The translations under genes and the position numbers were made by a program. Under the pieces are notes generated by a model. It saw nothing but the letters and a program-made list of their open reading frames with translations, ran no database searches and was not told the origin of the DNA. Shown piece by piece: positions 1 through 64,000 of a DNA stretch of 64,000 nucleotides. Numbering within the stretch: position 1 is the stretch's first letter; each line of letters begins with the position of its first letter. This DNA is from Leidyana gryllorum EB-2025a (lineage: Eukaryota; Protista; Apicomplexa): the NCBI GenBank assembly GCA_048772705.1, contig JBLWGC010000204.1, positions 111,884 through 175,883 of the forward strand, in the 5' to 3' direction.

Positions 1-429
1 CACTACCTATAAGACCCACGTTAAGCCCAACCACCAGAGACTTCTGACCGAGCTCGAGAAGAAGAGCAAGCGCCATGTTGTCATCATCGCTCACCGCGCG
101 ATCATGAAGAAGAACACCAAGCGCCCTGGCCTCCGTATTCGTCCCCGGTCCCGAACTCTCACTTCCGTCCAAGATGCCATCCTGGTAAGCCGCCCCCCCT
201 TCCTTCCCTTTCTACTCCCGCTCTCCAGGAGGATGTGGTCGGCCCTACCGAAATTGTTGGACGGAGAATGCGCGTCAAGGTTGACGGCACTCAGATCCAC
301 AAGATCCTCCTTGACCCCCGGGATAAAACCAAGGACAACTTGGAGGAGAAGCTCCCCACTTTCGCTGCTGTCTACCAGACATTGACCAGCAAGCGGGCCG
401 TCTTCGACTTCCCCGAATACACCCTCTGA
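1..429 (+). CDS. RPS7: 40S ribosomal protein S7 (eS7), 3' part; intron 185-228
   Basis: Reads ...RLLTELEKK...RPRSRTLTSVQDAIL|EDVVGPTEIVGRRMRVKVDG...FAAVYQTLT, typical eS7. A 44-nt GT-AG intron restores the frame. Confidence 0.95.
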
Positions 430-823
430 GCTGCATGATTTGCTGAATTCTTTTGGTGGGTTGCGTGGAGCGAACTAAACAGCTGCGATGTGCTTGGCGG
501 AGATCCGCGAATCACAACAACACTAGTAGTGCACCCAAACCCGGACACTCTGCCGCCCCCAACACGCACACATCTGGGCCCCAGTCCAGTCAGTGAACGG
601 ACGAAAGAGCGATCTCGCGCACCTGCTGATCTATCTCTCGCCATCTTAGGTATCATGAGATGGTATCCTCAAAAAAAAGCGAGCCACCTGCACCCCCGGC
701 GCGCCCACAATTCGAGCGAGCCCGACTTAGATTAATACTAAGCGGCGCTGAAGCGTAATATTGTAGTCCAATGTTCTGTGCGAGTGTTGTGTTGGAAGAA
801 GCTAACGACTAACGAGGGGTCAG

Positions 824-2237
824 TCAGAAAGTTTTCCTGGCCATATTCGGGATTCCAAGCCCTATACAGCTCAATACTATCTGATTATGACGTTTGACTT
901 TCTCTATCTCCTCTCGGTCTTCTACGATGCCTTCTTCCGCTTCTTCTTCCTTATTGCTACCCTCACCTTCATCTATTGGCTGCTCTACATCTGCATCATG
1001 CTCCGCTAACCGCCGGGCAAACGACTCCACATTGAATTTGAACTCAAGAAAGTCGTATAGCAAACGCATCAGCTCGACACTGTGTGGGGTCAATCGCCCA
1101 ATCACCGCCTATAGGGAGAAATATGTGCATCACTATCAAACTGCTGCCACCCCTTACCCGACACGGCCCGTGATCCTCCGCCAGTGCCATGTATAGTATT
1201 GGAATCCATTGGAATTGTGAGTCGCACACTCCACCTTCCATTATTTCCGACAGCAGCCGGCAAACCGCGCTTTCGGCAACTTCGCAGGACGGCTCATCGC
1301 GCTCGTTCTGTCCACCGCTCACATTCGTTGTCAACGCCCCCTTCTTCTTCTTGCTGAGAAGCTCCTCTATCTTATGTTTCGCCAAAAAACGGCTTTGAAG
1401 CTTCTCGGCGGCACCACTTCCACCCTCCCCCGATTCGGCGAGGGTGTCCATGACTTCGTCAGCCGTGTAGCAGAAGCCTTTCATCGTCTCTGCATACAGA
1501 CTCACACCCATTCCCCGCGACTTCCCCGCTTTCTCCCCCGTACAAAGATCGCCTGCGATCTCCACGTGGTTCAGCATATCCGAGAGGATGCCCCGCGCCC
1601 GGTCAACGGCTCGCGTGGCGAACAATGGACTCAAGTGGCAAGTGAAAACAGTGCCCTTCACGCTCTTAACTCGACCAGCTCTAAGCAGCTGAAAAGGCTT
1701 AATGCGCTTCACAGGCCTACACCGGAACCGAACTCGTCCTCCACCTTCTGGCAAAAGCCCACGTCTGATAATGTCCAATTGGAAATCGGCTTCTTCAAGG
1801 CCACATTTCTGTGCCAATGTGAATGCCCCAACGCGAAAAGAATCAACCGTAATATCCTTGGGATGATCAGTTACTCCTCTCAGCACAATGTCCACACCGT
1901 TTTTGCAGAAAGGACCAATCATCATTAAGAACTCCAAACAGTACGTCAGACCGCGTTCCTTCGAGCAAAGCAGCGATTCGGTACCTTCCTCACACCCTTC
2001 CAGAAGCCCAGGGGTGAACTCGAGCTCCAGTAAAGTCTTCTCGTCCATCTTCATCTCAATACCGTCACTCAACTTTTCCACCAGCCGCATGATGTCTCCC
2101 TCATGGGCGTGCAGACCTGGCCGCTCCGAGTCGTCCACTCGAATGTCCGTTATATGGATTGGGATGCCTGTCAAACATGACAGGGCAACGCGATGCCGGA
2201 AACCGGCACTTCCTGTATACTTCCGCACCCGCTCCAT
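824..2237 (-). CDS. RCL1: RNA 3'-terminal phosphate cyclase-like protein (18S rRNA processing); one intron near 1110-1155
   Basis: FRHRVALSCLTG..IHITDIR, RRGLLPEGGGRVRF and C-terminal IVLSCIGLGIPNMARK are RCL1 signatures. Confidence 0.9.
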
Positions 2238-2250
2238 CAGAGCAAAAAAG

Positions 2251-2784
2251 TCAAAAATCCGTCTTCGGCCGTGGATTATACCCAGCCAGCACTGGTAGCT
2301 TGGACCTCAACTTGCTAATGAATAATTCACGTTGTGCAACTGTGCCCAATGCACGATTGTTCCCTTCCAGTGCACTTGAGATTTCCCGTAACTGTTTGTC
2401 ACGTCATTGCTGTAACCCACAGGATAACCTTACCGCATCGGAGGTCGCATGGAGTAATTCCAGTTCTCCTCGTAATGCTTCAGCTCCCTGTTGGAGATGT
2501 CTCTATCACATAGTTATTATCTAACTCACCCATTCCCCTTCATCCATAGCCTCGCTGATCAGATACTTCTCTACCAAGTCTTGGGTCAAATGCAGATGTC
2601 TAGTGATCGCAGGATGGAAGACTATAGTTGTTCGCAATTCGTGGCCTACTCGCTCTCCGGTTCTGAATTTTGATCGGACTAGCTATACTCCAATACCCTC
2701 ACTCTCACCTATCAACTGTAATCGGATCTTAGAGACCACCGCGGCACTGGTGAGTCCTATCAGAAGACTCAACGCGGCTCGCAT
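2251..2784 (-). CDS. Small multi-exon hypothetical protein; exon structure uncertain
   Basis: ATG followed by a hydrophobic stretch (MRAALSLLIGLTSAAVV), several GTGAG/GTAAG donors and protein-like open segments. I could not fix a unique splice path. Confidence 0.3.
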
Positions 2785-2810
2785 GTCTCGGGGCGCCACA
2801 CGTGTGTGCC

Positions 2811-5800
2811 TCAATGACGGGTCTTCTTAGTCAACGCTTTGTCGGATTTCGTGGCATTTGTACGACCAATCGGTGGCCAGTACTTCGTACGGCTCGCCAA
2901 AGGGAACAGAGCGTCTTGGACTGAGTATGGCTTCTTCTGCCAATCAGTCTGGATGAAGTCTTCCACTGTGTGCGGTGCATTTCGCACAGGATTATTGTCC
3001 GCCGGCTGCCGGATAGGGCTGATTTGAACTCACGCCTCTCCTACTCACCCATTGTCCTGACGCGATCCGAGCAGATTCCTCGGCAATCTTGATTATCGCA
3101 TCGGCGAAGGCGTCAAGCGATTCCCTAGAATGCTTCGGCTGCACACGGCACGAATCGCACCAAACTTACTTGTTCTCGCACTCCGTCGGCTCTATCATCA
3201 AAGCTTTGCGAATGGGCCAGGACATGGTGGGCGCATGGTATCCATAGTCCATCAGGCGTTTCGCAATGTCCTCTTCGGTCACATCGGCCTGTGTGAGAGC
3301 TTTGAGATCTAAAATAAACTCGTGGCCGCAATAATCTTCCTTTCCGTGGCAGACGCTTAAGCCAGCAGTGGTTAGGCGGTGTTTGAGATAGTTGGCGTTC
3401 AAAATGGCTGCGCACAAACGTCAGGACTTGCGATTGTGATAGACTCACCAACTTGACTTGATCTTTGAAGCCCCTTCTTCCCCATCATGAGGAGGTATAC
3501 CCAAGGTATCGCGAGTAGACTGGCGCTACCCAATGGCGAGTGCGTGAAACTGACAATCTCATCTCCCGAGATGTTGCCGGTTTCCAGCCCCATTTGTTGT
3601 AGCAGTCGAGGATTTGATTGGAAGTGACGGTGGGAAGGTAGGAACTCGCGAAGTTTGGCGGTGACACACACTGGGCCGACGCCCGGCCCTCCTCCGCCAT
3701 GCGGGATGCCAAATGTCTTGTGGAGATTGAGATGGCAAGCATCAGCACCGATTTTGCGCGGGTTTGTCAGCCCCATTTGAGCATTCATGTTGGCGCCATC
3801 CACATAGACTAGGGCGCCGATTTGATGAACAAGGCGGGTAGCTCTGAGATGAATTACAGGAATGAGAGCAGTTGCGCTGGTTGTTGACTCACTCTATGAC
3901 TTCTTGCTCGAAGATCCCGTGCGTGGACGGATAAGTTACCATGAAGCATCCAACATCCGATCCGTGCTGGTCCAGGGCCTTGCGCAAATGGTCTAGATCT
4001 ATGTGACCATTCGGTTTGAGATTGATCTGCACCACCTCAAAGCCGGAGAGGGTCGCTGAAGCGTTGTTTGTGCCATGTGCAGAAGCTGGGATCAGACAGA
4101 TTTTCCGGTTGGCTTGTCCTGTGGCTTTGTGATACTCTCTGATTGCATACAAGCCGGCCACCTCGCCTGCGCTTCCAGCGTTGGGCTGCAGCGAGCAGTA
4201 GTCCAGGCCGGTTATTTGACAGAGGAAGGTCGCAAGCATGGATGCGATGAGCACTGTGCCCTTAGTCTGCCACACAGGCGCGAGAGGGTGGGTATTCTGG
4301 AGTGTTGTATTGGTGAAGGCTGCAGTGATGCCGGCCGATGGATTATGTTTCATTGTGCAGGAGCCCAAAGGGATCATGGAGTTTTGGAGGCCTATATCTT
4401 TGTTGCCGAGTTCGTTGACCCAGCGCAACATATCGGTATCGGATCTCCCGGTCTTCCAGCCGTCTTTCTCGAGGAAAGGGCTCGAGCGCACTACTGGAGG
4501 CGATCGGGGCAGCGGTACCGTGGCACAGCTGAAGAGGCTGAGTTCACGGGCCGCCTTATAGAGGGCATGCAGGACTTGTTTGTAGACATCTTCGTCGCAG
4601 AGTAGCTCGTCGACGTGGATGCGGCAGACTCCGCGGTGAATATCATAGGCGAAGTTCAGCTTGCTATCTTCAGCCCATTTCCGAATGACTCCGAGATCAC
4701 GTCGTCGAATTCCCACGACACCAAAATGGCGTCCATAACGGAGCCAGCTGTTCTCTCCTTCGACACTGAAGCCGAGCTCGCGTGCGGCTTCAGCCAGCTC
4801 CGAGGTTCTAGAGTACACTTTCCTCGCTAATTCTTTGATTGCGTCAGAGCCTTTGTATGCCACCCAAAACTGAGCCATTACAGCTGGCAGTGATTGCGCA
4901 GTACAGATATTAGAAGTCGCATTCTCTCGTCGGATATGTTGTTCCCGAGTTTGTAAGGCGAGACGGTATCCCTTGCGCCCATTGGCGTCTTCAGCTACGG
5001 CCACGAGCCTACCGGGCAGCTGCGTAGAGCGTGAGAGAGTTGCTTGCTATAAGGAAGTGTACCTGACGGACTAGCTCATTGGTTACAGCAAAGTAGGCAG
5101 CTGCGGGGCCTCCCGTTCCCATGGGAACACCAAATCTGCGGGGTGGGTGAATGTGTGAGAACGAGAGAATGCTGATCACCTTTGGCTGGAGCCGAGCACT
5201 ATGTCAGCTCCCTGGCGGCCTGGGGGCTCGAAGAGGACCAAGGCGAGGGGATCGGTGATTGCAATTACTTTGGCTTTGAAGTCATGGCATTGACTAGCTA
5301 AGCGGCTGACATTTGAGACGATTCTGCCAGCAACGTCTGGTGTTTGGTATAGCACCGCCACTACGTTGTCCATTCCAGGCAGTCCATCCAAGAGGTCAAA
5401 TTCGCGTACAGAGATATTGAGAAACTTGAGACGAGTTCGCAGTACATCAGTGATCATCGGGCATACACCTCGATCGACCAGGACGGATATTTTCCCATCT
5501 TCCAGATCGGATGTGCGTTTGGCCAAAAGAACTGCCTCAACGGCAGCTGACGCGACATCCAGTAGCCCGGCGTTTGCCACCGGAAGGCCTGTGAGTTCGG
5601 CAAAGATATTCTGAAAGTTGTACAACGCCTCGAGACGCCCTTGACTAATTTCAGCTTGGTAGGGGGTATACGCAGAGTACCAAGCCGGGTTAAGGAGAAC
5701 ATTGTTGACCAGCACTGCAGGAGTGTGTGTGTTGTAGGAGTGGGCTCCGAGGAAAGACCGCCAATTCCTCTCATTGAGACTGAGAACTTCTCCCAGAAGT

Positions 5801-6213
5801 TCCTGGCCTCTGCGTTCGCTCAGACCTTCCTCTGGCAGTCCTCGGCCCAGATCGTCTTCGGCTGGTACGATCGCACTACGGGCGTAGGGGATCACCTTGT
5901 CGGCCAGCTCATCCAAAGAAGTCATGCCCACGGCTTTCAACATTTCGGCTATCTCGCTGTCGCTGGGCCCCAGCATCCGGCTTACATACGACCCGTCACC
6001 GGCCGGAAGTCTGTCCCCCAATCGTCCATGATCTATACACACTGACCGATCGAGGAGAGTGCGCGCTTCCGGGACGTCGGTGGCCGGAGGCTGTGAGGTG
6101 GGTCTGTAGATGGCTTCAACGTCATTTGCGATTCCTAAACCCGTCGTCAGCAGTCGTCGATGGAGTCGCCAGGACAGCGACAGCTTGGAATGGGATCCTT
6201 GAACTGGCAACAT
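2811..6213 (-). CDS. GLDC: Glycine dehydrogenase (decarboxylating), glycine cleavage P-protein; multi-exon
   Basis: Contains YTPYQAEISQGRLE, QR|FGVPMG.GGP, LQTREQHIRRE.ATSNICTAQ, MIPLGSCTMK and the PLP-lysine motif HLNLHKTF..PHGGGGPG. The Arg/Ser/Leu-rich N-terminus resembles a mitochondrial presequence. Confidence 0.96.
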
Positions 6214-6252
6214 CGGCAGTCCCACGTGCGGAAATACTACCACTTTTTTGTG

Positions 6253-7004
6253 ATGCCTAGGGTCGGTGTTCTGGGTGGTAGTTTCAATCCCGTGACTTAC
6301 GGTCACCTTCTGCAGGCCTCAGAGCTGCTCAGCTTTGCGGTAACTTCTGATCCAGAAGTACCCTTTTTCGACTGTATATACCTGCTACCGTGTGGAGATG
6401 ATAGGTACTTTTCGAACACCAGTTGCGATCGGAACTATCTATCAGATATGACAAGAGTGTTACCATTCCGGCTGCTGAGCGATTGAAGATGCTCGAAGCG
6501 GCAGTCGATTGGTACAAATCGCAATATGGACAGCATTTGCAGCTGCAAGTGTGCGACTTGGAGATCCAAAATGGCAGCTATCTGCCGACAGCCGAGGTCC
6601 ATCGACAACTGACGACTCTGCAGCCCGACACAGAGTTTCATTTCGTCATCGGGGACGATCTGCTGTCTCGTTTTTCAACGTGGTAAAGGTGGAAACTTTG
6701 GCCCACACATCACATTCTCTCTCACAGGAAACAACCACAATACCTCTTGGACAGTGTGCCCTTTGTTGTCTTGGAACGAGATGGAGCCCCGAGGAGCACC
6801 TCCGGGGATACTCCGCTCCTCAGGAAACTGCTCCATGTTGCTGATGTTGCCGTTCGCCCCGTGACAGCAATGTCGACCAGCTCTACTGACATTCGTCACC
6901 GGGCGGCTACCTTTTGGAGCAAATCCAACGAGCCCAAGTTGACCGATCTCCAGGTATGCGAGAGGGCGATTCGAGCAACACACTTCCTTAATTTCAGACG
7001 CTGA
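6253..7004 (+). CDS. Nicotinate/nicotinamide mononucleotide adenylyltransferase (NadD/NMNAT family); short introns
   Basis: VGVLGGSFNPVTYGH (T/HxGH motif), ERLKML, FVIGDD and SSTDIR motifs. Confidence 0.88.
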
Positions 7005-7102
7005 TGGCCGGAGTCCTCGTCCCTCCTGTCACCCTTGCCATCTGGAACAATAAGTATTACAAGGCCTCGTAGTGTAACATCCATAAAATGTATGTGGCAC
7101 CT

Positions 7103-8208
7103 TCATCGGTTGTGACGCCCTCGCCCGGGAAGATCAGAGCCTCTGGTCCTCGGGCGCGTATCTCGAAGTGAATTTGACACCTCCGATGTCTTAGTTTCAT
7201 CCTGAGAGTCTCGCGGTCGGCAGTACCACGGCACGTTGTGCGCTTCTTTCGAGAAACTGCTCTCAGCCCCCTTCTCGTGCAGCAACGCCGACAGCTGCTC
7301 TGCGTGGACCTTCCGTCGTTCTTGATCAGCTCTCTCCTCGGCTTCGAAAAGATGTATATGGCGCTTCACTCTCCTCTCCCCACTCCAGCTATCCCTTCTG
7401 CTCAAGACGACACGAGACGGCTGGTGACGTTCTTCTCTCTCCTCGTCACGCTGATCGCCAAATCGCTCGTCAACAAGTCCCCTCCGTTCCTTCTCAGGGG
7501 AGGCATCAACTCTATGGCCCCAATCCCGCCGTCTCTCTGCCGAAGGCTGGGAGTTCCCCTTCTCGAGTGAATCTCGGCGTCTCTCATCGCGCGTCTCTCT
7601 CCGTCTCTCATCGCGAGTCTCTCTGCGTCTCTCATCGCGAGTCTCTCTGCGTTTCTCATCGCGAGTCTCTCTGCGTTTCTCATCGCGCGTCTCTCTCCGT
7701 CTCTCATCGCGAGTCTCTGACCACCTCTTCTCGCATGGATCTCGGCGTCTTTCATCACGAGTGTCCCGACGTTTCTCGTAGATTTCTCTGACTGACGGAG
7801 GTGTCCGGGGACGGCAATGCGGAGGCATCAAGTCCTCCGCTGGACGCACTGGAGACGGTGGCTCAGGGGAGGTGGGTCTCTGTTCGACTCTCTCGTGCGC
7901 CAGAATAGTTGGAGAGAGGGGTTTGTGGCGTTTCTCGCCATTTTCAGCGTCAGGATGGGAGGAGGGTGGCTCGGTGCGTCTTCGTTTGCGGAGAGCTCCT
8001 AGGCTCTGGTTGAGGCGAGCTTCATTGATTTGCTTTTCCTCTTCACGCCTTTGAGCTTCGGCTTTTGCTTTATCCTTGTCAACTTTGAGTCTGAATTGCA
8101 CCACGGGTTGTATGGTGTGGGGTTGGGTTTTGTTGGTTACCGATTGTCGAGATTGTATACATTCCAAGACTTCTGGAATAGGATATTAAGTCCTCCGTGG
8201 CCTCCCAT
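7103..8208 (-). CDS. CIR_N-domain (LENG1/CWC25-like) Arg/Glu-rich protein; one intron near 8095-8140
   Basis: The spliced N-terminus MGGHGGLNILFQKSWNVYNLDNR|LKVDKDKAKAE matches CIR_N; an HIHLFE motif follows later. Confidence 0.75.
7573..7717 (-). repeat. 24-nt coding tandem repeat, about 6 units (ETRDE[R/K]RR)
   Basis: Directly visible repeats of ctctcatcgcgagtctctctgcgt on the + strand. Confidence 0.9.
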
Positions 8209-8236
8209 TTGACTTTTTTGGGTAACGTATATCTAT

Positions 8237-9661
8237 ATGACAGGTTGTGAAAGTCCCCCGTACCAGTCGACGAGTACTCGGCTAAGTCTGAATCGTCTAT
8301 TGGCGAAAACCAAAAGCTGGGCTAGAAGACGAGATCGTTGTGAGGATGGTAAGCGGCCTCGACGGACCAGTCGATTTGACGCGTTTTGGCGATTGGGCCA
8401 GCACAGTATGTTGCTTGCACCTTGGATGTGTATTGTGGATGTGATGTCTTGTTAGGCGCCGATACAGCGGACGAGGACACCAGTAGTGGGTCACCTGGGA
8501 TCCAGCGGGCGGGATCTGCTGGTTTGAGTCCGTCCTGGGTGGGTGATCCACCCGAGTGTGAGGCCGAGATTGGGGCAAAACACGCTGTTTCAATGACTTG
8601 GGCATCAACCCATGACTCCTCGTCATCTGTGGGGAACTCGCCGTCATCTGTTCACGTGAATACAGTGCGGGATGCACAGATTTTGGACAATATGTTTAAG
8701 CTATTGGATGACAGTAACCCAGCTGTGCGCGAGAAGGCACTTAGTACGGTGTTCCATCTCGCCCAGTCGTCTCCGGCTGCTAGAGATAGTATTCTGGCTG
8801 CCGGTGGACTGCAGCCCATTCTGAACGAAATCCAACGAGAGGGTCCGGCTGACGCTCAGACCGCCCGGGCGCTGTTCCATTTATGCATCGGGGATCCGTT
8901 ACCACCTTTTAATCTGGTTGTACAGGCGTTGCCCAGCTTCCAACGTCTTCTGGTCAGCAGTGATGACGAAGAGGTCTTGGTGATCATCTGTTATGCTGTG
9001 GCTGAACTCACAACGCACAAAGATCCGCACGCATCAAACTATATCAATAAGATTATCCCCCCTCCGCTGCACACCCGTCTGATTTCATTGTTAGCTCACG
9101 AGTCAATTGATGTTCGATTCCGCACTCTCGTTTTGCTGCGGGCAATGGCCTCTGCAGATCGGATTCACGGAAGCAAAGGTGAGTGGAGACGGCTGTCGTC
9201 GTTCTGAGACTTGGGGGCTGACAGAGTCAGGCAGCTATTGCGCCGATTGGTTTCCGCATGACATCACCAACTATTTGCGTCGTGCTTTGAGAGCACCAGA
9301 GTTACAAGACGAAGTTTTAGAGGTCACTCAGGCCTTAATGGTTAATCATTTCGATAGATTACTACGATCTGAAGATTTAATGCGAAAGTACTTTGCTGTC
9401 GTTAGCTCCAGAATGGGATTTGAGGCTCGCGCGCTCTCGAGTCTGTGTTCGGTTATGCGTCACGCGACTCCGGATCAGGTGTGAGACTTTCGCCATACAC
9501 TTTTATGCTTTCTTCAGGTTCGGTTTCTGCGGGACGTTGGATGTGCGGATGTGGTGAAACAAGGAGTGGAGGACACGGTGACTATGGAACAGTGTCACAA
9601 GGAATTGGATAAATTGTACATTCAGCTAAAATCTACAGGTCGCAAGAATAGAGGAGGGTGA
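8237..9661 (+). CDS. Divergent importin-alpha-like ARM-repeat protein; introns ~8349-8455, ~9180-9230, ~9480-9517
   Basis: LLDDSNPAVREKAL..., SPAARDSILAAGGLQPIL and LPSFQRLLVSSDDEEVL..IC.A align by eye to importin-alpha ARM repeats. Confidence 0.7.
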
Positions 9662-9760
9662 ACTTCAACTCTCCTCCCATTCATGTTGGTGGAGAAGAGT
9701 TGGCGGATGCTGTTGTTCCACACCCGTCTCCCCTGCTGGCTCGCCTCCCATCTGATGTTG

Positions 9761-10177
9761 CTAGTCCCTTGCCGATGAAGGAGAAGAACTGTTATTGGAA
9801 GAAGTTTCACTCCCGAGCTCCGAAGACGCCTGTTCTAATCCCTCCTCGCTGCCCATCGGGCTGCTATACGTTTCCTGAAACATGGAGGTGTCGCCTAAAT
9901 ATTCCTCGATATCGCGCTCAGTTATCTCCATATCTTGTTGCTGCTGCTGCTGCAAGTGGGGCAGAGAGTACATGATGGGGAATTGACGGGCAGCGTCATG
10001 AGCGGCCAAGATATCCGCCGCCATGGAGTGAATGATCGGTCGGTCAGACGGGCGAAAGCATCGACAGTTCAATGCATTGCGGCTCTGATCAACCTCAGGG
10101 AGGAGACGAACCACCTCGCCTCCTGTCAAATGCTCCTTGAAAATCTGCACGTCTTCATAGCTCAGCCAACTACTCAT
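9761..10177 (-). CDS. Hypothetical protein with poly-Q and Ser-rich tail
   Basis: Open frame with protein-like composition; no family recognised. Confidence 0.4.
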   Translation of the reverse strand: MSSWLSYEDVQIFKEHLTGGEVVRLLPEVDQSRNALNCRCFRPSDRPIIHSMAADILAAHDAARQFPIMYSLPHLQQQQQQDMEITERDIEEYLGDTSMFQETYSSPMGSEEGLEQASSELGSETSSNNSSSPSSARD

Positions 10178-10212
10178 CCCCACCAGTAGCAGCAATTTTT
10201 TATTTTCTCAGA

Positions 10213-10722
10213 ATGCTACTGCCTCGAATCGAGACCTCGAGACCGTCCCGGCCGTCTTGGCATCTCGCCGTCGCCGTCGTCGGTGCCTTCTTCCAGCCCT
10301 CTTCCCACCGAGCCGAAGTATACTATGCGCCTGACGGCCAACCCGTCGTAGTGCTTACGAGGCGCTCTCAAAGTCTCTGGGGCCGTCTCACAGGCAAAGT
10401 CAAGGAGAAAGTGCAAGTTATGGGGCCCCGCCCCACCATACAGGTCCTGAACCCCGGAGAAGATAACCCTCCCGGTCCAGACGGCGCCATCACGGTATAC
10501 AATATGGAAGCTGCACTTCGCCAAAAACCAGTCTGCACACACAAGAAGCAACAAGGAGCGCACTCTCACTCCCCCAAAGTACACCACGTACACCATTGCC
10601 TACAGCAACAGGAGCAGCAGCAACAACAGCAACAACACGAAACGCTAACGCCTCATTGCCAACATCACGTTCACTCGTATCGCGACGAGTGTCTCACAGG
10701 CCAATGCCGCGTTCGTAAATAG
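10213..10722 (+). CDS. Hypothetical protein with His/Gln/Cys-rich C-terminus
   Basis: 169-aa ORF after a T-rich leader; no family recognised. Confidence 0.5.
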   Translation: MLLPRIETSRPSRPSWHLAVAVVGAFFQPSSHRAEVYYAPDGQPVVVLTRRSQSLWGRLTGKVKEKVQVMGPRPTIQVLNPGEDNPPGPDGAITVYNMEAALRQKPVCTHKKQQGAHSHSPKVHHVHHCLQQQEQQQQQQQHETLTPHCQHHVHSYRDECLTGQCRVRK

Positions 10723-10892
10723 CCAATAGTCGCGCCCGATTGTGCGTATCAAACACCGATCTTCCGATAACAAACCTCTGATATATAAATCTATGTGTTC
10801 CCACAGTGTCAAACCCCATCCGTTCTGTCCAGAGAAAAAAAAAGGTACTGACGCTCAACTGATTTTCGGAGTTCAGTTCCGGAGTCCTCACC

Positions 10893-11055
10893 ATGGCTCA
10901 TGGATCTTCGCGCTACAAGAAGGCGCGCTCTAAGATGCGCTGGAAGGTGAGTCTTTGCTTCATTGAACACACTTTAACCCCCTCTGCAGTGGAAGAAGAA
11001 GCGCACTCGCCGTCTTCAACGCAAACGCAGAAAGATGCGCGCTAGGTCCCGATGA
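10893..11055 (+). CDS. RPL41: 60S ribosomal protein L41 (eL41), copy 1; intron 10947-10989; 39 aa
   Basis: Spliced product MAHGSSRYKKARSKMRWK|WKKKRTRRLQRKRRKMRARSR. Too short for the ORF track. Confidence 0.96.
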
Positions 11056-11880
11056 GCGACCGGAGAGGGGTCACTGAATTGACCCCAACGAAGAGAAGGC
11101 AATGCTTAACAGTGTGTGTCGACTCTTCTTGATGTCTATTAACGCTTTCTAACTGACTGATATTAACCTGACATCTATTATTCCCTATCACGCAACTCTT
11201 TCTCAATCGGACGAGGGGAGGTGGAACTTAGCGAGCGAGCGGGCAATCGTTACTAACAGTACTCGTAGAGGAGCACCAGAACAGCGACAGCTACAACAAT
11301 AACAACACCAACAGCAGCCTGCAGACTCGGCAGACTCCTGGGCGGCCGTTGCACCGGCGGCGTCGACTTGACTACGCAGCGGACGGAGAGACTAAGACTG
11401 AGGCTGAGACTGAAAGACAATGACTCGCTCGCTCGCTCGCTCTCTGACCGACTGTGGTGAAGGGGATGTGAACATCATCATTAGACTGAGCGATTAGTCT
11501 CGCTTTGTAGGGAGTCTCCAGGTTCGCCAGATTGACTGTGCAAGCTCACTGAGATAGAGACGGCACAAGTGGCGATGGGGAGATACATTGTAGATGATAT
11601 TTGATAGTTAGAGTTCACTGGTGCAGTCGCACAGAAGTCTTCAATAGTCTCTCAGCAACAGTTTGTCACTGTTGGTGACCGATTGTGAGGTGAATTTGTC
11701 AGCAAAATGCCCAGGGAAGGCACACGCACACGTGTCCAGAGTCACAGGATAGGGCGTGAGAAGGCGTGGTACACAGTGGAGTGAGAGTGGCAGAAGCACA
11801 CATTCGGTGAGCCATGACTGAGACGAAACGAGCGGAGGGTATATCCGGGAGATTTCGCTTTTTTCTGACACCGACTCAAG

Positions 11881-12061
11881 ATGGCTCACGGGTCGTCCCG
11901 GTACAAGAAAGCGCGCTCCAAGATGCGCTGGAAGGTGAGTGGGCGATTGTTTGATTGGTTCTGGCTGATAACTGCTTTTGTCTTTGATCTCTCAGTGGAA
12001 GAAGAAGCGCACTCGCCGTCTTCAACGTAAGCGCAGAAAGATGCGCGCCAGGTCCCGTTGA
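11881..12061 (+). CDS. RPL41: 60S ribosomal protein L41 (eL41), copy 2; intron 11935-11995
   Basis: Same 39-aa product and intron position as copy 1. Confidence 0.96.
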
Positions 12062-12195
12062 GGGATAGGCTGTTTGCACTAGTCTGTAACAATTGAGCTA
12101 GTGTGCCTTTGACGCCTTTATTGTGATACTGCATCATCACCATTAACCAAACCCCATACCGCTAGTGTCACAAAAAGACTTCCATTTCTGTTGAT

Positions 12196-13674
12196 ATGTC
12201 CAACCGCCCTATATGTACGCGCTATCAGCGAGGCTACTGTCCATTCGGAGACGGTTGCCGTGACGGCGCCCACCCACCCAAGCAACAATCCGCCTTTGCC
12301 GCCAGTAATGCGCTCCCCAGCAATGTGAACCCCTTCGGCACCATCTCGCTCTCTGGGCTGGTGAATACGGCACCCCGGCTGGGAGGAATGACCACTATGC
12401 CGACGCCGGTCCCCTTCGGTTCAGCGCAGCCCACAATGATGAACAACAACCCGTTCGCGGGCACCACCCAAAATCAACCGGCCCAGGCACCACTCCAAAC
12501 AGGAGGATTCTTCAGCGGCGTGAGTCTTCCCAGCTACTCCAGCACCGCTCAGACCACATCAACCGCTCCGGCGAACCCATTTGGAGGTAATTCCAATGCT
12601 GCCGCTTCGAAAGCAGATGGCTCAGGGGGAGGAGCGGTCGCGGTCCGTCATACGCCCGCAGTGTTCGGAACCGTCTCCTCGGCCTTTGGAGACCTCTCTG
12701 GGGCTTTCCCCGCTATGGCGTCGACTACAGCCACCAACACTGCGACGGTCAATCGACCCTTCGGAAGTGTATTGAATACGGTGAGTTGAATGTCATTCTG
12801 AAACTGACAAAGCTCTCTCGCCTCAACGCAGACAACTTCGGCACCGGCGAATCCATTCGGGCTCAAAATGGGCACAACACCCATCCCAGCTTCGTTTGGA
12901 ACCATATCTGCGGACTCTCCGTTCGCGTCAGCCTTCAGTGCTTTTGCTGTGCCAAAGCCACCCTCGACTGTGGGGGCGGCTGCAGCCCACCCAGCAGCTG
13001 CGCCGGCCCAAACCGTCCCCAATTCAGGGTTGTTTGCCACACAGAGTGTTACCGGTCCGACCACGACAGGTGCGCCCACGACATCTTCCTTCTTCTCGCA
13101 GGCTGCTGCGGCTGCAGCCGCACCATCTCAGACGCCCAGCGTACCGATCACGACGGAGCCAGTAATTCAAGTGGCCACAGCGCCTGTGGTGGAGACGACA
13201 GCAACACCAGCGGTTCCCGTGGTGGTAGAGACGTCAGCAACAGTCCCCGTGGCAGAGACGTCAGCAACAGTCCCGGCGGCCGAGACGTCAGCAGCACTCC
13301 CCGTGGCAGCGGCAGCAGCAGTCCCGGCGGCCGAGACGTCAGCAACAGTCCCGGCGGCCGAGACGTCAGCAGCACTCCCCGTGGCAGAGACGTCAGCAAC
13401 AATCCCCGTGGCAGCAGCCCCAGCGATTCCCGTGGCAACAAAACCAGTGATACCCGTAGCTGCGAAACCAGCTCTTCCGACATCCCAGGAACCGACGTTC
13501 CCCAGTGGTTGGGTACCCACGAAGGCAGAAGAGAGTTGGATGCGGAGTTTGGAGATGTCACAGTTGGTGGGGCTGACAGTGTCGGTACCCAAGTCTGCGG
13601 ATCCTGACTGGTGTCGAGCTGAATGGCAGAGGTCCTCCTTTGGGTTGGGAGGCATCCCTGAAGCTGTAGTGTAG
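12196..13674 (+). CDS. CCCH zinc-finger FG nucleoporin, NUP42/NUPL2(CG1)-like; intron 12781-12831
   Basis: N-terminal CCCH finger (CTRYQRGYCPFGDGCRDGAH), many PFG/FG repeats, and a C-terminal F.LG.IP motif resembling the Gle1-binding tail. Confidence 0.7.
13216..13410 (+). repeat. About 30-nt coding tandem repeat (VP[V/A]AETSA[T/A])
   Basis: Repeated gagacgtcagca units are visible. Confidence 0.85.
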
Positions 13675-13705
13675 TGTTTTAGAAGGTCAAAAAGGACTTT
13701 TGGTA

Positions 13706-15879
13706 ATGACGGGCTTCAATGACGAAGATGAATTCCTCCCTGACTCAGAAGCTGACGATTATGAGGCTGAGGATAGGTGTTACGCCATACCAGAGCCTGA
13801 TGAGCTGCCTACCGTGGTAGAGCCTCTGCTCACTGAGAATAGTGAGGACAGGTGGGCGATGGGGCAGGGACACTGTCGGCGGCATTTGGTTGGTGTTCAG
13901 CATCCGTCACAGCCAAGGCAGATATGTGATACGGTCTCCTGAAGATATATCCGCCGTAATGGCCGAGGAAATGCGGAAAGCGCAGTGCATGATGGCGGCC
14001 TTGGAACCCACCTGGGCGGGAGAACCCGACCCAATCGTGACGCCAGTAATCATCGAGGGTATGCTGGCACGAAGAGGGTGGCGGGCCGACACGGTGGTCG
14101 AGGACTTTGTGTACAGTCCTTTGAAGTTGGCGCTCGAGGTAACCAGCCTCCCCAGAGCACTCGTTGAAATGCTGCCGGCTGGCGGTTCCAGGCTGGTTTT
14201 GATCTGCAGAAAATTCGAGCCCGACGGGAAGAGACCCGGAAGAACCCGTCGTTGGTACGGTGCCCTGTGGACGAGCCCTTCATGTGCCCAATCGTGTGTG
14301 ATGAGTTTCCGTTCTCCCAAACCCGCGGTTTGCCGTGCGGCCATCGCTTTAGCTTGGCGTAAGTCGGCAAGTGTGCCTCTGTCTGATAGACATTGCCCCG
14401 TTTCAGCGCTTGGAGGCAATGGATTGCCACCAGTATATCGGACGGGAGAGTTATCGGCATAAAGTGTATGGCATGCGACGAGAGCGTAACCAAAAATCTG
14501 ATAGATGACTGTATCAGTGATGATCCACATTTGAAGGCAAAGCTATTGGCCCGCCGTACAGAGTGAGGGAGAATTTATCCCCCGACTTAGAGATGTTCCT
14601 CCCTCCCTTCTCTCAGTGCCTTTGTACAAGCGAATAAGAGTGCCCGACACTGTCCTGGAAAGAACTGCCAGATGTTGACCATTGTCAACAAACCCCCAAC
14701 CTTCCCGAGGAATATGCGGGATCTGAGCGTTCTGGGGTACTCGGCGCCATTTGATTGCATCTGCACATGTGACACGCGATTCTGTTTCGGGTGCAATAGA
14801 GAAGGTCATTCCCCGATTCCATGCGAGATCATTTCTACCTGGGATACCAAGTGAGACCCCCATCCACCGCAATCGAGCAATGGAATGGCTCTTCCTCTCT
14901 CTATCAGGAACCAGAGCGAAGCAGACAACATAACTTGGATATTTGTCAACACTAAAACTTGTCCCTCTTGCAAACAGCCTATTGAAAAGAATCAAGGATG
15001 TATGCATATGGTGAGCAGCACTTGTTCCCAGCGAATTTCATCGACTCGCAACTCTGCAAACAGACGTGCCGCTGCTCGTACGAGTTTTGCTGGCTATGTA
15101 TGGGTGACTGGAAGATACATGGATACAGTGTGACTCGGTGCAATGTCTATGATGAGCAGCGGAAGAACCCAGCTCCCAATCCCAAGGATGACTTGCGAAA
15201 GCGCGCTGCCGAGAGTTTGGAGCGATACGCACATTTCTATGAAAGATATTCAGCGCATCAACAAGGTCAAAGGATCGCCAAAGAGAAGCTCATGGAGGTT
15301 TTGGATGGCCTGGAAAGTTCACGCATGATTGAAGCACCCGGGCCAGAAGAATCACGAGTGGATTGCCGCGCGGATGTGGACGCACGATTTATCGGTAAAA
15401 TGCGGGCAGCTATAAAACAGATCATTGAAGGAAGGTAAGAGTGTGGGTACACACGTGTGTACCATCGCGCGCGAATCATGTTCCGGCGGTTAGGCGAATC
15501 CTCAAATATTCGTACGCGTTCGGGTACTACGCCGACTGGAGTCGCTCGCCGCAAGCCAAACACCTGTATGAACATCAGCAAGGGGAGTTGGAATGGACAC
15601 TGGACAAGTTACAAGGCTTGACGGAATCTTTTGACTTTACCCGATGCTTGCTAGGCGATCAACGTGGATTTGATGCGTACAATCGGGAGTTGAGCGACAT
15701 TACTCGAGGTAAGTTTGTGAGGAGGTTTGTATTCGGACCAAAACGTACGGCATGCAGTGGTCAACGACTTCTTCAACCGAATGCTTAGTTGTTTCGAGAC
15801 CGACGTTGTGCCTCTGGCGTGCCCCGAAACACCTCCCTCGGCTGCTGATTTGGGTCCGCTACTGATGGGGTCTAACTGA
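13706..15879 (+). CDS. ARI1: Ariadne-type RBR E3 ubiquitin ligase; multi-exon
   Basis: Acidic N-terminus, IBR (CFGCNREGHSPIPC), RING2 (NTKTCPSCKQPIEKNQGCMHM|TCRCSYEFCWLC) and Ariadne domain (LERYAHFYERY, RRILKYSYAFGYY). Confidence 0.92.
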
Positions 15880-15906
15880 ATCGTCCCAAGTTAAGAGCGG
15901 GAGGAA

Positions 15907-17983
15907 TCAGTTGTAGTGAAGCTCCTGGCGTCCTTTGCGCAGTGCAGTTACGTAGCTAAGAATCTGGTCGGTGACCCCGGTGACCGCTCTGATGATGTCG
16001 TGAAATTCGGCGACAGCTTCCTGCGGCGTAACACCCTCGGCCTGCGGCTTGAGGAGATCATAGGTCTCTTGCAGGCGAGTTTCAGCACATTGGTGGTCGC
16101 TGATTTTGAAAGCCCCCAAGTGCCGCTCGCTGGAGCACGATTTGAATGTACCGAAGTCAATCGAAGTGGTGGCTCACCTGGCACCCCGCGAGCCCTCCTT
16201 GTCAAGGTGATCCATGTAGTCTTTATAATATCGGATCTGGGAGTTGATCTTGGGATATTTGCAGTCAAACAGTGCTTGCTGTGTCAGAATGGTGATCGTT
16301 TTCAGTTTCGTGTATATTGGTGTGTCCACCAGATGGTCTTCGATACTGCTGCCCATAGTTAGAGCTTCGGACAAATTGATCCACATATATTTGAAAGGTT
16401 CGTCGCTGTGTCATCGGAAAGACAAGTTGCAATAACGACGTTCGCGGGTCCTACCTGGACTCGATGAGATGATGTAGAGGTTCTGCTGTCATTTCTTCGA
16501 TTTCTTTGACGACAGCTGCGCGGGGCTCGAAAGTGAGCTTAAACATATGAGCAAAGTTCACCACATCGGGACTCAGGAAATACGGCTTGACACAGGCAGT
16601 CAGATCTTTAGAGATCTTTCCGTGTGCCCAAGTGGTGAAAACAACATCAGACCACGTGAACTTCCGGTCCCTCCACAGAATGGGATAAGAAATCAGTGAT
16701 TGGAACCTGCGTGGCTCCTCCGTCTCCAGAAAACTCGGGGCGATCATCCACGCGTTTCCCATGTGAGCCAGGAAAGGACTCATTTCTGTCCCCTGAGAAG
16801 GCGAAAACTTGAGCTATATCGAAAAGTGTTGAAAGTTGCCTTACCACATCCCGGACAGCACTGAAGTGTCCACCACGCTGGAGGGATGCCCATTTTTCGG
16901 TCATCTCGGTGTTCCACGGCGTAGCCCACTCGTAGCCACTCAACACCACGTCATCCATAGTGAGCCAACAGAATTGCAATCCTTCTGCTGCCGCCGTGCT
17001 CAACCTTTGCCAAATGGCCCTCAAAATCATCTCCAATACATTATACTCCCCGTATAACTCCGAGGCTAACAGCCACGCATGCTCGTTCAGCTTACGGATA
17101 CTCTGAGCCACCTCTTCCGAATCCATTCCATGAGATTGCACTAATTCTTGGAGCAATCCGTATTCCGTTATGAAGGCGTTTGCGATGAATCTCATAACCA
17201 TCGGCCACTCCTCCATCCGCTCCGCATTCCACAGGGCGAAGTTGATGTGAGGACCCATAGGAATCATGTATCCCACTATTTTAAACGATGTGGGCAATCA
17301 GCACTTCAGACAGAACGTCTTACACGAGTGATCATTCATGAAAGCGCGACTGGTTTGATTCTGGATGAACAGAACCTCTTGATTAGGGCCCAACACGGGG
17401 AAGAACCTGTCGAACACTGCATTTTCTCATGTACTCAGCCGACGTTCACACATCCGCCCTCACGTCGTCGTCGTTTATCATTGCTCAACAACTTGTGGAA
17501 CATTGTGGCCAACGCCTGAACAGCGGTATCCTGCTCCGTCCATCAATTACAAAGACTCACTCCAACATCACTGTCGGCTACCGGAAACTGCACTCCACCA
17601 GCATCAAATAACTGCTTCCACTCGCGGATTTCACGAATTCCTACGACAAGGTTCGTCTCATCCGGGGCATTCAATAAGTGAACGTCCGAAACCTGGCAAC
17701 GCAGCAAGTACTCCGATCACCCTAAAGTCAAATCCTACATAGTCCGAAGATAGTATCGTTCGCGACCTCGATTTGTACTTCACGTAGGTGAAGGATATGA
17801 GGTCCTTGTAGTGCTCTTTGAACTTCAGAAATGGTTCGCCATCGGCAGCCAACGCTAACGACCAGTCTCAATCGACACAAACAACCCACCCGCCAAACGA
17901 TCGTCCACGTATATGTCACCCTTATACCCCTCGATGGCTGCTCTGGCTAACAAAGCCAGACCGAGGCATGCATAACCCCTCAT
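15907..17983 (-). CDS. Multi-exon hypothetical protein, possibly secreted; boundaries uncertain
   Basis: Consecutive minus-strand open segments (17658-17852, 16647-17297, 16451-16783, 16174-16386, 15907-16119) with splice-like junctions. Possible signal peptide MRGYACLGLALLARA. Confidence 0.5.
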
Positions 17984-18110
17984 GGCTCGTTCGCAGTCAA
18001 TCGAAGTTAACGAAAGTCGTCTTTCGTCAAAAAAACGCACCCACTTAGGGATTCAAAGGCCTCCCCCAGGAATATGGAACAATATCAAGACACAATCCAA
18101 CTATCATGGC

Positions 18111-18269
18111 ATGCCTCCCCCCAAACGGTATTGGTATGAGGCCACACCCATTGCGGCTTATTACATAGTCGATCCGCCATGCCCAGTGCATGATGCCAAA
18201 CGATCTCAACCGTCTTGTCCAGTACACACATCGTGTCCGGTACATGACCGCTGTCCAATCCATTCCTAA
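18111..18269 (+). CDS. Candidate 52-aa microprotein with four CP[V/I]H motifs
   Basis: MPPPKRYWYE...CPVH..CPVH..CPVH..CPIHS. The motif codons vary synonymously between copies. Confidence 0.45.
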   Translation: MPPPKRYWYEATPIAAYYIVDPPCPVHDAKRSQPSCPVHTSCPVHDRCPIHS

Positions 18270-18412
18270 GACTTCTCTCGAACTTTTCCCGATGTTATCA
18301 ACATGACGTGATCATACAGTTTCTTCGACGCAACTTCAATCTGTAACATGAGCTCAATTGGGTATTCCCGCAGCACAGCACACACGTGTGTATTGCCCAA
18401 GTAGACAAACCA

Positions 18413-21107
18413 ATGGGGTGGATTCGTCCCTATCAAATATGTCTACTGGCTTGCCTTTCGATGCCGCTCACTCGCGGGTCACCCTTGCGAAAACTGCAAG
18501 CCAAAGGCAATCAATTCTTGACACGATTGCTCAGCAACCACACCTTCGAGACAGGATATCGATCAGACAATCCGAACTCGTACCCTGCGCCACGTGGATT
18601 CCAGTATGCATCCTTAGGACGCGCAAACTTCCGGAGAGTGGCAAATGGCGAAGAATTTGACTACATCATTATCGGAGCTGGTGGCGCTGGCTGTCCTTTA
18701 GCCAGAACGCTGTCGGAAGCAGGCCACTCTGTGCTCTTGTTAGAGCGGGGCAAGTTTCGTGAGGAGCACAGTCTTACTTGGACATTAAATGGGACAGGTA
18801 GGTGGAGGGACGTGTGCTCTGGTCCGTGAGATTCCATTCGCTTCTGCCAGGCCAAAGCTTCAATGACAACGCCATCTCCCAGCCCGTAGTCACAACTGAA
18901 GGCGTGATCAGTCGCATCGGCAACGCCTTAGGCGGTGGAACTGCTGTTAACTTCGGTTTCTTCATTGAGGAAACAGCGGAATATGTGCAATATCTTCGAA
19001 AACACTACAAGGTGTCCTGGTCGGATCAAGAATGGAGGGAAGCCGAGTATTGGCTGCGCGACCGAGTGGCTCATCCCACGAGGCAACGAGAGCCGTATGC
19101 AGAGGCCATGAAGAATTATCTGATCGACGAAACACCAACTCACTTGCACATTGGGGCATCGCCCAGGATGTATCCAGGAGCTGTATGGCAAGGGTACACT
19201 CTTTTCGACCCGGAATCAGGCTATCGATATGCGGCCGACACACTTCTGGGAGACATCGAAAAGGACTTTCCGGGCTCGCTGACGGTGTCAGTACAGACCT
19301 CAGCTCTGGAGATATCATTCGAAGATGCGCCTGACCAGCAGAGGAGGGCTCGCTGTGTCTTAATTCGGGATACGGTTGTCGATGATGTCGCACCGGTGAT
19401 CAGTCAAAAAGGTGGCGGAGTCGGAATTATCAATAGCTACTCAAACTTCATGCAGGTAGGTCGGAGTTGATGTGACTGACAATAGTACACCTTTCTTCAA
19501 TAGTGGCTACGATGGTATCCGCGAGTGTCCCGGCTGGCCCAGAAAGTTTTGCCTCCACCAGGCGGAGAGAGTCCCGTTCAACCACTACGAACAGTGTGTC
19601 TGAACGACTCACCTCATAGTCAAATAATCTCGAGTGCTGGTGCTTTGCTGACCCCCTGGCTGCTGTACAAATCCGGTATCGGGCCGAAGGAAGAAGTCAA
19701 GAAGTTGAGACACACCGTAATTGCAGAAGTTCCAAGTCTGGGACGGAATCTCACGGACCGGATCTATGTCCCCGTGGTATATTTCATGAAACCCGACGAG
19801 AAAGATCCCACCAAGTTGTTCGAGCCAACCGTCGTAGAACACATGACCCTCCAAGTCCGGGGAGATTCCAAGAAATGTCGCGACTTTAAGATCGGTGACC
19901 AAAGCACGGAATGCTCCTTCGTGGGATTTGAAGAGATTAGTGGCGGCCAAATGGCTGAAGGCGCCGGAATGTCATCTCGGTTCTTTTTTCCGCCCCCAAT
20001 GCGGTCAACACTGGTGGTCGACATCGCCATGGCGGTGCTCACAGAGTGCAGCGCTAAGCCCACGGAGGGGTTGAGTATCCTTGGCATTGCTGTGTGCCCC
20101 TTGATCCAGCCGATCCTCAACTGCTTCCGGAGAGCAGCAGCCCACATCTATGTACTGCCTGAGCCGCGCAGCAAAGGTTCGATCAGCGTTGGAGGAATGG
20201 ATGGACAGTCAATGGTGGTTCACGGCGGTTACCTCAGCCATCCGCTGGATGTGGCTGATGGTGTGCGAGGTCTCCATTGGATGTTGGACAGTATGCGCCG
20301 AACTAAGCGTTTCGACAAAGTATTGGAAAGGATCGACGAAGTTGGAACGGCACGAGACCTGTTCGACAACTCCTGCCCTTTGATCATGCGGACTAAGCTG
20401 GCAGATCTTTTGTACACCGTAGGAAATGTCTGGACGGAGTTCGTCAGTCATGAGGAAGTCAAGCGTGCGGAACAAGGGCTGGATGAGACGACTGGTGTGA
20501 ATCTGGAAGAAGTAGTTCGGGAAATTCGGGATCGGGTCAGTCTTCATCGCGATCGGAGTGTATTGACGGAAGGTGTATTACCGAATCAATCAGTTGATGA
20601 ATTACCACCTGAAACGGATGTGAAGCTGCTGGAGAGCATTGGCCGCATGCCGCTGGCCGAGTTGGCATCCTCAGTGGAGTTCAATCAAACGAAGACGTCG
20701 GAGATGTTCACAAAGTTGACGAGCCAACGATATCTGTCGTTCCCTCCCATTCTACCGGGTGAGTGATTGTCTTTCATCGCCTTATTAAAACTTTACTATT
20801 GTCAGACCCCGATAATGCTGTTGAAGTGCAAACGTTTTTGCAACGGCAGATGACCTCAATGTGGCACTGGCATGGGTGAGTTTTGTTGACTTTGTTTTTG
20901 TCGACGCGCGGTTCATTGTGCAGGAGCGCTGCGATGGGTTATGCAGTAGATGAGCAATTCCGCGTTGCACCCGACAAAATTTCGGGTCTGCGAATCGTGG
21001 ATGCTTCAGTATTACCTAAATTGCCAAGAATGAATCCCGAAGCAGTCGTGATGTTACTCGGCCGACTGGCTGGGAAGCGTATATTAAAAGAGCGCGACGA
21101 GTTATGA
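18413..21107 (+). CDS. Secreted GMC oxidoreductase, copy 1; multi-exon
   Basis: Signal peptide, FAD motif DYIIIGAGGAGC, LGGGTAVN, SAGALLTP.LL..SGIGP, and LRIVDASVLP...NP. Confidence 0.92.
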
Positions 21108-21208
21108 TTTGTTATAGATTTGTTGTGAATTTGTGCTAAATGATGATTGTGGGTATCATGTTTGATTGGATGTGTATCACAGAGAATGACTGAGAGTTGA
21201 TCACTGAG

Positions 21209-23668
21209 ATGCGTGGATGCTTACTGGGGCTCTTGGTACTTGATGTAGCTGTCGAGGGATATGACCGTTGTGGAAGCGACATATGTCCTGACATCTTACC
21301 ATATCAGCGTCCCATTGGGTATGTGAACCCGAAGTTGGAGGCGATTACCCCGATTCCTCTCAAGTTGGCAAGTCAAAAAGTGTATGACTACATTGTTATC
21401 GGAGGAGGAGGTGGTGGTTGTCCATTTGCTCGCACACTAGCAGATGCGGGAGAGCGTGTGTTGGTCTTGGAAAGGGGTGGTTTGCGTCGTGATCATATAC
21501 TGGCGCACGACATATATGGGAGTGGCATGGTTATCGGTGACGACCGTGTTAGTCAGGCAGTGGTAACTCCGAGTGGAGTGCGTACTCACCTGGCTAACGT
21601 GTTGGGAGGTGGTACAGCGACTGGGATGGCGATTGCCATTGAGGAGGATGAGGAGTACTGGGACGTGCTGTCGAAGCTGAGCAACGAGCCGATCAACAAG
21701 ACTGGTATCCTTGAAGCGTTTGACTGGTTGCGAAGTCGTACGTCTGAGCCTATGACGATGGTGGAACCTTACAGCAGTGCTTATCGCGAGGGGCTGAGGG
21801 AACAAGGGTTCTCGAACTTTCACGGCGCGAGTCCGCAAATTCAGAAGGACGGAACATGGAATGCTCACAGTTTGTTCAACCACAGTGAGGGATATTTCCG
21901 GAATAGTGCCGATGTGTTGTTGGGGACACCTGCGGAGCCCCAACCTCCTACCCTGGATGTGGCAGTGAATTCGACGGCGTTGAAGATATTGTTTGACGAG
22001 TTACAGAGTCCTCTGGGCCCTCGAGCTCGATGTGTCTCGGTACGACCGGCTGCTCCAGCAGATTCGGCGACATTGGACGGTCGTTTGGCTCGAGCTCAGA
22101 TATCGTGGTGGAGCTTGGCGAGCAAAGATCGGCCGTGGGTGAAGTATGCGACGGGAAACTCTCGGGCGCGTGGAGCTATCGGATCGCTGGGTACTGGGAA
22201 AGCTTTGGAAAGTCATGCCAAGGAGATGGTGATCTGTGCACAGAAGGAGATAGTGTTGAGTGCGGGCGCGGTGATGACTCCAGTATTGCTGGCTCGCAGT
22301 GGCATTGGAAGTGCTCAACAAATCTCCGAGCTGAATGTGCCGATGGTGTTGGAGAATCCGAGGGTGGGGAAGAATTTGATCGATCGTGGGCTGTTGCCGG
22401 TTGCCTACTTTAGGGACGATCCCGCTAATGTTGGGTCTGAGTTACCAGCCCAAGTGTGTGGGATTGTGGGTATGGCCCCGGTGGGTCCCGATTGTGACAA
22501 GTTCCGAATGGCTAAGAGAACTCAGCAGTGTTCGATGACGGGAGCTGAGGAGATCACTGGTGGTCGCATATTGGAGGGTTTTATCTACGCAACTCGGATA
22601 TTGTTTCCTCCTGATCTTCGGAATAGTCTGCTGATGGATCAAGTGATAATGGCTGTGAGTTACTGCAGTGATCGTCCGAGGGATACTCCCTTATGTCGGT
22701 TTTTGGAGAAGGGGAGCGCTTGTTGGCGACAGCTGAGCGCTACTTGGTACTTTGTGAATGAGCCGAAGAGCCGAGGAAGTGTGAACGTCTTGAGCAACGG
22801 CAACATTATCGTGGATCCTCGCTACTACAGTCATCCTCAAGATTTGGCGGATGGGAAGAGAGGTATCGGGAATCTGTTGAGGATTGCGAGGAGCGGATCT
22901 TTCATGAACGTCATGCAGAGTCCCTCCAAGATGGGTTGCCCGTGGATGATTAGCGGGATTCTGACGACGTTTACACAAGCCCTTAACCAATGGTCGCGTC
23001 GGGTGATCACCGAATCGGATACCAATTTGATGATGAACACCTTGACTCACCCCGAAGGGGCCCCATTTGCTGTCAAATCGGTTAAGAAGGATTCAGCGGC
23101 GCGGATTTCGAGTGTTGAAACCCGAATCCCGTTGGATCAGCAGTGGAGACGGCACGTTGAGGAGCAGAAAGAGTTGGATCGACTGCAGTACGCGCTTGAG
23201 CATCCAGAGAGTGAAGAGATGAAGAAGCTGTGGCCATTTGGAGACGAGATGACACTGGAGAGGATAGCAGCAGCTGCTGTGAATGATAGTTCGCGCCACC
23301 ACGAGGACGCTGAGGCCGCCACGTCAGCTTTGAGTCTGAATCGTTTCAGTCGGTATGTCCCACCGCCAGCTTTCGTTGTGGGGTCAAACCAACACGTCGC
23401 AACATACCCGGCTCTGTTGCCCGATCCTGATGATGACGAGGCAGTAGAGCTGTACATCAATGCCATGATGCAGAGTATGTGGCATATGGCCGGGACAGCC
23501 GCATTGGGTGATGTGGTTGACAAGCGATTCAGAGTGAAAGGTGTTCGTCGTCTGGGAGTAGTAGACGCATCAGTGTTGACTCAGATCAGCAGAATGAATC
23601 CAACTCAGACAGTTATGGCATTAGGCAGATATGCCGCGCAATTGAGATTGAACGCGACATCCGTTTGA
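21209..23668 (+). CDS. Secreted GMC oxidoreductase, copy 2; intronless
   Basis: Signal peptide, DYIVIGGGGGGC, LSAGAVMTP, catalytic His in SMWHMAG, and VVDASVL...NP. Confidence 0.93.
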   Translation: MRGCLLGLLVLDVAVEGYDRCGSDICPDILPYQRPIGYVNPKLEAITPIPLKLASQKVYDYIVIGGGGGGCPFARTLADAGERVLVLERGGLRRDHILAHDIYGSGMVIGDDRVSQAVVTPSGVRTHLANVLGGGTATGMAIAIEEDEEYWDVLSKLSNEPINKTGILEAFDWLRSRTSEPMTMVEPYSSAYREGLREQGFSNFHGASPQIQKDGTWNAHSLFNHSEGYFRNSADVLLGTPAEPQPPTLDVAVNSTALKILFDELQSPLGPRARCVSVRPAAPADSATLDGRLARAQISWWSLASKDRPWVKYATGNSRARGAIGSLGTGKALESHAKEMVICAQKEIVLSAGAVMTPVLLARSGIGSAQQISELNVPMVLENPRVGKNLIDRGLLPVAYFRDDPANVGSELPAQVCGIVGMAPVGPDCDKFRMAKRTQQCSMTGAEEITGGRILEGFIYATRILFPPDLRNSLLMDQVIMAVSYCSDRPRDTPLCRFLEKGSACWRQLSATWYFVNEPKSRGSVNVLSNGNIIVDPRYYSHPQDLADGKRGIGNLLRIARSGSFMNVMQSPSKMGCPWMISGILTTFTQALNQWSRRVITESDTNLMMNTLTHPEGAPFAVKSVKKDSAARISSVETRIPLDQQWRRHVEEQKELDRLQYALEHPESEEMKKLWPFGDEMTLERIAAAAVNDSSRHHEDAEAATSALSLNRFSRYVPPPAFVVGSNQHVATYPALLPDPDDDEAVELYINAMMQSMWHMAGTAALGDVVDKRFRVKGVRRLGVVDASVLTQISRMNPTQTVMALGRYAAQLRLNATSV

Positions 23669-23696
23669 GGGAAGAAGGTCTCACGATTTTTGTTCA

Positions 23697-26117
23697 ATGT
23701 ACAAACTATTCTTGTGTTGCTATGTGCTGTTGGACTTATTACATGCCGAACCGCGAGTACTCGAGCGCCCACTCCAACACGATGCTCAGGGGGTGTTGCA
23801 GGGGCTTTATGATTACATAATCGTTGGTGGAGGAGGGTCAGGGTGCGTTGTGGCTCGCACGCTGGCTGATGAAGGTTTCTCTGTCCTGCTGCTGGAACGG
23901 GGCGACTTCCCGGGCCCGGCGAGCAGTCACCCGTCTCTCATCCGCGAAGCAATGTTGGATCCTCACCATATGCAGCCAGTGATTACGTCAGGAGGAGTTC
24001 GATCGGGAGTTGGGTCGGCTCTCGGGGGGGGAACGGCAGTCAATCTGGGTATCTGGATCGAAGAAGACGAGTCCTACTTTGCTTCTGTTGGACAGCTGAC
24101 TGGCTATGATGAGTTATTCGCGAATCAAACCGAGGTGGAGGAAGCAAAGGCCTGGGCACGGGATCGATTCGCGCATCCACCCTCGAATCCACAAACTATA
24201 AACCCCTCAATAGCCACTTACATGGAATATGCCAAGGGCATTTTGGGCGAGACCTTTGGACCGCACATTGGTCCGAGCCCGCGAGTACTGCCAAACCGGA
24301 CATGGAGCTCAATGCAATTGTTTGAAAGCGAAACCCGAGAGCGACGGTCGACGGCGTCTCTGATTAACGATGAAACTGCGCCCCCCAATCTACATGTCAT
24401 GTTGAACAGTAAAGCTCTGAGTATCCAGACGTGTCGGAATTGCCCGAAACCGCGCGCTGAATGTGTTGTGTTCCGAAGGTCGTTGTTGAAAGACTTCCGA
24501 CCCATTGGCGAGCTAAAATTGCCGCAAGGGAGCGCAGCTGCTTTTGAGACGCGGGCAATTCGAGATTTGTTAGAGAGATCGCATCGAAGCGATATACTCA
24601 ATAAGGTAGTCGACGAAGACGAGACATATGAGTATCCTTTCCGAGTATGTCTGGATATAGAAAGCAATCCCGACGCCGAAATCATTCTGTCCGCGGGGGC
24701 TATCCATACACCCCTCCTGTTGATGCACAGTGGCATTGGCCCCCGCCAAGAGATCCAAAAGTTCGGAACAATGCCCGTGGTGGTGGATAACCAGGCTATC
24801 GGCAAAGGACTGCAAGACCGAATCTTCATACCTTTAGTCTTCTACTTGAGAAATGAATTGGAGCCAGAGGATACCTACATGTGTCTAATTACCGGGATGA
24901 AACAGGGACCCGCTGGCTCAGTGCCCTTTGAGGAACTCATAGGGGGATCCCTGCTGCAAGGAACGCTGGTCGCCAGTCGGCTATTCTGGCCTCCTGACAG
25001 AAGGCACGGACTGTCTGCCGAAATTGCCTCCAGCTTTCTCCACCACTGCGCGCTCAATCAATACGATGAAGACGACGACAACCACAGTAGACCCAATAAA
25101 AGCAATGCGTCTTCATTCAACCGAGCGTGGTGGGCATTGCGACCCGGGGAAAATGCCACGAACCCAAGACGTGTTTGTGACCTCATTTCCACCGCTAAGC
25201 CGTGCTTCGAACACAGTGTGGCCTGGTGGTCTTTTGTGTCTGAGGTTCGTGCCGCGGGATCAATCACCATTGATCCTGACACACTCGAGCCGATCATTAA
25301 CCCGCGATATCTCGAAGATCCGGCAGATTTCGAGATGCTGACCAACAATGTAGCTGAAATGCTCACCATTATGAGAAGAAACCACCACTTCTTGGACAAA
25401 GTTCTGAAAACATCCCAAAGCGACACCTGCCCCATGAGGGTTTACGACACCGACATGGGCTTCCTCATTAGTTTAGTAGATCTGCTACAGCGACACGACT
25501 ATCAAGACCTTATGGCCAGAGGTGTTGCTCCTCTGGCGGCGGACGCCGTCTTGATCAAATCCGATATGCACCCCGTCGACCGCAATCCCTCCTACCTGCC
25601 CTACGCGTCTTTCCCCCAATTCCTTCCAGGTAATCAACACGAACCGGCCGCCGGCCCAAAGGAGTCACAACGGAAAGCTACTCGGCAGCTGCCCGGCGAC
25701 TCTGCCCCACAATGCGGCCAGCACGTCTGCGTACCTGTCGTCGTGTGTCTCCTTGTCTTCCACTTGCCGTGCAACTCTACCCTGCTGCTGCCCCCATTAA
25801 TACCATCGTTTGCAGATCCAACCAATACCGAGGCCCTTCGAGATTTTGTACGCAAGTCTGGAACTTCGATGTGGCATCTGGTGGGCAGTGCGCAACTTGG
25901 GAGTGCCCTCGATGCGGACTTTAAAGTCCGTGGGATTGATAATCTGGCGGTTATTGACGCCTCGGCACTCCCGGTTCTGACGCGAATGAACCCTACCGCC
26001 ACCTTGTTAGCGGTGTCGCGGCTTGTTGCTTTGCGAAAAGCTGTCAAACACAAGTCCAACAAACTCTACAAACATTCAATCCAGCATCATGGTTGCAGGG
26101 GATTCTACGATGGGTAA
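23697..26117 (+). CDS. Secreted GMC oxidoreductase, copy 3; probable in-frame intron 25630-25815
   Basis: DYIIVGGGGSGC, LSAGAIHTP, SMWHLVG and VIDASALP...NP. The insert has GT..AG ends at the same position as an intron in copy 1. Confidence 0.92.
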   Translation: MYKLFLCCYVLLDLLHAEPRVLERPLQHDAQGVLQGLYDYIIVGGGGSGCVVARTLADEGFSVLLLERGDFPGPASSHPSLIREAMLDPHHMQPVITSGGVRSGVGSALGGGTAVNLGIWIEEDESYFASVGQLTGYDELFANQTEVEEAKAWARDRFAHPPSNPQTINPSIATYMEYAKGILGETFGPHIGPSPRVLPNRTWSSMQLFESETRERRSTASLINDETAPPNLHVMLNSKALSIQTCRNCPKPRAECVVFRRSLLKDFRPIGELKLPQGSAAAFETRAIRDLLERSHRSDILNKVVDEDETYEYPFRVCLDIESNPDAEIILSAGAIHTPLLLMHSGIGPRQEIQKFGTMPVVVDNQAIGKGLQDRIFIPLVFYLRNELEPEDTYMCLITGMKQGPAGSVPFEELIGGSLLQGTLVASRLFWPPDRRHGLSAEIASSFLHHCALNQYDEDDDNHSRPNKSNASSFNRAWWALRPGENATNPRRVCDLISTAKPCFEHSVAWWSFVSEVRAAGSITIDPDTLEPIINPRYLEDPADFEMLTNNVAEMLTIMRRNHHFLDKVLKTSQSDTCPMRVYDTDMGFLISLVDLLQRHDYQDLMARGVAPLAADAVLIKSDMHPVDRNPSYLPYASFPQFLPGNQHEPAAGPKESQRKATRQLPGDSAPQCGQHVCVPVVVCLLVFHLPCNSTLLLPPLIPSFADPTNTEALRDFVRKSGTSMWHLVGSAQLGSALDADFKVRGIDNLAVIDASALPVLTRMNPTATLLAVSRLVALRKAVKHKSNKLYKHSIQHHGCRGFYDG

Positions 26118-26943
26118 CAAGCAGAAGAAGCAGTCCCGGCTGGCTGCATTCCTCCGCAATTTCAGTTGCGGAGCCTCAGAGCTTTCTGACGGACCTCTCA
26201 ACAGTACTCAGACTCTGTTGGTTCTGCAGGAGGCCAAGGATCAGTATGAAAAGTACACTGATAAGTGCATCAAGCTGGAGGAGCAAATCGAGGAGGCCGA
26301 CATCAGCATCAACGTATTCATGCAGCATGGTCAGAGGTCGCAAGCACTGGCCGCTATGCGAAAGCGTAACATGCTGATTCGCCAACTTGAGCACTTGCGT
26401 TCCATGAGTGACAAGTACGACTCCGCAATGCGAGAGCTCGATTTGGCCAGGGACCTCAGTGAGTCAGTCGGGTCGCTGGAGTCTATCATCAAACTGCGCC
26501 ACCACTACCTTCAAGCTACGTAAGTCCGGATAGTTCAATCTTTTTCGCCATCAATGTCGGTTGCAACTTCAGGCCAATTGCTAGCCTTACCCAGATCGCT
26601 ATACAATCCCAAGATGATGCGCAACGGGAAAGTGAACTATATTCACTCATCAGCGACAAGACCTCTCGCGCTGCGTGCGAGCGTGAGTACGAATGTCGTG
26701 AGAAAGAAGGTAAGAGGGACTTTGAAGTTCTGCCTATCGAACAGTTCCACACAGAATTCGAGAGACACATCGCTCAGATGGCACAGGTACCACAAAACAA
26801 ACCTTTCTTCGCAACGCCAAGCGTAAGTGCACACATGTGTGTGTGTCTACATGTTATTTTGATCACAGTTGGAAAGTCGGATTCCGGCAGAGGCGACCTT
26901 CTCATCTTTGAGATCACGGAGCCGTGTTCCGGAACTCGCCTAA
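26110..26943 (+). CDS. SNF7/ESCRT-III family protein (Vps20/CHMP6-like); multi-exon
   Basis: MGN myristoylation-type start, coiled coil, G.RSQALAAMRKR motif, and ELRDTSLRW/...QMAQVP tail region. The 3' exon is inferred. Confidence 0.65.
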
Positions 26944-27088
26944 ACAGCTTCGCCCATATCGTATTATTTTTATTCCCGATCGAAGTTTTGCTGATTGCGT
27001 GGCTAGCTAGCTAGCTCTTCAGCTTATGCTTGCTTGGAACAACCACCAGATAGATCGACCGAACCGTAGAAAACCAAAAAAGGATTGC

Positions 27089-29130
27089 TCAGCCTTTAGT
27101 CGCCGTACGCTCAGCCACAGGTTGGGCTTCTTCGTCATCCTCCATATCAAGATCGATCTCACCCCATGCTCTGATCTCGGCGGCTGTGTATGACGTGATT
27201 CGAATGTTGTCGATCAAGTCTAACTCACCTCGATGCTCAGTGATCCCGGTGGTCGAGGGAGAGTCAAAAGTTACCTCAAAAGCTTTACCATGTATGTCGG
27301 CCCGAATCCTGTCAATGTCCAAGGTAGAATCGCCGATCTCATGATCCGGTAATTGTAGGTTGTAAGAGTAGCTGGGACGGAGAATGAGAATTCATGGGGG
27401 AGGTCTTTCAAACATTCTTACAATTTGGAAGATCGTGTTGGGCGCCAAATGATCGCCGTGACGACCAAAATGAATGCGAAGAGCCCCGTGGGGATCGCGT
27501 CCGTGAAGATCCACTCGTAAGGCCATACTTTGCGGATATCCTGCGGAGCAAAGAATGTAATATTGGATTGGGGAGAAAAACGGCGGAGCTCAGAACGGAA
27601 GTGATCTTACCATTGAAAGGACATAGGTCTCGACAAAGGTGGACATAGCGAAGCATAGAGCAGCAAAGATGAGCACTCCTCGGAATCGATTCATTTGGCG
27701 TAATTTGGCCGTTTGTCGCCTGACTTTTAATTCCTGAGGGAGAGACGAGATGATGAGATCGAATTACGGTGATATCTTTCCTACTTCGATCAGTGAATTC
27801 AACGAGTGGAAAGCCCACACCAGGCCTCCGGCGTGTAGCACAGTGATGGGCAACGCGCAAAGCATTAGGATAAGAATGGAAAGGTCAAGTGATACGTGGA
27901 AATGTGTGGCCAATTGACGAGTATAATCCAAAACACACAAGGCGATGCCACCCATCCAGAGTTTAGCCACCGTGGTAGACTCTAGATTGGGCCGTGTGAT
28001 ACAGTATCCCAGAGAGGTGAGTAGGATCAGAAGGCAAGTCGCGACATTCTTGAATACCGAGAAGGTGATCGAGACTATCAGCAGCACATCCGAAGGTGGC
28101 GTGACCACATTGGACCAGCTAAGATGCACAAGCCAACTCAGCTGCTCCATAAGGCCCAACAGGATAACAGCTCCAATGAGATGATGGAGAACAATCAGCT
28201 GGCGCTTGTACCTCAGACACCAGATCATCCAGCATACGGCCAAACCACCATAAACCATCGAAGTGATTGCGTACAATTGAAGCTTAGGTACATCCATGCC
28301 ACTCAGGAACCCATGAGCCCCACGCGCGACCACAGCGCCTGTCATCCGACCCTTCGGAATATCCCCGCCGCAGTTCACGAACATGAGGAAATATATACCC
28401 GTCTTGTAAATATGAAAATCGGCTTCGGAAACGTGCGAAGTTTGCTTCTCGGACCGGATGGGTACCCGGCTCACGAAAGTTTCATTTCTGCAACCATCAG
28501 ATGTGAAGCGACAAGCATTGTGGCGTCGGCACTCGAATGGTGTGAATGAATAGAGAAAACAACGATTGGAACGGCAGCTTGTAGCTCATGAACGCATGAG
28601 CGAGACACCGAACACGCGCGCAACACACATGTGACACCGACACAAAGGACAAACGCCGCCGACAGCACGTCACTGAACACAATCCAAGATTACCTCAGAG
28701 ATGGAGGGAGCAGGATGGTATGCTCACTGGCACAGTCTCCCCGGGCCACATCGGCTTTTGTGCAGCAAAAGTGGTTCTCTTGCTGATACGGAACGAACTT
28801 GCTCCAGAAAGCGTCATATTCCATTACGGCCATATCCAAGAAGATATCATCGTGGACGTCCATGCTCCGCGGCAGCGTATAGCTCAGCTCGTGCGTGAAC
28901 ATCTTGGACGGAAGGGCATACTTCTTATCCCAGATACCCCATCCAAAGCCCGGAAGCTTGGGAGATTCTGTACCTACCCTGCCGGTCTCCTCGTTTCCAT
29001 TACGGGAATATACGAAGAATCGAGCCACGGTAGCCAAAGCATGGCTTCCTGGAGGTTGTATACTCTTCAGTGGGAGAAACTGTCCTGTGACAGCTGCACT
29101 CAAAAGTACGGCAGCTGCAGTCAGCCTCAT
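27089..29130 (-). CDS. GPR107/TMEM87 (lung seven-TM, GOST) family protein; introns include 28488-28693
   Basis: Signal peptide, FCCT...GDC, TGIYFLMFVNC, HGFLSG...P.L..Y, LSLGYCITRP.L, and LW.PS in the last TM region. Confidence 0.85.
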
Positions 29131-29154
29131 ATCGGTGTGGCTTAATAAAAAAGT

Positions 29155-30480
29155 TTATTCACGCTGCTCATTTCTTTCCAGCTGCTGAACTATCACTTCT
29201 GGCGGAGTCCACCGTACCACCAAGCACTCAGTGTTCGCGCAGTCCAACACCCTCTGTCCCTGGGACTCTCTGTCCCTCAGCATCTCCTCGAATATACAGT
29301 AGTCACTCAGGTCGGAGGACGAACTGGTCGTTGTCGACGTGGACTTGTCTGCCTCCGCGGTACTGGCAGCTGTCTCACAGCACCCCAGCAGAGTTGCAGT
29401 GCTCCCTCGCAACTTGACGCCGCCCTGTCGCTTCTCTAAATCGCCCACCAATTCGGATCGGCGAGCCCATCGCACATTAGGAGAATTCTTTAGCCAGAAT
29501 GACTGCCAATTCTTGAAGATCATATTGTGACCGATGAGGAGGATCACATCCTCTTCCCTACTAGCGAGCCACGCTTCCAGCAGTTGCACACGTCTGTTGA
29601 AGTAATGTTAGCGACAACAGGTCACCTGCGTACCTGTGGACGCTTCGAGGGGTTTCAACCTTGACTTTGCGGCAGGGCTTGGTAATACCGACGGTGAGAT
29701 AATGATTTATACGGGTTCTGATTCGCGGGGAAATGGCATCAAATTCCAGAGGTCCAACGTCGGATCGACGAATCACATCCAAATTGACCTGGCGATCTGA
29801 CCAGAACTCAACAGCCTTTTCGGGTTTGACACACGGCTTGTCAGCAGACGTTGTGCGGCATTCTCGCAGAAAAGGAAGCACCACCAGATGCCGTTGTGGG
29901 GACACAAAAGGGGTTCGTGTGTGGTTCAACTCCCACCAGCGCCGGCTAGAGTTCTCAGCGTCGGCAGTGTCGGATATCTGTGCGATATCAAGAGTATTGG
30001 ATCTGATAGTTTCTGAGAACCTACGAGTCGTGCTGTATGTAGTGTGCGACGCAATGGCGATACCGCCACTAGCTGCACTGGCGGCAGCCTCCCCAGTTGA
30101 ATATCGTGAGCCAGCTGCGATAATGTCCTCAGTTGGATACGTGTCAAGGAGCTCACCCTTTTGCCCGCCCTCTCGGCCTGCTTGTGGCCCGTATTGGTCA
30201 AGGGGGCGTCTTTCACTCCGGGATCGATCACATACCCTATTCCATTGCGGATAATATTCCAGGGTTGAGCCATGTGTTCCTTGCGGGTGGCGTTGAGGCG
30301 GGACTCGGCATGTCGTATCAATATAAGCAGTTTCGAGCGCCGAAAGTCAGTGGGAACTTTCGCTGCCGGGGCCAGGGGTGATGGAAGTAGCGCCCGACTA
30401 CCTGCAATCATACCCAATTTTTCTCTATCTTTGTATAACTGGCTGTCATGATTCGTTAAGGAGGAAGTAAGGAGCTCCAT
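29155..30480 (-). CDS. Histidine phosphatase (phosphoglycerate mutase-like); multi-exon
   Basis: LIRHAES, DAPLT..G..QA, VSPLRRTLHTA, PFLRE and LIGH motifs. Confidence 0.88.
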
Positions 30481-31062
30481 GCCCCCAGCCCGCGATGTCA
30501 AGCGATACCTCTCTCGGTGAATGTGTCTTTGTACAGTGGGCACTGGGTCCACAAGCGATCATCCAAAACAATCTCATAAGAGACGGGGGGGCAAAAACCT
30601 CTTTCTGCTGTGCACTAGGGGGGCGATGCCCTGCCCACTATCTCTTTTGGAGTTTACTCAAATCACACTGCAGTCTCTAACACTGAGTGTTGTTGTCTTC
30701 ACGATCTCGACATTGATGCAGAGGACTCAATTAGGAGTACGAGATGATCAGTGGCGGGATCGTCATTGTGGCTAGCGAGCAACTCGTCTTTTACATACTC
30801 GTCGGGCGGGGGAGTAGTTTTGCTGCGTCCACCCCCTATGGTGATTCCGGAGGAACTCCGTTGGTTGGTCACCAACGCCCTGACGAGCTCTCGGCTCCCC
30901 TCCTTAGCGCAGTCGACCTCGCAAGAGAAAGGCGATCAAACTCTCTCTCTTTGGGGAGGGGAGGTGGCCGGTCACCGATGACGTGACGGTCGAAGGGCTT
31001 TGGTTGCTTGTGTGCGCTCCTTACTGAGTGTCGTGTGGAGATTTCGTCTTTCCCTTTCACTT

Positions 31063-33748
31063 TCACCCGATACTGGCCATGTCTCGTGGGGTGGGGGCAG
31101 TGGTGGTGGTGCCTCCCGGGCCCGTTGCTGGTTGAGGTTTCTGCTTTGAGGCGGGATGGTTAGCCAATTCCTGGGGAACGATATTATTGGTGGAGACCAA
31201 TAAATTCTTGAGGTCGTAGAACAGTCCATTGTCATCTTCCGTGACGAAACTGATCGCGAGACCTTTCTTTCCGGCGCGCCCAGTACGGCCTGATGGGAAA
31301 TTGTGGTTTGGTGAGGACGAGAATAAATAGTCAACTTACCAATCCTATGTGTGTAGCCCTCAATCTCCTTTGGCATATCGTAGTTCAAGACGAGCTGCAC
31401 GTCTTCCACATCGATACCACGGCCAGCGACGTCAGTGGCGACCAGAATGTCCATCTCGCCTTTCTTAAACTGGTCCAAGGAGGCCTCACGTATGTCCTGG
31501 GCTTTACCGCCGTGAAGTGCGACTGCTCGGAACCCTTCTCTTGAGAGAGTCCGTGCAATAACGTCCGCATTCTTCTTTTGATTAACGAATATGATGACCG
31601 GTGGAGGCGCTTCGGAGAGCACCTCGACGAGACGTTGTTTCTTGCGCGCCTCGGAGACAAACTCAAGTCGTTGCTCAATGGACTGCTTGCCCTGGCCAGG
31701 ATTGCCGATCGAGATGACTGACGGTTGTCGAAGATAGCGACGAGCGAGTCTCTCGACAGATGCGGGCATTGTAGCGGAAAACATTTGGGTTATACGATAG
31801 CGTCGGTATCCAGCCTTGGCCGCCAGTTCTTCTTCCAACACTCTATCGGCTTCATCACTCTTCATATTGCTGCTCGGGATTTGGTCCAATATCCAGTTGA
31901 CAATCTCCTCAAACCCAAGGTCAATCATTCGATCAGCCTCATCGAGAACGACATAGTTGCACTGGATGAGCACAGTGTATGCCTTTTCGAGGCAGTCTCT
32001 GATACGTCCAGGCGTGCCAATGACAATCTCCACTCCGCGACGGAGCTCAAAAGCCTGGACCTCTGCGCTGCGACCTCCAACGATGGCGACGGACCTAATC
32101 TCCAGTCGGCCACTAAACTTCTCAGTCTCATCCCGAATCTGTACCGCCAGTTCACGACTCGGAGCCAGAACGAGACCATATGGTCCCGACTGGGCTGTCT
32201 CGTCATTCAACCGTGGGAGACGGGCAACGTACGATAACATTGGTAGCATGAAAGCCGCGGTTTTACCGGAACCAGTCTCGGCAATGCCAATGAGATCACG
32301 CATTTCCATTGCGATGGGCATCGCCTGCATCTGAATAGGCGTCGGTGTCTCATAGCCCGCTTCCTTGATGGCGTTCAGAATCTCGGGGTGAAGACCCGAC
32401 TCGGACCATTGACGCACGGGATTAGGGACCCGTCCTCCTTTGACAAAGATAGAAAAGTCTTCTCTGAAGATACGCCAGTCGCGGTCGGTCATCTCTGCAG
32501 TGGTCTTCTTCGACCAGTGTCCGTCACCGAATTCATCATCGGAAAGATCCGCTTGAGCTGCTGCCATTTCATTGATAATCCTTTGATCACCAGTCAGATT
32601 GAGCACCGATAACGCTTCAACCAAATTCTCTCCCTCCAAACCCTCGGGATTGGCTGCCAGTTCCTCAAGTTTTTCACGTCTCTTCCGAGCTAATTGGTCG
32701 TAGAACATATTACGTCGTCGTTGATCGCGCACGTCTACTCCCGCGATGAAGCCTCTGCCAAACAGGAGCTGAGGCTCGTGACGCCGATGATACAGTGGGT
32801 TCAGATCTCCCTTTGTGGTGTCCTCACTATCATCCCAATCGAATTGGAATATATTACGGAACTTCTCAGACGGCTTCTGGACCTTTTTCTTCTCTTTTCG
32901 AGTCCCCAAGTATTGCTCACGGATTTGTTCCTTCTCCTTCTCTTCCTGTAACTTCAACCTCTCGACTTCAGTGAGCCCAGCGTATTCATCATCTTCACTA
33001 TTTCTTCGTTTGCGTCTTCCGTTGCCATTCTCTTTACTGTGCCTCCCCTCAGCCTCTTCTGTCTCGCGCCTCTTGCGTTCCTCCTCTTTCCGACGACGCT
33101 CCGTCTCGGCCTCTTGTTGCCGTCTCGCCCGTTCCTCGGCCGTTGCTCGGGCCTCCCGAGTGAAAAACTCGGTCCGCTTCTGAGCGAGTTGCTCCTCCTG
33201 CTGCTTCTGCGTCAATGCCGCTTGTGCGGCCTCCTGCGCCTTCAGTGCCTCTCTCTGGGCTTTGGTCAAAAACCGAACTCCGCCACCAACGACGACTGGA
33301 GGCGGTACTGCGGCTGCTGGGGGAGTGATGCCGCTGGCAGTCTGCTGAAAGGAGAAATACGCCATATGTCTCACAGCCGCCTCTCATTGCTCACCTTGAG
33401 CACTGTTGGTCTTGTGTCAACCTGACGTGGCGGTGACGTCTCGGAATTGGGCGGGGTGGGCTCTGAGACGGGCGGAAGGGCACCGTCCATGGGCGAGGGG
33501 GGCTCATAGCGCCGTTTACGAGATGGTTGCGCATAGTCGCGCCGACGTCTGTCGTCTGGTGACCCTCCTCGTCTGCGAGACGGACGGCGTGGCGAGGGTT
33601 GTCTTCTTCTGGGTGGTGGGGGCGACCTGCGGCGTCTTTTCACTTCGTGGTGGTATTCTGACTCGTTGTCAGAAGCGTCTCGGTAGCGGCGACGAGGTCT
33701 ACGGTCCTCTTCTCCGCCGGAGGATGACAACTCTCCGTCCTCGGCCAT
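31063..33748 (-). CDS. DDX23: DEAD-box helicase PRP28/DDX23; introns near 33350-33397 and 31292-31339
   Basis: RS-rich N-terminus, [38 protein letters not shown] and HRIG|RTGRAG. Confidence 0.96.
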
Positions 33749-33862
33749 TTATTGCCACTTTTTTGTATTCGATTGTGTTAGTGTAGTTCATTGAGGCTTA
33801 AGGAACGGCAATGACAAATCAATAGTACATGCTGACTGGAAAGTGCAGACGTAAAAATCAAA

Positions 33863-34549
33863 TTAGAAGAGGGGAGCACGAAGCAGTCCAGCGCCGTACG
33901 GAGCAGCAGCAGCATAGGGGAGGGTGAAGGAAGGAGCAGGGACAGCACCCTTCTTGGTGGATTGGGTCGGGATACCCATGGCCATAGGGCGCACCACAGG
34001 CATGACCGGGACCACAGGGGCAACAGGGATCACGAAACCGCCCTTCTTGCCCAAAGCACGGAAGCCAACATGGCCCTTCTTGGTGGGCACAGGGGGGGTG
34101 ATCTTGACCGGGGGAGCAGGAGCAATGTGCTTCACGGGAGGAGGAGACACGATGACCTGTTTGATCACAGGAGCCAAGGGAGCGGGAGTTTTCTTGGTGG
34201 GCTGAGGGATGGGGAAGACCGGAACAGGCGGGGGGCCGAAAGCGCGAGGAGCGACGGGGAAGAAGGGGAACCAGCCGCCACGCTTCTTGCCCAGGAATCT
34301 CTGGAAAACATGAGGTCCACCCTTCTTGGTCGGGGGGGGAGCCACGTAGATCGGCTCATGAACAGTGCCGGCCTGAGTAGGCACGTTCTTTGTCAGCTGA
34401 AGAGGAGTAGTCAGACCCTTGACGGGGACTCTGAACATAGGAGCAAAGAAACCGCCATATTTCTTCTTGCCGAGCTCACGGGTTTCCGCAGCAACTTCCT
34501 CACCCTTGGCGAGGGTCAGAAGAGCAAAAGTCAAACCAATGAAACGCAT
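33863..34549 (-). CDS. Secreted Pro/Val/Lys-rich repeat protein with three RxLGKK motifs
   Basis: Signal peptide MRFIGLTFALLTLAKG; RELGKK, RFLGKK, RALGKK; repeated TKK; strong C-ending codon bias. Confidence 0.85.
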   Translation of the reverse strand: MRFIGLTFALLTLAKGEEVAAETRELGKKKYGGFFAPMFRVPVKGLTTPLQLTKNVPTQAGTVHEPIYVAPPPTKKGGPHVFQRFLGKKRGGWFPFFPVAPRAFGPPPVPVFPIPQPTKKTPAPLAPVIKQVIVSPPPVKHIAPAPPVKITPPVPTKKGHVGFRALGKKGGFVIPVAPVVPVMPVVRPMAMGIPTQSTKKGAVPAPSFTLPYAAAAPYGAGLLRAPLF

Positions 34550-34918
34550 CGTCTGCTTGAAATACGTTGGTCTCTGTAAGGTGCACTCGCACTCACAATT
34601 TACGCACACTCTCGGGTGCACCCTAAGAGTAAAAGTGAGTACTCTGCCGACGACGGAGAGTGTAAATAACGCGGCTGTCCCACAGCAGAGGTTCACAAAG
34701 TTGATATATTAACCAGTGGGGTCAACTGTGACTGAGTATAGTCCCATGGTTCGACAGTTACCGATTCTGTGCTGTGGGTCGGGAGAGTTAGCGTGCCAAA
34801 AGAACATAATTTGAAGGTCAAAATTTCCTGACAGGGAATGCGCGCAGTCTGCCGAGTACCCAAGACGCGCTCTCGAGATGGCGTCAGTCGATTACTGGCG
34901 ATCGCCATCAGTAGCAGC

Positions 34919-37900
34919 ATGTGGGATAGTTTGGTCAATCACGCCTCCGAAGTTTATGAAGAAATAGCCGATACTCAGAGAGACACCATCTCTGAGGCTG
35001 TGACACCCAAAGTGGCAACGGCTGAGACTAATGATGTGTCTGAGAGTCAGCAAAAGAGCGCTGATGTTGGTGAGATTGCAGTTGCGACGATCGATCATTC
35101 TGACGCACAACCGAAAGGGGCAGCTTCCTCGATCGACGATTCTAAGGGACAACCGAAAGGGGCAGCTTCCTCGTGTGAAAAACCTGTGGTTCCACTCGGC
35201 CCCCTCTTAAACGACGAAAGAGTCGCGGCTGAGGTGCTGATGGCGCTCAGAACACCTCAACCTCCCCCCTCCACCAGAAGACCCCAACCTCGTCGCTCCG
35301 CCAAGAAGCCGATTCCACATGTTATAAATCTTGTTGAAGCAATCTGGGGAAAGCCCTGGACAAGGAACTTTTGGAAAATCGATCTACAAGAGTGTACGCG
35401 GCCGCCGTGGACTGGGAGTGTTATTGTCGATACTTCTGGAGATCCATCACGGCCAGTTCAAGTTGTTGATTTGGATGGCAAAATTGCCGCTCAAAAAGCA
35501 CGGGAGAGGTTGCTGCAGCAAGAGGTCTCACCCTGTGTCATCTCTTGGAATGAGGAAGACCCGCAGAGGGAGATAGTGGACCTTCCCGTGACACAAAGTG
35601 AGACTGAGGAGGCCGCTGCCGAACTTCCCGAGGCACACTGTGTGACGGATGAGGCCCCCGTCGAACTCTCTGTGACACTAAGTGTGACAGAGGAGGCAAT
35701 GGTGTTGGATGAAGCTGACAAGACAGTGGATGATGAGGCGTCAGTAACGCGATGTGATCCGGAACACTTGGAATTGAGCTATAGAGAGAGCGAGAGGGGA
35801 CGAGGAATATTCCTCAGGGTCAAGCCGATCAACGAAACAGAGACGAACGTTAGTGGCGATCGAGTGGCAAAGCCAACAAAGCAGAAAGCTCTGAAGCGGC
35901 GCAGCTCTGTCTTGGATGTGGATGAAGCTGCAAAGAGGAGTAAAAATCAGCTTTTCATCCTGCTCACTGCTGATCAGGACAAAGAGGTCGCCAAAGGACG
36001 TGTGGGTTGGATGATTCGCGACTCTGAGGAGGTATCACAAACGCCAAAGAGTGTTGAAAATCGCTCGCTTGTGATGGACAATAAGCAGTATTATGCGATG
36101 GTCAGAGAAGGATTGGAGGCGGCCGGCAAACCGAAGAGTTGGGTTAAGTACTTTCATCCTCATTACGCATATGAGTTCCTGTCTCGGCCGAGAACACCCG
36201 ACAATTATTGTCTGTTCGCCCCCCCCTTTGACAAGAGGCCACTGGATGTCTTGCTGCTGGGCGGCAGCTGCTACTGCTCAAATTTTGAACAATTCGTCAA
36301 GACTATCTTTCAGTGGATGGCTCGGAACAGATGTCCGGGAGTGTGGTCAGCGATGGATAATATTTGTCGAGCTGTGGTGGATACCCATCCCGAGCTGCGG
36401 CAATGGCAGCGGGCAATGTGGCAGCTGGACACAGTTCCGTTCAAATTGTCCGATGACAGTATGCCCGAGAGAAAGGAGTGTCTGATCTGGCGATTGGAGC
36501 AGATGGGGATTGATAGCGTCTGGGCCACAAGACTCGCCACTCTCGTACAGCGGCTGCTCATTGAGGCCCGTGCACAAGTGCCAATTAGCATTGAATCAGA
36601 CGTATTTGATCAGGAAGAGATACTCGCGAGCACTTTGGACCAAATCTGGAGATTAGCTCTCCACGCCCACATGCGAAATTATCCTCTCTATCCCTTTCAA
36701 CGGACCGAAAAGTTCTTCTTGGATCAAGTCAGCGACTGTGCAGTGCCTCCTGAGGCCATAGTCCAGCGTGAAGCACCCAACCCGGCAGCCTTCTACAAAA
36801 GAGCGAAAGTTTACTTGCTTTCACCAAGTATGCAAATCAAAACACCCAAAATCGACAGTAACTACGAGATTAAGGAATGTAGAAGAATTGAGGAAGAATT
36901 ATTCGCGCCCAGAGTTCCGGCCACAATCCGAGTGGCGAAACGCTATTTCTATAACTTCCTTCGTCATACTTTCGAGAAATTCGATCTAAAGCTCAGCATC
37001 CTCGGAGAGTTTGAGGATTTCACAATCCACGCCGCTGTCGCAGCAATGAATGAGCTGCACGCTTTCGCGCATTGCTCAAAGGGAGGCAAACTCCTGAGAG
37101 GGTCCGCCTTCATGAAGGGAGGCCGACAGAAAGGCGTTTCACGCCCCAGAGACAATTTCTTTCTCTACCTGTGGCGGACTGTGTGCCAAACGCAGTTTCT
37201 CAAACTGGACCAGCTATTGATTCGCGATGAGGAAGAGGGCGAGGAATGGCGCATTACTCGTATGAAACAGTATTACGAGGGCAATGTTACCAATAAGGTG
37301 ACCCCCCAAAGCGGGGCAGATCCCGAGTCCTCTCAGGAGAACACAGAGGGTGACTCCACTGTGGAGAATGTGGGTCAGCACCAGATAGAAGCCCTTTATA
37401 GCTTGGACCAGGCAATCCCGAGAACTTCCACGGCCTACTGGGACGAGACACGACAAGAGTTGTTATCCGACCCGGATGGGCCGGGCATCGAGGCTCTGAG
37501 CTTCTACTTACCGATCAGTCACCCGATGTTATTACAGAGCAGGTTTTTCGGAAAGGTGAGGGCTGGTCAGTGTCCGACAATGTGGCTGAGGCCGGACTTC
37601 TCTCCACTGTTCTTTGAGATCGACCCCGACACGAAGAACCCCAGCTGTGATCTGGCGTGCTTGAGGTTCTTGCGAACCCCACTCGTACTAGACAGTATTC
37701 CGGAGGTGGGCTTGCATATGCTAACGTCAGACTCTGCCGTCGTACTCGAGACACCAATCGACGTTCTGAAGAAACAGGTGCACAACCTGATGTGGCGGAT
37801 GCGTCGTTGGGGGTTGGCCGATCCGATGCCAGAGAGGCTCGCGAAGATGGTAATTAGGGCTCTGCAGGAGCTGCGCGAGGACAGGCCACGAGTCGTTCCG

Positions 37901-38575
37901 ACCCGTGAGACCGACGGGGAGACTATCTATGATCGAAAGTGGAACCAATGGTTTTATACTTATATCTTCAAATGTTGTTTCAATCACGCGTCTCGCCACC
38001 AAGCTGAAGTCATCGATGACCAGGTTTGGGAAAAGTTCCTGGAGCAGTTTGGGTACACCCCCACAGAGCTCGAGAGCAATCCGCCAAAGCAAATCTCTCA
38101 CAAGCGAGTGATTAAGGCCAAAGCTTATGTGCCGTTGAAGAGTCTCACTGAGGACTTTCCCGCCCTCAATTCGCTCATCAGCACCGAGAACATCCCAGAG
38201 AAATTCGATATGTTGTTTTTGGAGAAGTTTCATCAGATCCTCCTGGACGGCCTGCCGCGCTATAAGCGAAAAATCCAAAAGACAAGCACGAAATTGCCAG
38301 TTGGCATAATGACTGCTATCTTGGGGCGCCCAATACTGGAAGGAATGATCATTTTGAACCACATCACAGTCACTTTGGAGGGCAAACCGCTCTTCACATA
38401 CTACCCAAAGTCAAGACTGTATCATAGAGTGTGCGACCGGGAGAAGCAAACTGACGATCTGATGGGCATCAGCGACGTGCAAACTCAGACCAACAATCCT
38501 GACGAACCCATGGAAATCGGCCAGTCTGAATGTGCAAAGCAACCTATGGCTTCCCAATATAGCAATGAAAGTTAA
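34919..38575 (+). CDS. Lineage-specific family A member 1; intronless, about 1220 aa
   Basis: Long ORF carrying the shared domain VVLETP....KQ...L.WRM...RVVP...Y...W. Confidence 0.8.
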   Translation: MWDSLVNHASEVYEEIADTQRDTISEAVTPKVATAETNDVSESQQKSADVGEIAVATIDHSDAQPKGAASSIDDSKGQPKGAASSCEKPVVPLGPLLNDERVAAEVLMALRTPQPPPSTRRPQPRRSAKKPIPHVINLVEAIWGKPWTRNFWKIDLQECTRPPWTGSVIVDTSGDPSRPVQVVDLDGKIAAQKARERLLQQEVSPCVISWNEEDPQREIVDLPVTQSETEEAAAELPEAHCVTDEAPVELSVTLSVTEEAMVLDEADKTVDDEASVTRCDPEHLELSYRESERGRGIFLRVKPINETETNVSGDRVAKPTKQKALKRRSSVLDVDEAAKRSKNQLFILLTADQDKEVAKGRVGWMIRDSEEVSQTPKSVENRSLVMDNKQYYAMVREGLEAAGKPKSWVKYFHPHYAYEFLSRPRTPDNYCLFAPPFDKRPLDVLLLGGSCYCSNFEQFVKTIFQWMARNRCPGVWSAMDNICRAVVDTHPELRQWQRAMWQLDTVPFKLSDDSMPERKECLIWRLEQMGIDSVWATRLATLVQRLLIEARAQVPISIESDVFDQEEILASTLDQIWRLALHAHMRNYPLYPFQRTEKFFLDQVSDCAVPPEAIVQREAPNPAAFYKRAKVYLLSPSMQIKTPKIDSNYEIKECRRIEEELFAPRVPATIRVAKRYFYNFLRHTFEKFDLKLSILGEFEDFTIHAAVAAMNELHAFAHCSKGGKLLRGSAFMKGGRQKGVSRPRDNFFLYLWRTVCQTQFLKLDQLLIRDEEEGEEWRITRMKQYYEGNVTNKVTPQSGADPESSQENTEGDSTVENVGQHQIEALYSLDQAIPRTSTAYWDETRQELLSDPDGPGIEALSFYLPISHPMLLQSRFFGKVRAGQCPTMWLRPDFSPLFFEIDPDTKNPSCDLACLRFLRTPLVLDSIPEVGLHMLTSDSAVVLETPIDVLKKQVHNLMWRMRRWGLADPMPERLAKMVIRALQELREDRPRVVPTRETDGETIYDRKWNQWFYTYIFKCCFNHASRHQAEVIDDQVWEKFLEQFGYTPTELESNPPKQISHKRVIKAKAYVPLKSLTEDFPALNSLISTENIPEKFDMLFLEKFHQILLDGLPRYKRKIQKTSTKLPVGIMTAILGRPILEGMIILNHITVTLEGKPLFTYYPKSRLYHRVCDREKQTDDLMGISDVQTQTNNPDEPMEIGQSECAKQPMASQYSNES

Positions 38576-38892
38576 CTCCCAATCACACATTAAGACTCAA
38601 TCGCACCTCGAAAGTCTTGAATCTCGCGAAAGTTGAAAACCAGTTTTCCCCTCCCAGTGATTTTGTCCGCCTCAACCGCAATACGATAACAGATCACCCG
38701 CTCGGAATGAGCAAAAAGATAAACATCTCAAAAGGAGTGGATTGTCCCCCACAAAAGTCTTATGGGAAGGCTGAGGGGGACGTGGAGGACAGCTGACCAC
38801 ACGCAGCATAAAGGTGTAGGTCTGTTGAGAGCGGTTGTTGGCTGTGCGCTCCTCCCCGACTGCCTGTCAGTTACCGACGAAATGAGAAATCA

Positions 38893-40517
38893 ATGCAACT
38901 CGGGCCCTCCCCTCCACTTTTAGAACAACCTGATTTTGGTAACACTTCTGAAGTACCCCTCATCACGGTCAAAAGCGAAATCCTCTCGCCAGACAGCTCG
39001 CCAATTCATTTCAACGATGTCGCCCTCTCGGCCGACATTTGGGAGTTGGCCGAACCCGGCCTTTCTCCGCCTCCAGAAGATTTGGCAAAGATGCTGGAAG
39101 ACTTTTGTACAGAGGCGTTGGAGAACGCCTTGATACTCGACAACGCCACGTTGGGGCCATGTAGGCGACCGACACAGGGCTCAACATCGCCGTCCAGCCA
39201 CTCTGGTTGCTGGGACGCACCTCAGCTTGGAAGAAAGACCACAAGACACTCTTACACCCCAATACCAGTACAACGAGAGAAAGCAATCGAAGCTCTCTTC
39301 GCCACCCTCGCCCCGTTTCTGTGGGAGCCAATTCCGAGTGTCCCTCGGACGACACCAAAGAAGGAATCTCCGCCCAATGGGAAGAGTCCGTCACCAAGAT
39401 GGGAGAAGTCAGGAGCAGAAGGCCATCAGACAGGCGCATTCGGCCGGACGGAGTGCCTGAATTATCGACGAGAAGCGGGCTAACTTATGACGAGAAATTC
39501 ACAGGACTTTACAAGCGGTGGTGGGAGCACTGCAAATAAATGCTTTGGTATTATGGCGGCAGCCCTGATTGGGTGCGGTTCTGTGCTCCTCTTTCCGGGA
39601 TCCGACCCTTTCGCTATGCGGCCATATCGGCCGCGAAGGCTTTGAAAGTGAAGATTGAGTTGGAGAAAGTGGTTAAGGAGTTGGTGCGAGACCCCTTGAA
39701 GAATCGCGTTCAAGGACTAACCGCAGGTCCGTCGTTGTCCGAGCCGACAGCAAGTGTGGTGGATGATATCACCGCTGACACTGTGCTCGAGTATGACGTA
39801 CAACGGCGCAGAAATCGACTGTTACTCGTTCTCCATACACCCGAGCCAGTCTTGAGAGAGCAACTGGAGTGTCTCCGAACTCGATTGATGTGGTGCGGAT
39901 TGCCAGCAAGGAAGGCTTCAGATTGGGTAGATATGGTGGAGAAGTCGCTGAGACGGCTTCGGAGGGGTCAGGCTCGGGTCATTCCGTGCGAAGATATGTA
40001 TCAGTTAGCATGGAGGAGATTCTTCTTGGAGTATCAGCTGATGCATCGAGCCTCCTGTCAGCCCCAAACGTGGGAGCTAATTCTCTCGTCCAAGTTTTGG
40101 CAAAGCTGTATGAAGAAGATTGGGCTGGAGCCTTGTGGCCCTATGGAAGTGACTGTACAGGTGCCTTTAACACTGATTATGAACACATTCCCCTCCTTGC
40201 ACTCAATGCTCACCGAAGGAGGAGGGAAAACCATATTCCTGGAACCCTTCAGTGCTGCATTGGAATCGAGTTTGAACGCGTATGTCGCGATCGGGAAGGA
40301 TCGACAGGCTCTCAAGAGCCCCTTTCTAACCCAGCCGGCAGCCAAGCTGTTGCACGACCAGCGGGCGTGCCTCCAACGCCTGACACTCCGTCGGATGGAG
40401 GTCACCGACGACGATTACAATGTGCTGATTGCCTATGGTTGCATGGCAAGCTGGGACACTCTCGCTCCTTTTATCTCGCTGGCAGCCTGGGAAGAGATCG
40501 ACGATTGTGGGGGCTGA
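38893..40517 (+). pseudogene. Family A member 2; frameshift plus in-frame TAA at 39537-39539
   Basis: Spread over three ORFs; WWEHCK*MLWYY is contiguous; domain LVLHTPEPVLREQL...GQARVIPCEDMY. Confidence 0.65.
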
Positions 40518-40559
40518 GTCCGTTTCTCGAGAAGCGTTCTCTGAGAAAAAGGAGGACTT

Positions 40560-41841
40560 CATCAGAACTTACTCCAATGGAGCAGGAGCAGTTGTGCAGG
40601 CACGCTGGCCGGTGACTGGCGAGGCGACCGATGATATTATCACCATCGAGACGGGAGAATGGTCTTCTTCCCCTATTAGTACTGTAATAATTGAGAAGAA
40701 CGGGGAGGAAGTTGAAGAGAGCCCCAGTTTGTGGGCCGATCACTGCGTGAAGTGGTGGCAGGATTTGAGAGAGAAAGAAGGATTGGAGCCGTTACTTCCT
40801 GCCTTTGCATGTGATGAGTGAAACTCCTCCGGACATCCCTTTCGAGGCATTGAAATGGCAGCAGATGTGGCTGACTAAGAGCATTGGGTTGTTGCAAGAG
40901 CCCTTCTGCATTAGCGACTCTCTCGAAGCGACTTGGGCGAGGCTCATGACCGACACACTTGGCGACCTCAGCGGGGGTAACGCCAATGACTCTGAACGGA
41001 TTGTGTTGCATACCCCGAATAGAGATTTTGAAGAACAGCTCAAATGGTTGTTGTACAGATGGTCTCTGGTTGTGAAAGATCAGGGCCGAGCCGAGAGAGA
41101 CGTTGAGACTGTGAGGGAGCAGTTGGAGAGACTTCGCCAGACAGAAGCTCGTGTGGTGCCCTTAGAGGACATTTACAGTCCGAAATGGCGAGGCTGGTTA
41201 CTACACTTCAATCTTTCAAACAGCTGGCCGGAATGACTTTAGATCTGAGACAACAGCTGCTTAACAGCGGTCCGTGGCGGAGTTTCCTGCACCGTGGTGG
41301 ATTCGAGGGTGCTGATCGTATTTTACCAGTCTCCATCTTATTACCCCTTCGTCGACTGCTCCGTCAATGGCCAGAACTGCAAAGACACCTGATCTATCAG
41401 AGCGGAACTTTCGGGTGCCAGAAAAGCTTTCACAGGGGGTTTACACGTTGTTTGAATCACCAGAAGGGCGGTGAAACCACAAACTCAACCCATCTGAGAG
41501 CTGGCCTACTCGAACTGATGCGCAGTCCAAATATGTGTAGCCCACATATCTCTGTGAAACACGTGTATATGGCGAGTAGTAATTACGAGCCTTATTTTGA
41601 GGTTGAGTTGGATACTGTGCCGAGCTTTGTGACGGAGACAGAGTCAAAAATGGGTATCGATGAATATTTAAGCAGCTTGAACGCCCTTTCAGAAGGGTCA
41701 TCGGGCACAATGTCCCAAAAACCATCAGAAATTTGGTCCGTCCAGGCCCTAACTCTCGATGAGGGTATGCAACATCGTCAACAGGAGTGCGACAAAGTCG
41801 CGTCGGACATTGAAGAGAAGCGTTGTTTACACTTTCGTTAG
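40560..41841 (+). pseudogene. Family A member 3; frameshifts near 40815 and 41215
   Basis: IVLHTP...EQL...EARVVPLEDIYSPKW continues in another frame as LLNSGPWRSFLHRGGFEG, colinear with member 4. Confidence 0.65.
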
Positions 41842-41938
41842 TTCCATACCCTCCAGTATCTTCCCGAGTTACAATGGTAAGCAAACCGAAATAGGCCATG
41901 TTACCTGGAGTGAGATTGAGACGAGGAGCTCGCAGTTA

Positions 41939-43880
41939 CATGATGGCACCAACAAACATAGTTCAGCATACTTCCCTCTCAGATTCAACAGCCGCTCTGG
42001 AGGACGAAAGAGGGACCAGTCTCAAGAGGAATCAGTCTGTACTGTTCGAGAGTGGAGCTAAGGAGGATGACAAGAAGAAGAGAATTCGAAGAAGCGATGA
42101 AGAGTCAGCAGACCTCTCCTCTGAAGTGAGGCTGACTGACCACTTCCTCAACGAGATTCTTTCCGAGCTCACAGCGAACGGTGACGAAGTGACGGCTGAG
42201 CCAGACGTGAATGTGAGCAGTGGAGAGACAGATGATATGTCAGCTTGGATCAATGAGCTACTTTTCGGAAGCGACCAGCCTTCCACGTCTCAGCAGATAG
42301 ATTTGACTTCGTTCTTAGAGTTGGACGAGCTTTTTGCGTTCCCTCCAAGTGACCTGAGCGCCGTCTGGGAGGGCAAGGAGCCTCGCACGTTTCAGCAGGG
42401 GGATTTGAGTGCCGTCCCAGAGGGAGAGCCTTGCACGTTTCAGCAGAGGGAATGGAGTGCCGCCCCAGAGGGAGAGCCTCGCACGTTTCAGCAGGGGCAT
42501 TCGAGTGCCGCCCCAGAGGAGAGGCCTTGTACGTTCCAGCAGAAGGATTCGAGCGCCTTCTGGGAGGGCGAGGAGCCTTGCACGTCCCAGCAGAGGGAAT
42601 GGAGTGCCGCCCCGGAGGAGAGGCCTTGTACGTTCCAGCAGAAGGATTCGAGCGCCTTCTGGGAGGGCGAGGAGCCTTGCACGTCCCAGCAGAGGGAATG
42701 GAGTGCCGCCCCGGAGGAGAGGCCTTGTACGTTCCAGCAGGGGGCTGTGAGCGCCGTCTGGGAGGGCGAGGAGCCTTGTACGTTTCAGCAGAGGGATTTG
42801 AGCGCCTTCCGGGAGGGCGAGGAGCCTTGCACGTCCCAGCAGAGGGAATGGAGTGCCGCCCCGGAGGAGAGGCCTTGTATGTTTCAGCAGAGGGATTTGA
42901 GCGCCTTCCGGGAGGGCGAGGAGCCTTGCACGTCCCAGCAGAAAGATTCGAGTGCCGCCCCAGAGGAGAAGCCGCTCACATATGCACAGATCGTCGCAGA
43001 GGCGCTCGATGGGTTTGTGGAAGAAGCTGCAGGCCGCAATAGAAATTTGTTCCCGCACTTCCCTACACACATCTTTGGCAGCTTCCATGCAGATAGGCCA
43101 CTGCGCTCGGAGGCTGACTGCGCAAAAGCTCTTTTGAAGTTGGAGAGGCGGCTTCTGCTTAGTGCAGACACTGATGGTGGACTTAACATGCAAGATCCCC
43201 GCTCCGAGCTGTATGAATGGTACTTCCAAGAGGGGTTGGCTTTGGTGGGAGGAACTCTTGTCCTGCATACCAGCCCCGCGCAGCAGCGGAAGCAGATCGC
43301 GGACTTAGCAAAAGCCATGACGAGACTCCAGTACAGCGATGTGATGAATGAGATCAGAGGACTCAGCAGTCGTCTGGCAACGGCTCGTCAGGGCCAGGCC
43401 CGGGTCGTGCCGCTTGAAGACATTTTCAGCCCTGCGATGCGTGGATGGCGGGCCACTCATTGTTTGTTCAATGGCAGTCGGCAACGTCCTAAGCGAGGAG
43501 CGATTCTGGCCAAGTCGACTGCGTGGAAGGATCTGTTGCAGCGCTTCGGGTTTGAAGGCGGGAACCGCACGGTCCTTGCCGATGTTCAGATCCCACTCCG
43601 ACTGGCCTTAGACAAGTGGCCGAAACTCTCAAAGGCCCTCAGGCGTGTGGAGGACCAAGTCATTCCACTCCCACACTTTGCCAGTAGCTTTACAAACGAA
43701 GTGGCAAATTGCTATTCACGCCAGTTGGCGACCCGGTCAAGGGGACTATACCACGGAGTGATCAGCTTTCTGTACCACGGGGAAAGTATTTTCAGTCGTT
43801 TGCACCTCAACAAGGTGGTGTTTACAACTGCAGACTATGTTGAGCTGTTCCACTTGAATACAATAAGGACCGGGACTTAG
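41939..43880 (+). CDS. Family A member 4 with internal tandem repeat
   Basis: LVLHTSPAQQRKQI...GQARVVPLEDIFSPAMRGW...RFGFEG. Confidence 0.8.
42348..42974 (+). repeat. Coding minisatellite, about 12.5 units of 48/51 nt (xxxSAxxEGEEPCTxQQ)
   Basis: Directly visible; units alternate between 16 and 17 aa. Confidence 0.92.
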
Positions 43881-43939
43881 CCAAACCGACATTTTGATTT
43901 CGGGTCACCAATACTCATTGATGCGCCAAAACGCTTTCC

Positions 43940-44126
43940 CAAACTGGTCATAATTCTGACATGTGTGTGGCGCTCTCGCAATAAGCGTAGAGTTGCGCAC
44001 TGTCGAACGAGCCCTTCTTCACCACTAACCGGTGACCGGTTGTACTGGCTGCTCATTGAGTGAATCGTCCTCCAAGTTCACGGTTGTGTGATCCGCTATG
44101 CTTTTCAAACCGTTCCTTGCCATCAT
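43940..44126 (-). pseudogene. Decayed remnant MMARNGLKS..., homologous to 59919-60173
   Basis: MARNGLKS..TVNLEDD..EQPVQ versus MARDGLRS..SVDLPAD..NQPVQ; frameshift at PVHR. Confidence 0.55.
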
Positions 44127-44140
44127 TTATTCCTGAATTC

Positions 44141-44206
44141 AGTCACATCTGATTGTGCCGAGCACACGTGCGTGTGTGCAAGCCGGTGTCTCCGTGTGAG
44201 CCGGCT
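44141..44206 (-). promoter_or_regulatory. Conserved upstream element, shared with 60193-60261
   Basis: gtgccRagcacaSgtgcgtgtKtg...ccggtgtctccgtgtKag.ccgg lies a similar distance 5' of both homologous ATGs. Confidence 0.55.
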
Positions 44207-45433
44207 CCAATCCACCAGGTGAAATAGTACCAGCACAACAATAACAGATGAAGTCACAAAAGTGGGGTTCGTCATCATAGGGCTTTATAACCGCAAGAGT
44301 TCCGGTCGCACTGTGGTTTAACGTATCAACCACTCTTCTTCATCAGCGTGTGGATGCTGAGACAACGACAGTTGTGCTGTCCTCCTAGTGTCACAAGTAG
44401 AAGCAGAATCAGTATCTGATGGGAGCGAGACAGCGCACAGCAAATGACATTATCTCCCTCGATATGTAAGGACGGGGGGCCGGATAGTCTTTATTGCTCC
44501 GCGGGTTCCATCTGGGCTGTACTTGGCTATGGATGACCAGTTCTAATCACCACCCATTTCGACGATGGAAGAAGGCGGCAAAGGAAGTCGTGCAGAGAAT
44601 CTCGGGTTTTGAACTTTGGCTCTGAATCTGCTGGAGTGCCCAGGACGGATACTATCGGGATATCCCGTTCGTGGGGTGCATCCTGAATGCTTCCATTGGA
44701 TTACGAAGGAGTTCTCTCTGATCGTGAATTCAGTTCGTCGCTCCGGCCGCCTCGATGGCACAGCCGCATCCATTTGTAACGAAACAGTCTCAGCACCTAC
44801 TGGGGTGAGTACGGGAAAGCGAAACGGCTCACAAACGCTTTCAAGGCAGAGCTAGAAGCATTTCGGTGGCAAGCGTCTCCCATCAAAGTGTTGAAGTAAT
44901 ATATGGGATGAATCACTCTCCAAGCGAGAAGCCAATTGGGTGTGGAGCTTGCAATTGGACAGTCACCACTCGGCTATTCCTCACTCGCAAACAGCTGTTT
45001 GCCACAATCTTGATGATAGAGATCACTCCCAGTTGGTGGGTGGGATCTGTGCTGAGTTTGGGCCGACATAGATCAAGTATAATTCTGGGAAGGATCATCC
45101 ACGAGTGAACCCCTCATGGGAATGGAGAATTCTGGAAGCTCACTGTCCCAGAAAGTGGACCAGACGAGACCCTCACGCCGGGATCCTATTCGTCTCGGGG
45201 ACTCGTAACATTTGGACCGTGAGATCAAGTGTTGTGGAAAGACTTTATAATTACTGAGTATTGTATTCAATCAGTTCACTCGCGAGCTCGCCGGCCTTTG
45301 TGGTGGAGACACGACGATTGGCCCACACAATTTCCAAAGTCGCTGATAGTGGCACCCCAAACTCATCTAATGAATCGCTGCGGAGAGGCATTGGTTAGTT
45401 GGGATTCCCGTTCTCGGTACGACGCACTGATTC

Positions 45434-48301
45434 GTGATGAGAACCATCCAAACCCAAGATTACTTCAATAGCCTGATCAACAATGCAGTGACCTCATCTC
45501 TTTTCTTGAGTGCCCTATTTCAAACCACTCAGTGGCCTTCAAAAAAAAGAATCGTTCGGATTAGGGGAATCATGAATCCAATTTCAGTCAGCCGAAAGTA
45601 CGCGAGAGGACAGCGGGATCGCAGCCGGCAGTGCGCGAGACGAGTGGCCCGTCTATTCCTCGCCAGTATGCAGCAACCCCTGCAGTCGCTCCCCTGTTCC
45701 TCAGAGCAAGTTTGTGATACCTCAGCCAACTTGAAGGCGGCAATGGGACCATCAATTGTTGAAGCGACTGCCACGGCTGAGAGTATTCTGACGTGTACAG
45801 GATCCCCGAAGGCTTGGTTAGATTATCGATACTGTGATCCTCAAACTCGGCAATTCGATTCCTTCCAAGATGACGATTGTAGAGACATTCGCTGGCCCGC
45901 AGAGCTGTATTGCGGTCCCCTACCGGATCTTGCCTTACTTGACGGTGTCAGCGATATGATCATAAAAAGAACGAGGGACATACCGCCGCAGAAGGGCGGC
46001 TGGCGTCGGCTCGCATTGATAATAAAAGCAGCCCTACCAGAATTATTCCAATATCGCGCCTTTGATGCGAACCCGCTGGTGATGTTTCCAATCGTCATGG
46101 GCCCGAGAGAGATGGAGGCGCGTCGGAAGTTCTTGACTTGGCGTATGATAAGGTTCGGGATACCAGCCGTCCTTACCGACCTGGTGGTCGCCCGGCTGAT
46201 CGCCGAACTGAATGAGTGGAGGAAATATTTTGCGGTCTCAGTGGACTGTGAATTGTGGAATCAAGTGCGTACAGCCGAGGAATCAGATCGGCTCTGGAGC
46301 ATACTTTTATCCCCCAATTACGGGGATATAAGTAGGGCCGGGGGATTCCCAGTCCGCTTGACTGTCACGCTATCATTGCGGGTGTTTGAGTCATTTGTTG
46401 AATATCTTTTCGGCACCCAGGGCCAGGTGATGGCTTCCAGCTTTAGGTCGGCTTTTGATGACGGTTGCGTTGGTGACGCCAGAGACGAATTCCACAGGAT
46501 CATCCTAAAACTGCAGAGAGGCGAATACGCGACAGTAAACACCTATGACAACAAGATTGAGAGATACAGAGGTGTCTTCAGATTCCTATGGTTTGCTGCC
46601 AGCCGGGATTCTTTCCCGTACGGGGTGCGATTCAAAATCTATCCTCTGCAAAAGTCTCGCGCCAGAGTGTTTGACATTTCCAAAAGGAGGGAGGTGGAGA
46701 TTCCGACCAGCACCGAGACGGGTGGTGCGAACTTTTCCTCGGAAGAAGATGAGTATGTGGATGAGGCTACCGCTATGCAGACGTTGTGTGAAGAACTTCA
46801 TGCCTGTCAAAGCCGGCTGCTCACCCTTTCAGATGCAGAACTGTGGCAGCTGGGGACTGGCGACCCCATCTATCGGACTGAGGGGGACACTTCAACGAAT
46901 GTAGCGTCACGAGGTGTCAAGAGATCATCTCTTGATGACTTTGCTCAGTTCACCAATGATGAGCCTTCGACCAGCAGCAAGCGACCGGCACAAGAGGGCC
47001 TCGCTCAGTTCACCAATGATGAGCCGTCGACCAGCAGCCAGCGACCGGCACAAGAGGGCTTCGCTCAGTTCACCAATGATGAGCCGTCGACCAGCAGCCA
47101 GCGACCGGCACAAGAGGGCCTCGCTCAGTTCACCAATGATGAGCCTTCGACCAGCAGCAAGCGACCGGCACAAGAGGGCCTCGCTCAGTTCACCAATGAT
47201 GAGCCGTCGACCAGCAGCCAGCGACCGGCACAAGAGGGCTTCGCTCAGTTCACCAATGATGAGCCGTCGACCAGCAGCCAGCGACCGGCACAAGAGGGCT
47301 TCGCTCAGTTCACCAATGATGAGCCGTCGGCACAAGAGGGCCTCGCTCAGTTCACCAATGATGAGCCGTCGACCAGCAGCCAGCGACCGGCACAAGAGGG
47401 CCTCGCTCAGTTCACCAATGATGAGCCTTCGACCAGCAGCCAGAGACCGGCACAAGAGGACATCTCACGTCAGCCAAATCCTGACTTCCCCTATTACGCC
47501 TTCTTAGGACTTCCTGTAGGCCAAGACGCGAGTGGGACATCTCTGCTTACCTGGCTGTCGATGCAACCCCGACCGATGGAGAGAGAATCACACGAAGAAG
47601 GCGCACTTGAATACGCCTTTCTCATCCCAGAGTTGGAAAGCCTGAACCTTGAGAATGGAAAGTGCCCATTGATTTTCCGGTCGACTGCAGCAGAGTTGGA
47701 GCAACAACTCGCTCTCGTTGATCAACGTGCGCGGCGAAGGGGACTTCCGGAAGTCGCCGTCGCCTGCAAGACACAATCATTGATACGCTTGCTCCGAAAC
47801 GCACGCGAGGGCCGATGTCTGATGGTTTCTCACTCACCCATGTACTCGAAGGGAATGGAATTAGCATACGCACGTGTCATGCTCGCTCAACAAATCTTCA
47901 CGAGCAACACAGTTGACAACCCATCGAAATACGAGCGGACACTGCAGGATTTGGTCAAGAGGTTACCGGGAGGTGATGTGGTTCCAGCAAGCATACGAGA
48001 GGAATCGACGATCAAAGTAGATATAAGGATCCCGATCGGCGCCCTTTTGGAAGCGTTTCCCCAGTTGCACACCGGTTACGAGGGTTATGGGACTCAGTGG
48101 ACCGAATGGACAGGAGCGTGTTTGAGACTTTTGAAAGCCTCGTCTGGAGGTCGACGCGGGATTCCCGGCCTGATTCGTCAAGCCATCCGAGATGGACAGC
48201 TCTTCGGTGGCCTCGTTGAGGTCCACTCTCTACACTTTTGCGCTCGAGAACGGATCATGAAAACGGTCTCTATTCAAAAGTCACGGACCGCAAGCAGCTG
48301 A
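45434..48301 (+). CDS. Family A member 5 (divergent) with 60-nt repeat
   Basis: LIFRSTAAELEQQL...RGLP...AREGRCLMV...MY and V.I.IP...L...FP.L are shared with the family. Confidence 0.78.
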   Translation: MMRTIQTQDYFNSLINNAVTSSLFLSALFQTTQWPSKKRIVRIRGIMNPISVSRKYARGQRDRSRQCARRVARLFLASMQQPLQSLPCSSEQVCDTSANLKAAMGPSIVEATATAESILTCTGSPKAWLDYRYCDPQTRQFDSFQDDDCRDIRWPAELYCGPLPDLALLDGVSDMIIKRTRDIPPQKGGWRRLALIIKAALPELFQYRAFDANPLVMFPIVMGPREMEARRKFLTWRMIRFGIPAVLTDLVVARLIAELNEWRKYFAVSVDCELWNQVRTAEESDRLWSILLSPNYGDISRAGGFPVRLTVTLSLRVFESFVEYLFGTQGQVMASSFRSAFDDGCVGDARDEFHRIILKLQRGEYATVNTYDNKIERYRGVFRFLWFAASRDSFPYGVRFKIYPLQKSRARVFDISKRREVEIPTSTETGGANFSSEEDEYVDEATAMQTLCEELHACQSRLLTLSDAELWQLGTGDPIYRTEGDTSTNVASRGVKRSSLDDFAQFTNDEPSTSSKRPAQEGLAQFTNDEPSTSSQRPAQEGFAQFTNDEPSTSSQRPAQEGLAQFTNDEPSTSSKRPAQEGLAQFTNDEPSTSSQRPAQEGFAQFTNDEPSTSSQRPAQEGFAQFTNDEPSAQEGLAQFTNDEPSTSSQRPAQEGLAQFTNDEPSTSSQRPAQEDISRQPNPDFPYYAFLGLPVGQDASGTSLLTWLSMQPRPMERESHEEGALEYAFLIPELESLNLENGKCPLIFRSTAAELEQQLALVDQRARRRGLPEVAVACKTQSLIRLLRNAREGRCLMVSHSPMYSKGMELAYARVMLAQQIFTSNTVDNPSKYERTLQDLVKRLPGGDVVPASIREESTIKVDIRIPIGALLEAFPQLHTGYEGYGTQWTEWTGACLRLLKASSGGRRGIPGLIRQAIRDGQLFGGLVEVHSLHFCARERIMKTVSIQKSRTASS
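46943..47459 (+). repeat. 60-nt coding tandem repeat, 9 units (one truncated), AQFTNDEPSTSS[K/Q]RPAQEG[L/F]
   Basis: Near-identical units are directly visible. Confidence 0.95.
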
Positions 48302-48639
48302 CGTTCCAAAATGGTCCACCGATCACGAGATACTTGGCTTGCTCACTTGGAGTTTTGCGTCGAGAGGACCACTTAGCATTCATTTTGTAGCCCAACAGAG
48401 CTGAGCCGGTAACATTGCTCGGAGGAGTGTGAGCCGAGCAGAATTTTGGTTGAAGAGATCAGTCCAGTGACTAAGCCTCTATCAACATAACCGACAACAA
48501 ATTGGAGTGATATAAAACCCAGAGCCTGTAACTCCGGTTCCTTTTATCACAAGGATAGAACTTCGAAATTTACAACTGATCAGAGCTCAGAGGCTCGAGA
48601 GTGTGATTTAACTCCGAATTTGGGCTCTACTACTCTCCA

Positions 48640-48796
48640 TGTGTGCGGCACACAGGACGCATTGGGCGGTACCTGACTGAAATTACTCAATTTCTCGAGC
48701 CCAATAGCTCGGATCACTTGTTTCAAATATAAGTTCTTTCTTCAGTGATATGTAGAATGTTGGCATTGCCGACAACGTGTATCACAGGACTTTCTC
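48640..48796 (+). ncRNA. Structured repeat element, copy A (putative ncRNA or ssDNA element)
   Basis: TGTGTG-CGG-CACACA palindrome, gagc/gctc hairpin, gtgatat/gtatcac stem and tgttggc/gccgaca hairpin. Confidence 0.5.
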
Positions 48797-49020
48797 AAGC
48801 TGAGTCCGAGATGGCAGCCGGTCACCCGCGCCTCTCGAACCGGTGCTGTCGAGCTAACACAAATCCTCGACTACGCGCAACAGCAGCCTCAAAAGGCGAC
48901 ACGCGATAAACTGAAAGATAGATTCAGAGATAGATTTCGGTACCAAACATTGGATCAGTATGTTGACGAGTTGGGAGCCGCACGGCCACCACCAACACAG
49001 TGTCGGTCACACAATCTTGA

Positions 49021-49170
49021 TGTGTGCCGCACACAAAGTATACCCCCCTATTTTTGGCCAAAGAAAATCAACTCCTCGAGCCTACTAGCTCGGATCACTT
49101 GTTTTAAATAAGTTCTTTTTTCAGTGATATGTTAAAGTTGGCATCGCCAACAATTATCACCTTACTTTCT
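49021..49170 (+). ncRNA. Structured repeat element, copy B
   Basis: Same architecture: gtgata/tatcac and gttggc/gccaac. Confidence 0.5.
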
Positions 49171-50679
49171 CATATTGCTGAACGGCGGATGTGCTGAGGG
49201 ACTACCTCTTCCATCTGTTGCAAAGTGCTCGCGAGCTCACACTCATCCTCGATGACGCGCCACAGCAGCCACAATGGCGACATAACGTACCATCGACACG
49301 CATGATTGCTCCGAACTCCCGGCAAGTCTGAGTATGCACTCCGTCTGGAGGGTATCCGAACGGTCCTGGTAAGCCCCTTTTGCGCTGCTCATGAACCCGA
49401 CAGATCGCCCTCTGGTCGAGCTCAGCTCGGCTCGGCCCACCCATTTTGATCGGCTCGGTACACAGCCGAGATGGAGACGGTGTCTCCCGCATGGATTCTA
49501 CTGGGGGAAAGTTAAGGGACCACTTCGCGGACCGGCATGTTGACAAAGGGCCAAGTCTTGACAGTTCACCCGCTACAACTTTCAACAATGGTGGAAAATG
49601 CATGCTCTTGATGTGCATCGGCCCTATCAAAAGTCCATATGGGCTCAGAGTGGACCGACTCAGGCCCGAGGCGCGCCCTCCAGGAGGGTTTCTAACAGAG
49701 AGAATTGACAGGCGTAATGGCTACGTCTCTTTGTCGGACAGGGTGACGCAGCGCAGACCTGGCCGGTCGAATCTGGCGGACGAAGCAATTGAGGAGTGGA
49801 AGCGACACAGCACACAGTATTTGTTATCGTCCAGTGGTCTTGGCGGCCCTGGGGAGCTTAGTGGATGTCCGACGCTCGATTAAGTTTACGCCGAGACACC
49901 TCGAGCAATGCCCCGTTCGGGCTCAGAACGTCCTATCAATTGTGAAGGACTGTAAAGCACAGCGAGAGAGAGCTGCGCGCCCGATAGAAGCCCATAGACT
50001 GAATCTCATCGCGAGGCTCATGTCTCCGTCTCCTGTTGGAAGCGACCAGCTTCAAGAAACGAGTGACAGTGTTGGGAGCCTCTCGACAACGTGATATCGT
50101 CTCGGAATCTAGATTCGGAGGACCAGATTCGTGGACTAAGAAGGTTTTTACACATCTGAAAGCGCGACGTACCTAACCTGGTACCACGGGTGACACGATG
50201 ACACCAGCACATTTCGAACCCCACTCTGGTGCAATTAGATCGAGTCCTCAGCAGCCAACTTCGTCTGACTCGAGATGGATGTTAGAGGAGGTCTGACAGC
50301 CTCCGTAGCCACCGTCTTTTAACATGAGTCTGTTCTCACGGGCTCCCGCGATCGCACAAAGACTCGCACAACACGACCCCAGAGATTTTGATACTTCAGC
50401 AATGGGGCGCAGACCACTACACAGGGTGAGTAGTATGTGATCTAGGAGCGACTGTTCAGGATTGCACTTGGTGGAAGGTCGGACGCGGCTCGAGAAACAC
50501 ACCGATGCGTTTCAAAAAGCTAGTCACCGGTGCAAGTCTGGCGCAGTATGGCGGTAGGGTAGAGACGTGAGAGGAGCAGCGGAAAAGTGTGTAGCGGAGT
50601 ACCTCGAGACGCAGTTTGGTGGGAAGAACACACGTGTGTGTTCGCCGATACCCGTGACAGAAGCTGCAATGTCCCTCTC

Positions 50680-50836
50680 TGTGTGCCGCACACAAAGTAT
50701 ACCTCCTTATTTTTCGCCTAAGAAAATCAACTCCTCGAGCCTACTAGCTCGGATCACTTGTATTAAATATAAGTTCTTTTTTCAGTGATATGAAGAACGT
50801 TGGCATTGCCAACGACTGATATCGCAATATTTTCTT
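50680..50836 (+). ncRNA. Structured repeat element, copy C
   Basis: Same architecture: aagaaaat/attttctt closing stem, gttctt/aagaac, gtgatat/atatcgc and cgttggc/gccaacg. Confidence 0.5.
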
Positions 50837-51469
50837 TATGCTTGCGGTTGGTGGTAAGAAGTACGTGCTTCTCCGCCAACCAGTGTGCGGTCGAACTCAC
50901 ACGTTACTTCGATATGCGCTACGAGCGGCTTTTCCGAGCGACAATCGAAAAGGACTAAATCGAGTGGCGATCTGATCTCTGGGGAAGTGCACGAGATTTT
51001 CGCAGGTATAGTGGTTAAGATTGCGTCTTTCTGTGAAATTCTTTCTCCGCAGATTGTGAGAGTGTCGCTACGAAGGCATCGGTATCAAGGTATGTACATT
51101 GTGGAGACCTATTCGCGTGGCAAGAGAGAACGGCCCCTGAGTGAGCTTTTTATCAGCAGACGCTGAGATCATAGCGTCGCATCAGACATCCAGGGCTGGG
51201 GCTGGTCGCGGAGACGGTAAGTGTTTTCAGCGAAGCGGTGGCATTTTTGAAGACTAGCGGGGGTGAGGAGTGAACGAGCCGACTGTTCTGGAGGAATTAG
51301 TCTGTGGAGCCTCGCACCGCCTGAGGATTAGTCGGTTGCTCGCCACCTAGAGACTGAGTGTAGTTAACGAAGGAGTGGGGACAAAAAAGGGGAGGAGAGT
51401 GCGACCCTGGCAGAGCTCGACGACAGACCGTGGTGATGGATCAGGTTTGTGAAGTGCCAGGCGGCCAGG

Positions 51470-51619
51470 TGTGTGCGGCACACAGCTCATCTGCCCAGAA
51501 TCGTATGTTCAAATTCACCTTCTCGAGCTCGACGCTCAGATTAGTTGTATTTTGATAAGTTCTTTCTCTGTAACATAGAGAACTGCGAGCAATGCTCGCA
51601 GATTTGTTACTGATATTTG
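51470..51619 (+). ncRNA. Structured repeat element, copy D (divergent, with compensatory changes)
   Basis: caaat/atttg, agttct/agaact, gtaaca/tgttac and ctgcgagc/gctcgcag. Confidence 0.5.
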
Positions 51620-51917
51620 TGTGCCTAGTTTCCTACGAGATGGTGATATTCTTCATCTTCGGGGGAGCTTTGTGCCCCCAAGCTGACACCTCACTTGGCG
51701 GGTGCGCACAGGTCTTCTCCAGACGACAAGAATACAGCTTAGTGTGCCGACTGCTCAAAAAGGGGGGATGGGTCTCACGTTTCACAGGGGTCACGTGAGC
51801 GTCGAGGAGGACTGAGGGTCCATTTAGTGAACCGAAGGTGAGGCAGATCGGCACACAGTGGAAGGCTTTTTTTTGGAGTGGTAATACCTGTATCTGGTTT
51901 TTGACTTTGGGGTCGGA

Positions 51918-54161
51918 ATGTTTGGAAACTGGCTTCTACTGGGGACTGCGGTCCTGGCGGGGCTCAGCGGCGCTGATGACCTGTTCTATCGGAAGGAGTA
52001 TATGGGGAATGACCAGACTCTGATTCGCGACGAGAACACTACAGCCCATGTCTTGGTGTCCAATAATGCCGATATGATGCAGCGTATTTTGGTTGGATTT
52101 CCAGCCCTAAACTCTGGATCTTTCATCGAGTTGATCCCAGCGACTGGAACTGCCACACGAAAACTCATTCAACAAATTGGAGACGTGGAAACGTATGTTG
52201 ATGATGACGGCTTCAATGGAGTTGAGATTCAAGTTGTTCTCAATGGCCAGGCTCTCGTGAACGAGACTATTTTCGGATCGATCCGCATCATTCGTGACTT
52301 TGTCGAGGGAGGCGGAACGGTCCACAAAGGTGAAAATGACTTCAAGTATAAGATGTACGGACCCAACGGAGTGCCGATTAAAGGTGACGAGACTGGCCTG
52401 AAGGAACTGACATTTGTGAGAACGTTTTTCTTTGCTGAGGATGAAGTGAGGTTTACACTCCGGAGTGACAACGTTCTCTTTGACATTGGAGAGAAGAACC
52501 AGGACCCGAAGGCTCAGGTTGATATTGGACTCTGGCGTGTAACCTTGCGGCCGGCATCAGGGGTGACGGGAGTCCTCAGTATCCGAACTGGTATCAATGT
52601 CGCTCCTCCGGTCCCGATGTCACCCGTCGAGATCTTCTGGAACGCCGACCTGCTCGATCACGAGATGATCGACCAAATGGCCTTCTTGAGCTACGCTGAC
52701 GGCTTTTTGACGGGAAGTTGGAGATTTTTGACCTACTTTGGCCGGGATACCCTGTTGACCACTTATCTATTATTTGACGACTTGAGTTCCGGCATGATCG
52801 AAAACGTCCTGGTGGCCGCTCTCGGACGCGTGTCGATGTCTGCTGATGCCATGAGTGAATGGCCAACGGGTTGGGACCGCGATCGCGACACCACCGGTTT
52901 CGTTTGCCATGAAGACGAGGTCGGCGACTTTGCGAACTGGAATGGTGGCAAACCCATCACGACACACCGTGTCATGAAGTGTGACTACAAGCATGCGGAC
53001 AGCGACTATCTAATTTTGCCTCTCTTCGCTGACTTCGCTGTTCGCGAACCCGTACGTGCAAAGTCCTTGTTGGAGAAGGAGTGCGACAACGAACTGAACA
53101 AGGGCCGGAAATATGGCGACATGTTGAGAGCCAATGCCGATGCGGTGCTCCGACAGACTGCCAAATTTGCTTTCAACCCCATCTGGCAGAATCTCATCCC
53201 TATCCGTCACGAAGAAGTCGGAAACTGGCGAGACTCCACGGAAGGACTTGCCTTCACCAAGTACCCCCTCGACATCAATGCCGCCTTGGCCCCTGCTGCC
53301 CTTGCTGGAATCATCAGATTGTCGACAGCTGGCGGCTACTTATCCGATGTCTACCTGGCCGATGCTCGTACCAAGGAGGAAATGTGGAGGAGAGCCATTA
53401 ACCTCTTCAAGGTTCAAGTTCCGGGTACTCCAGCTGAGATCCGTAACAACTTGGCCAAGTATCTCGACGAAATTAGTGACTGCCCTGAGTGCATCAACAT
53501 GCTCGACGTGGAGGGAGACACGATTGAGGAATTCCTCGGTGTTGGTATCTACGCTAATGGTACCGTTTCTCCGTTGATGAACTCTGACTACGCAATGATA
53601 TTGGCCTTTGCCCCCAGCTTCCCCGGCGCTTACGTAGAGGAGGCCGCCAAAGTCGTGCGCAGCCAATGGCCTCGTGGACTGCATACCGATGCTGGAATGC
53701 TTGTCGCCAACCCCGCTTACATGTGGAACTACAACGGCACCGACACCTTCAACGGTCTGGTTCCACGTCTTGGACGTAACGGGTATCATGGCTGTGTTGT
53801 TTGGGGCTGGCAAAGTATGCTCATGGACTACGGTTTCAAGCGCTTCTTGTCCAATTCCCACATCAGCCATACCATCTTCTCGAACAGCGCCTTACAGAGG
53901 CTGTGGGATGGCATTGAGGTCGGATTGGAAGCGCAAGGGGCTGCCGAGATGTGGACGTTCAACTTTGACCCTGCCACCAACGAGACAGTCCCTGTGGACT
54001 TCTCGAGCGCGGGAACCGAGGGAAACATGGTACAGTTGTGGTCGTTCGGCGTGATGGGGAAGGAAAGGCCAGAGCCCCTTGATTGGACACCCTCCGGTGC
54101 GGGTGCCAATGTCGTTATATCCGCAGCTGGTCTCTTAGCGGCCAGTCTGCTCCTCTTATGA
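51918..54161 (+). CDS. Secreted, probably GPI-anchored six-hairpin glycosidase (glycogen-debranching-enzyme-like); intronless
   Basis: Signal peptide, GSWRFLTYFGRD, GNWRDS, Y.LDIN.AL.PAAL, MNSD, YHG.VVW.WQ and QLWS. Hydrophobic C-terminus after a SGAG spacer. Confidence 0.85.
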   Translation: MFGNWLLLGTAVLAGLSGADDLFYRKEYMGNDQTLIRDENTTAHVLVSNNADMMQRILVGFPALNSGSFIELIPATGTATRKLIQQIGDVETYVDDDGFNGVEIQVVLNGQALVNETIFGSIRIIRDFVEGGGTVHKGENDFKYKMYGPNGVPIKGDETGLKELTFVRTFFFAEDEVRFTLRSDNVLFDIGEKNQDPKAQVDIGLWRVTLRPASGVTGVLSIRTGINVAPPVPMSPVEIFWNADLLDHEMIDQMAFLSYADGFLTGSWRFLTYFGRDTLLTTYLLFDDLSSGMIENVLVAALGRVSMSADAMSEWPTGWDRDRDTTGFVCHEDEVGDFANWNGGKPITTHRVMKCDYKHADSDYLILPLFADFAVREPVRAKSLLEKECDNELNKGRKYGDMLRANADAVLRQTAKFAFNPIWQNLIPIRHEEVGNWRDSTEGLAFTKYPLDINAALAPAALAGIIRLSTAGGYLSDVYLADARTKEEMWRRAINLFKVQVPGTPAEIRNNLAKYLDEISDCPECINMLDVEGDTIEEFLGVGIYANGTVSPLMNSDYAMILAFAPSFPGAYVEEAAKVVRSQWPRGLHTDAGMLVANPAYMWNYNGTDTFNGLVPRLGRNGYHGCVVWGWQSMLMDYGFKRFLSNSHISHTIFSNSALQRLWDGIEVGLEAQGAAEMWTFNFDPATNETVPVDFSSAGTEGNMVQLWSFGVMGKERPEPLDWTPSGAGANVVISAAGLLAASLLLL

Positions 54162-54450
54162 GCGATTGCTTTCTAATGCGACTGAACAACTTGAAGGTCA
54201 CCTCGAGGTATAACAAGTATCCCATATATTGTATATTGCCGAGAAGGAAGCAGCTCCCATACGCGAAAGAGACTCACTGACCTTCCTTTCTCCGCCTCCA
54301 TATATATATGCTTTGGTTTACTTCTTCCTGTGTCCTCAACTGAGCTAATCAACTATGTAGAGTGCCTTCTCAGAACTCCTGCCTTGTCGTATCTTCCCCG
54401 GACGCCGTTCGCGAGCCGGAAACACCGTTATTCTCACTGCTGGGACAACG

Positions 54451-54856
54451 ATGTCCAGAGTTGTGCTCACGGCCTATGATCTGACCCGAGGGCGGCTGTC
54501 GGCGCTGATTGGGGTCGACCGCTCGTGGCACGCGGCCGTCACTGTCAGACCGAGTTTTACTTTGGAGAGACGCGAAAGGAAGTCTGGCGACTGCGGGCTG
54601 CCGACTATCAGTGGCTACACGGAGTCCATATCGTCAAACCTCTAACAATGGGCTCGTCTCAGAGAACGTCGGACGACATAGATGGGTGAGCGGGGTGGGG
54701 GAAACAGTACTCTCCCCCTCCTTCCTTAGGTGGATCGAAGCTCAGCGAGATGATAAGTATAATCGGACTACAAATCACATATGGGAGAACAATTGTACTC
54801 ATTTTGCCGACGACTTCGTCAAGTTTCTGTTGGAGCCCCGCTGCTCTCTCCTGTAA
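54451..54856 (+). pseudogene. PPPDE/DeSI deSUMOylase-like gene; frameshift near 54547; intron 54686-54729
   Basis: AYDLTRG...WHAAVTV / EFYFG ... ENNCTHFADDFVKFL, with the catalytic His and Cys present. Confidence 0.7.
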
Positions 54857-54923
54857 CTAAGTGAACCTCCGCCAAACAGTGTTCGGTTACTTCTCGATGG
54901 AGACGGCATTACTTCATCGCTCT

Positions 54924-56953
54924 TCAAATGTTCGAAAGCTCTCTCAACAGAGCCAATCGTCTGCGCCATTCGGCCTTTTCGGCCCGCATTTCCCCACTCA
55001 AACTCTGAATCATGGTTCGCAGTTCTGTGACGTCCCGCTGAGTGGCCATTTGGGTCCTAAACTCGTTATTCCCTTCGTCCAAAGCGGTCAGCCTATCGCG
55101 TAAGACGGCCATTTCATTCTGCAGATCGCCAACGGTATTCTCTCGCAGCTCTCTGACTTCGTTCGCCATTTGGCCCCGAATTTCGGCGATTGTCCCTTCG
55201 TGATTGGCGTTGCGCTCTTCGAGTGTCGTCACCCGACCACTCAGTGCCGTCACCTCAGCACTAAGTCGGGCAATAGCCTCATTCTGCGACGCCACCCTTT
55301 GACTCAACGCTAAGTTCGCATCACTCAGCGTTGCGATCCGATCATTCTGGACGCCGTTGGAGCTTTGCAGCTGGAGACACCGTTCGCGCACTTTCTGTAT
55401 CTCCACTTCAGATTCACATTGGTGAAGTTCAAAAGCGTTCTTCAGAAGTTCGATCTCAACGTCACCGACAGCTCTGTCGCGGGGAGTCTCTGTCGCTGTG
55501 GAATCGCTCGTCGCCGTCGTCGTCGTCGTCAAGCTGCAACTGGGGGTGGCGTAGGAGGGGGGCACTGCTTTCCGGTGACTGGAAGGGCGAAGCTCACAGT
55601 GCCCTTTCGCTCGCAGTCGGGCGCCTGAAGGTAAACAGAGGCGTTGACATTCCCCTCTTTCGGTAACTCTTCGTGGATCCTTCGGGTCAATTCTGCCAAA
55701 TCTTCGAATATCGCTTTCCCTTTGTGTCGGAGATTTAAGACGTAATGATTGTCGGCGACACCTTCGGACCATTCGAAAGACTCACATTGGCGCAGGAAAT
55801 GGATCCCGCGATCTCCGGGATCGATCCGTCGGGGCTCCTCAGTACCCATTCGCATCATTGGGAACACTTTATTGTGAATTCGGGCCGCTGTGACTTTAAT
55901 TCCGGGACCCTCAGAGACTTCTGAGACGATCACATTCTCGAGACAGTAACTAGTGAAAGTTCCGCTGCCACATTGGAATTCCACATGTCGACCGGTCAAA
56001 GGCGCCTTCAACTGCACCGATCCCTCTTCGGATTGGAAGAGAAACCGCTCGCTGCATTCCAACGGGGACTCAAAGGTCGATGTCTCACTTCCGGTGGCAC
56101 AAAGGGTCAGCGGGGTAGCGATTCTCAAAGGGGAATCCTCCGTGGCCGTTGGTGTCTCCCATTCGAAGTATTGGGCTTTGAGTGTCATTTGGGTTATTCC
56201 ACTGAAAGCTTTGTCTTCCAGTATCTTTTTGGGGTTCGCAAGATTGGTTTCCTTCTGTGAAAGTTTCATCGTTCCGCGGAATTCGTAAAAGTAATGTCGT
56301 TCTTCGGGCTGTTCGCCGAGAGACAAAGTGATGATGTCCCTTCCCCAATCAATCTTCACTTCGCGGTCGAAGCGACACTGATATATACCGTAGACGGTCG
56401 GTATATCTCTCAAAGTTAGCGCCAATGTGCACAGCTTAGAGTCTCTCCCCTTTTGGATGAAATTGCTCAGCTCCGCGAACTCTGTGATATCCGGTTGAGT
56501 CGGATCACTCGCGCCGCGAGAACAGTAAAAGCTCATTGTTTGGCGCCCATTGTCGTCGGGCGCAGTGAGTGTAACTTTGTCGATGAAGTCGAGAAACTTC
56601 TGGTCATTCCGATCCCGCGGCGCTGAGGGTTCACATCGCTCAATGGTCAGTGGGAGCCAAAAGTGTGACGGTTGGTCGAATGTCCACTCGGACGCTTCAA
56701 CAGCGACAGCGCATTTGATTCCGCGACCACTCAATTTCGATTCCAATTCCTTCGTGACTTCAGCCAATGTGTGAAAGTCGAGTGACCCTTCCGTCTTTCT
56801 AATTCGCAATTCGATAGCGTTAGTGCCCTCAAAACGGAACCATTCGGCCGAGTCGCAGTGACTGAGGAATGCACTTGCAGCCGGTGACAATTCAGTGGGA
56901 GCCTCCGCCAATGGTGTTAGACTGGAAGGAGAGTGGGAGGTTTCGGTGGCCAT
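54924..56953 (-). CDS. Family B member 1; one frameshift in the G6 run at 55557-55562; C-terminal coiled coil
   Basis: Highly similar to member 2. Adding one base restores QCPPSYA...IELLKN.FEL colinearity. Confidence 0.75.
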
Positions 56954-57367
56954 GATGAAAGACGCACAACGCCAACCCTAAGTTGAAGAGATTGAACGAT
57001 CTGTGGGACAACAGATTTAGAGAGAGTGTCAAACGGGATTGCTCACCGCAGGGGCTGTGGGAAAAGTGGCCGTTTTCAATGTTCAATGAGATATCCCGCG
57101 GACGGTGAGAACCAATCACTTTATCTCGCTGACGATTTTGCCAAGTTTCGACAAGACTCTCTCATTTCACTCTCATATTGACGGATTTTTAGGGCCCTTT
57201 GCAGAGCGCTTTCCATAACCCTCCTCGCTCATCTCGTCTAACTAACTAACTAAACCACATTCCCCTCCGCCCTTCTTCACCTCTAATGCCCTCAGTGGGA
57301 CAACGCTCACGGCCCGTCTTGTCTCCAAGTTACCTTCGAGCGATTGCTCTTCGAGCTAAGTCGATTG

Positions 57368-59272
57368 TTAGCGCCGCTCGGCCTTCGTGGGTCGCAGGTC
57401 TGCAGTCGCCGCTTCATACTCTCTAGCCCCGTGCCAAGCAGCCATCGCGTGGTGCAATGTGCTCATTTCAGCATTCATTTGGGCGATGATGCTTCTTTGG
57501 TATGCCGCCTGGTGTCTCAGCTGAGCATTTGCATCGATCAAAACGGATTGATTCGTAGTCAATTGGGCAATCAAATCCATCTGCGCGGCGAAGGCTCCTC
57601 GTAGATGGCGCCATTCCTCGTCTGATCCTCCGCTGTTCGCTTCCGTTGGACGTTGGCAGAGCTCGAAGGTGTTCTTCAGAAGCTCAATCTGGACATTCCT
57701 AGGCAGCGTGTGGGGAGGTCCCTCGACACACTCGTCTTGGGTCGTCGTCGAACTGCTCGTTGTCGCCGGCGTCAAATCACGATAACTGTTTAACGGGCAC
57801 TGCTCGCCGGTGACTTCCAGAGCGAAACTCACGGGACCCTTTCGTGCACAGTCGGGAGCCACAATGTGGACAGAGGCGCTTATCTTTCCGTCTTTCGGCA
57901 ACGCATCGCGTATCTTTTGGGTTAACTCGCCCACATCGTTGAGGATTGCTCTGCTTCCGTGTTTCAGAGTGAGTACGTAATGATTGTCGGTGGAACCTTT
58001 CGACCATTTGAAAGATTCACATTGGCGCAGGAAATGGATCCCGCGATCTCCGGGATCGATCAGTCGGGGCTCTTCAGTACCCACTCGCATCATTGGGAAC
58101 ACTTTGTTCTGAATTCGGGCCGCGGTGACTTTAATTCCGGGACCCTCAGAGACTTCTGAGACGATCACATTCTCGAGACAGTAATTAGTGAAAGTTCCGC
58201 CGCCGCACTGAAATGCCACATGTCGACCGGTCAGAGCCGCCTTCAACTCCACCGATCCCTCTTCGGAATGGAAGAGAAACCGCTCTCTGCATTCCAATGG
58301 ACACTCAAAGGTCGACGTCTCACTTCCGGTAGCGCAAAGGGTCAGCGGCATAACGATTATCAGAGGGGAATTCTCCCTGGCCGCTGGTTTCTCCCATTCG
58401 AAAGAATGGGCTTTGAATGTCATTTGGGTTATTCCGTGGAGAGCTTTGTCTGCCAGTATCCTTTTGGGGTTCACCGTACAGGTTTCCTTCTGTGAAATTG
58501 GCCTCCTTCCGCGGTATTCGTGGACGAAAGGTCGTTCTTCGGGCTGTGCGCCGAGAGAGAAAGTGAACTTTGCCCTATTCCAATCAATCTTCACTTCGCG
58601 GTCGAAGCGACACTGATATAAACCGTAGACGGTCAGTATATCTCTCAAAGTTAGCGCCAATGTGCACAGCTTAGAGTCTCTCTCCCTTTGGAGGAAGAAA
58701 TAGCTCAGCTCCGCGAACTCTCTGATATTCGGTTGTCCCGGATCACTCGCGCCGCGAGAACAGTAAAAGCTCATTGTTTGGCGCCCATTGTCGTCGGCCG
58801 CAGTGAGTGTAATTTTGTCGATGAAGTCGAGAAACTTCTGGTAATTCCGATCCCGCGGCTCTGAGGGTTCACATCGCTCAATGGTCAGTGGGAGCCAAAA
58901 GTGTGACGGTTCATCAAATGTCCACTCGAACGCTTCAACAGCGACAGCGCATTTGAAGCCCTGATTGATGATTGTCAGTCCGAAGTCTTTGGTGACTTCA
59001 CCGAATTTGTGACAGTTGAATGGTGCTGTCGTCTTTTTGATCCGTAATTCCACGGCCTGGGTATCCGAATTTCGGAACCATTGCACCGAGTCGCAGTCAT
59101 TGAGAAATGCAGTCGTCAGCGCTGGCAGCTCAATGGGCGCCTTCTCCATCAAAGTTACAACAGGAGTCTCTGGCTGAGTCACAGTGGGAGTCTCTGCTTG
59201 AGTTACAGTAGCGGGCGACTCGTTCACAGTTCCAGCAGACGGTCGCCGCAGGAGATTCCACAAGCTCGCCAT
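57368..59272 (-). CDS. Family B member 2, intact; internal repeats plus coiled coil
   Basis: Long ORF with near-identical DNA blocks shared with member 1. Confidence 0.82.
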   Translation of the reverse strand: MASLWNLLRRPSAGTVNESPATVTQAETPTVTQPETPVVTLMEKAPIELPALTTAFLNDCDSVQWFRNSDTQAVELRIKKTTAPFNCHKFGEVTKDFGLTIINQGFKCAVAVEAFEWTFDEPSHFWLPLTIERCEPSEPRDRNYQKFLDFIDKITLTAADDNGRQTMSFYCSRGASDPGQPNIREFAELSYFFLQRERDSKLCTLALTLRDILTVYGLYQCRFDREVKIDWNRAKFTFSLGAQPEERPFVHEYRGRRPISQKETCTVNPKRILADKALHGITQMTFKAHSFEWEKPAARENSPLIIVMPLTLCATGSETSTFECPLECRERFLFHSEEGSVELKAALTGRHVAFQCGGGTFTNYCLENVIVSEVSEGPGIKVTAARIQNKVFPMMRVGTEEPRLIDPGDRGIHFLRQCESFKWSKGSTDNHYVLTLKHGSRAILNDVGELTQKIRDALPKDGKISASVHIVAPDCARKGPVSFALEVTGEQCPLNSYRDLTPATTSSSTTTQDECVEGPPHTLPRNVQIELLKNTFELCQRPTEANSGGSDEEWRHLRGAFAAQMDLIAQLTTNQSVLIDANAQLRHQAAYQRSIIAQMNAEMSTLHHAMAAWHGAREYEAATADLRPTKAERR

Positions 59273-59918
59273 ACTGCGACACTCACGAGGCAATCGGCAG
59301 AACAGACAGTGTGCTTCGATTTCTGAGCCACATTCTCTAATTCTCTCATGTGCGAAAGAGGAGACGGTGGATCGGCTGGCGCAGACCTTTATACAAATTG
59401 ACTCTCCCACCCCTCCTTCGCACAACGGACGGCAGAGCGCCAGAGCGGTACCTACGCGGCTCCCAACTGCGCAAAGATTGTTACCGGCGGCGGAGTCAGT
59501 ATGAAGTGTAACGCCACACCTCCACCTCCACCCCGCCCCGGGCTGTTGGATCGACCGACACTACTCGATCCAACAGAAGGATCCACCCCGAGGAGGACAT
59601 CAGTTACGCCTAAGGCGGACAATTGTCGGCGATTGACCTGAGTCAATCCGCCGGAATATGTCTGTGTCTCCGGCCGGCTCGAGGACCGGACAGAGACACA
59701 GACACGTGTGTGCTCACTTACCTTTTTGACGAACGGAACTTACGATGACTGACGATTCCACCATCTTGCGCAGCGGCAAGGTGATCCCAAGCGGGAACGA
59801 CGTAAACCTGATAGATCACATGAAGTGGCGGGCGTCAGCCTCGCCAAAAACACGTCCATGGAGGCAGGCTATCTGTATCAAGCATAAATGGTGAGTAGGC
59901 TGGAAAAGCACCTGGCTA

Positions 59919-60173
59919 TTATAGTCTTCGGCTATCTTCAGGTGAGAGATCGGTAAAGCTCTCGATGGTTTGAGGTTCAACTGAAGGACGGTGCCGACTG
60001 CATTGGACAGCCCGGCAGAAGGTCATCGAAGGAGCGACTGCGATCATGGCTCGGTGAACCGGTATTAGTTGTACCGGTTGATTATCGGCCGGATCTGCTG
60101 GGAGGTCAACAGAAGGGCTTTGATCTTCTTCTGGATCGGTTCCTGCCTTGCTCCTGAGTCCATCTCTAGCCAT
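59919..60173 (-). pseudogene. MARDGLRS... short ORF or remnant
   Basis: Homologous to the 43940-44126 remnant. Confidence 0.5.
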
Positions 60174-60192
60174 CCTGCAGTTCAATCCAAGA

Positions 60193-60261
60193 AGTCATTC
60201 TAATCAGTGCCAAGCACAGGTGCGTGTTTGTCGACCCGGTGTCTCCGTGTTAGCCCGGTCG
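60193..60261 (-). promoter_or_regulatory. Conserved upstream element, shared with 44141-44206
   Basis: See the partner copy. Confidence 0.55.
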
Positions 60262-60391
60262 GAACACTAGATCATATCATAGCATGCAATCCAAAAACAA
60301 AAATTCTATCAAAGCAGTAGTTTAACCCTAAGGGTTGTGTCACACCTAGCTAGGGCTACGCACACCCTTTTCACTAATCACTCGGTCAAGA

Positions 60392-63052
60392 TTATCTGTA
60401 TTGTAGCCACACTGACTGTCCGGGATCGCGTCGCAAGGCCTCTTCGATGGCGGCCATTTCGTTGGTCGACGTTTGAAGCCGTATGATGGAACTTAGAAGG
60501 CTGAGATTCATTGCCGTCTCCTCTGCGGATGGTTGCTGGTATGTGGGTGGTTGAGGAAGTAAGAGTGCTTTTTCAGCATCCGCGGGCGAGACTGGACCTG
60601 TTACAGGACCTCCGCTTTCGGGATCTCCGAAGGGTGGCCGACGGACTGGGTGCAGTGAGTGGTCCCACGGGAAAATCCCTGCCCAGTAGTCTTGTTCGGA
60701 GACGGGATGGGAACAGTTATTCTGTTTAGACTTCTTGGATTTGTGGTTTCGTCTCCGAGTCCTTGACTTTTTCGAATGACCTGTGCCTCCACTGTTGACA
60801 AACGGAAACTGGTTGAGGGTTGGGGGGGGAGTTTCTACTTGTGTCTTGGACATCTTGGCTTCAACGACACCAAACTCATTGTCTGATGGGCGTTTTGTAC
60901 CCAGCTGGACTTTGGCTGGGCGTGATGCTTTACCCCTTGGAGCTTCAGCTTTGGGTTGAGCTGGAAGTGATGCTTTACCTTTCTGAGCTTCTGCTTTGAA
61001 GTTTTCGACGAGTGACTGCAGACTTATGAGGTTCGGGGAGGGTAGGGCTCCAGCCCTGAATGCTGGAAGCGTCCTTGTCGCCCCAGTCACGACAACATTT
61101 CCGTTTCTCAGGAGAACGGGTTTGTCTGCCTCGTCGACTGGAAGTAATGGCGTGGGAGCCCCAGGGGTGGATGGCGGTGGTGGTGGAAGAAGTGAATTTG
61201 CTCCATCTGAATCTGGGTCGGGATGCGGAGGTGGTGGAGGGGGTAGTGGAAGTCCTTCGTTGATACGACCCGTATTTTGGGTTACTTGTCCGTGCAACAG
61301 CGGTCCTGGTAGTGAAAAAGTATTACCTCCGTTCGGTACTTCTCCTTGGCTCGGTCTCTCCCCCAGCTGGAGTAGTTCGCTGTGCTCTACCCTTCGTTGC
61401 TGTACTCCGCCTTGATGCATCCCTCCTCTGTTCCGGATATTTAGCGGCAGTTGTGAATCAGCTCCGCGGATGACCCAGAGTGGCACTCGGTTGTTGACTG
61501 TGGCTTGTGACTGATCTTCATTGTTGTACTTGCAGCAGGCAGTAGCGTCAACTTGATCTGGGAGTGTAACGCTGCCGATGGTGTCGTGAACAGTGTTATC
61601 GTGCTGGTCAACACTTTCGAGCACAAAGTTGAAAGTATCGACATTGACGGGGTTACCCCGTACGGCCTGAATGGTGGCGAAATGATTGTTGTCCATGGGA
61701 AGCTTGATTTTCAAATTCTCGAGATTGGTCCATTCAACTGAGCAGTTGGCGACCTCCAATTCTGTAATCAGTACCTCTGCCCTCCTTCTGAATGCAGTGG
61801 TGGTCTTCAAGTTCCATTGAAGATGATTTTTCGGAGTCCAATCCAGCCCCTGCTCCTTGGAGTTGTCAAAAGCGCGACAAACGCTGTTTAGAGGGAGTCG
61901 ATGTACTTCTCCCTGTCCTTCAGCATGATAGATGATATACATATTCTCGTTCTTCTTGTTCTGACACAAGAACACTTTGGCATTCTGGAGCTCCTTAGCA
62001 GAGGAATTCTTAACTCGGAGGGGTATGAAGATAGATTCATTAGGAGGAAGTTGACTAATGCTTTGCTTTTTGCACAGTAACCGACTGAGAGCTTCAGCCG
62101 AGCCGGGGGCTCCGGGTTGATTGCGAACTGCGAGATTGTTTTCCTGGAGATAGTAAGTGAGGGTGGAATCTGCAACCCTCAGTTCCACCTTGGCCCCCAA
62201 CTTGTTTTTTGTGATTGTTGCGGTGCTTTCATCATCTGCGACAGAAAACTCGATCGGCTTCCATGTCACGCCCAGCTCCTTGACGTCCGCAGCTTCTTCG
62301 ATTTCCATTGCCTCAGTAACTTTGAAGGGAAGCAGGCGATCCTCTTTGTCGAGGAATTCCATCTGCATCTTCGAATCCTTTTCGATGAATTGGATCACAG
62401 CGACGTCTCTGAGCTTTGTCTTGAACTCGGCCTTTTCAGCCACTTTGGTGATCGCATCTCGGAAAGCATGGAAGACTTTGATGCCCACATTTTCCCCAGT
62501 TTTCAGTGTGATGGTATCTCCCCGATCCAATCGCAACAGTTTGGCAGCGCTCAATCGAGTCACGCCGTTGACGCCCGATGTGGTGTATGAAAGTCCTAAA
62601 TTCGTGTTTGGAAGGATCTCGAGAAACGTTTTTCTCCCTCTATCTGCAGCGCGCAAAAGGCCAGGCGCAACCCATGAGCAGCATCCGGCTCTCAAATTCT
62701 CCTCGGCGACCCACCCATGTCCACTTTTGATCTTCTCGAGGCTACCCAATAATTTCAAACGCCCTCGAAACAGGTCCAGAACATCGGTCATATAGGCCGA
62801 CGGCTTGTGAACTTGCGCATCACTCGCTAGTTGACCAGTGTCGAAGGAACTTGATGATGCACCTTCCGCCACGCCCGTACACTCAGATACCGTCTGTGCG
62901 ACAAACACGAGCGGGACTACGACATAATTCCGTCGTCGAGACTGATGCTTGACCCTCAGTCCAACCATCTTGGCGATCCTCACTACCTCAAGTCCCAAAA
63001 AAAATTTTGCTACCGACGGCTGACTTTGGCGCGGTTGAGCGCCCTGATTCAT
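60392..63052 (-). CDS. Large intronless hypothetical protein with poly-Pro and basic C-terminal tracts
   Basis: 886-aa ORF; no family recognised. Confidence 0.75.
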   Translation of the reverse strand: MNQGAQPRQSQPSVAKFFLGLEVVRIAKMVGLRVKHQSRRRNYVVVPLVFVAQTVSECTGVAEGASSSSFDTGQLASDAQVHKPSAYMTDVLDLFRGRLKLLGSLEKIKSGHGWVAEENLRAGCCSWVAPGLLRAADRGRKTFLEILPNTNLGLSYTTSGVNGVTRLSAAKLLRLDRGDTITLKTGENVGIKVFHAFRDAITKVAEKAEFKTKLRDVAVIQFIEKDSKMQMEFLDKEDRLLPFKVTEAMEIEEAADVKELGVTWKPIEFSVADDESTATITKNKLGAKVELRVADSTLTYYLQENNLAVRNQPGAPGSAEALSRLLCKKQSISQLPPNESIFIPLRVKNSSAKELQNAKVFLCQNKKNENMYIIYHAEGQGEVHRLPLNSVCRAFDNSKEQGLDWTPKNHLQWNLKTTTAFRRRAEVLITELEVANCSVEWTNLENLKIKLPMDNNHFATIQAVRGNPVNVDTFNFVLESVDQHDNTVHDTIGSVTLPDQVDATACCKYNNEDQSQATVNNRVPLWVIRGADSQLPLNIRNRGGMHQGGVQQRRVEHSELLQLGERPSQGEVPNGGNTFSLPGPLLHGQVTQNTGRINEGLPLPPPPPPHPDPDSDGANSLLPPPPPSTPGAPTPLLPVDEADKPVLLRNGNVVVTGATRTLPAFRAGALPSPNLISLQSLVENFKAEAQKGKASLPAQPKAEAPRGKASRPAKVQLGTKRPSDNEFGVVEAKMSKTQVETPPPTLNQFPFVNSGGTGHSKKSRTRRRNHKSKKSKQNNCSHPVSEQDYWAGIFPWDHSLHPVRRPPFGDPESGGPVTGPVSPADAEKALLLPQPPTYQQPSAEETAMNLSLLSSIIRLQTSTNEMAAIEEALRRDPGQSVWLQYR

Positions 63053-63269
63053 CTGATCGGCACATTCCGCCCGGACTGAGACCTCTCGAACAGAGTTCTC
63101 TCGATGCCAAGCGCGACACCCGGATCGTGAGATTCACCTTCAAGCACACATACATCTGATGCTGACAGATCTAAATCTGTCGAGCAGGTGAGTAGCTCTG
63201 AGCGGTCTCTGGTATCCTTCACTCACCGCAGAGGGAGTAGTCGCCCAAACTCCATCTCAGTATTCTACT

Positions 63270-64000
63270 GAAGCTGGAGGCGCCCGCTGGTCGTTCCTGC
63301 TACAACTGCGTTCCACAAAGACGCGCTCGGCAAACTGCTCCGTTATAAGGAGTGTGCAACTGTGGAATTGTGGATCCGGGAGACTCGAGGAATACCCAAT
63401 TATCACGCATTGTCTGAGGTCACGTAAGAGCTGTGGTGTGGACCCCAAGCGGTCTCACCGCCAAATTCTCCATCGCTGTTGACGCTTTCGAATGGGTATC
63501 TGACAAAGTCTCACACTTCTATCTCCCACTGACTCTAAAGAGGTGTAAACCCTCAGAGCCCTGCGATTGGAGTCGCGCGACGTTTCTCGACTCTGTCGAC
63601 GGGATTACACTCACCACCCCCGACCCGACGTCAAGGGGCGCCAAACCATTGACTCTTACTGTTCCTCCGACGCGAATACTCACAAGCAACCGGATGTCAG
63701 AGACTTCAATGAACTGAGTAGATTGTTCCGAAGGAAGAGACACCCTGGGCTGTACACATTGGCGCTATAGTCGGGAGACGTCAGGAGACGTCAGAAGAAT
63801 TTACCGCGTGTGCGGGAGTCTTCGATCGCGAAGTGATCCTAAATGGGAGTTCGAGTACCGTTACTTCATCTCTCGGAGAACAGCCCGACGAACGACAGTA
63901 TCTATGAATGTCGAGAAGGGTTATCAATTTCGCAAAATCCATTCAATCTTGCGAATATAGGAATTCAAAGCTCTCAACATGATAATCCACATGATGCTAT
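63270..64000 (+). pseudogene. Family B member 3; inverted and decayed; runs off the window
   Basis: AVDAFEW..SHFYLPLTLKRC.PSEP / GRQT...YCS...QPD...F.ELS...YTLAL*, with several frameshifts and stops. Confidence 0.75.

Follow-up and report, generated by a model that had tools for sequence, protein, structure and literature searches.

The repeated elements in the window (the whole stretch of 64,000 nucleotides analysed here, from contig JBLWGC010000204.1 of Leidyana gryllorum) are, as judged from their sequences and with near certainty, divergent U2 snRNA genes (Rfam RF00004) of this terrestrial eugregarine. An earlier note on this DNA had described four copies of an element of about 150 nt, each starting with an exact palindrome, at 48640, 49021, 50680 and 51470, and had recognised no known RNA family in it. 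The four copies and their coordinates are confirmed, but the total is five, as searches with Rfam and with our own model found one more copy, E, on the minus strand at 48604-48404, lying head-to-head with copy A and also visible in the window as the inverted repeats I1-I3. The copies are about 200 nt long rather than 150 nt, extending over two further stem-loops and a 3′ box, and the Rfam search that the note itself had proposed returned U2, with each stem fitting the U2 order and spacing. The five genes are listed below, each with the hexamer that stands in place of the canonical GUAGUA.

48404..48604, minus strand: U2 snRNA gene E; hexamer GUAAAU; Rfam U2 23.3 bits, below the cut-off; own model; elements mapped
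48687..48886, plus strand: U2 snRNA gene A; hexamer GUUUCA, variable segment 48719-48730, Sm-like site 48788-48796; Rfam U2 30.5 bits, E 0.005
49068..49269, plus strand: U2 snRNA gene B; hexamer GUUUUA (49100-49109), stem IIa weakened, Sm-like site 49163-49171; Rfam U2 21.1 bits
50729..50927, plus strand: U2 snRNA gene C; hexamer GUAUUA (50759-50770), Sm site 50827-50836; Rfam U2 50.9 bits, E 6.9e-8
51513..51716, plus strand: U2 snRNA gene D; hexamer GUAUUU (51546-51556), Sm-like site 51613-51621; element map

Copy C is the only one of the five to exceed the Rfam gathering score (50.9 versus 46 bits), and the Rfam matches span the whole U2 model. Copies A, B and E are counted as U2 on account of their homology to copies that do pass (C shares one clade with A and B) together with their U2 features, and copy D, which Rfam did not report at E ≤ 10, through its U2 features and its 84% identity over about 58 nt (E 2.9e-7) to the best-scoring U2 gene of the genome. 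All on one contig, the five copies are 45-72% identical to each other, and D and E represent old separate types with deep splits from the A/B/C clade. Like U2 in general, they follow the order and spacing of stem I, the U6-pairing segments of helices Ia, Ib and II, stems IIa, IIb and IIc, an Sm-like site and stems III and IV, all of which are kept in every copy; unlike canonical U2, they lack GUAGUA and the UGCA of loop IV, carry a longer UGU-GUUCU segment, and occur as strongly diverged paralogues. No additional U2 relics were found between the copies of the window, nor any convincing homology in the spacers.

Genome-wide, 15 full U2 genes were found, mostly 45-70% identical, seven of which exceed the gathering score (best 76.5 bits), together with one degraded copy of the L005/L006 type (L080:1501-1709) whose 5′ half is unrecognisable. 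Two segments of the window, 44153-44333 and 60090-60255, match about 300 nt directly after the end of an open reading frame in L080 at 68-72% identity and possibly belong to an LTR-like or other dispersed repeat; elsewhere in the window, 19504-26114 holds tandem GMC oxidoreductase genes (Pfam). Other snRNA matches in the genome number at least 42 for U1, 5 for U4, at least 14 for U5 and 8 for U6, and the U1, U5 and U4 genes (L035-L064) are likewise expanded and diverged.

Fold of the copies and pairing with U6

[quoted passage not shown] The irregularities reported for them are also there, with two of seven pairs of S1 broken in B and S2 altered on both sides in D; in addition, stem IIa is shifted in register in D and E. 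Over the 15 genes, six of the seven stem IIa pairs show double changes, and the pairing as observed was reached by 0 of 500 shuffles, a control that ignores relatedness. For stem IIc, the own partner of a gene scores 5.79 versus 4.46 for the partners of other genes, matched by 0 of 20000 permutations, with relatedness again ignored; among the five copies of the window alone, four of which share one loop, this own-partner advantage is absent. The earlier claim that selection acts on the fold of a plus-strand transcript is upheld. The H-type pseudoknot claimed along with it falls away, since stems IIa and IIc of U2 are mutually exclusive conformations (PMC4712673), and from the letters we read the interleaving of S1 and S2 as this switch.

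The segments that pair with U6 are the best kept. The sequence GCU-NN-GAUY, which would form helices Ib and Ia with U6, is present in all five copies and all 15 genes; among the 14 distinct genes, GCU of helix Ib is 100% invariant and GAUY of helix Ia 96%, and the 3′ domain is only 53% conserved. For helix II, the duplexes predicted between the 5′ ends of the U2 genes of the genome and its own U6 range from -7.0 to -11.4 kcal/mol, and those of the five window copies from -8.0 to -11.4 kcal/mol. A U-rich Sm site lies between stems II and III, clear in C, D and E and relaxed in A and B, the relaxed form resembling the Sm sites of the U1 and U4 genes of this genome. Sm sites are single-stranded in snRNPs. 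A closing stem had also been claimed, in which A-rich sequence located at the 5′ end or ahead of it pairs with the U-rich Sm site; because it exists in only two copies and its partner is the Sm site, we regard it as incidental.

Stems III and IV are predicted in all five copies, with CAC kept in loop IV and UGCA lost throughout, and the folding z-score of E is weak (-1.4). Folding predictions give a stable branchpoint-interacting stem-loop to A, B, C, L003 and L011 and to no other gene, but canonical U2 does not receive one either, which makes this test uninformative.

Branch-recognition segment and introns

The hexamer GUAGUA, which is retained in nearly all eukaryotes, ciliates included (PMC13685798), occurs in none of the 15 U2 genes found in the assembly. 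The search pattern was one that a canonical gene would have matched, and such a gene would have come first in the Rfam ranking; a canonical U2 could, however, be missing from the assembly. What is left of the branch segment in each gene is UGU(A), the remainder being A/U-rich and variable in length, and the segment from UGU to GUUCU measures 17-19 nt in the window copies versus 15 in canonical U2. Eight hexamers were found, namely GUUUCA (A), GUUUUA (B), GUAUUA (C), GUAUUU (D and five others), GUAAAU (E), GUAAUA, GUAAUU and GUAAAA. Those of A and B are reduced to GU: the third base is lost too, and there is no A to pair, as is normal, with the U lying two positions ahead of the branch A. In all copies read, the U1 5′ end, U5 loop I and the ACAGAGA and AGC of U6 are canonical.

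The absence of GUAGUA is no bar to U2 membership, since accepted U2 RNAs without it exist (PMC4950102). In Leishmania major, as in the gregarine, the hexamer is replaced by an A/U-rich stretch (UUAUAA in Leishmania) and the Sm site is off consensus. However, Leishmania trans-splices and transcribes its U2 by Pol III from tRNA boxes (PMC4950102), whereas the gregarine splices ordinary GT-AG introns in cis, and its U2 has a complete 3′ domain, is present in many diverged copies and is preceded by the palindrome. Ciliates, which are alveolates too and have variable intron branch points, keep GUAGUA strictly (PMC13685798), but the gregarine genome does not. Scanning of metagenomes with the gregarine-type U2 pattern gave no matches, and a looser pattern returned only chance bacterial matches and the U2 of other eukaryotes, altered by single bases in surroundings that were canonical throughout. 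A literature search returned nothing on gregarine snRNAs.

The introns that such U2 RNAs would read were taken from a self-trained gene finder run on 207 kb, with spliced genes searched exon by exon; the set is small and mostly predicted, and its donors were filtered for consensus likeness, which makes the donor pattern partly one of construction. It comprises 35 plausible GT-AG introns, three of them backed by homology and 28 measuring 35-58 nt. CTAAC occurs in none of these 35 introns and CTRAC in 3 versus 2.1 expected, the level of chance, and YTNAY is weakly raised (21 versus 16.6 expected, p 0.075). With the nine tests corrected for, the introns are fitted no better than shuffles by canonical U2 or by any of the variants (best raw p 0.018); taking the best of all variants for each intron puts the branch helix score a little higher than in shuffles (p 0.037). 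The motif ATATY, one of many tried, is present in 7 of the 35 versus 2.4 expected (raw p 0.007).

The genome encodes SF1. The window itself carries a Prp28/DDX23 splicing helicase gene (30975-33383, minus strand), whose best match is in Blabericola migrator and which is 65% identical to that of Gregarina niphandrodes; its homology-confirmed 50-nt intron (31339-31290) is without CTAAC. No U2 was found at the Prp28 locus of G. niphandrodes, and the neighbouring gene has no homologue for a synteny route. Another spliced gene of the window encodes a glycine cleavage P-protein (3892-6318, minus strand), with introns of 43-49 nt.

Upstream palindrome and 3′ box-like motif

The palindrome matches exactly at four places in the window, and eight matches are found with up to three mismatches versus 1.45 expected. 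Together with its spacer, it lies outside and upstream of the U2 homology.

48640..48654, no strand assigned: palindrome common to E and A, 40 nt to the CTCG of E and 39 nt to that of A
49021..49035, no strand assigned: palindrome upstream of B
50680..50694, no strand assigned: palindrome upstream of C
51470..51484, no strand assigned: palindrome upstream of D

The spacers to the conserved CTCG are 39, 39, 39 and 37 nt long, as had been described. The suggestion that the palindrome is a fixed-distance promoter or protein-binding site also agrees with its behaviour over the genome, where it lies 35-41 nt upstream of the CTCG anchor in 13 of the 15 U2 genes, a form of it starting 49-54 nt before the anchor in these 13. 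As an exact 13-mer it has 17 matches genome-wide, 11 of which lie just upstream of U2 genes and cover 12 genes, and a control pattern has none; none of the 17 coincides with a listed position of U1, U4, U5 or U6. The single copy midway in the head-to-head E/A pair, at nearly equal distances from the two anchors, makes the palindrome a probable promoter site, and this one copy probably serves E and A both ways as a bidirectional promoter element. Its orientation varies between genes, which fits the expectation for a dimeric factor. ApiAP2 factors are known to recognise CACACA-type motifs and to be able to form dimers (PMC6631176); such a factor on the palindrome is offered as a lead only.

At the other end of the genes, a GRCGACA-like motif follows stem IV by a few bases in 13 of the 15 U2 genes. 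It resembles a 3′ box by position and may act as one.

48386..48392, minus strand: 3′ box-like motif after E, GGCTACA, a variant of GRCGACA
48895..48901, plus strand: 3′ box-like motif after A, GGCGACA
49276..49282, plus strand: 3′ box-like motif after B, GGCGACA
50937..50943, plus strand: 3′ box-like motif after C, AGCGACA
51722..51728, plus strand: 3′ box-like motif after D, GACGACA

A scan for sigma-70 promoters and terminators gave matches at chance level only. Several further observations concern the palindrome and other upstream motifs. A second head-to-head U2 pair (L003:1188-1696) has two palindromes rather than one in common. The two best Rfam-scoring U2 genes (L001:1501-1693 and L002:1501-1694) are the sole genes without the palindrome, and both keep the UGCA of loop IV. 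Four of the 17 exact matches (L020, L021, L028 and L032, around position 1501) lie inside one dispersed repeat, which at L028 adjoins a fragment like large-subunit rRNA and tRNA genes. A GGRGAC-like motif is found upstream of many U1 genes, and GGGAC upstream of several U2 and U4 genes.

Readings of the U2 diversification

Based on these findings, we propose that the window probably holds five old, diverged U2 genes, most or all of them functional, in a genome where the branch site is probably chosen mainly by proteins and position and the branch-recognition segment is relaxed. Each gene would be transcribed from a promoter that includes the palindrome, the shared one driving E and A bidirectionally, and the transcript would end near the 3′ box, bind Sm proteins, pair with U6 via helices Ia, Ib and II, and toggle between stems IIa and IIc. 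As the introns are short and without a branch consensus, the branch A would be picked mainly by proteins, SF1 being available, and by how far it lies from the 3′ splice site. The U2-intron helix kept would then be no more than a short one, leaving the distal half of the hexamer free to drift, with the structure staying under selection. Some copies could be decaying, since only C passes Rfam, stem IIa is weak in B, the hexamer is reduced in A and B, and the UGCA of loop IV is lost.

It is possible, if unlikely, that the genes are U2 but that their branch segment and paralogues diversified in escaping a U2-targeting, Utopia-like retrotransposon that inserts right after the hexamer. Such an element appears to exist outside the window, on C211 (locus L001, C211:2652-8672), where an intact U2 gene (8480-8672, minus strand) is followed by a 1795-aa frame containing a reverse transcriptase domain (4322-5077; RVT_1, 107.9 bits). 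Behind this frame lies a U2 fragment (2652-2694) whose start corresponds to human nt 39, a BLAST boundary good to a base or two. This is the arrangement of Utopia non-LTR retrotransposons, whose junction is nt 39 of U2 and for which, in oomycetes, intact U2 genes upstream are known (PMC4640811); Apicomplexa are unmentioned there. The likeness of the C211 locus to a Utopia insertion is drawn from the reverse transcriptase and the junction, and the variable segment of the U2 genes lies immediately 5′ of this junction. However, the U2 type beside the C211 element is also without GUAGUA, which means that its loss gave no protection; moreover, in Utopia hosts the insertion site stays highly conserved (PMC4640811), the expansion and divergence extend to U1, U4 and U5, and a single such locus was seen. 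Escape and relaxed constraint are compatible readings, as escape requires relaxed constraint first. The 15.5-Mb apicomplexan assembly has at least 150 reverse transcriptase matches.

Rather unlikely, too, is a specialisation of the paralogues, wherein each U2 variant reads its own class of branch sites and the palindrome-bearing class is stage-specific, possibly via an ApiAP2 dimer. The eight different hexamers, the deep splits between A/B/C, D and E, the restriction of palindrome-free genes to the two best Rfam scorers, the binding and dimerising properties of ApiAP2 factors, and the slight excess of the best-of-all-variants score are all in line with it. Against this, no single variant fits the introns after the nine-test correction, with eight A/U-rich variants to choose from, nearly every intron finds one that fits, and the changes look like A/U drift with small indels. 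We give a similarly low probability to a combined scheme, in which non-interchangeable U2 paralogues serve intron classes or life stages under a palindromic switch, their diversification pushed by a retrotransposon inserting at the same spot.

That most window copies are U2 pseudogenes or non-spliceosomal U2-derived RNAs, with one or two other genes doing the splicing, is very unlikely. The low Rfam scores of A, B, D and E, the broken stem IIa pairs of B, the altered loop IV and the weak z-score of E would agree with decay, but neutral decay to 45-72% identity would have erased what is kept, namely U6-pairing segments, stems IIa/IIb/IIc, Sm-like site, promoter spacing and 3′ box, with compensatory changes. 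Finally, the idea of an undescribed element, whether a pseudoknotted RNA or ssDNA, or of a minus-strand protein-gene relic is practically excluded, since the interleaved complementarities and covariation, real as they are, all map on U2 stems, the copies are complementary to the U6 of this genome, the Rfam match and the element map refute an undescribed element, and stops in all minus-strand frames of every copy, in agreement with the earlier caveat that no copy keeps the frame, rule out the relic, whose protein-like reading comes from stem II in reverse complement.

In conclusion, the finding would be worthless as a new RNA family; it is a known family in an unusual form, unusual only in how far its copies have diverged and in the missing GUAGUA. 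A cis-splicing apicomplexan in which no canonical copy was found would offer a natural series for how much U2-intron pairing splicing needs, to which this locus contributes five variants on 3.3 kb, two of them reduced to GU. The shared palindrome, in turn, gives gregarines a concrete candidate snRNA promoter element.
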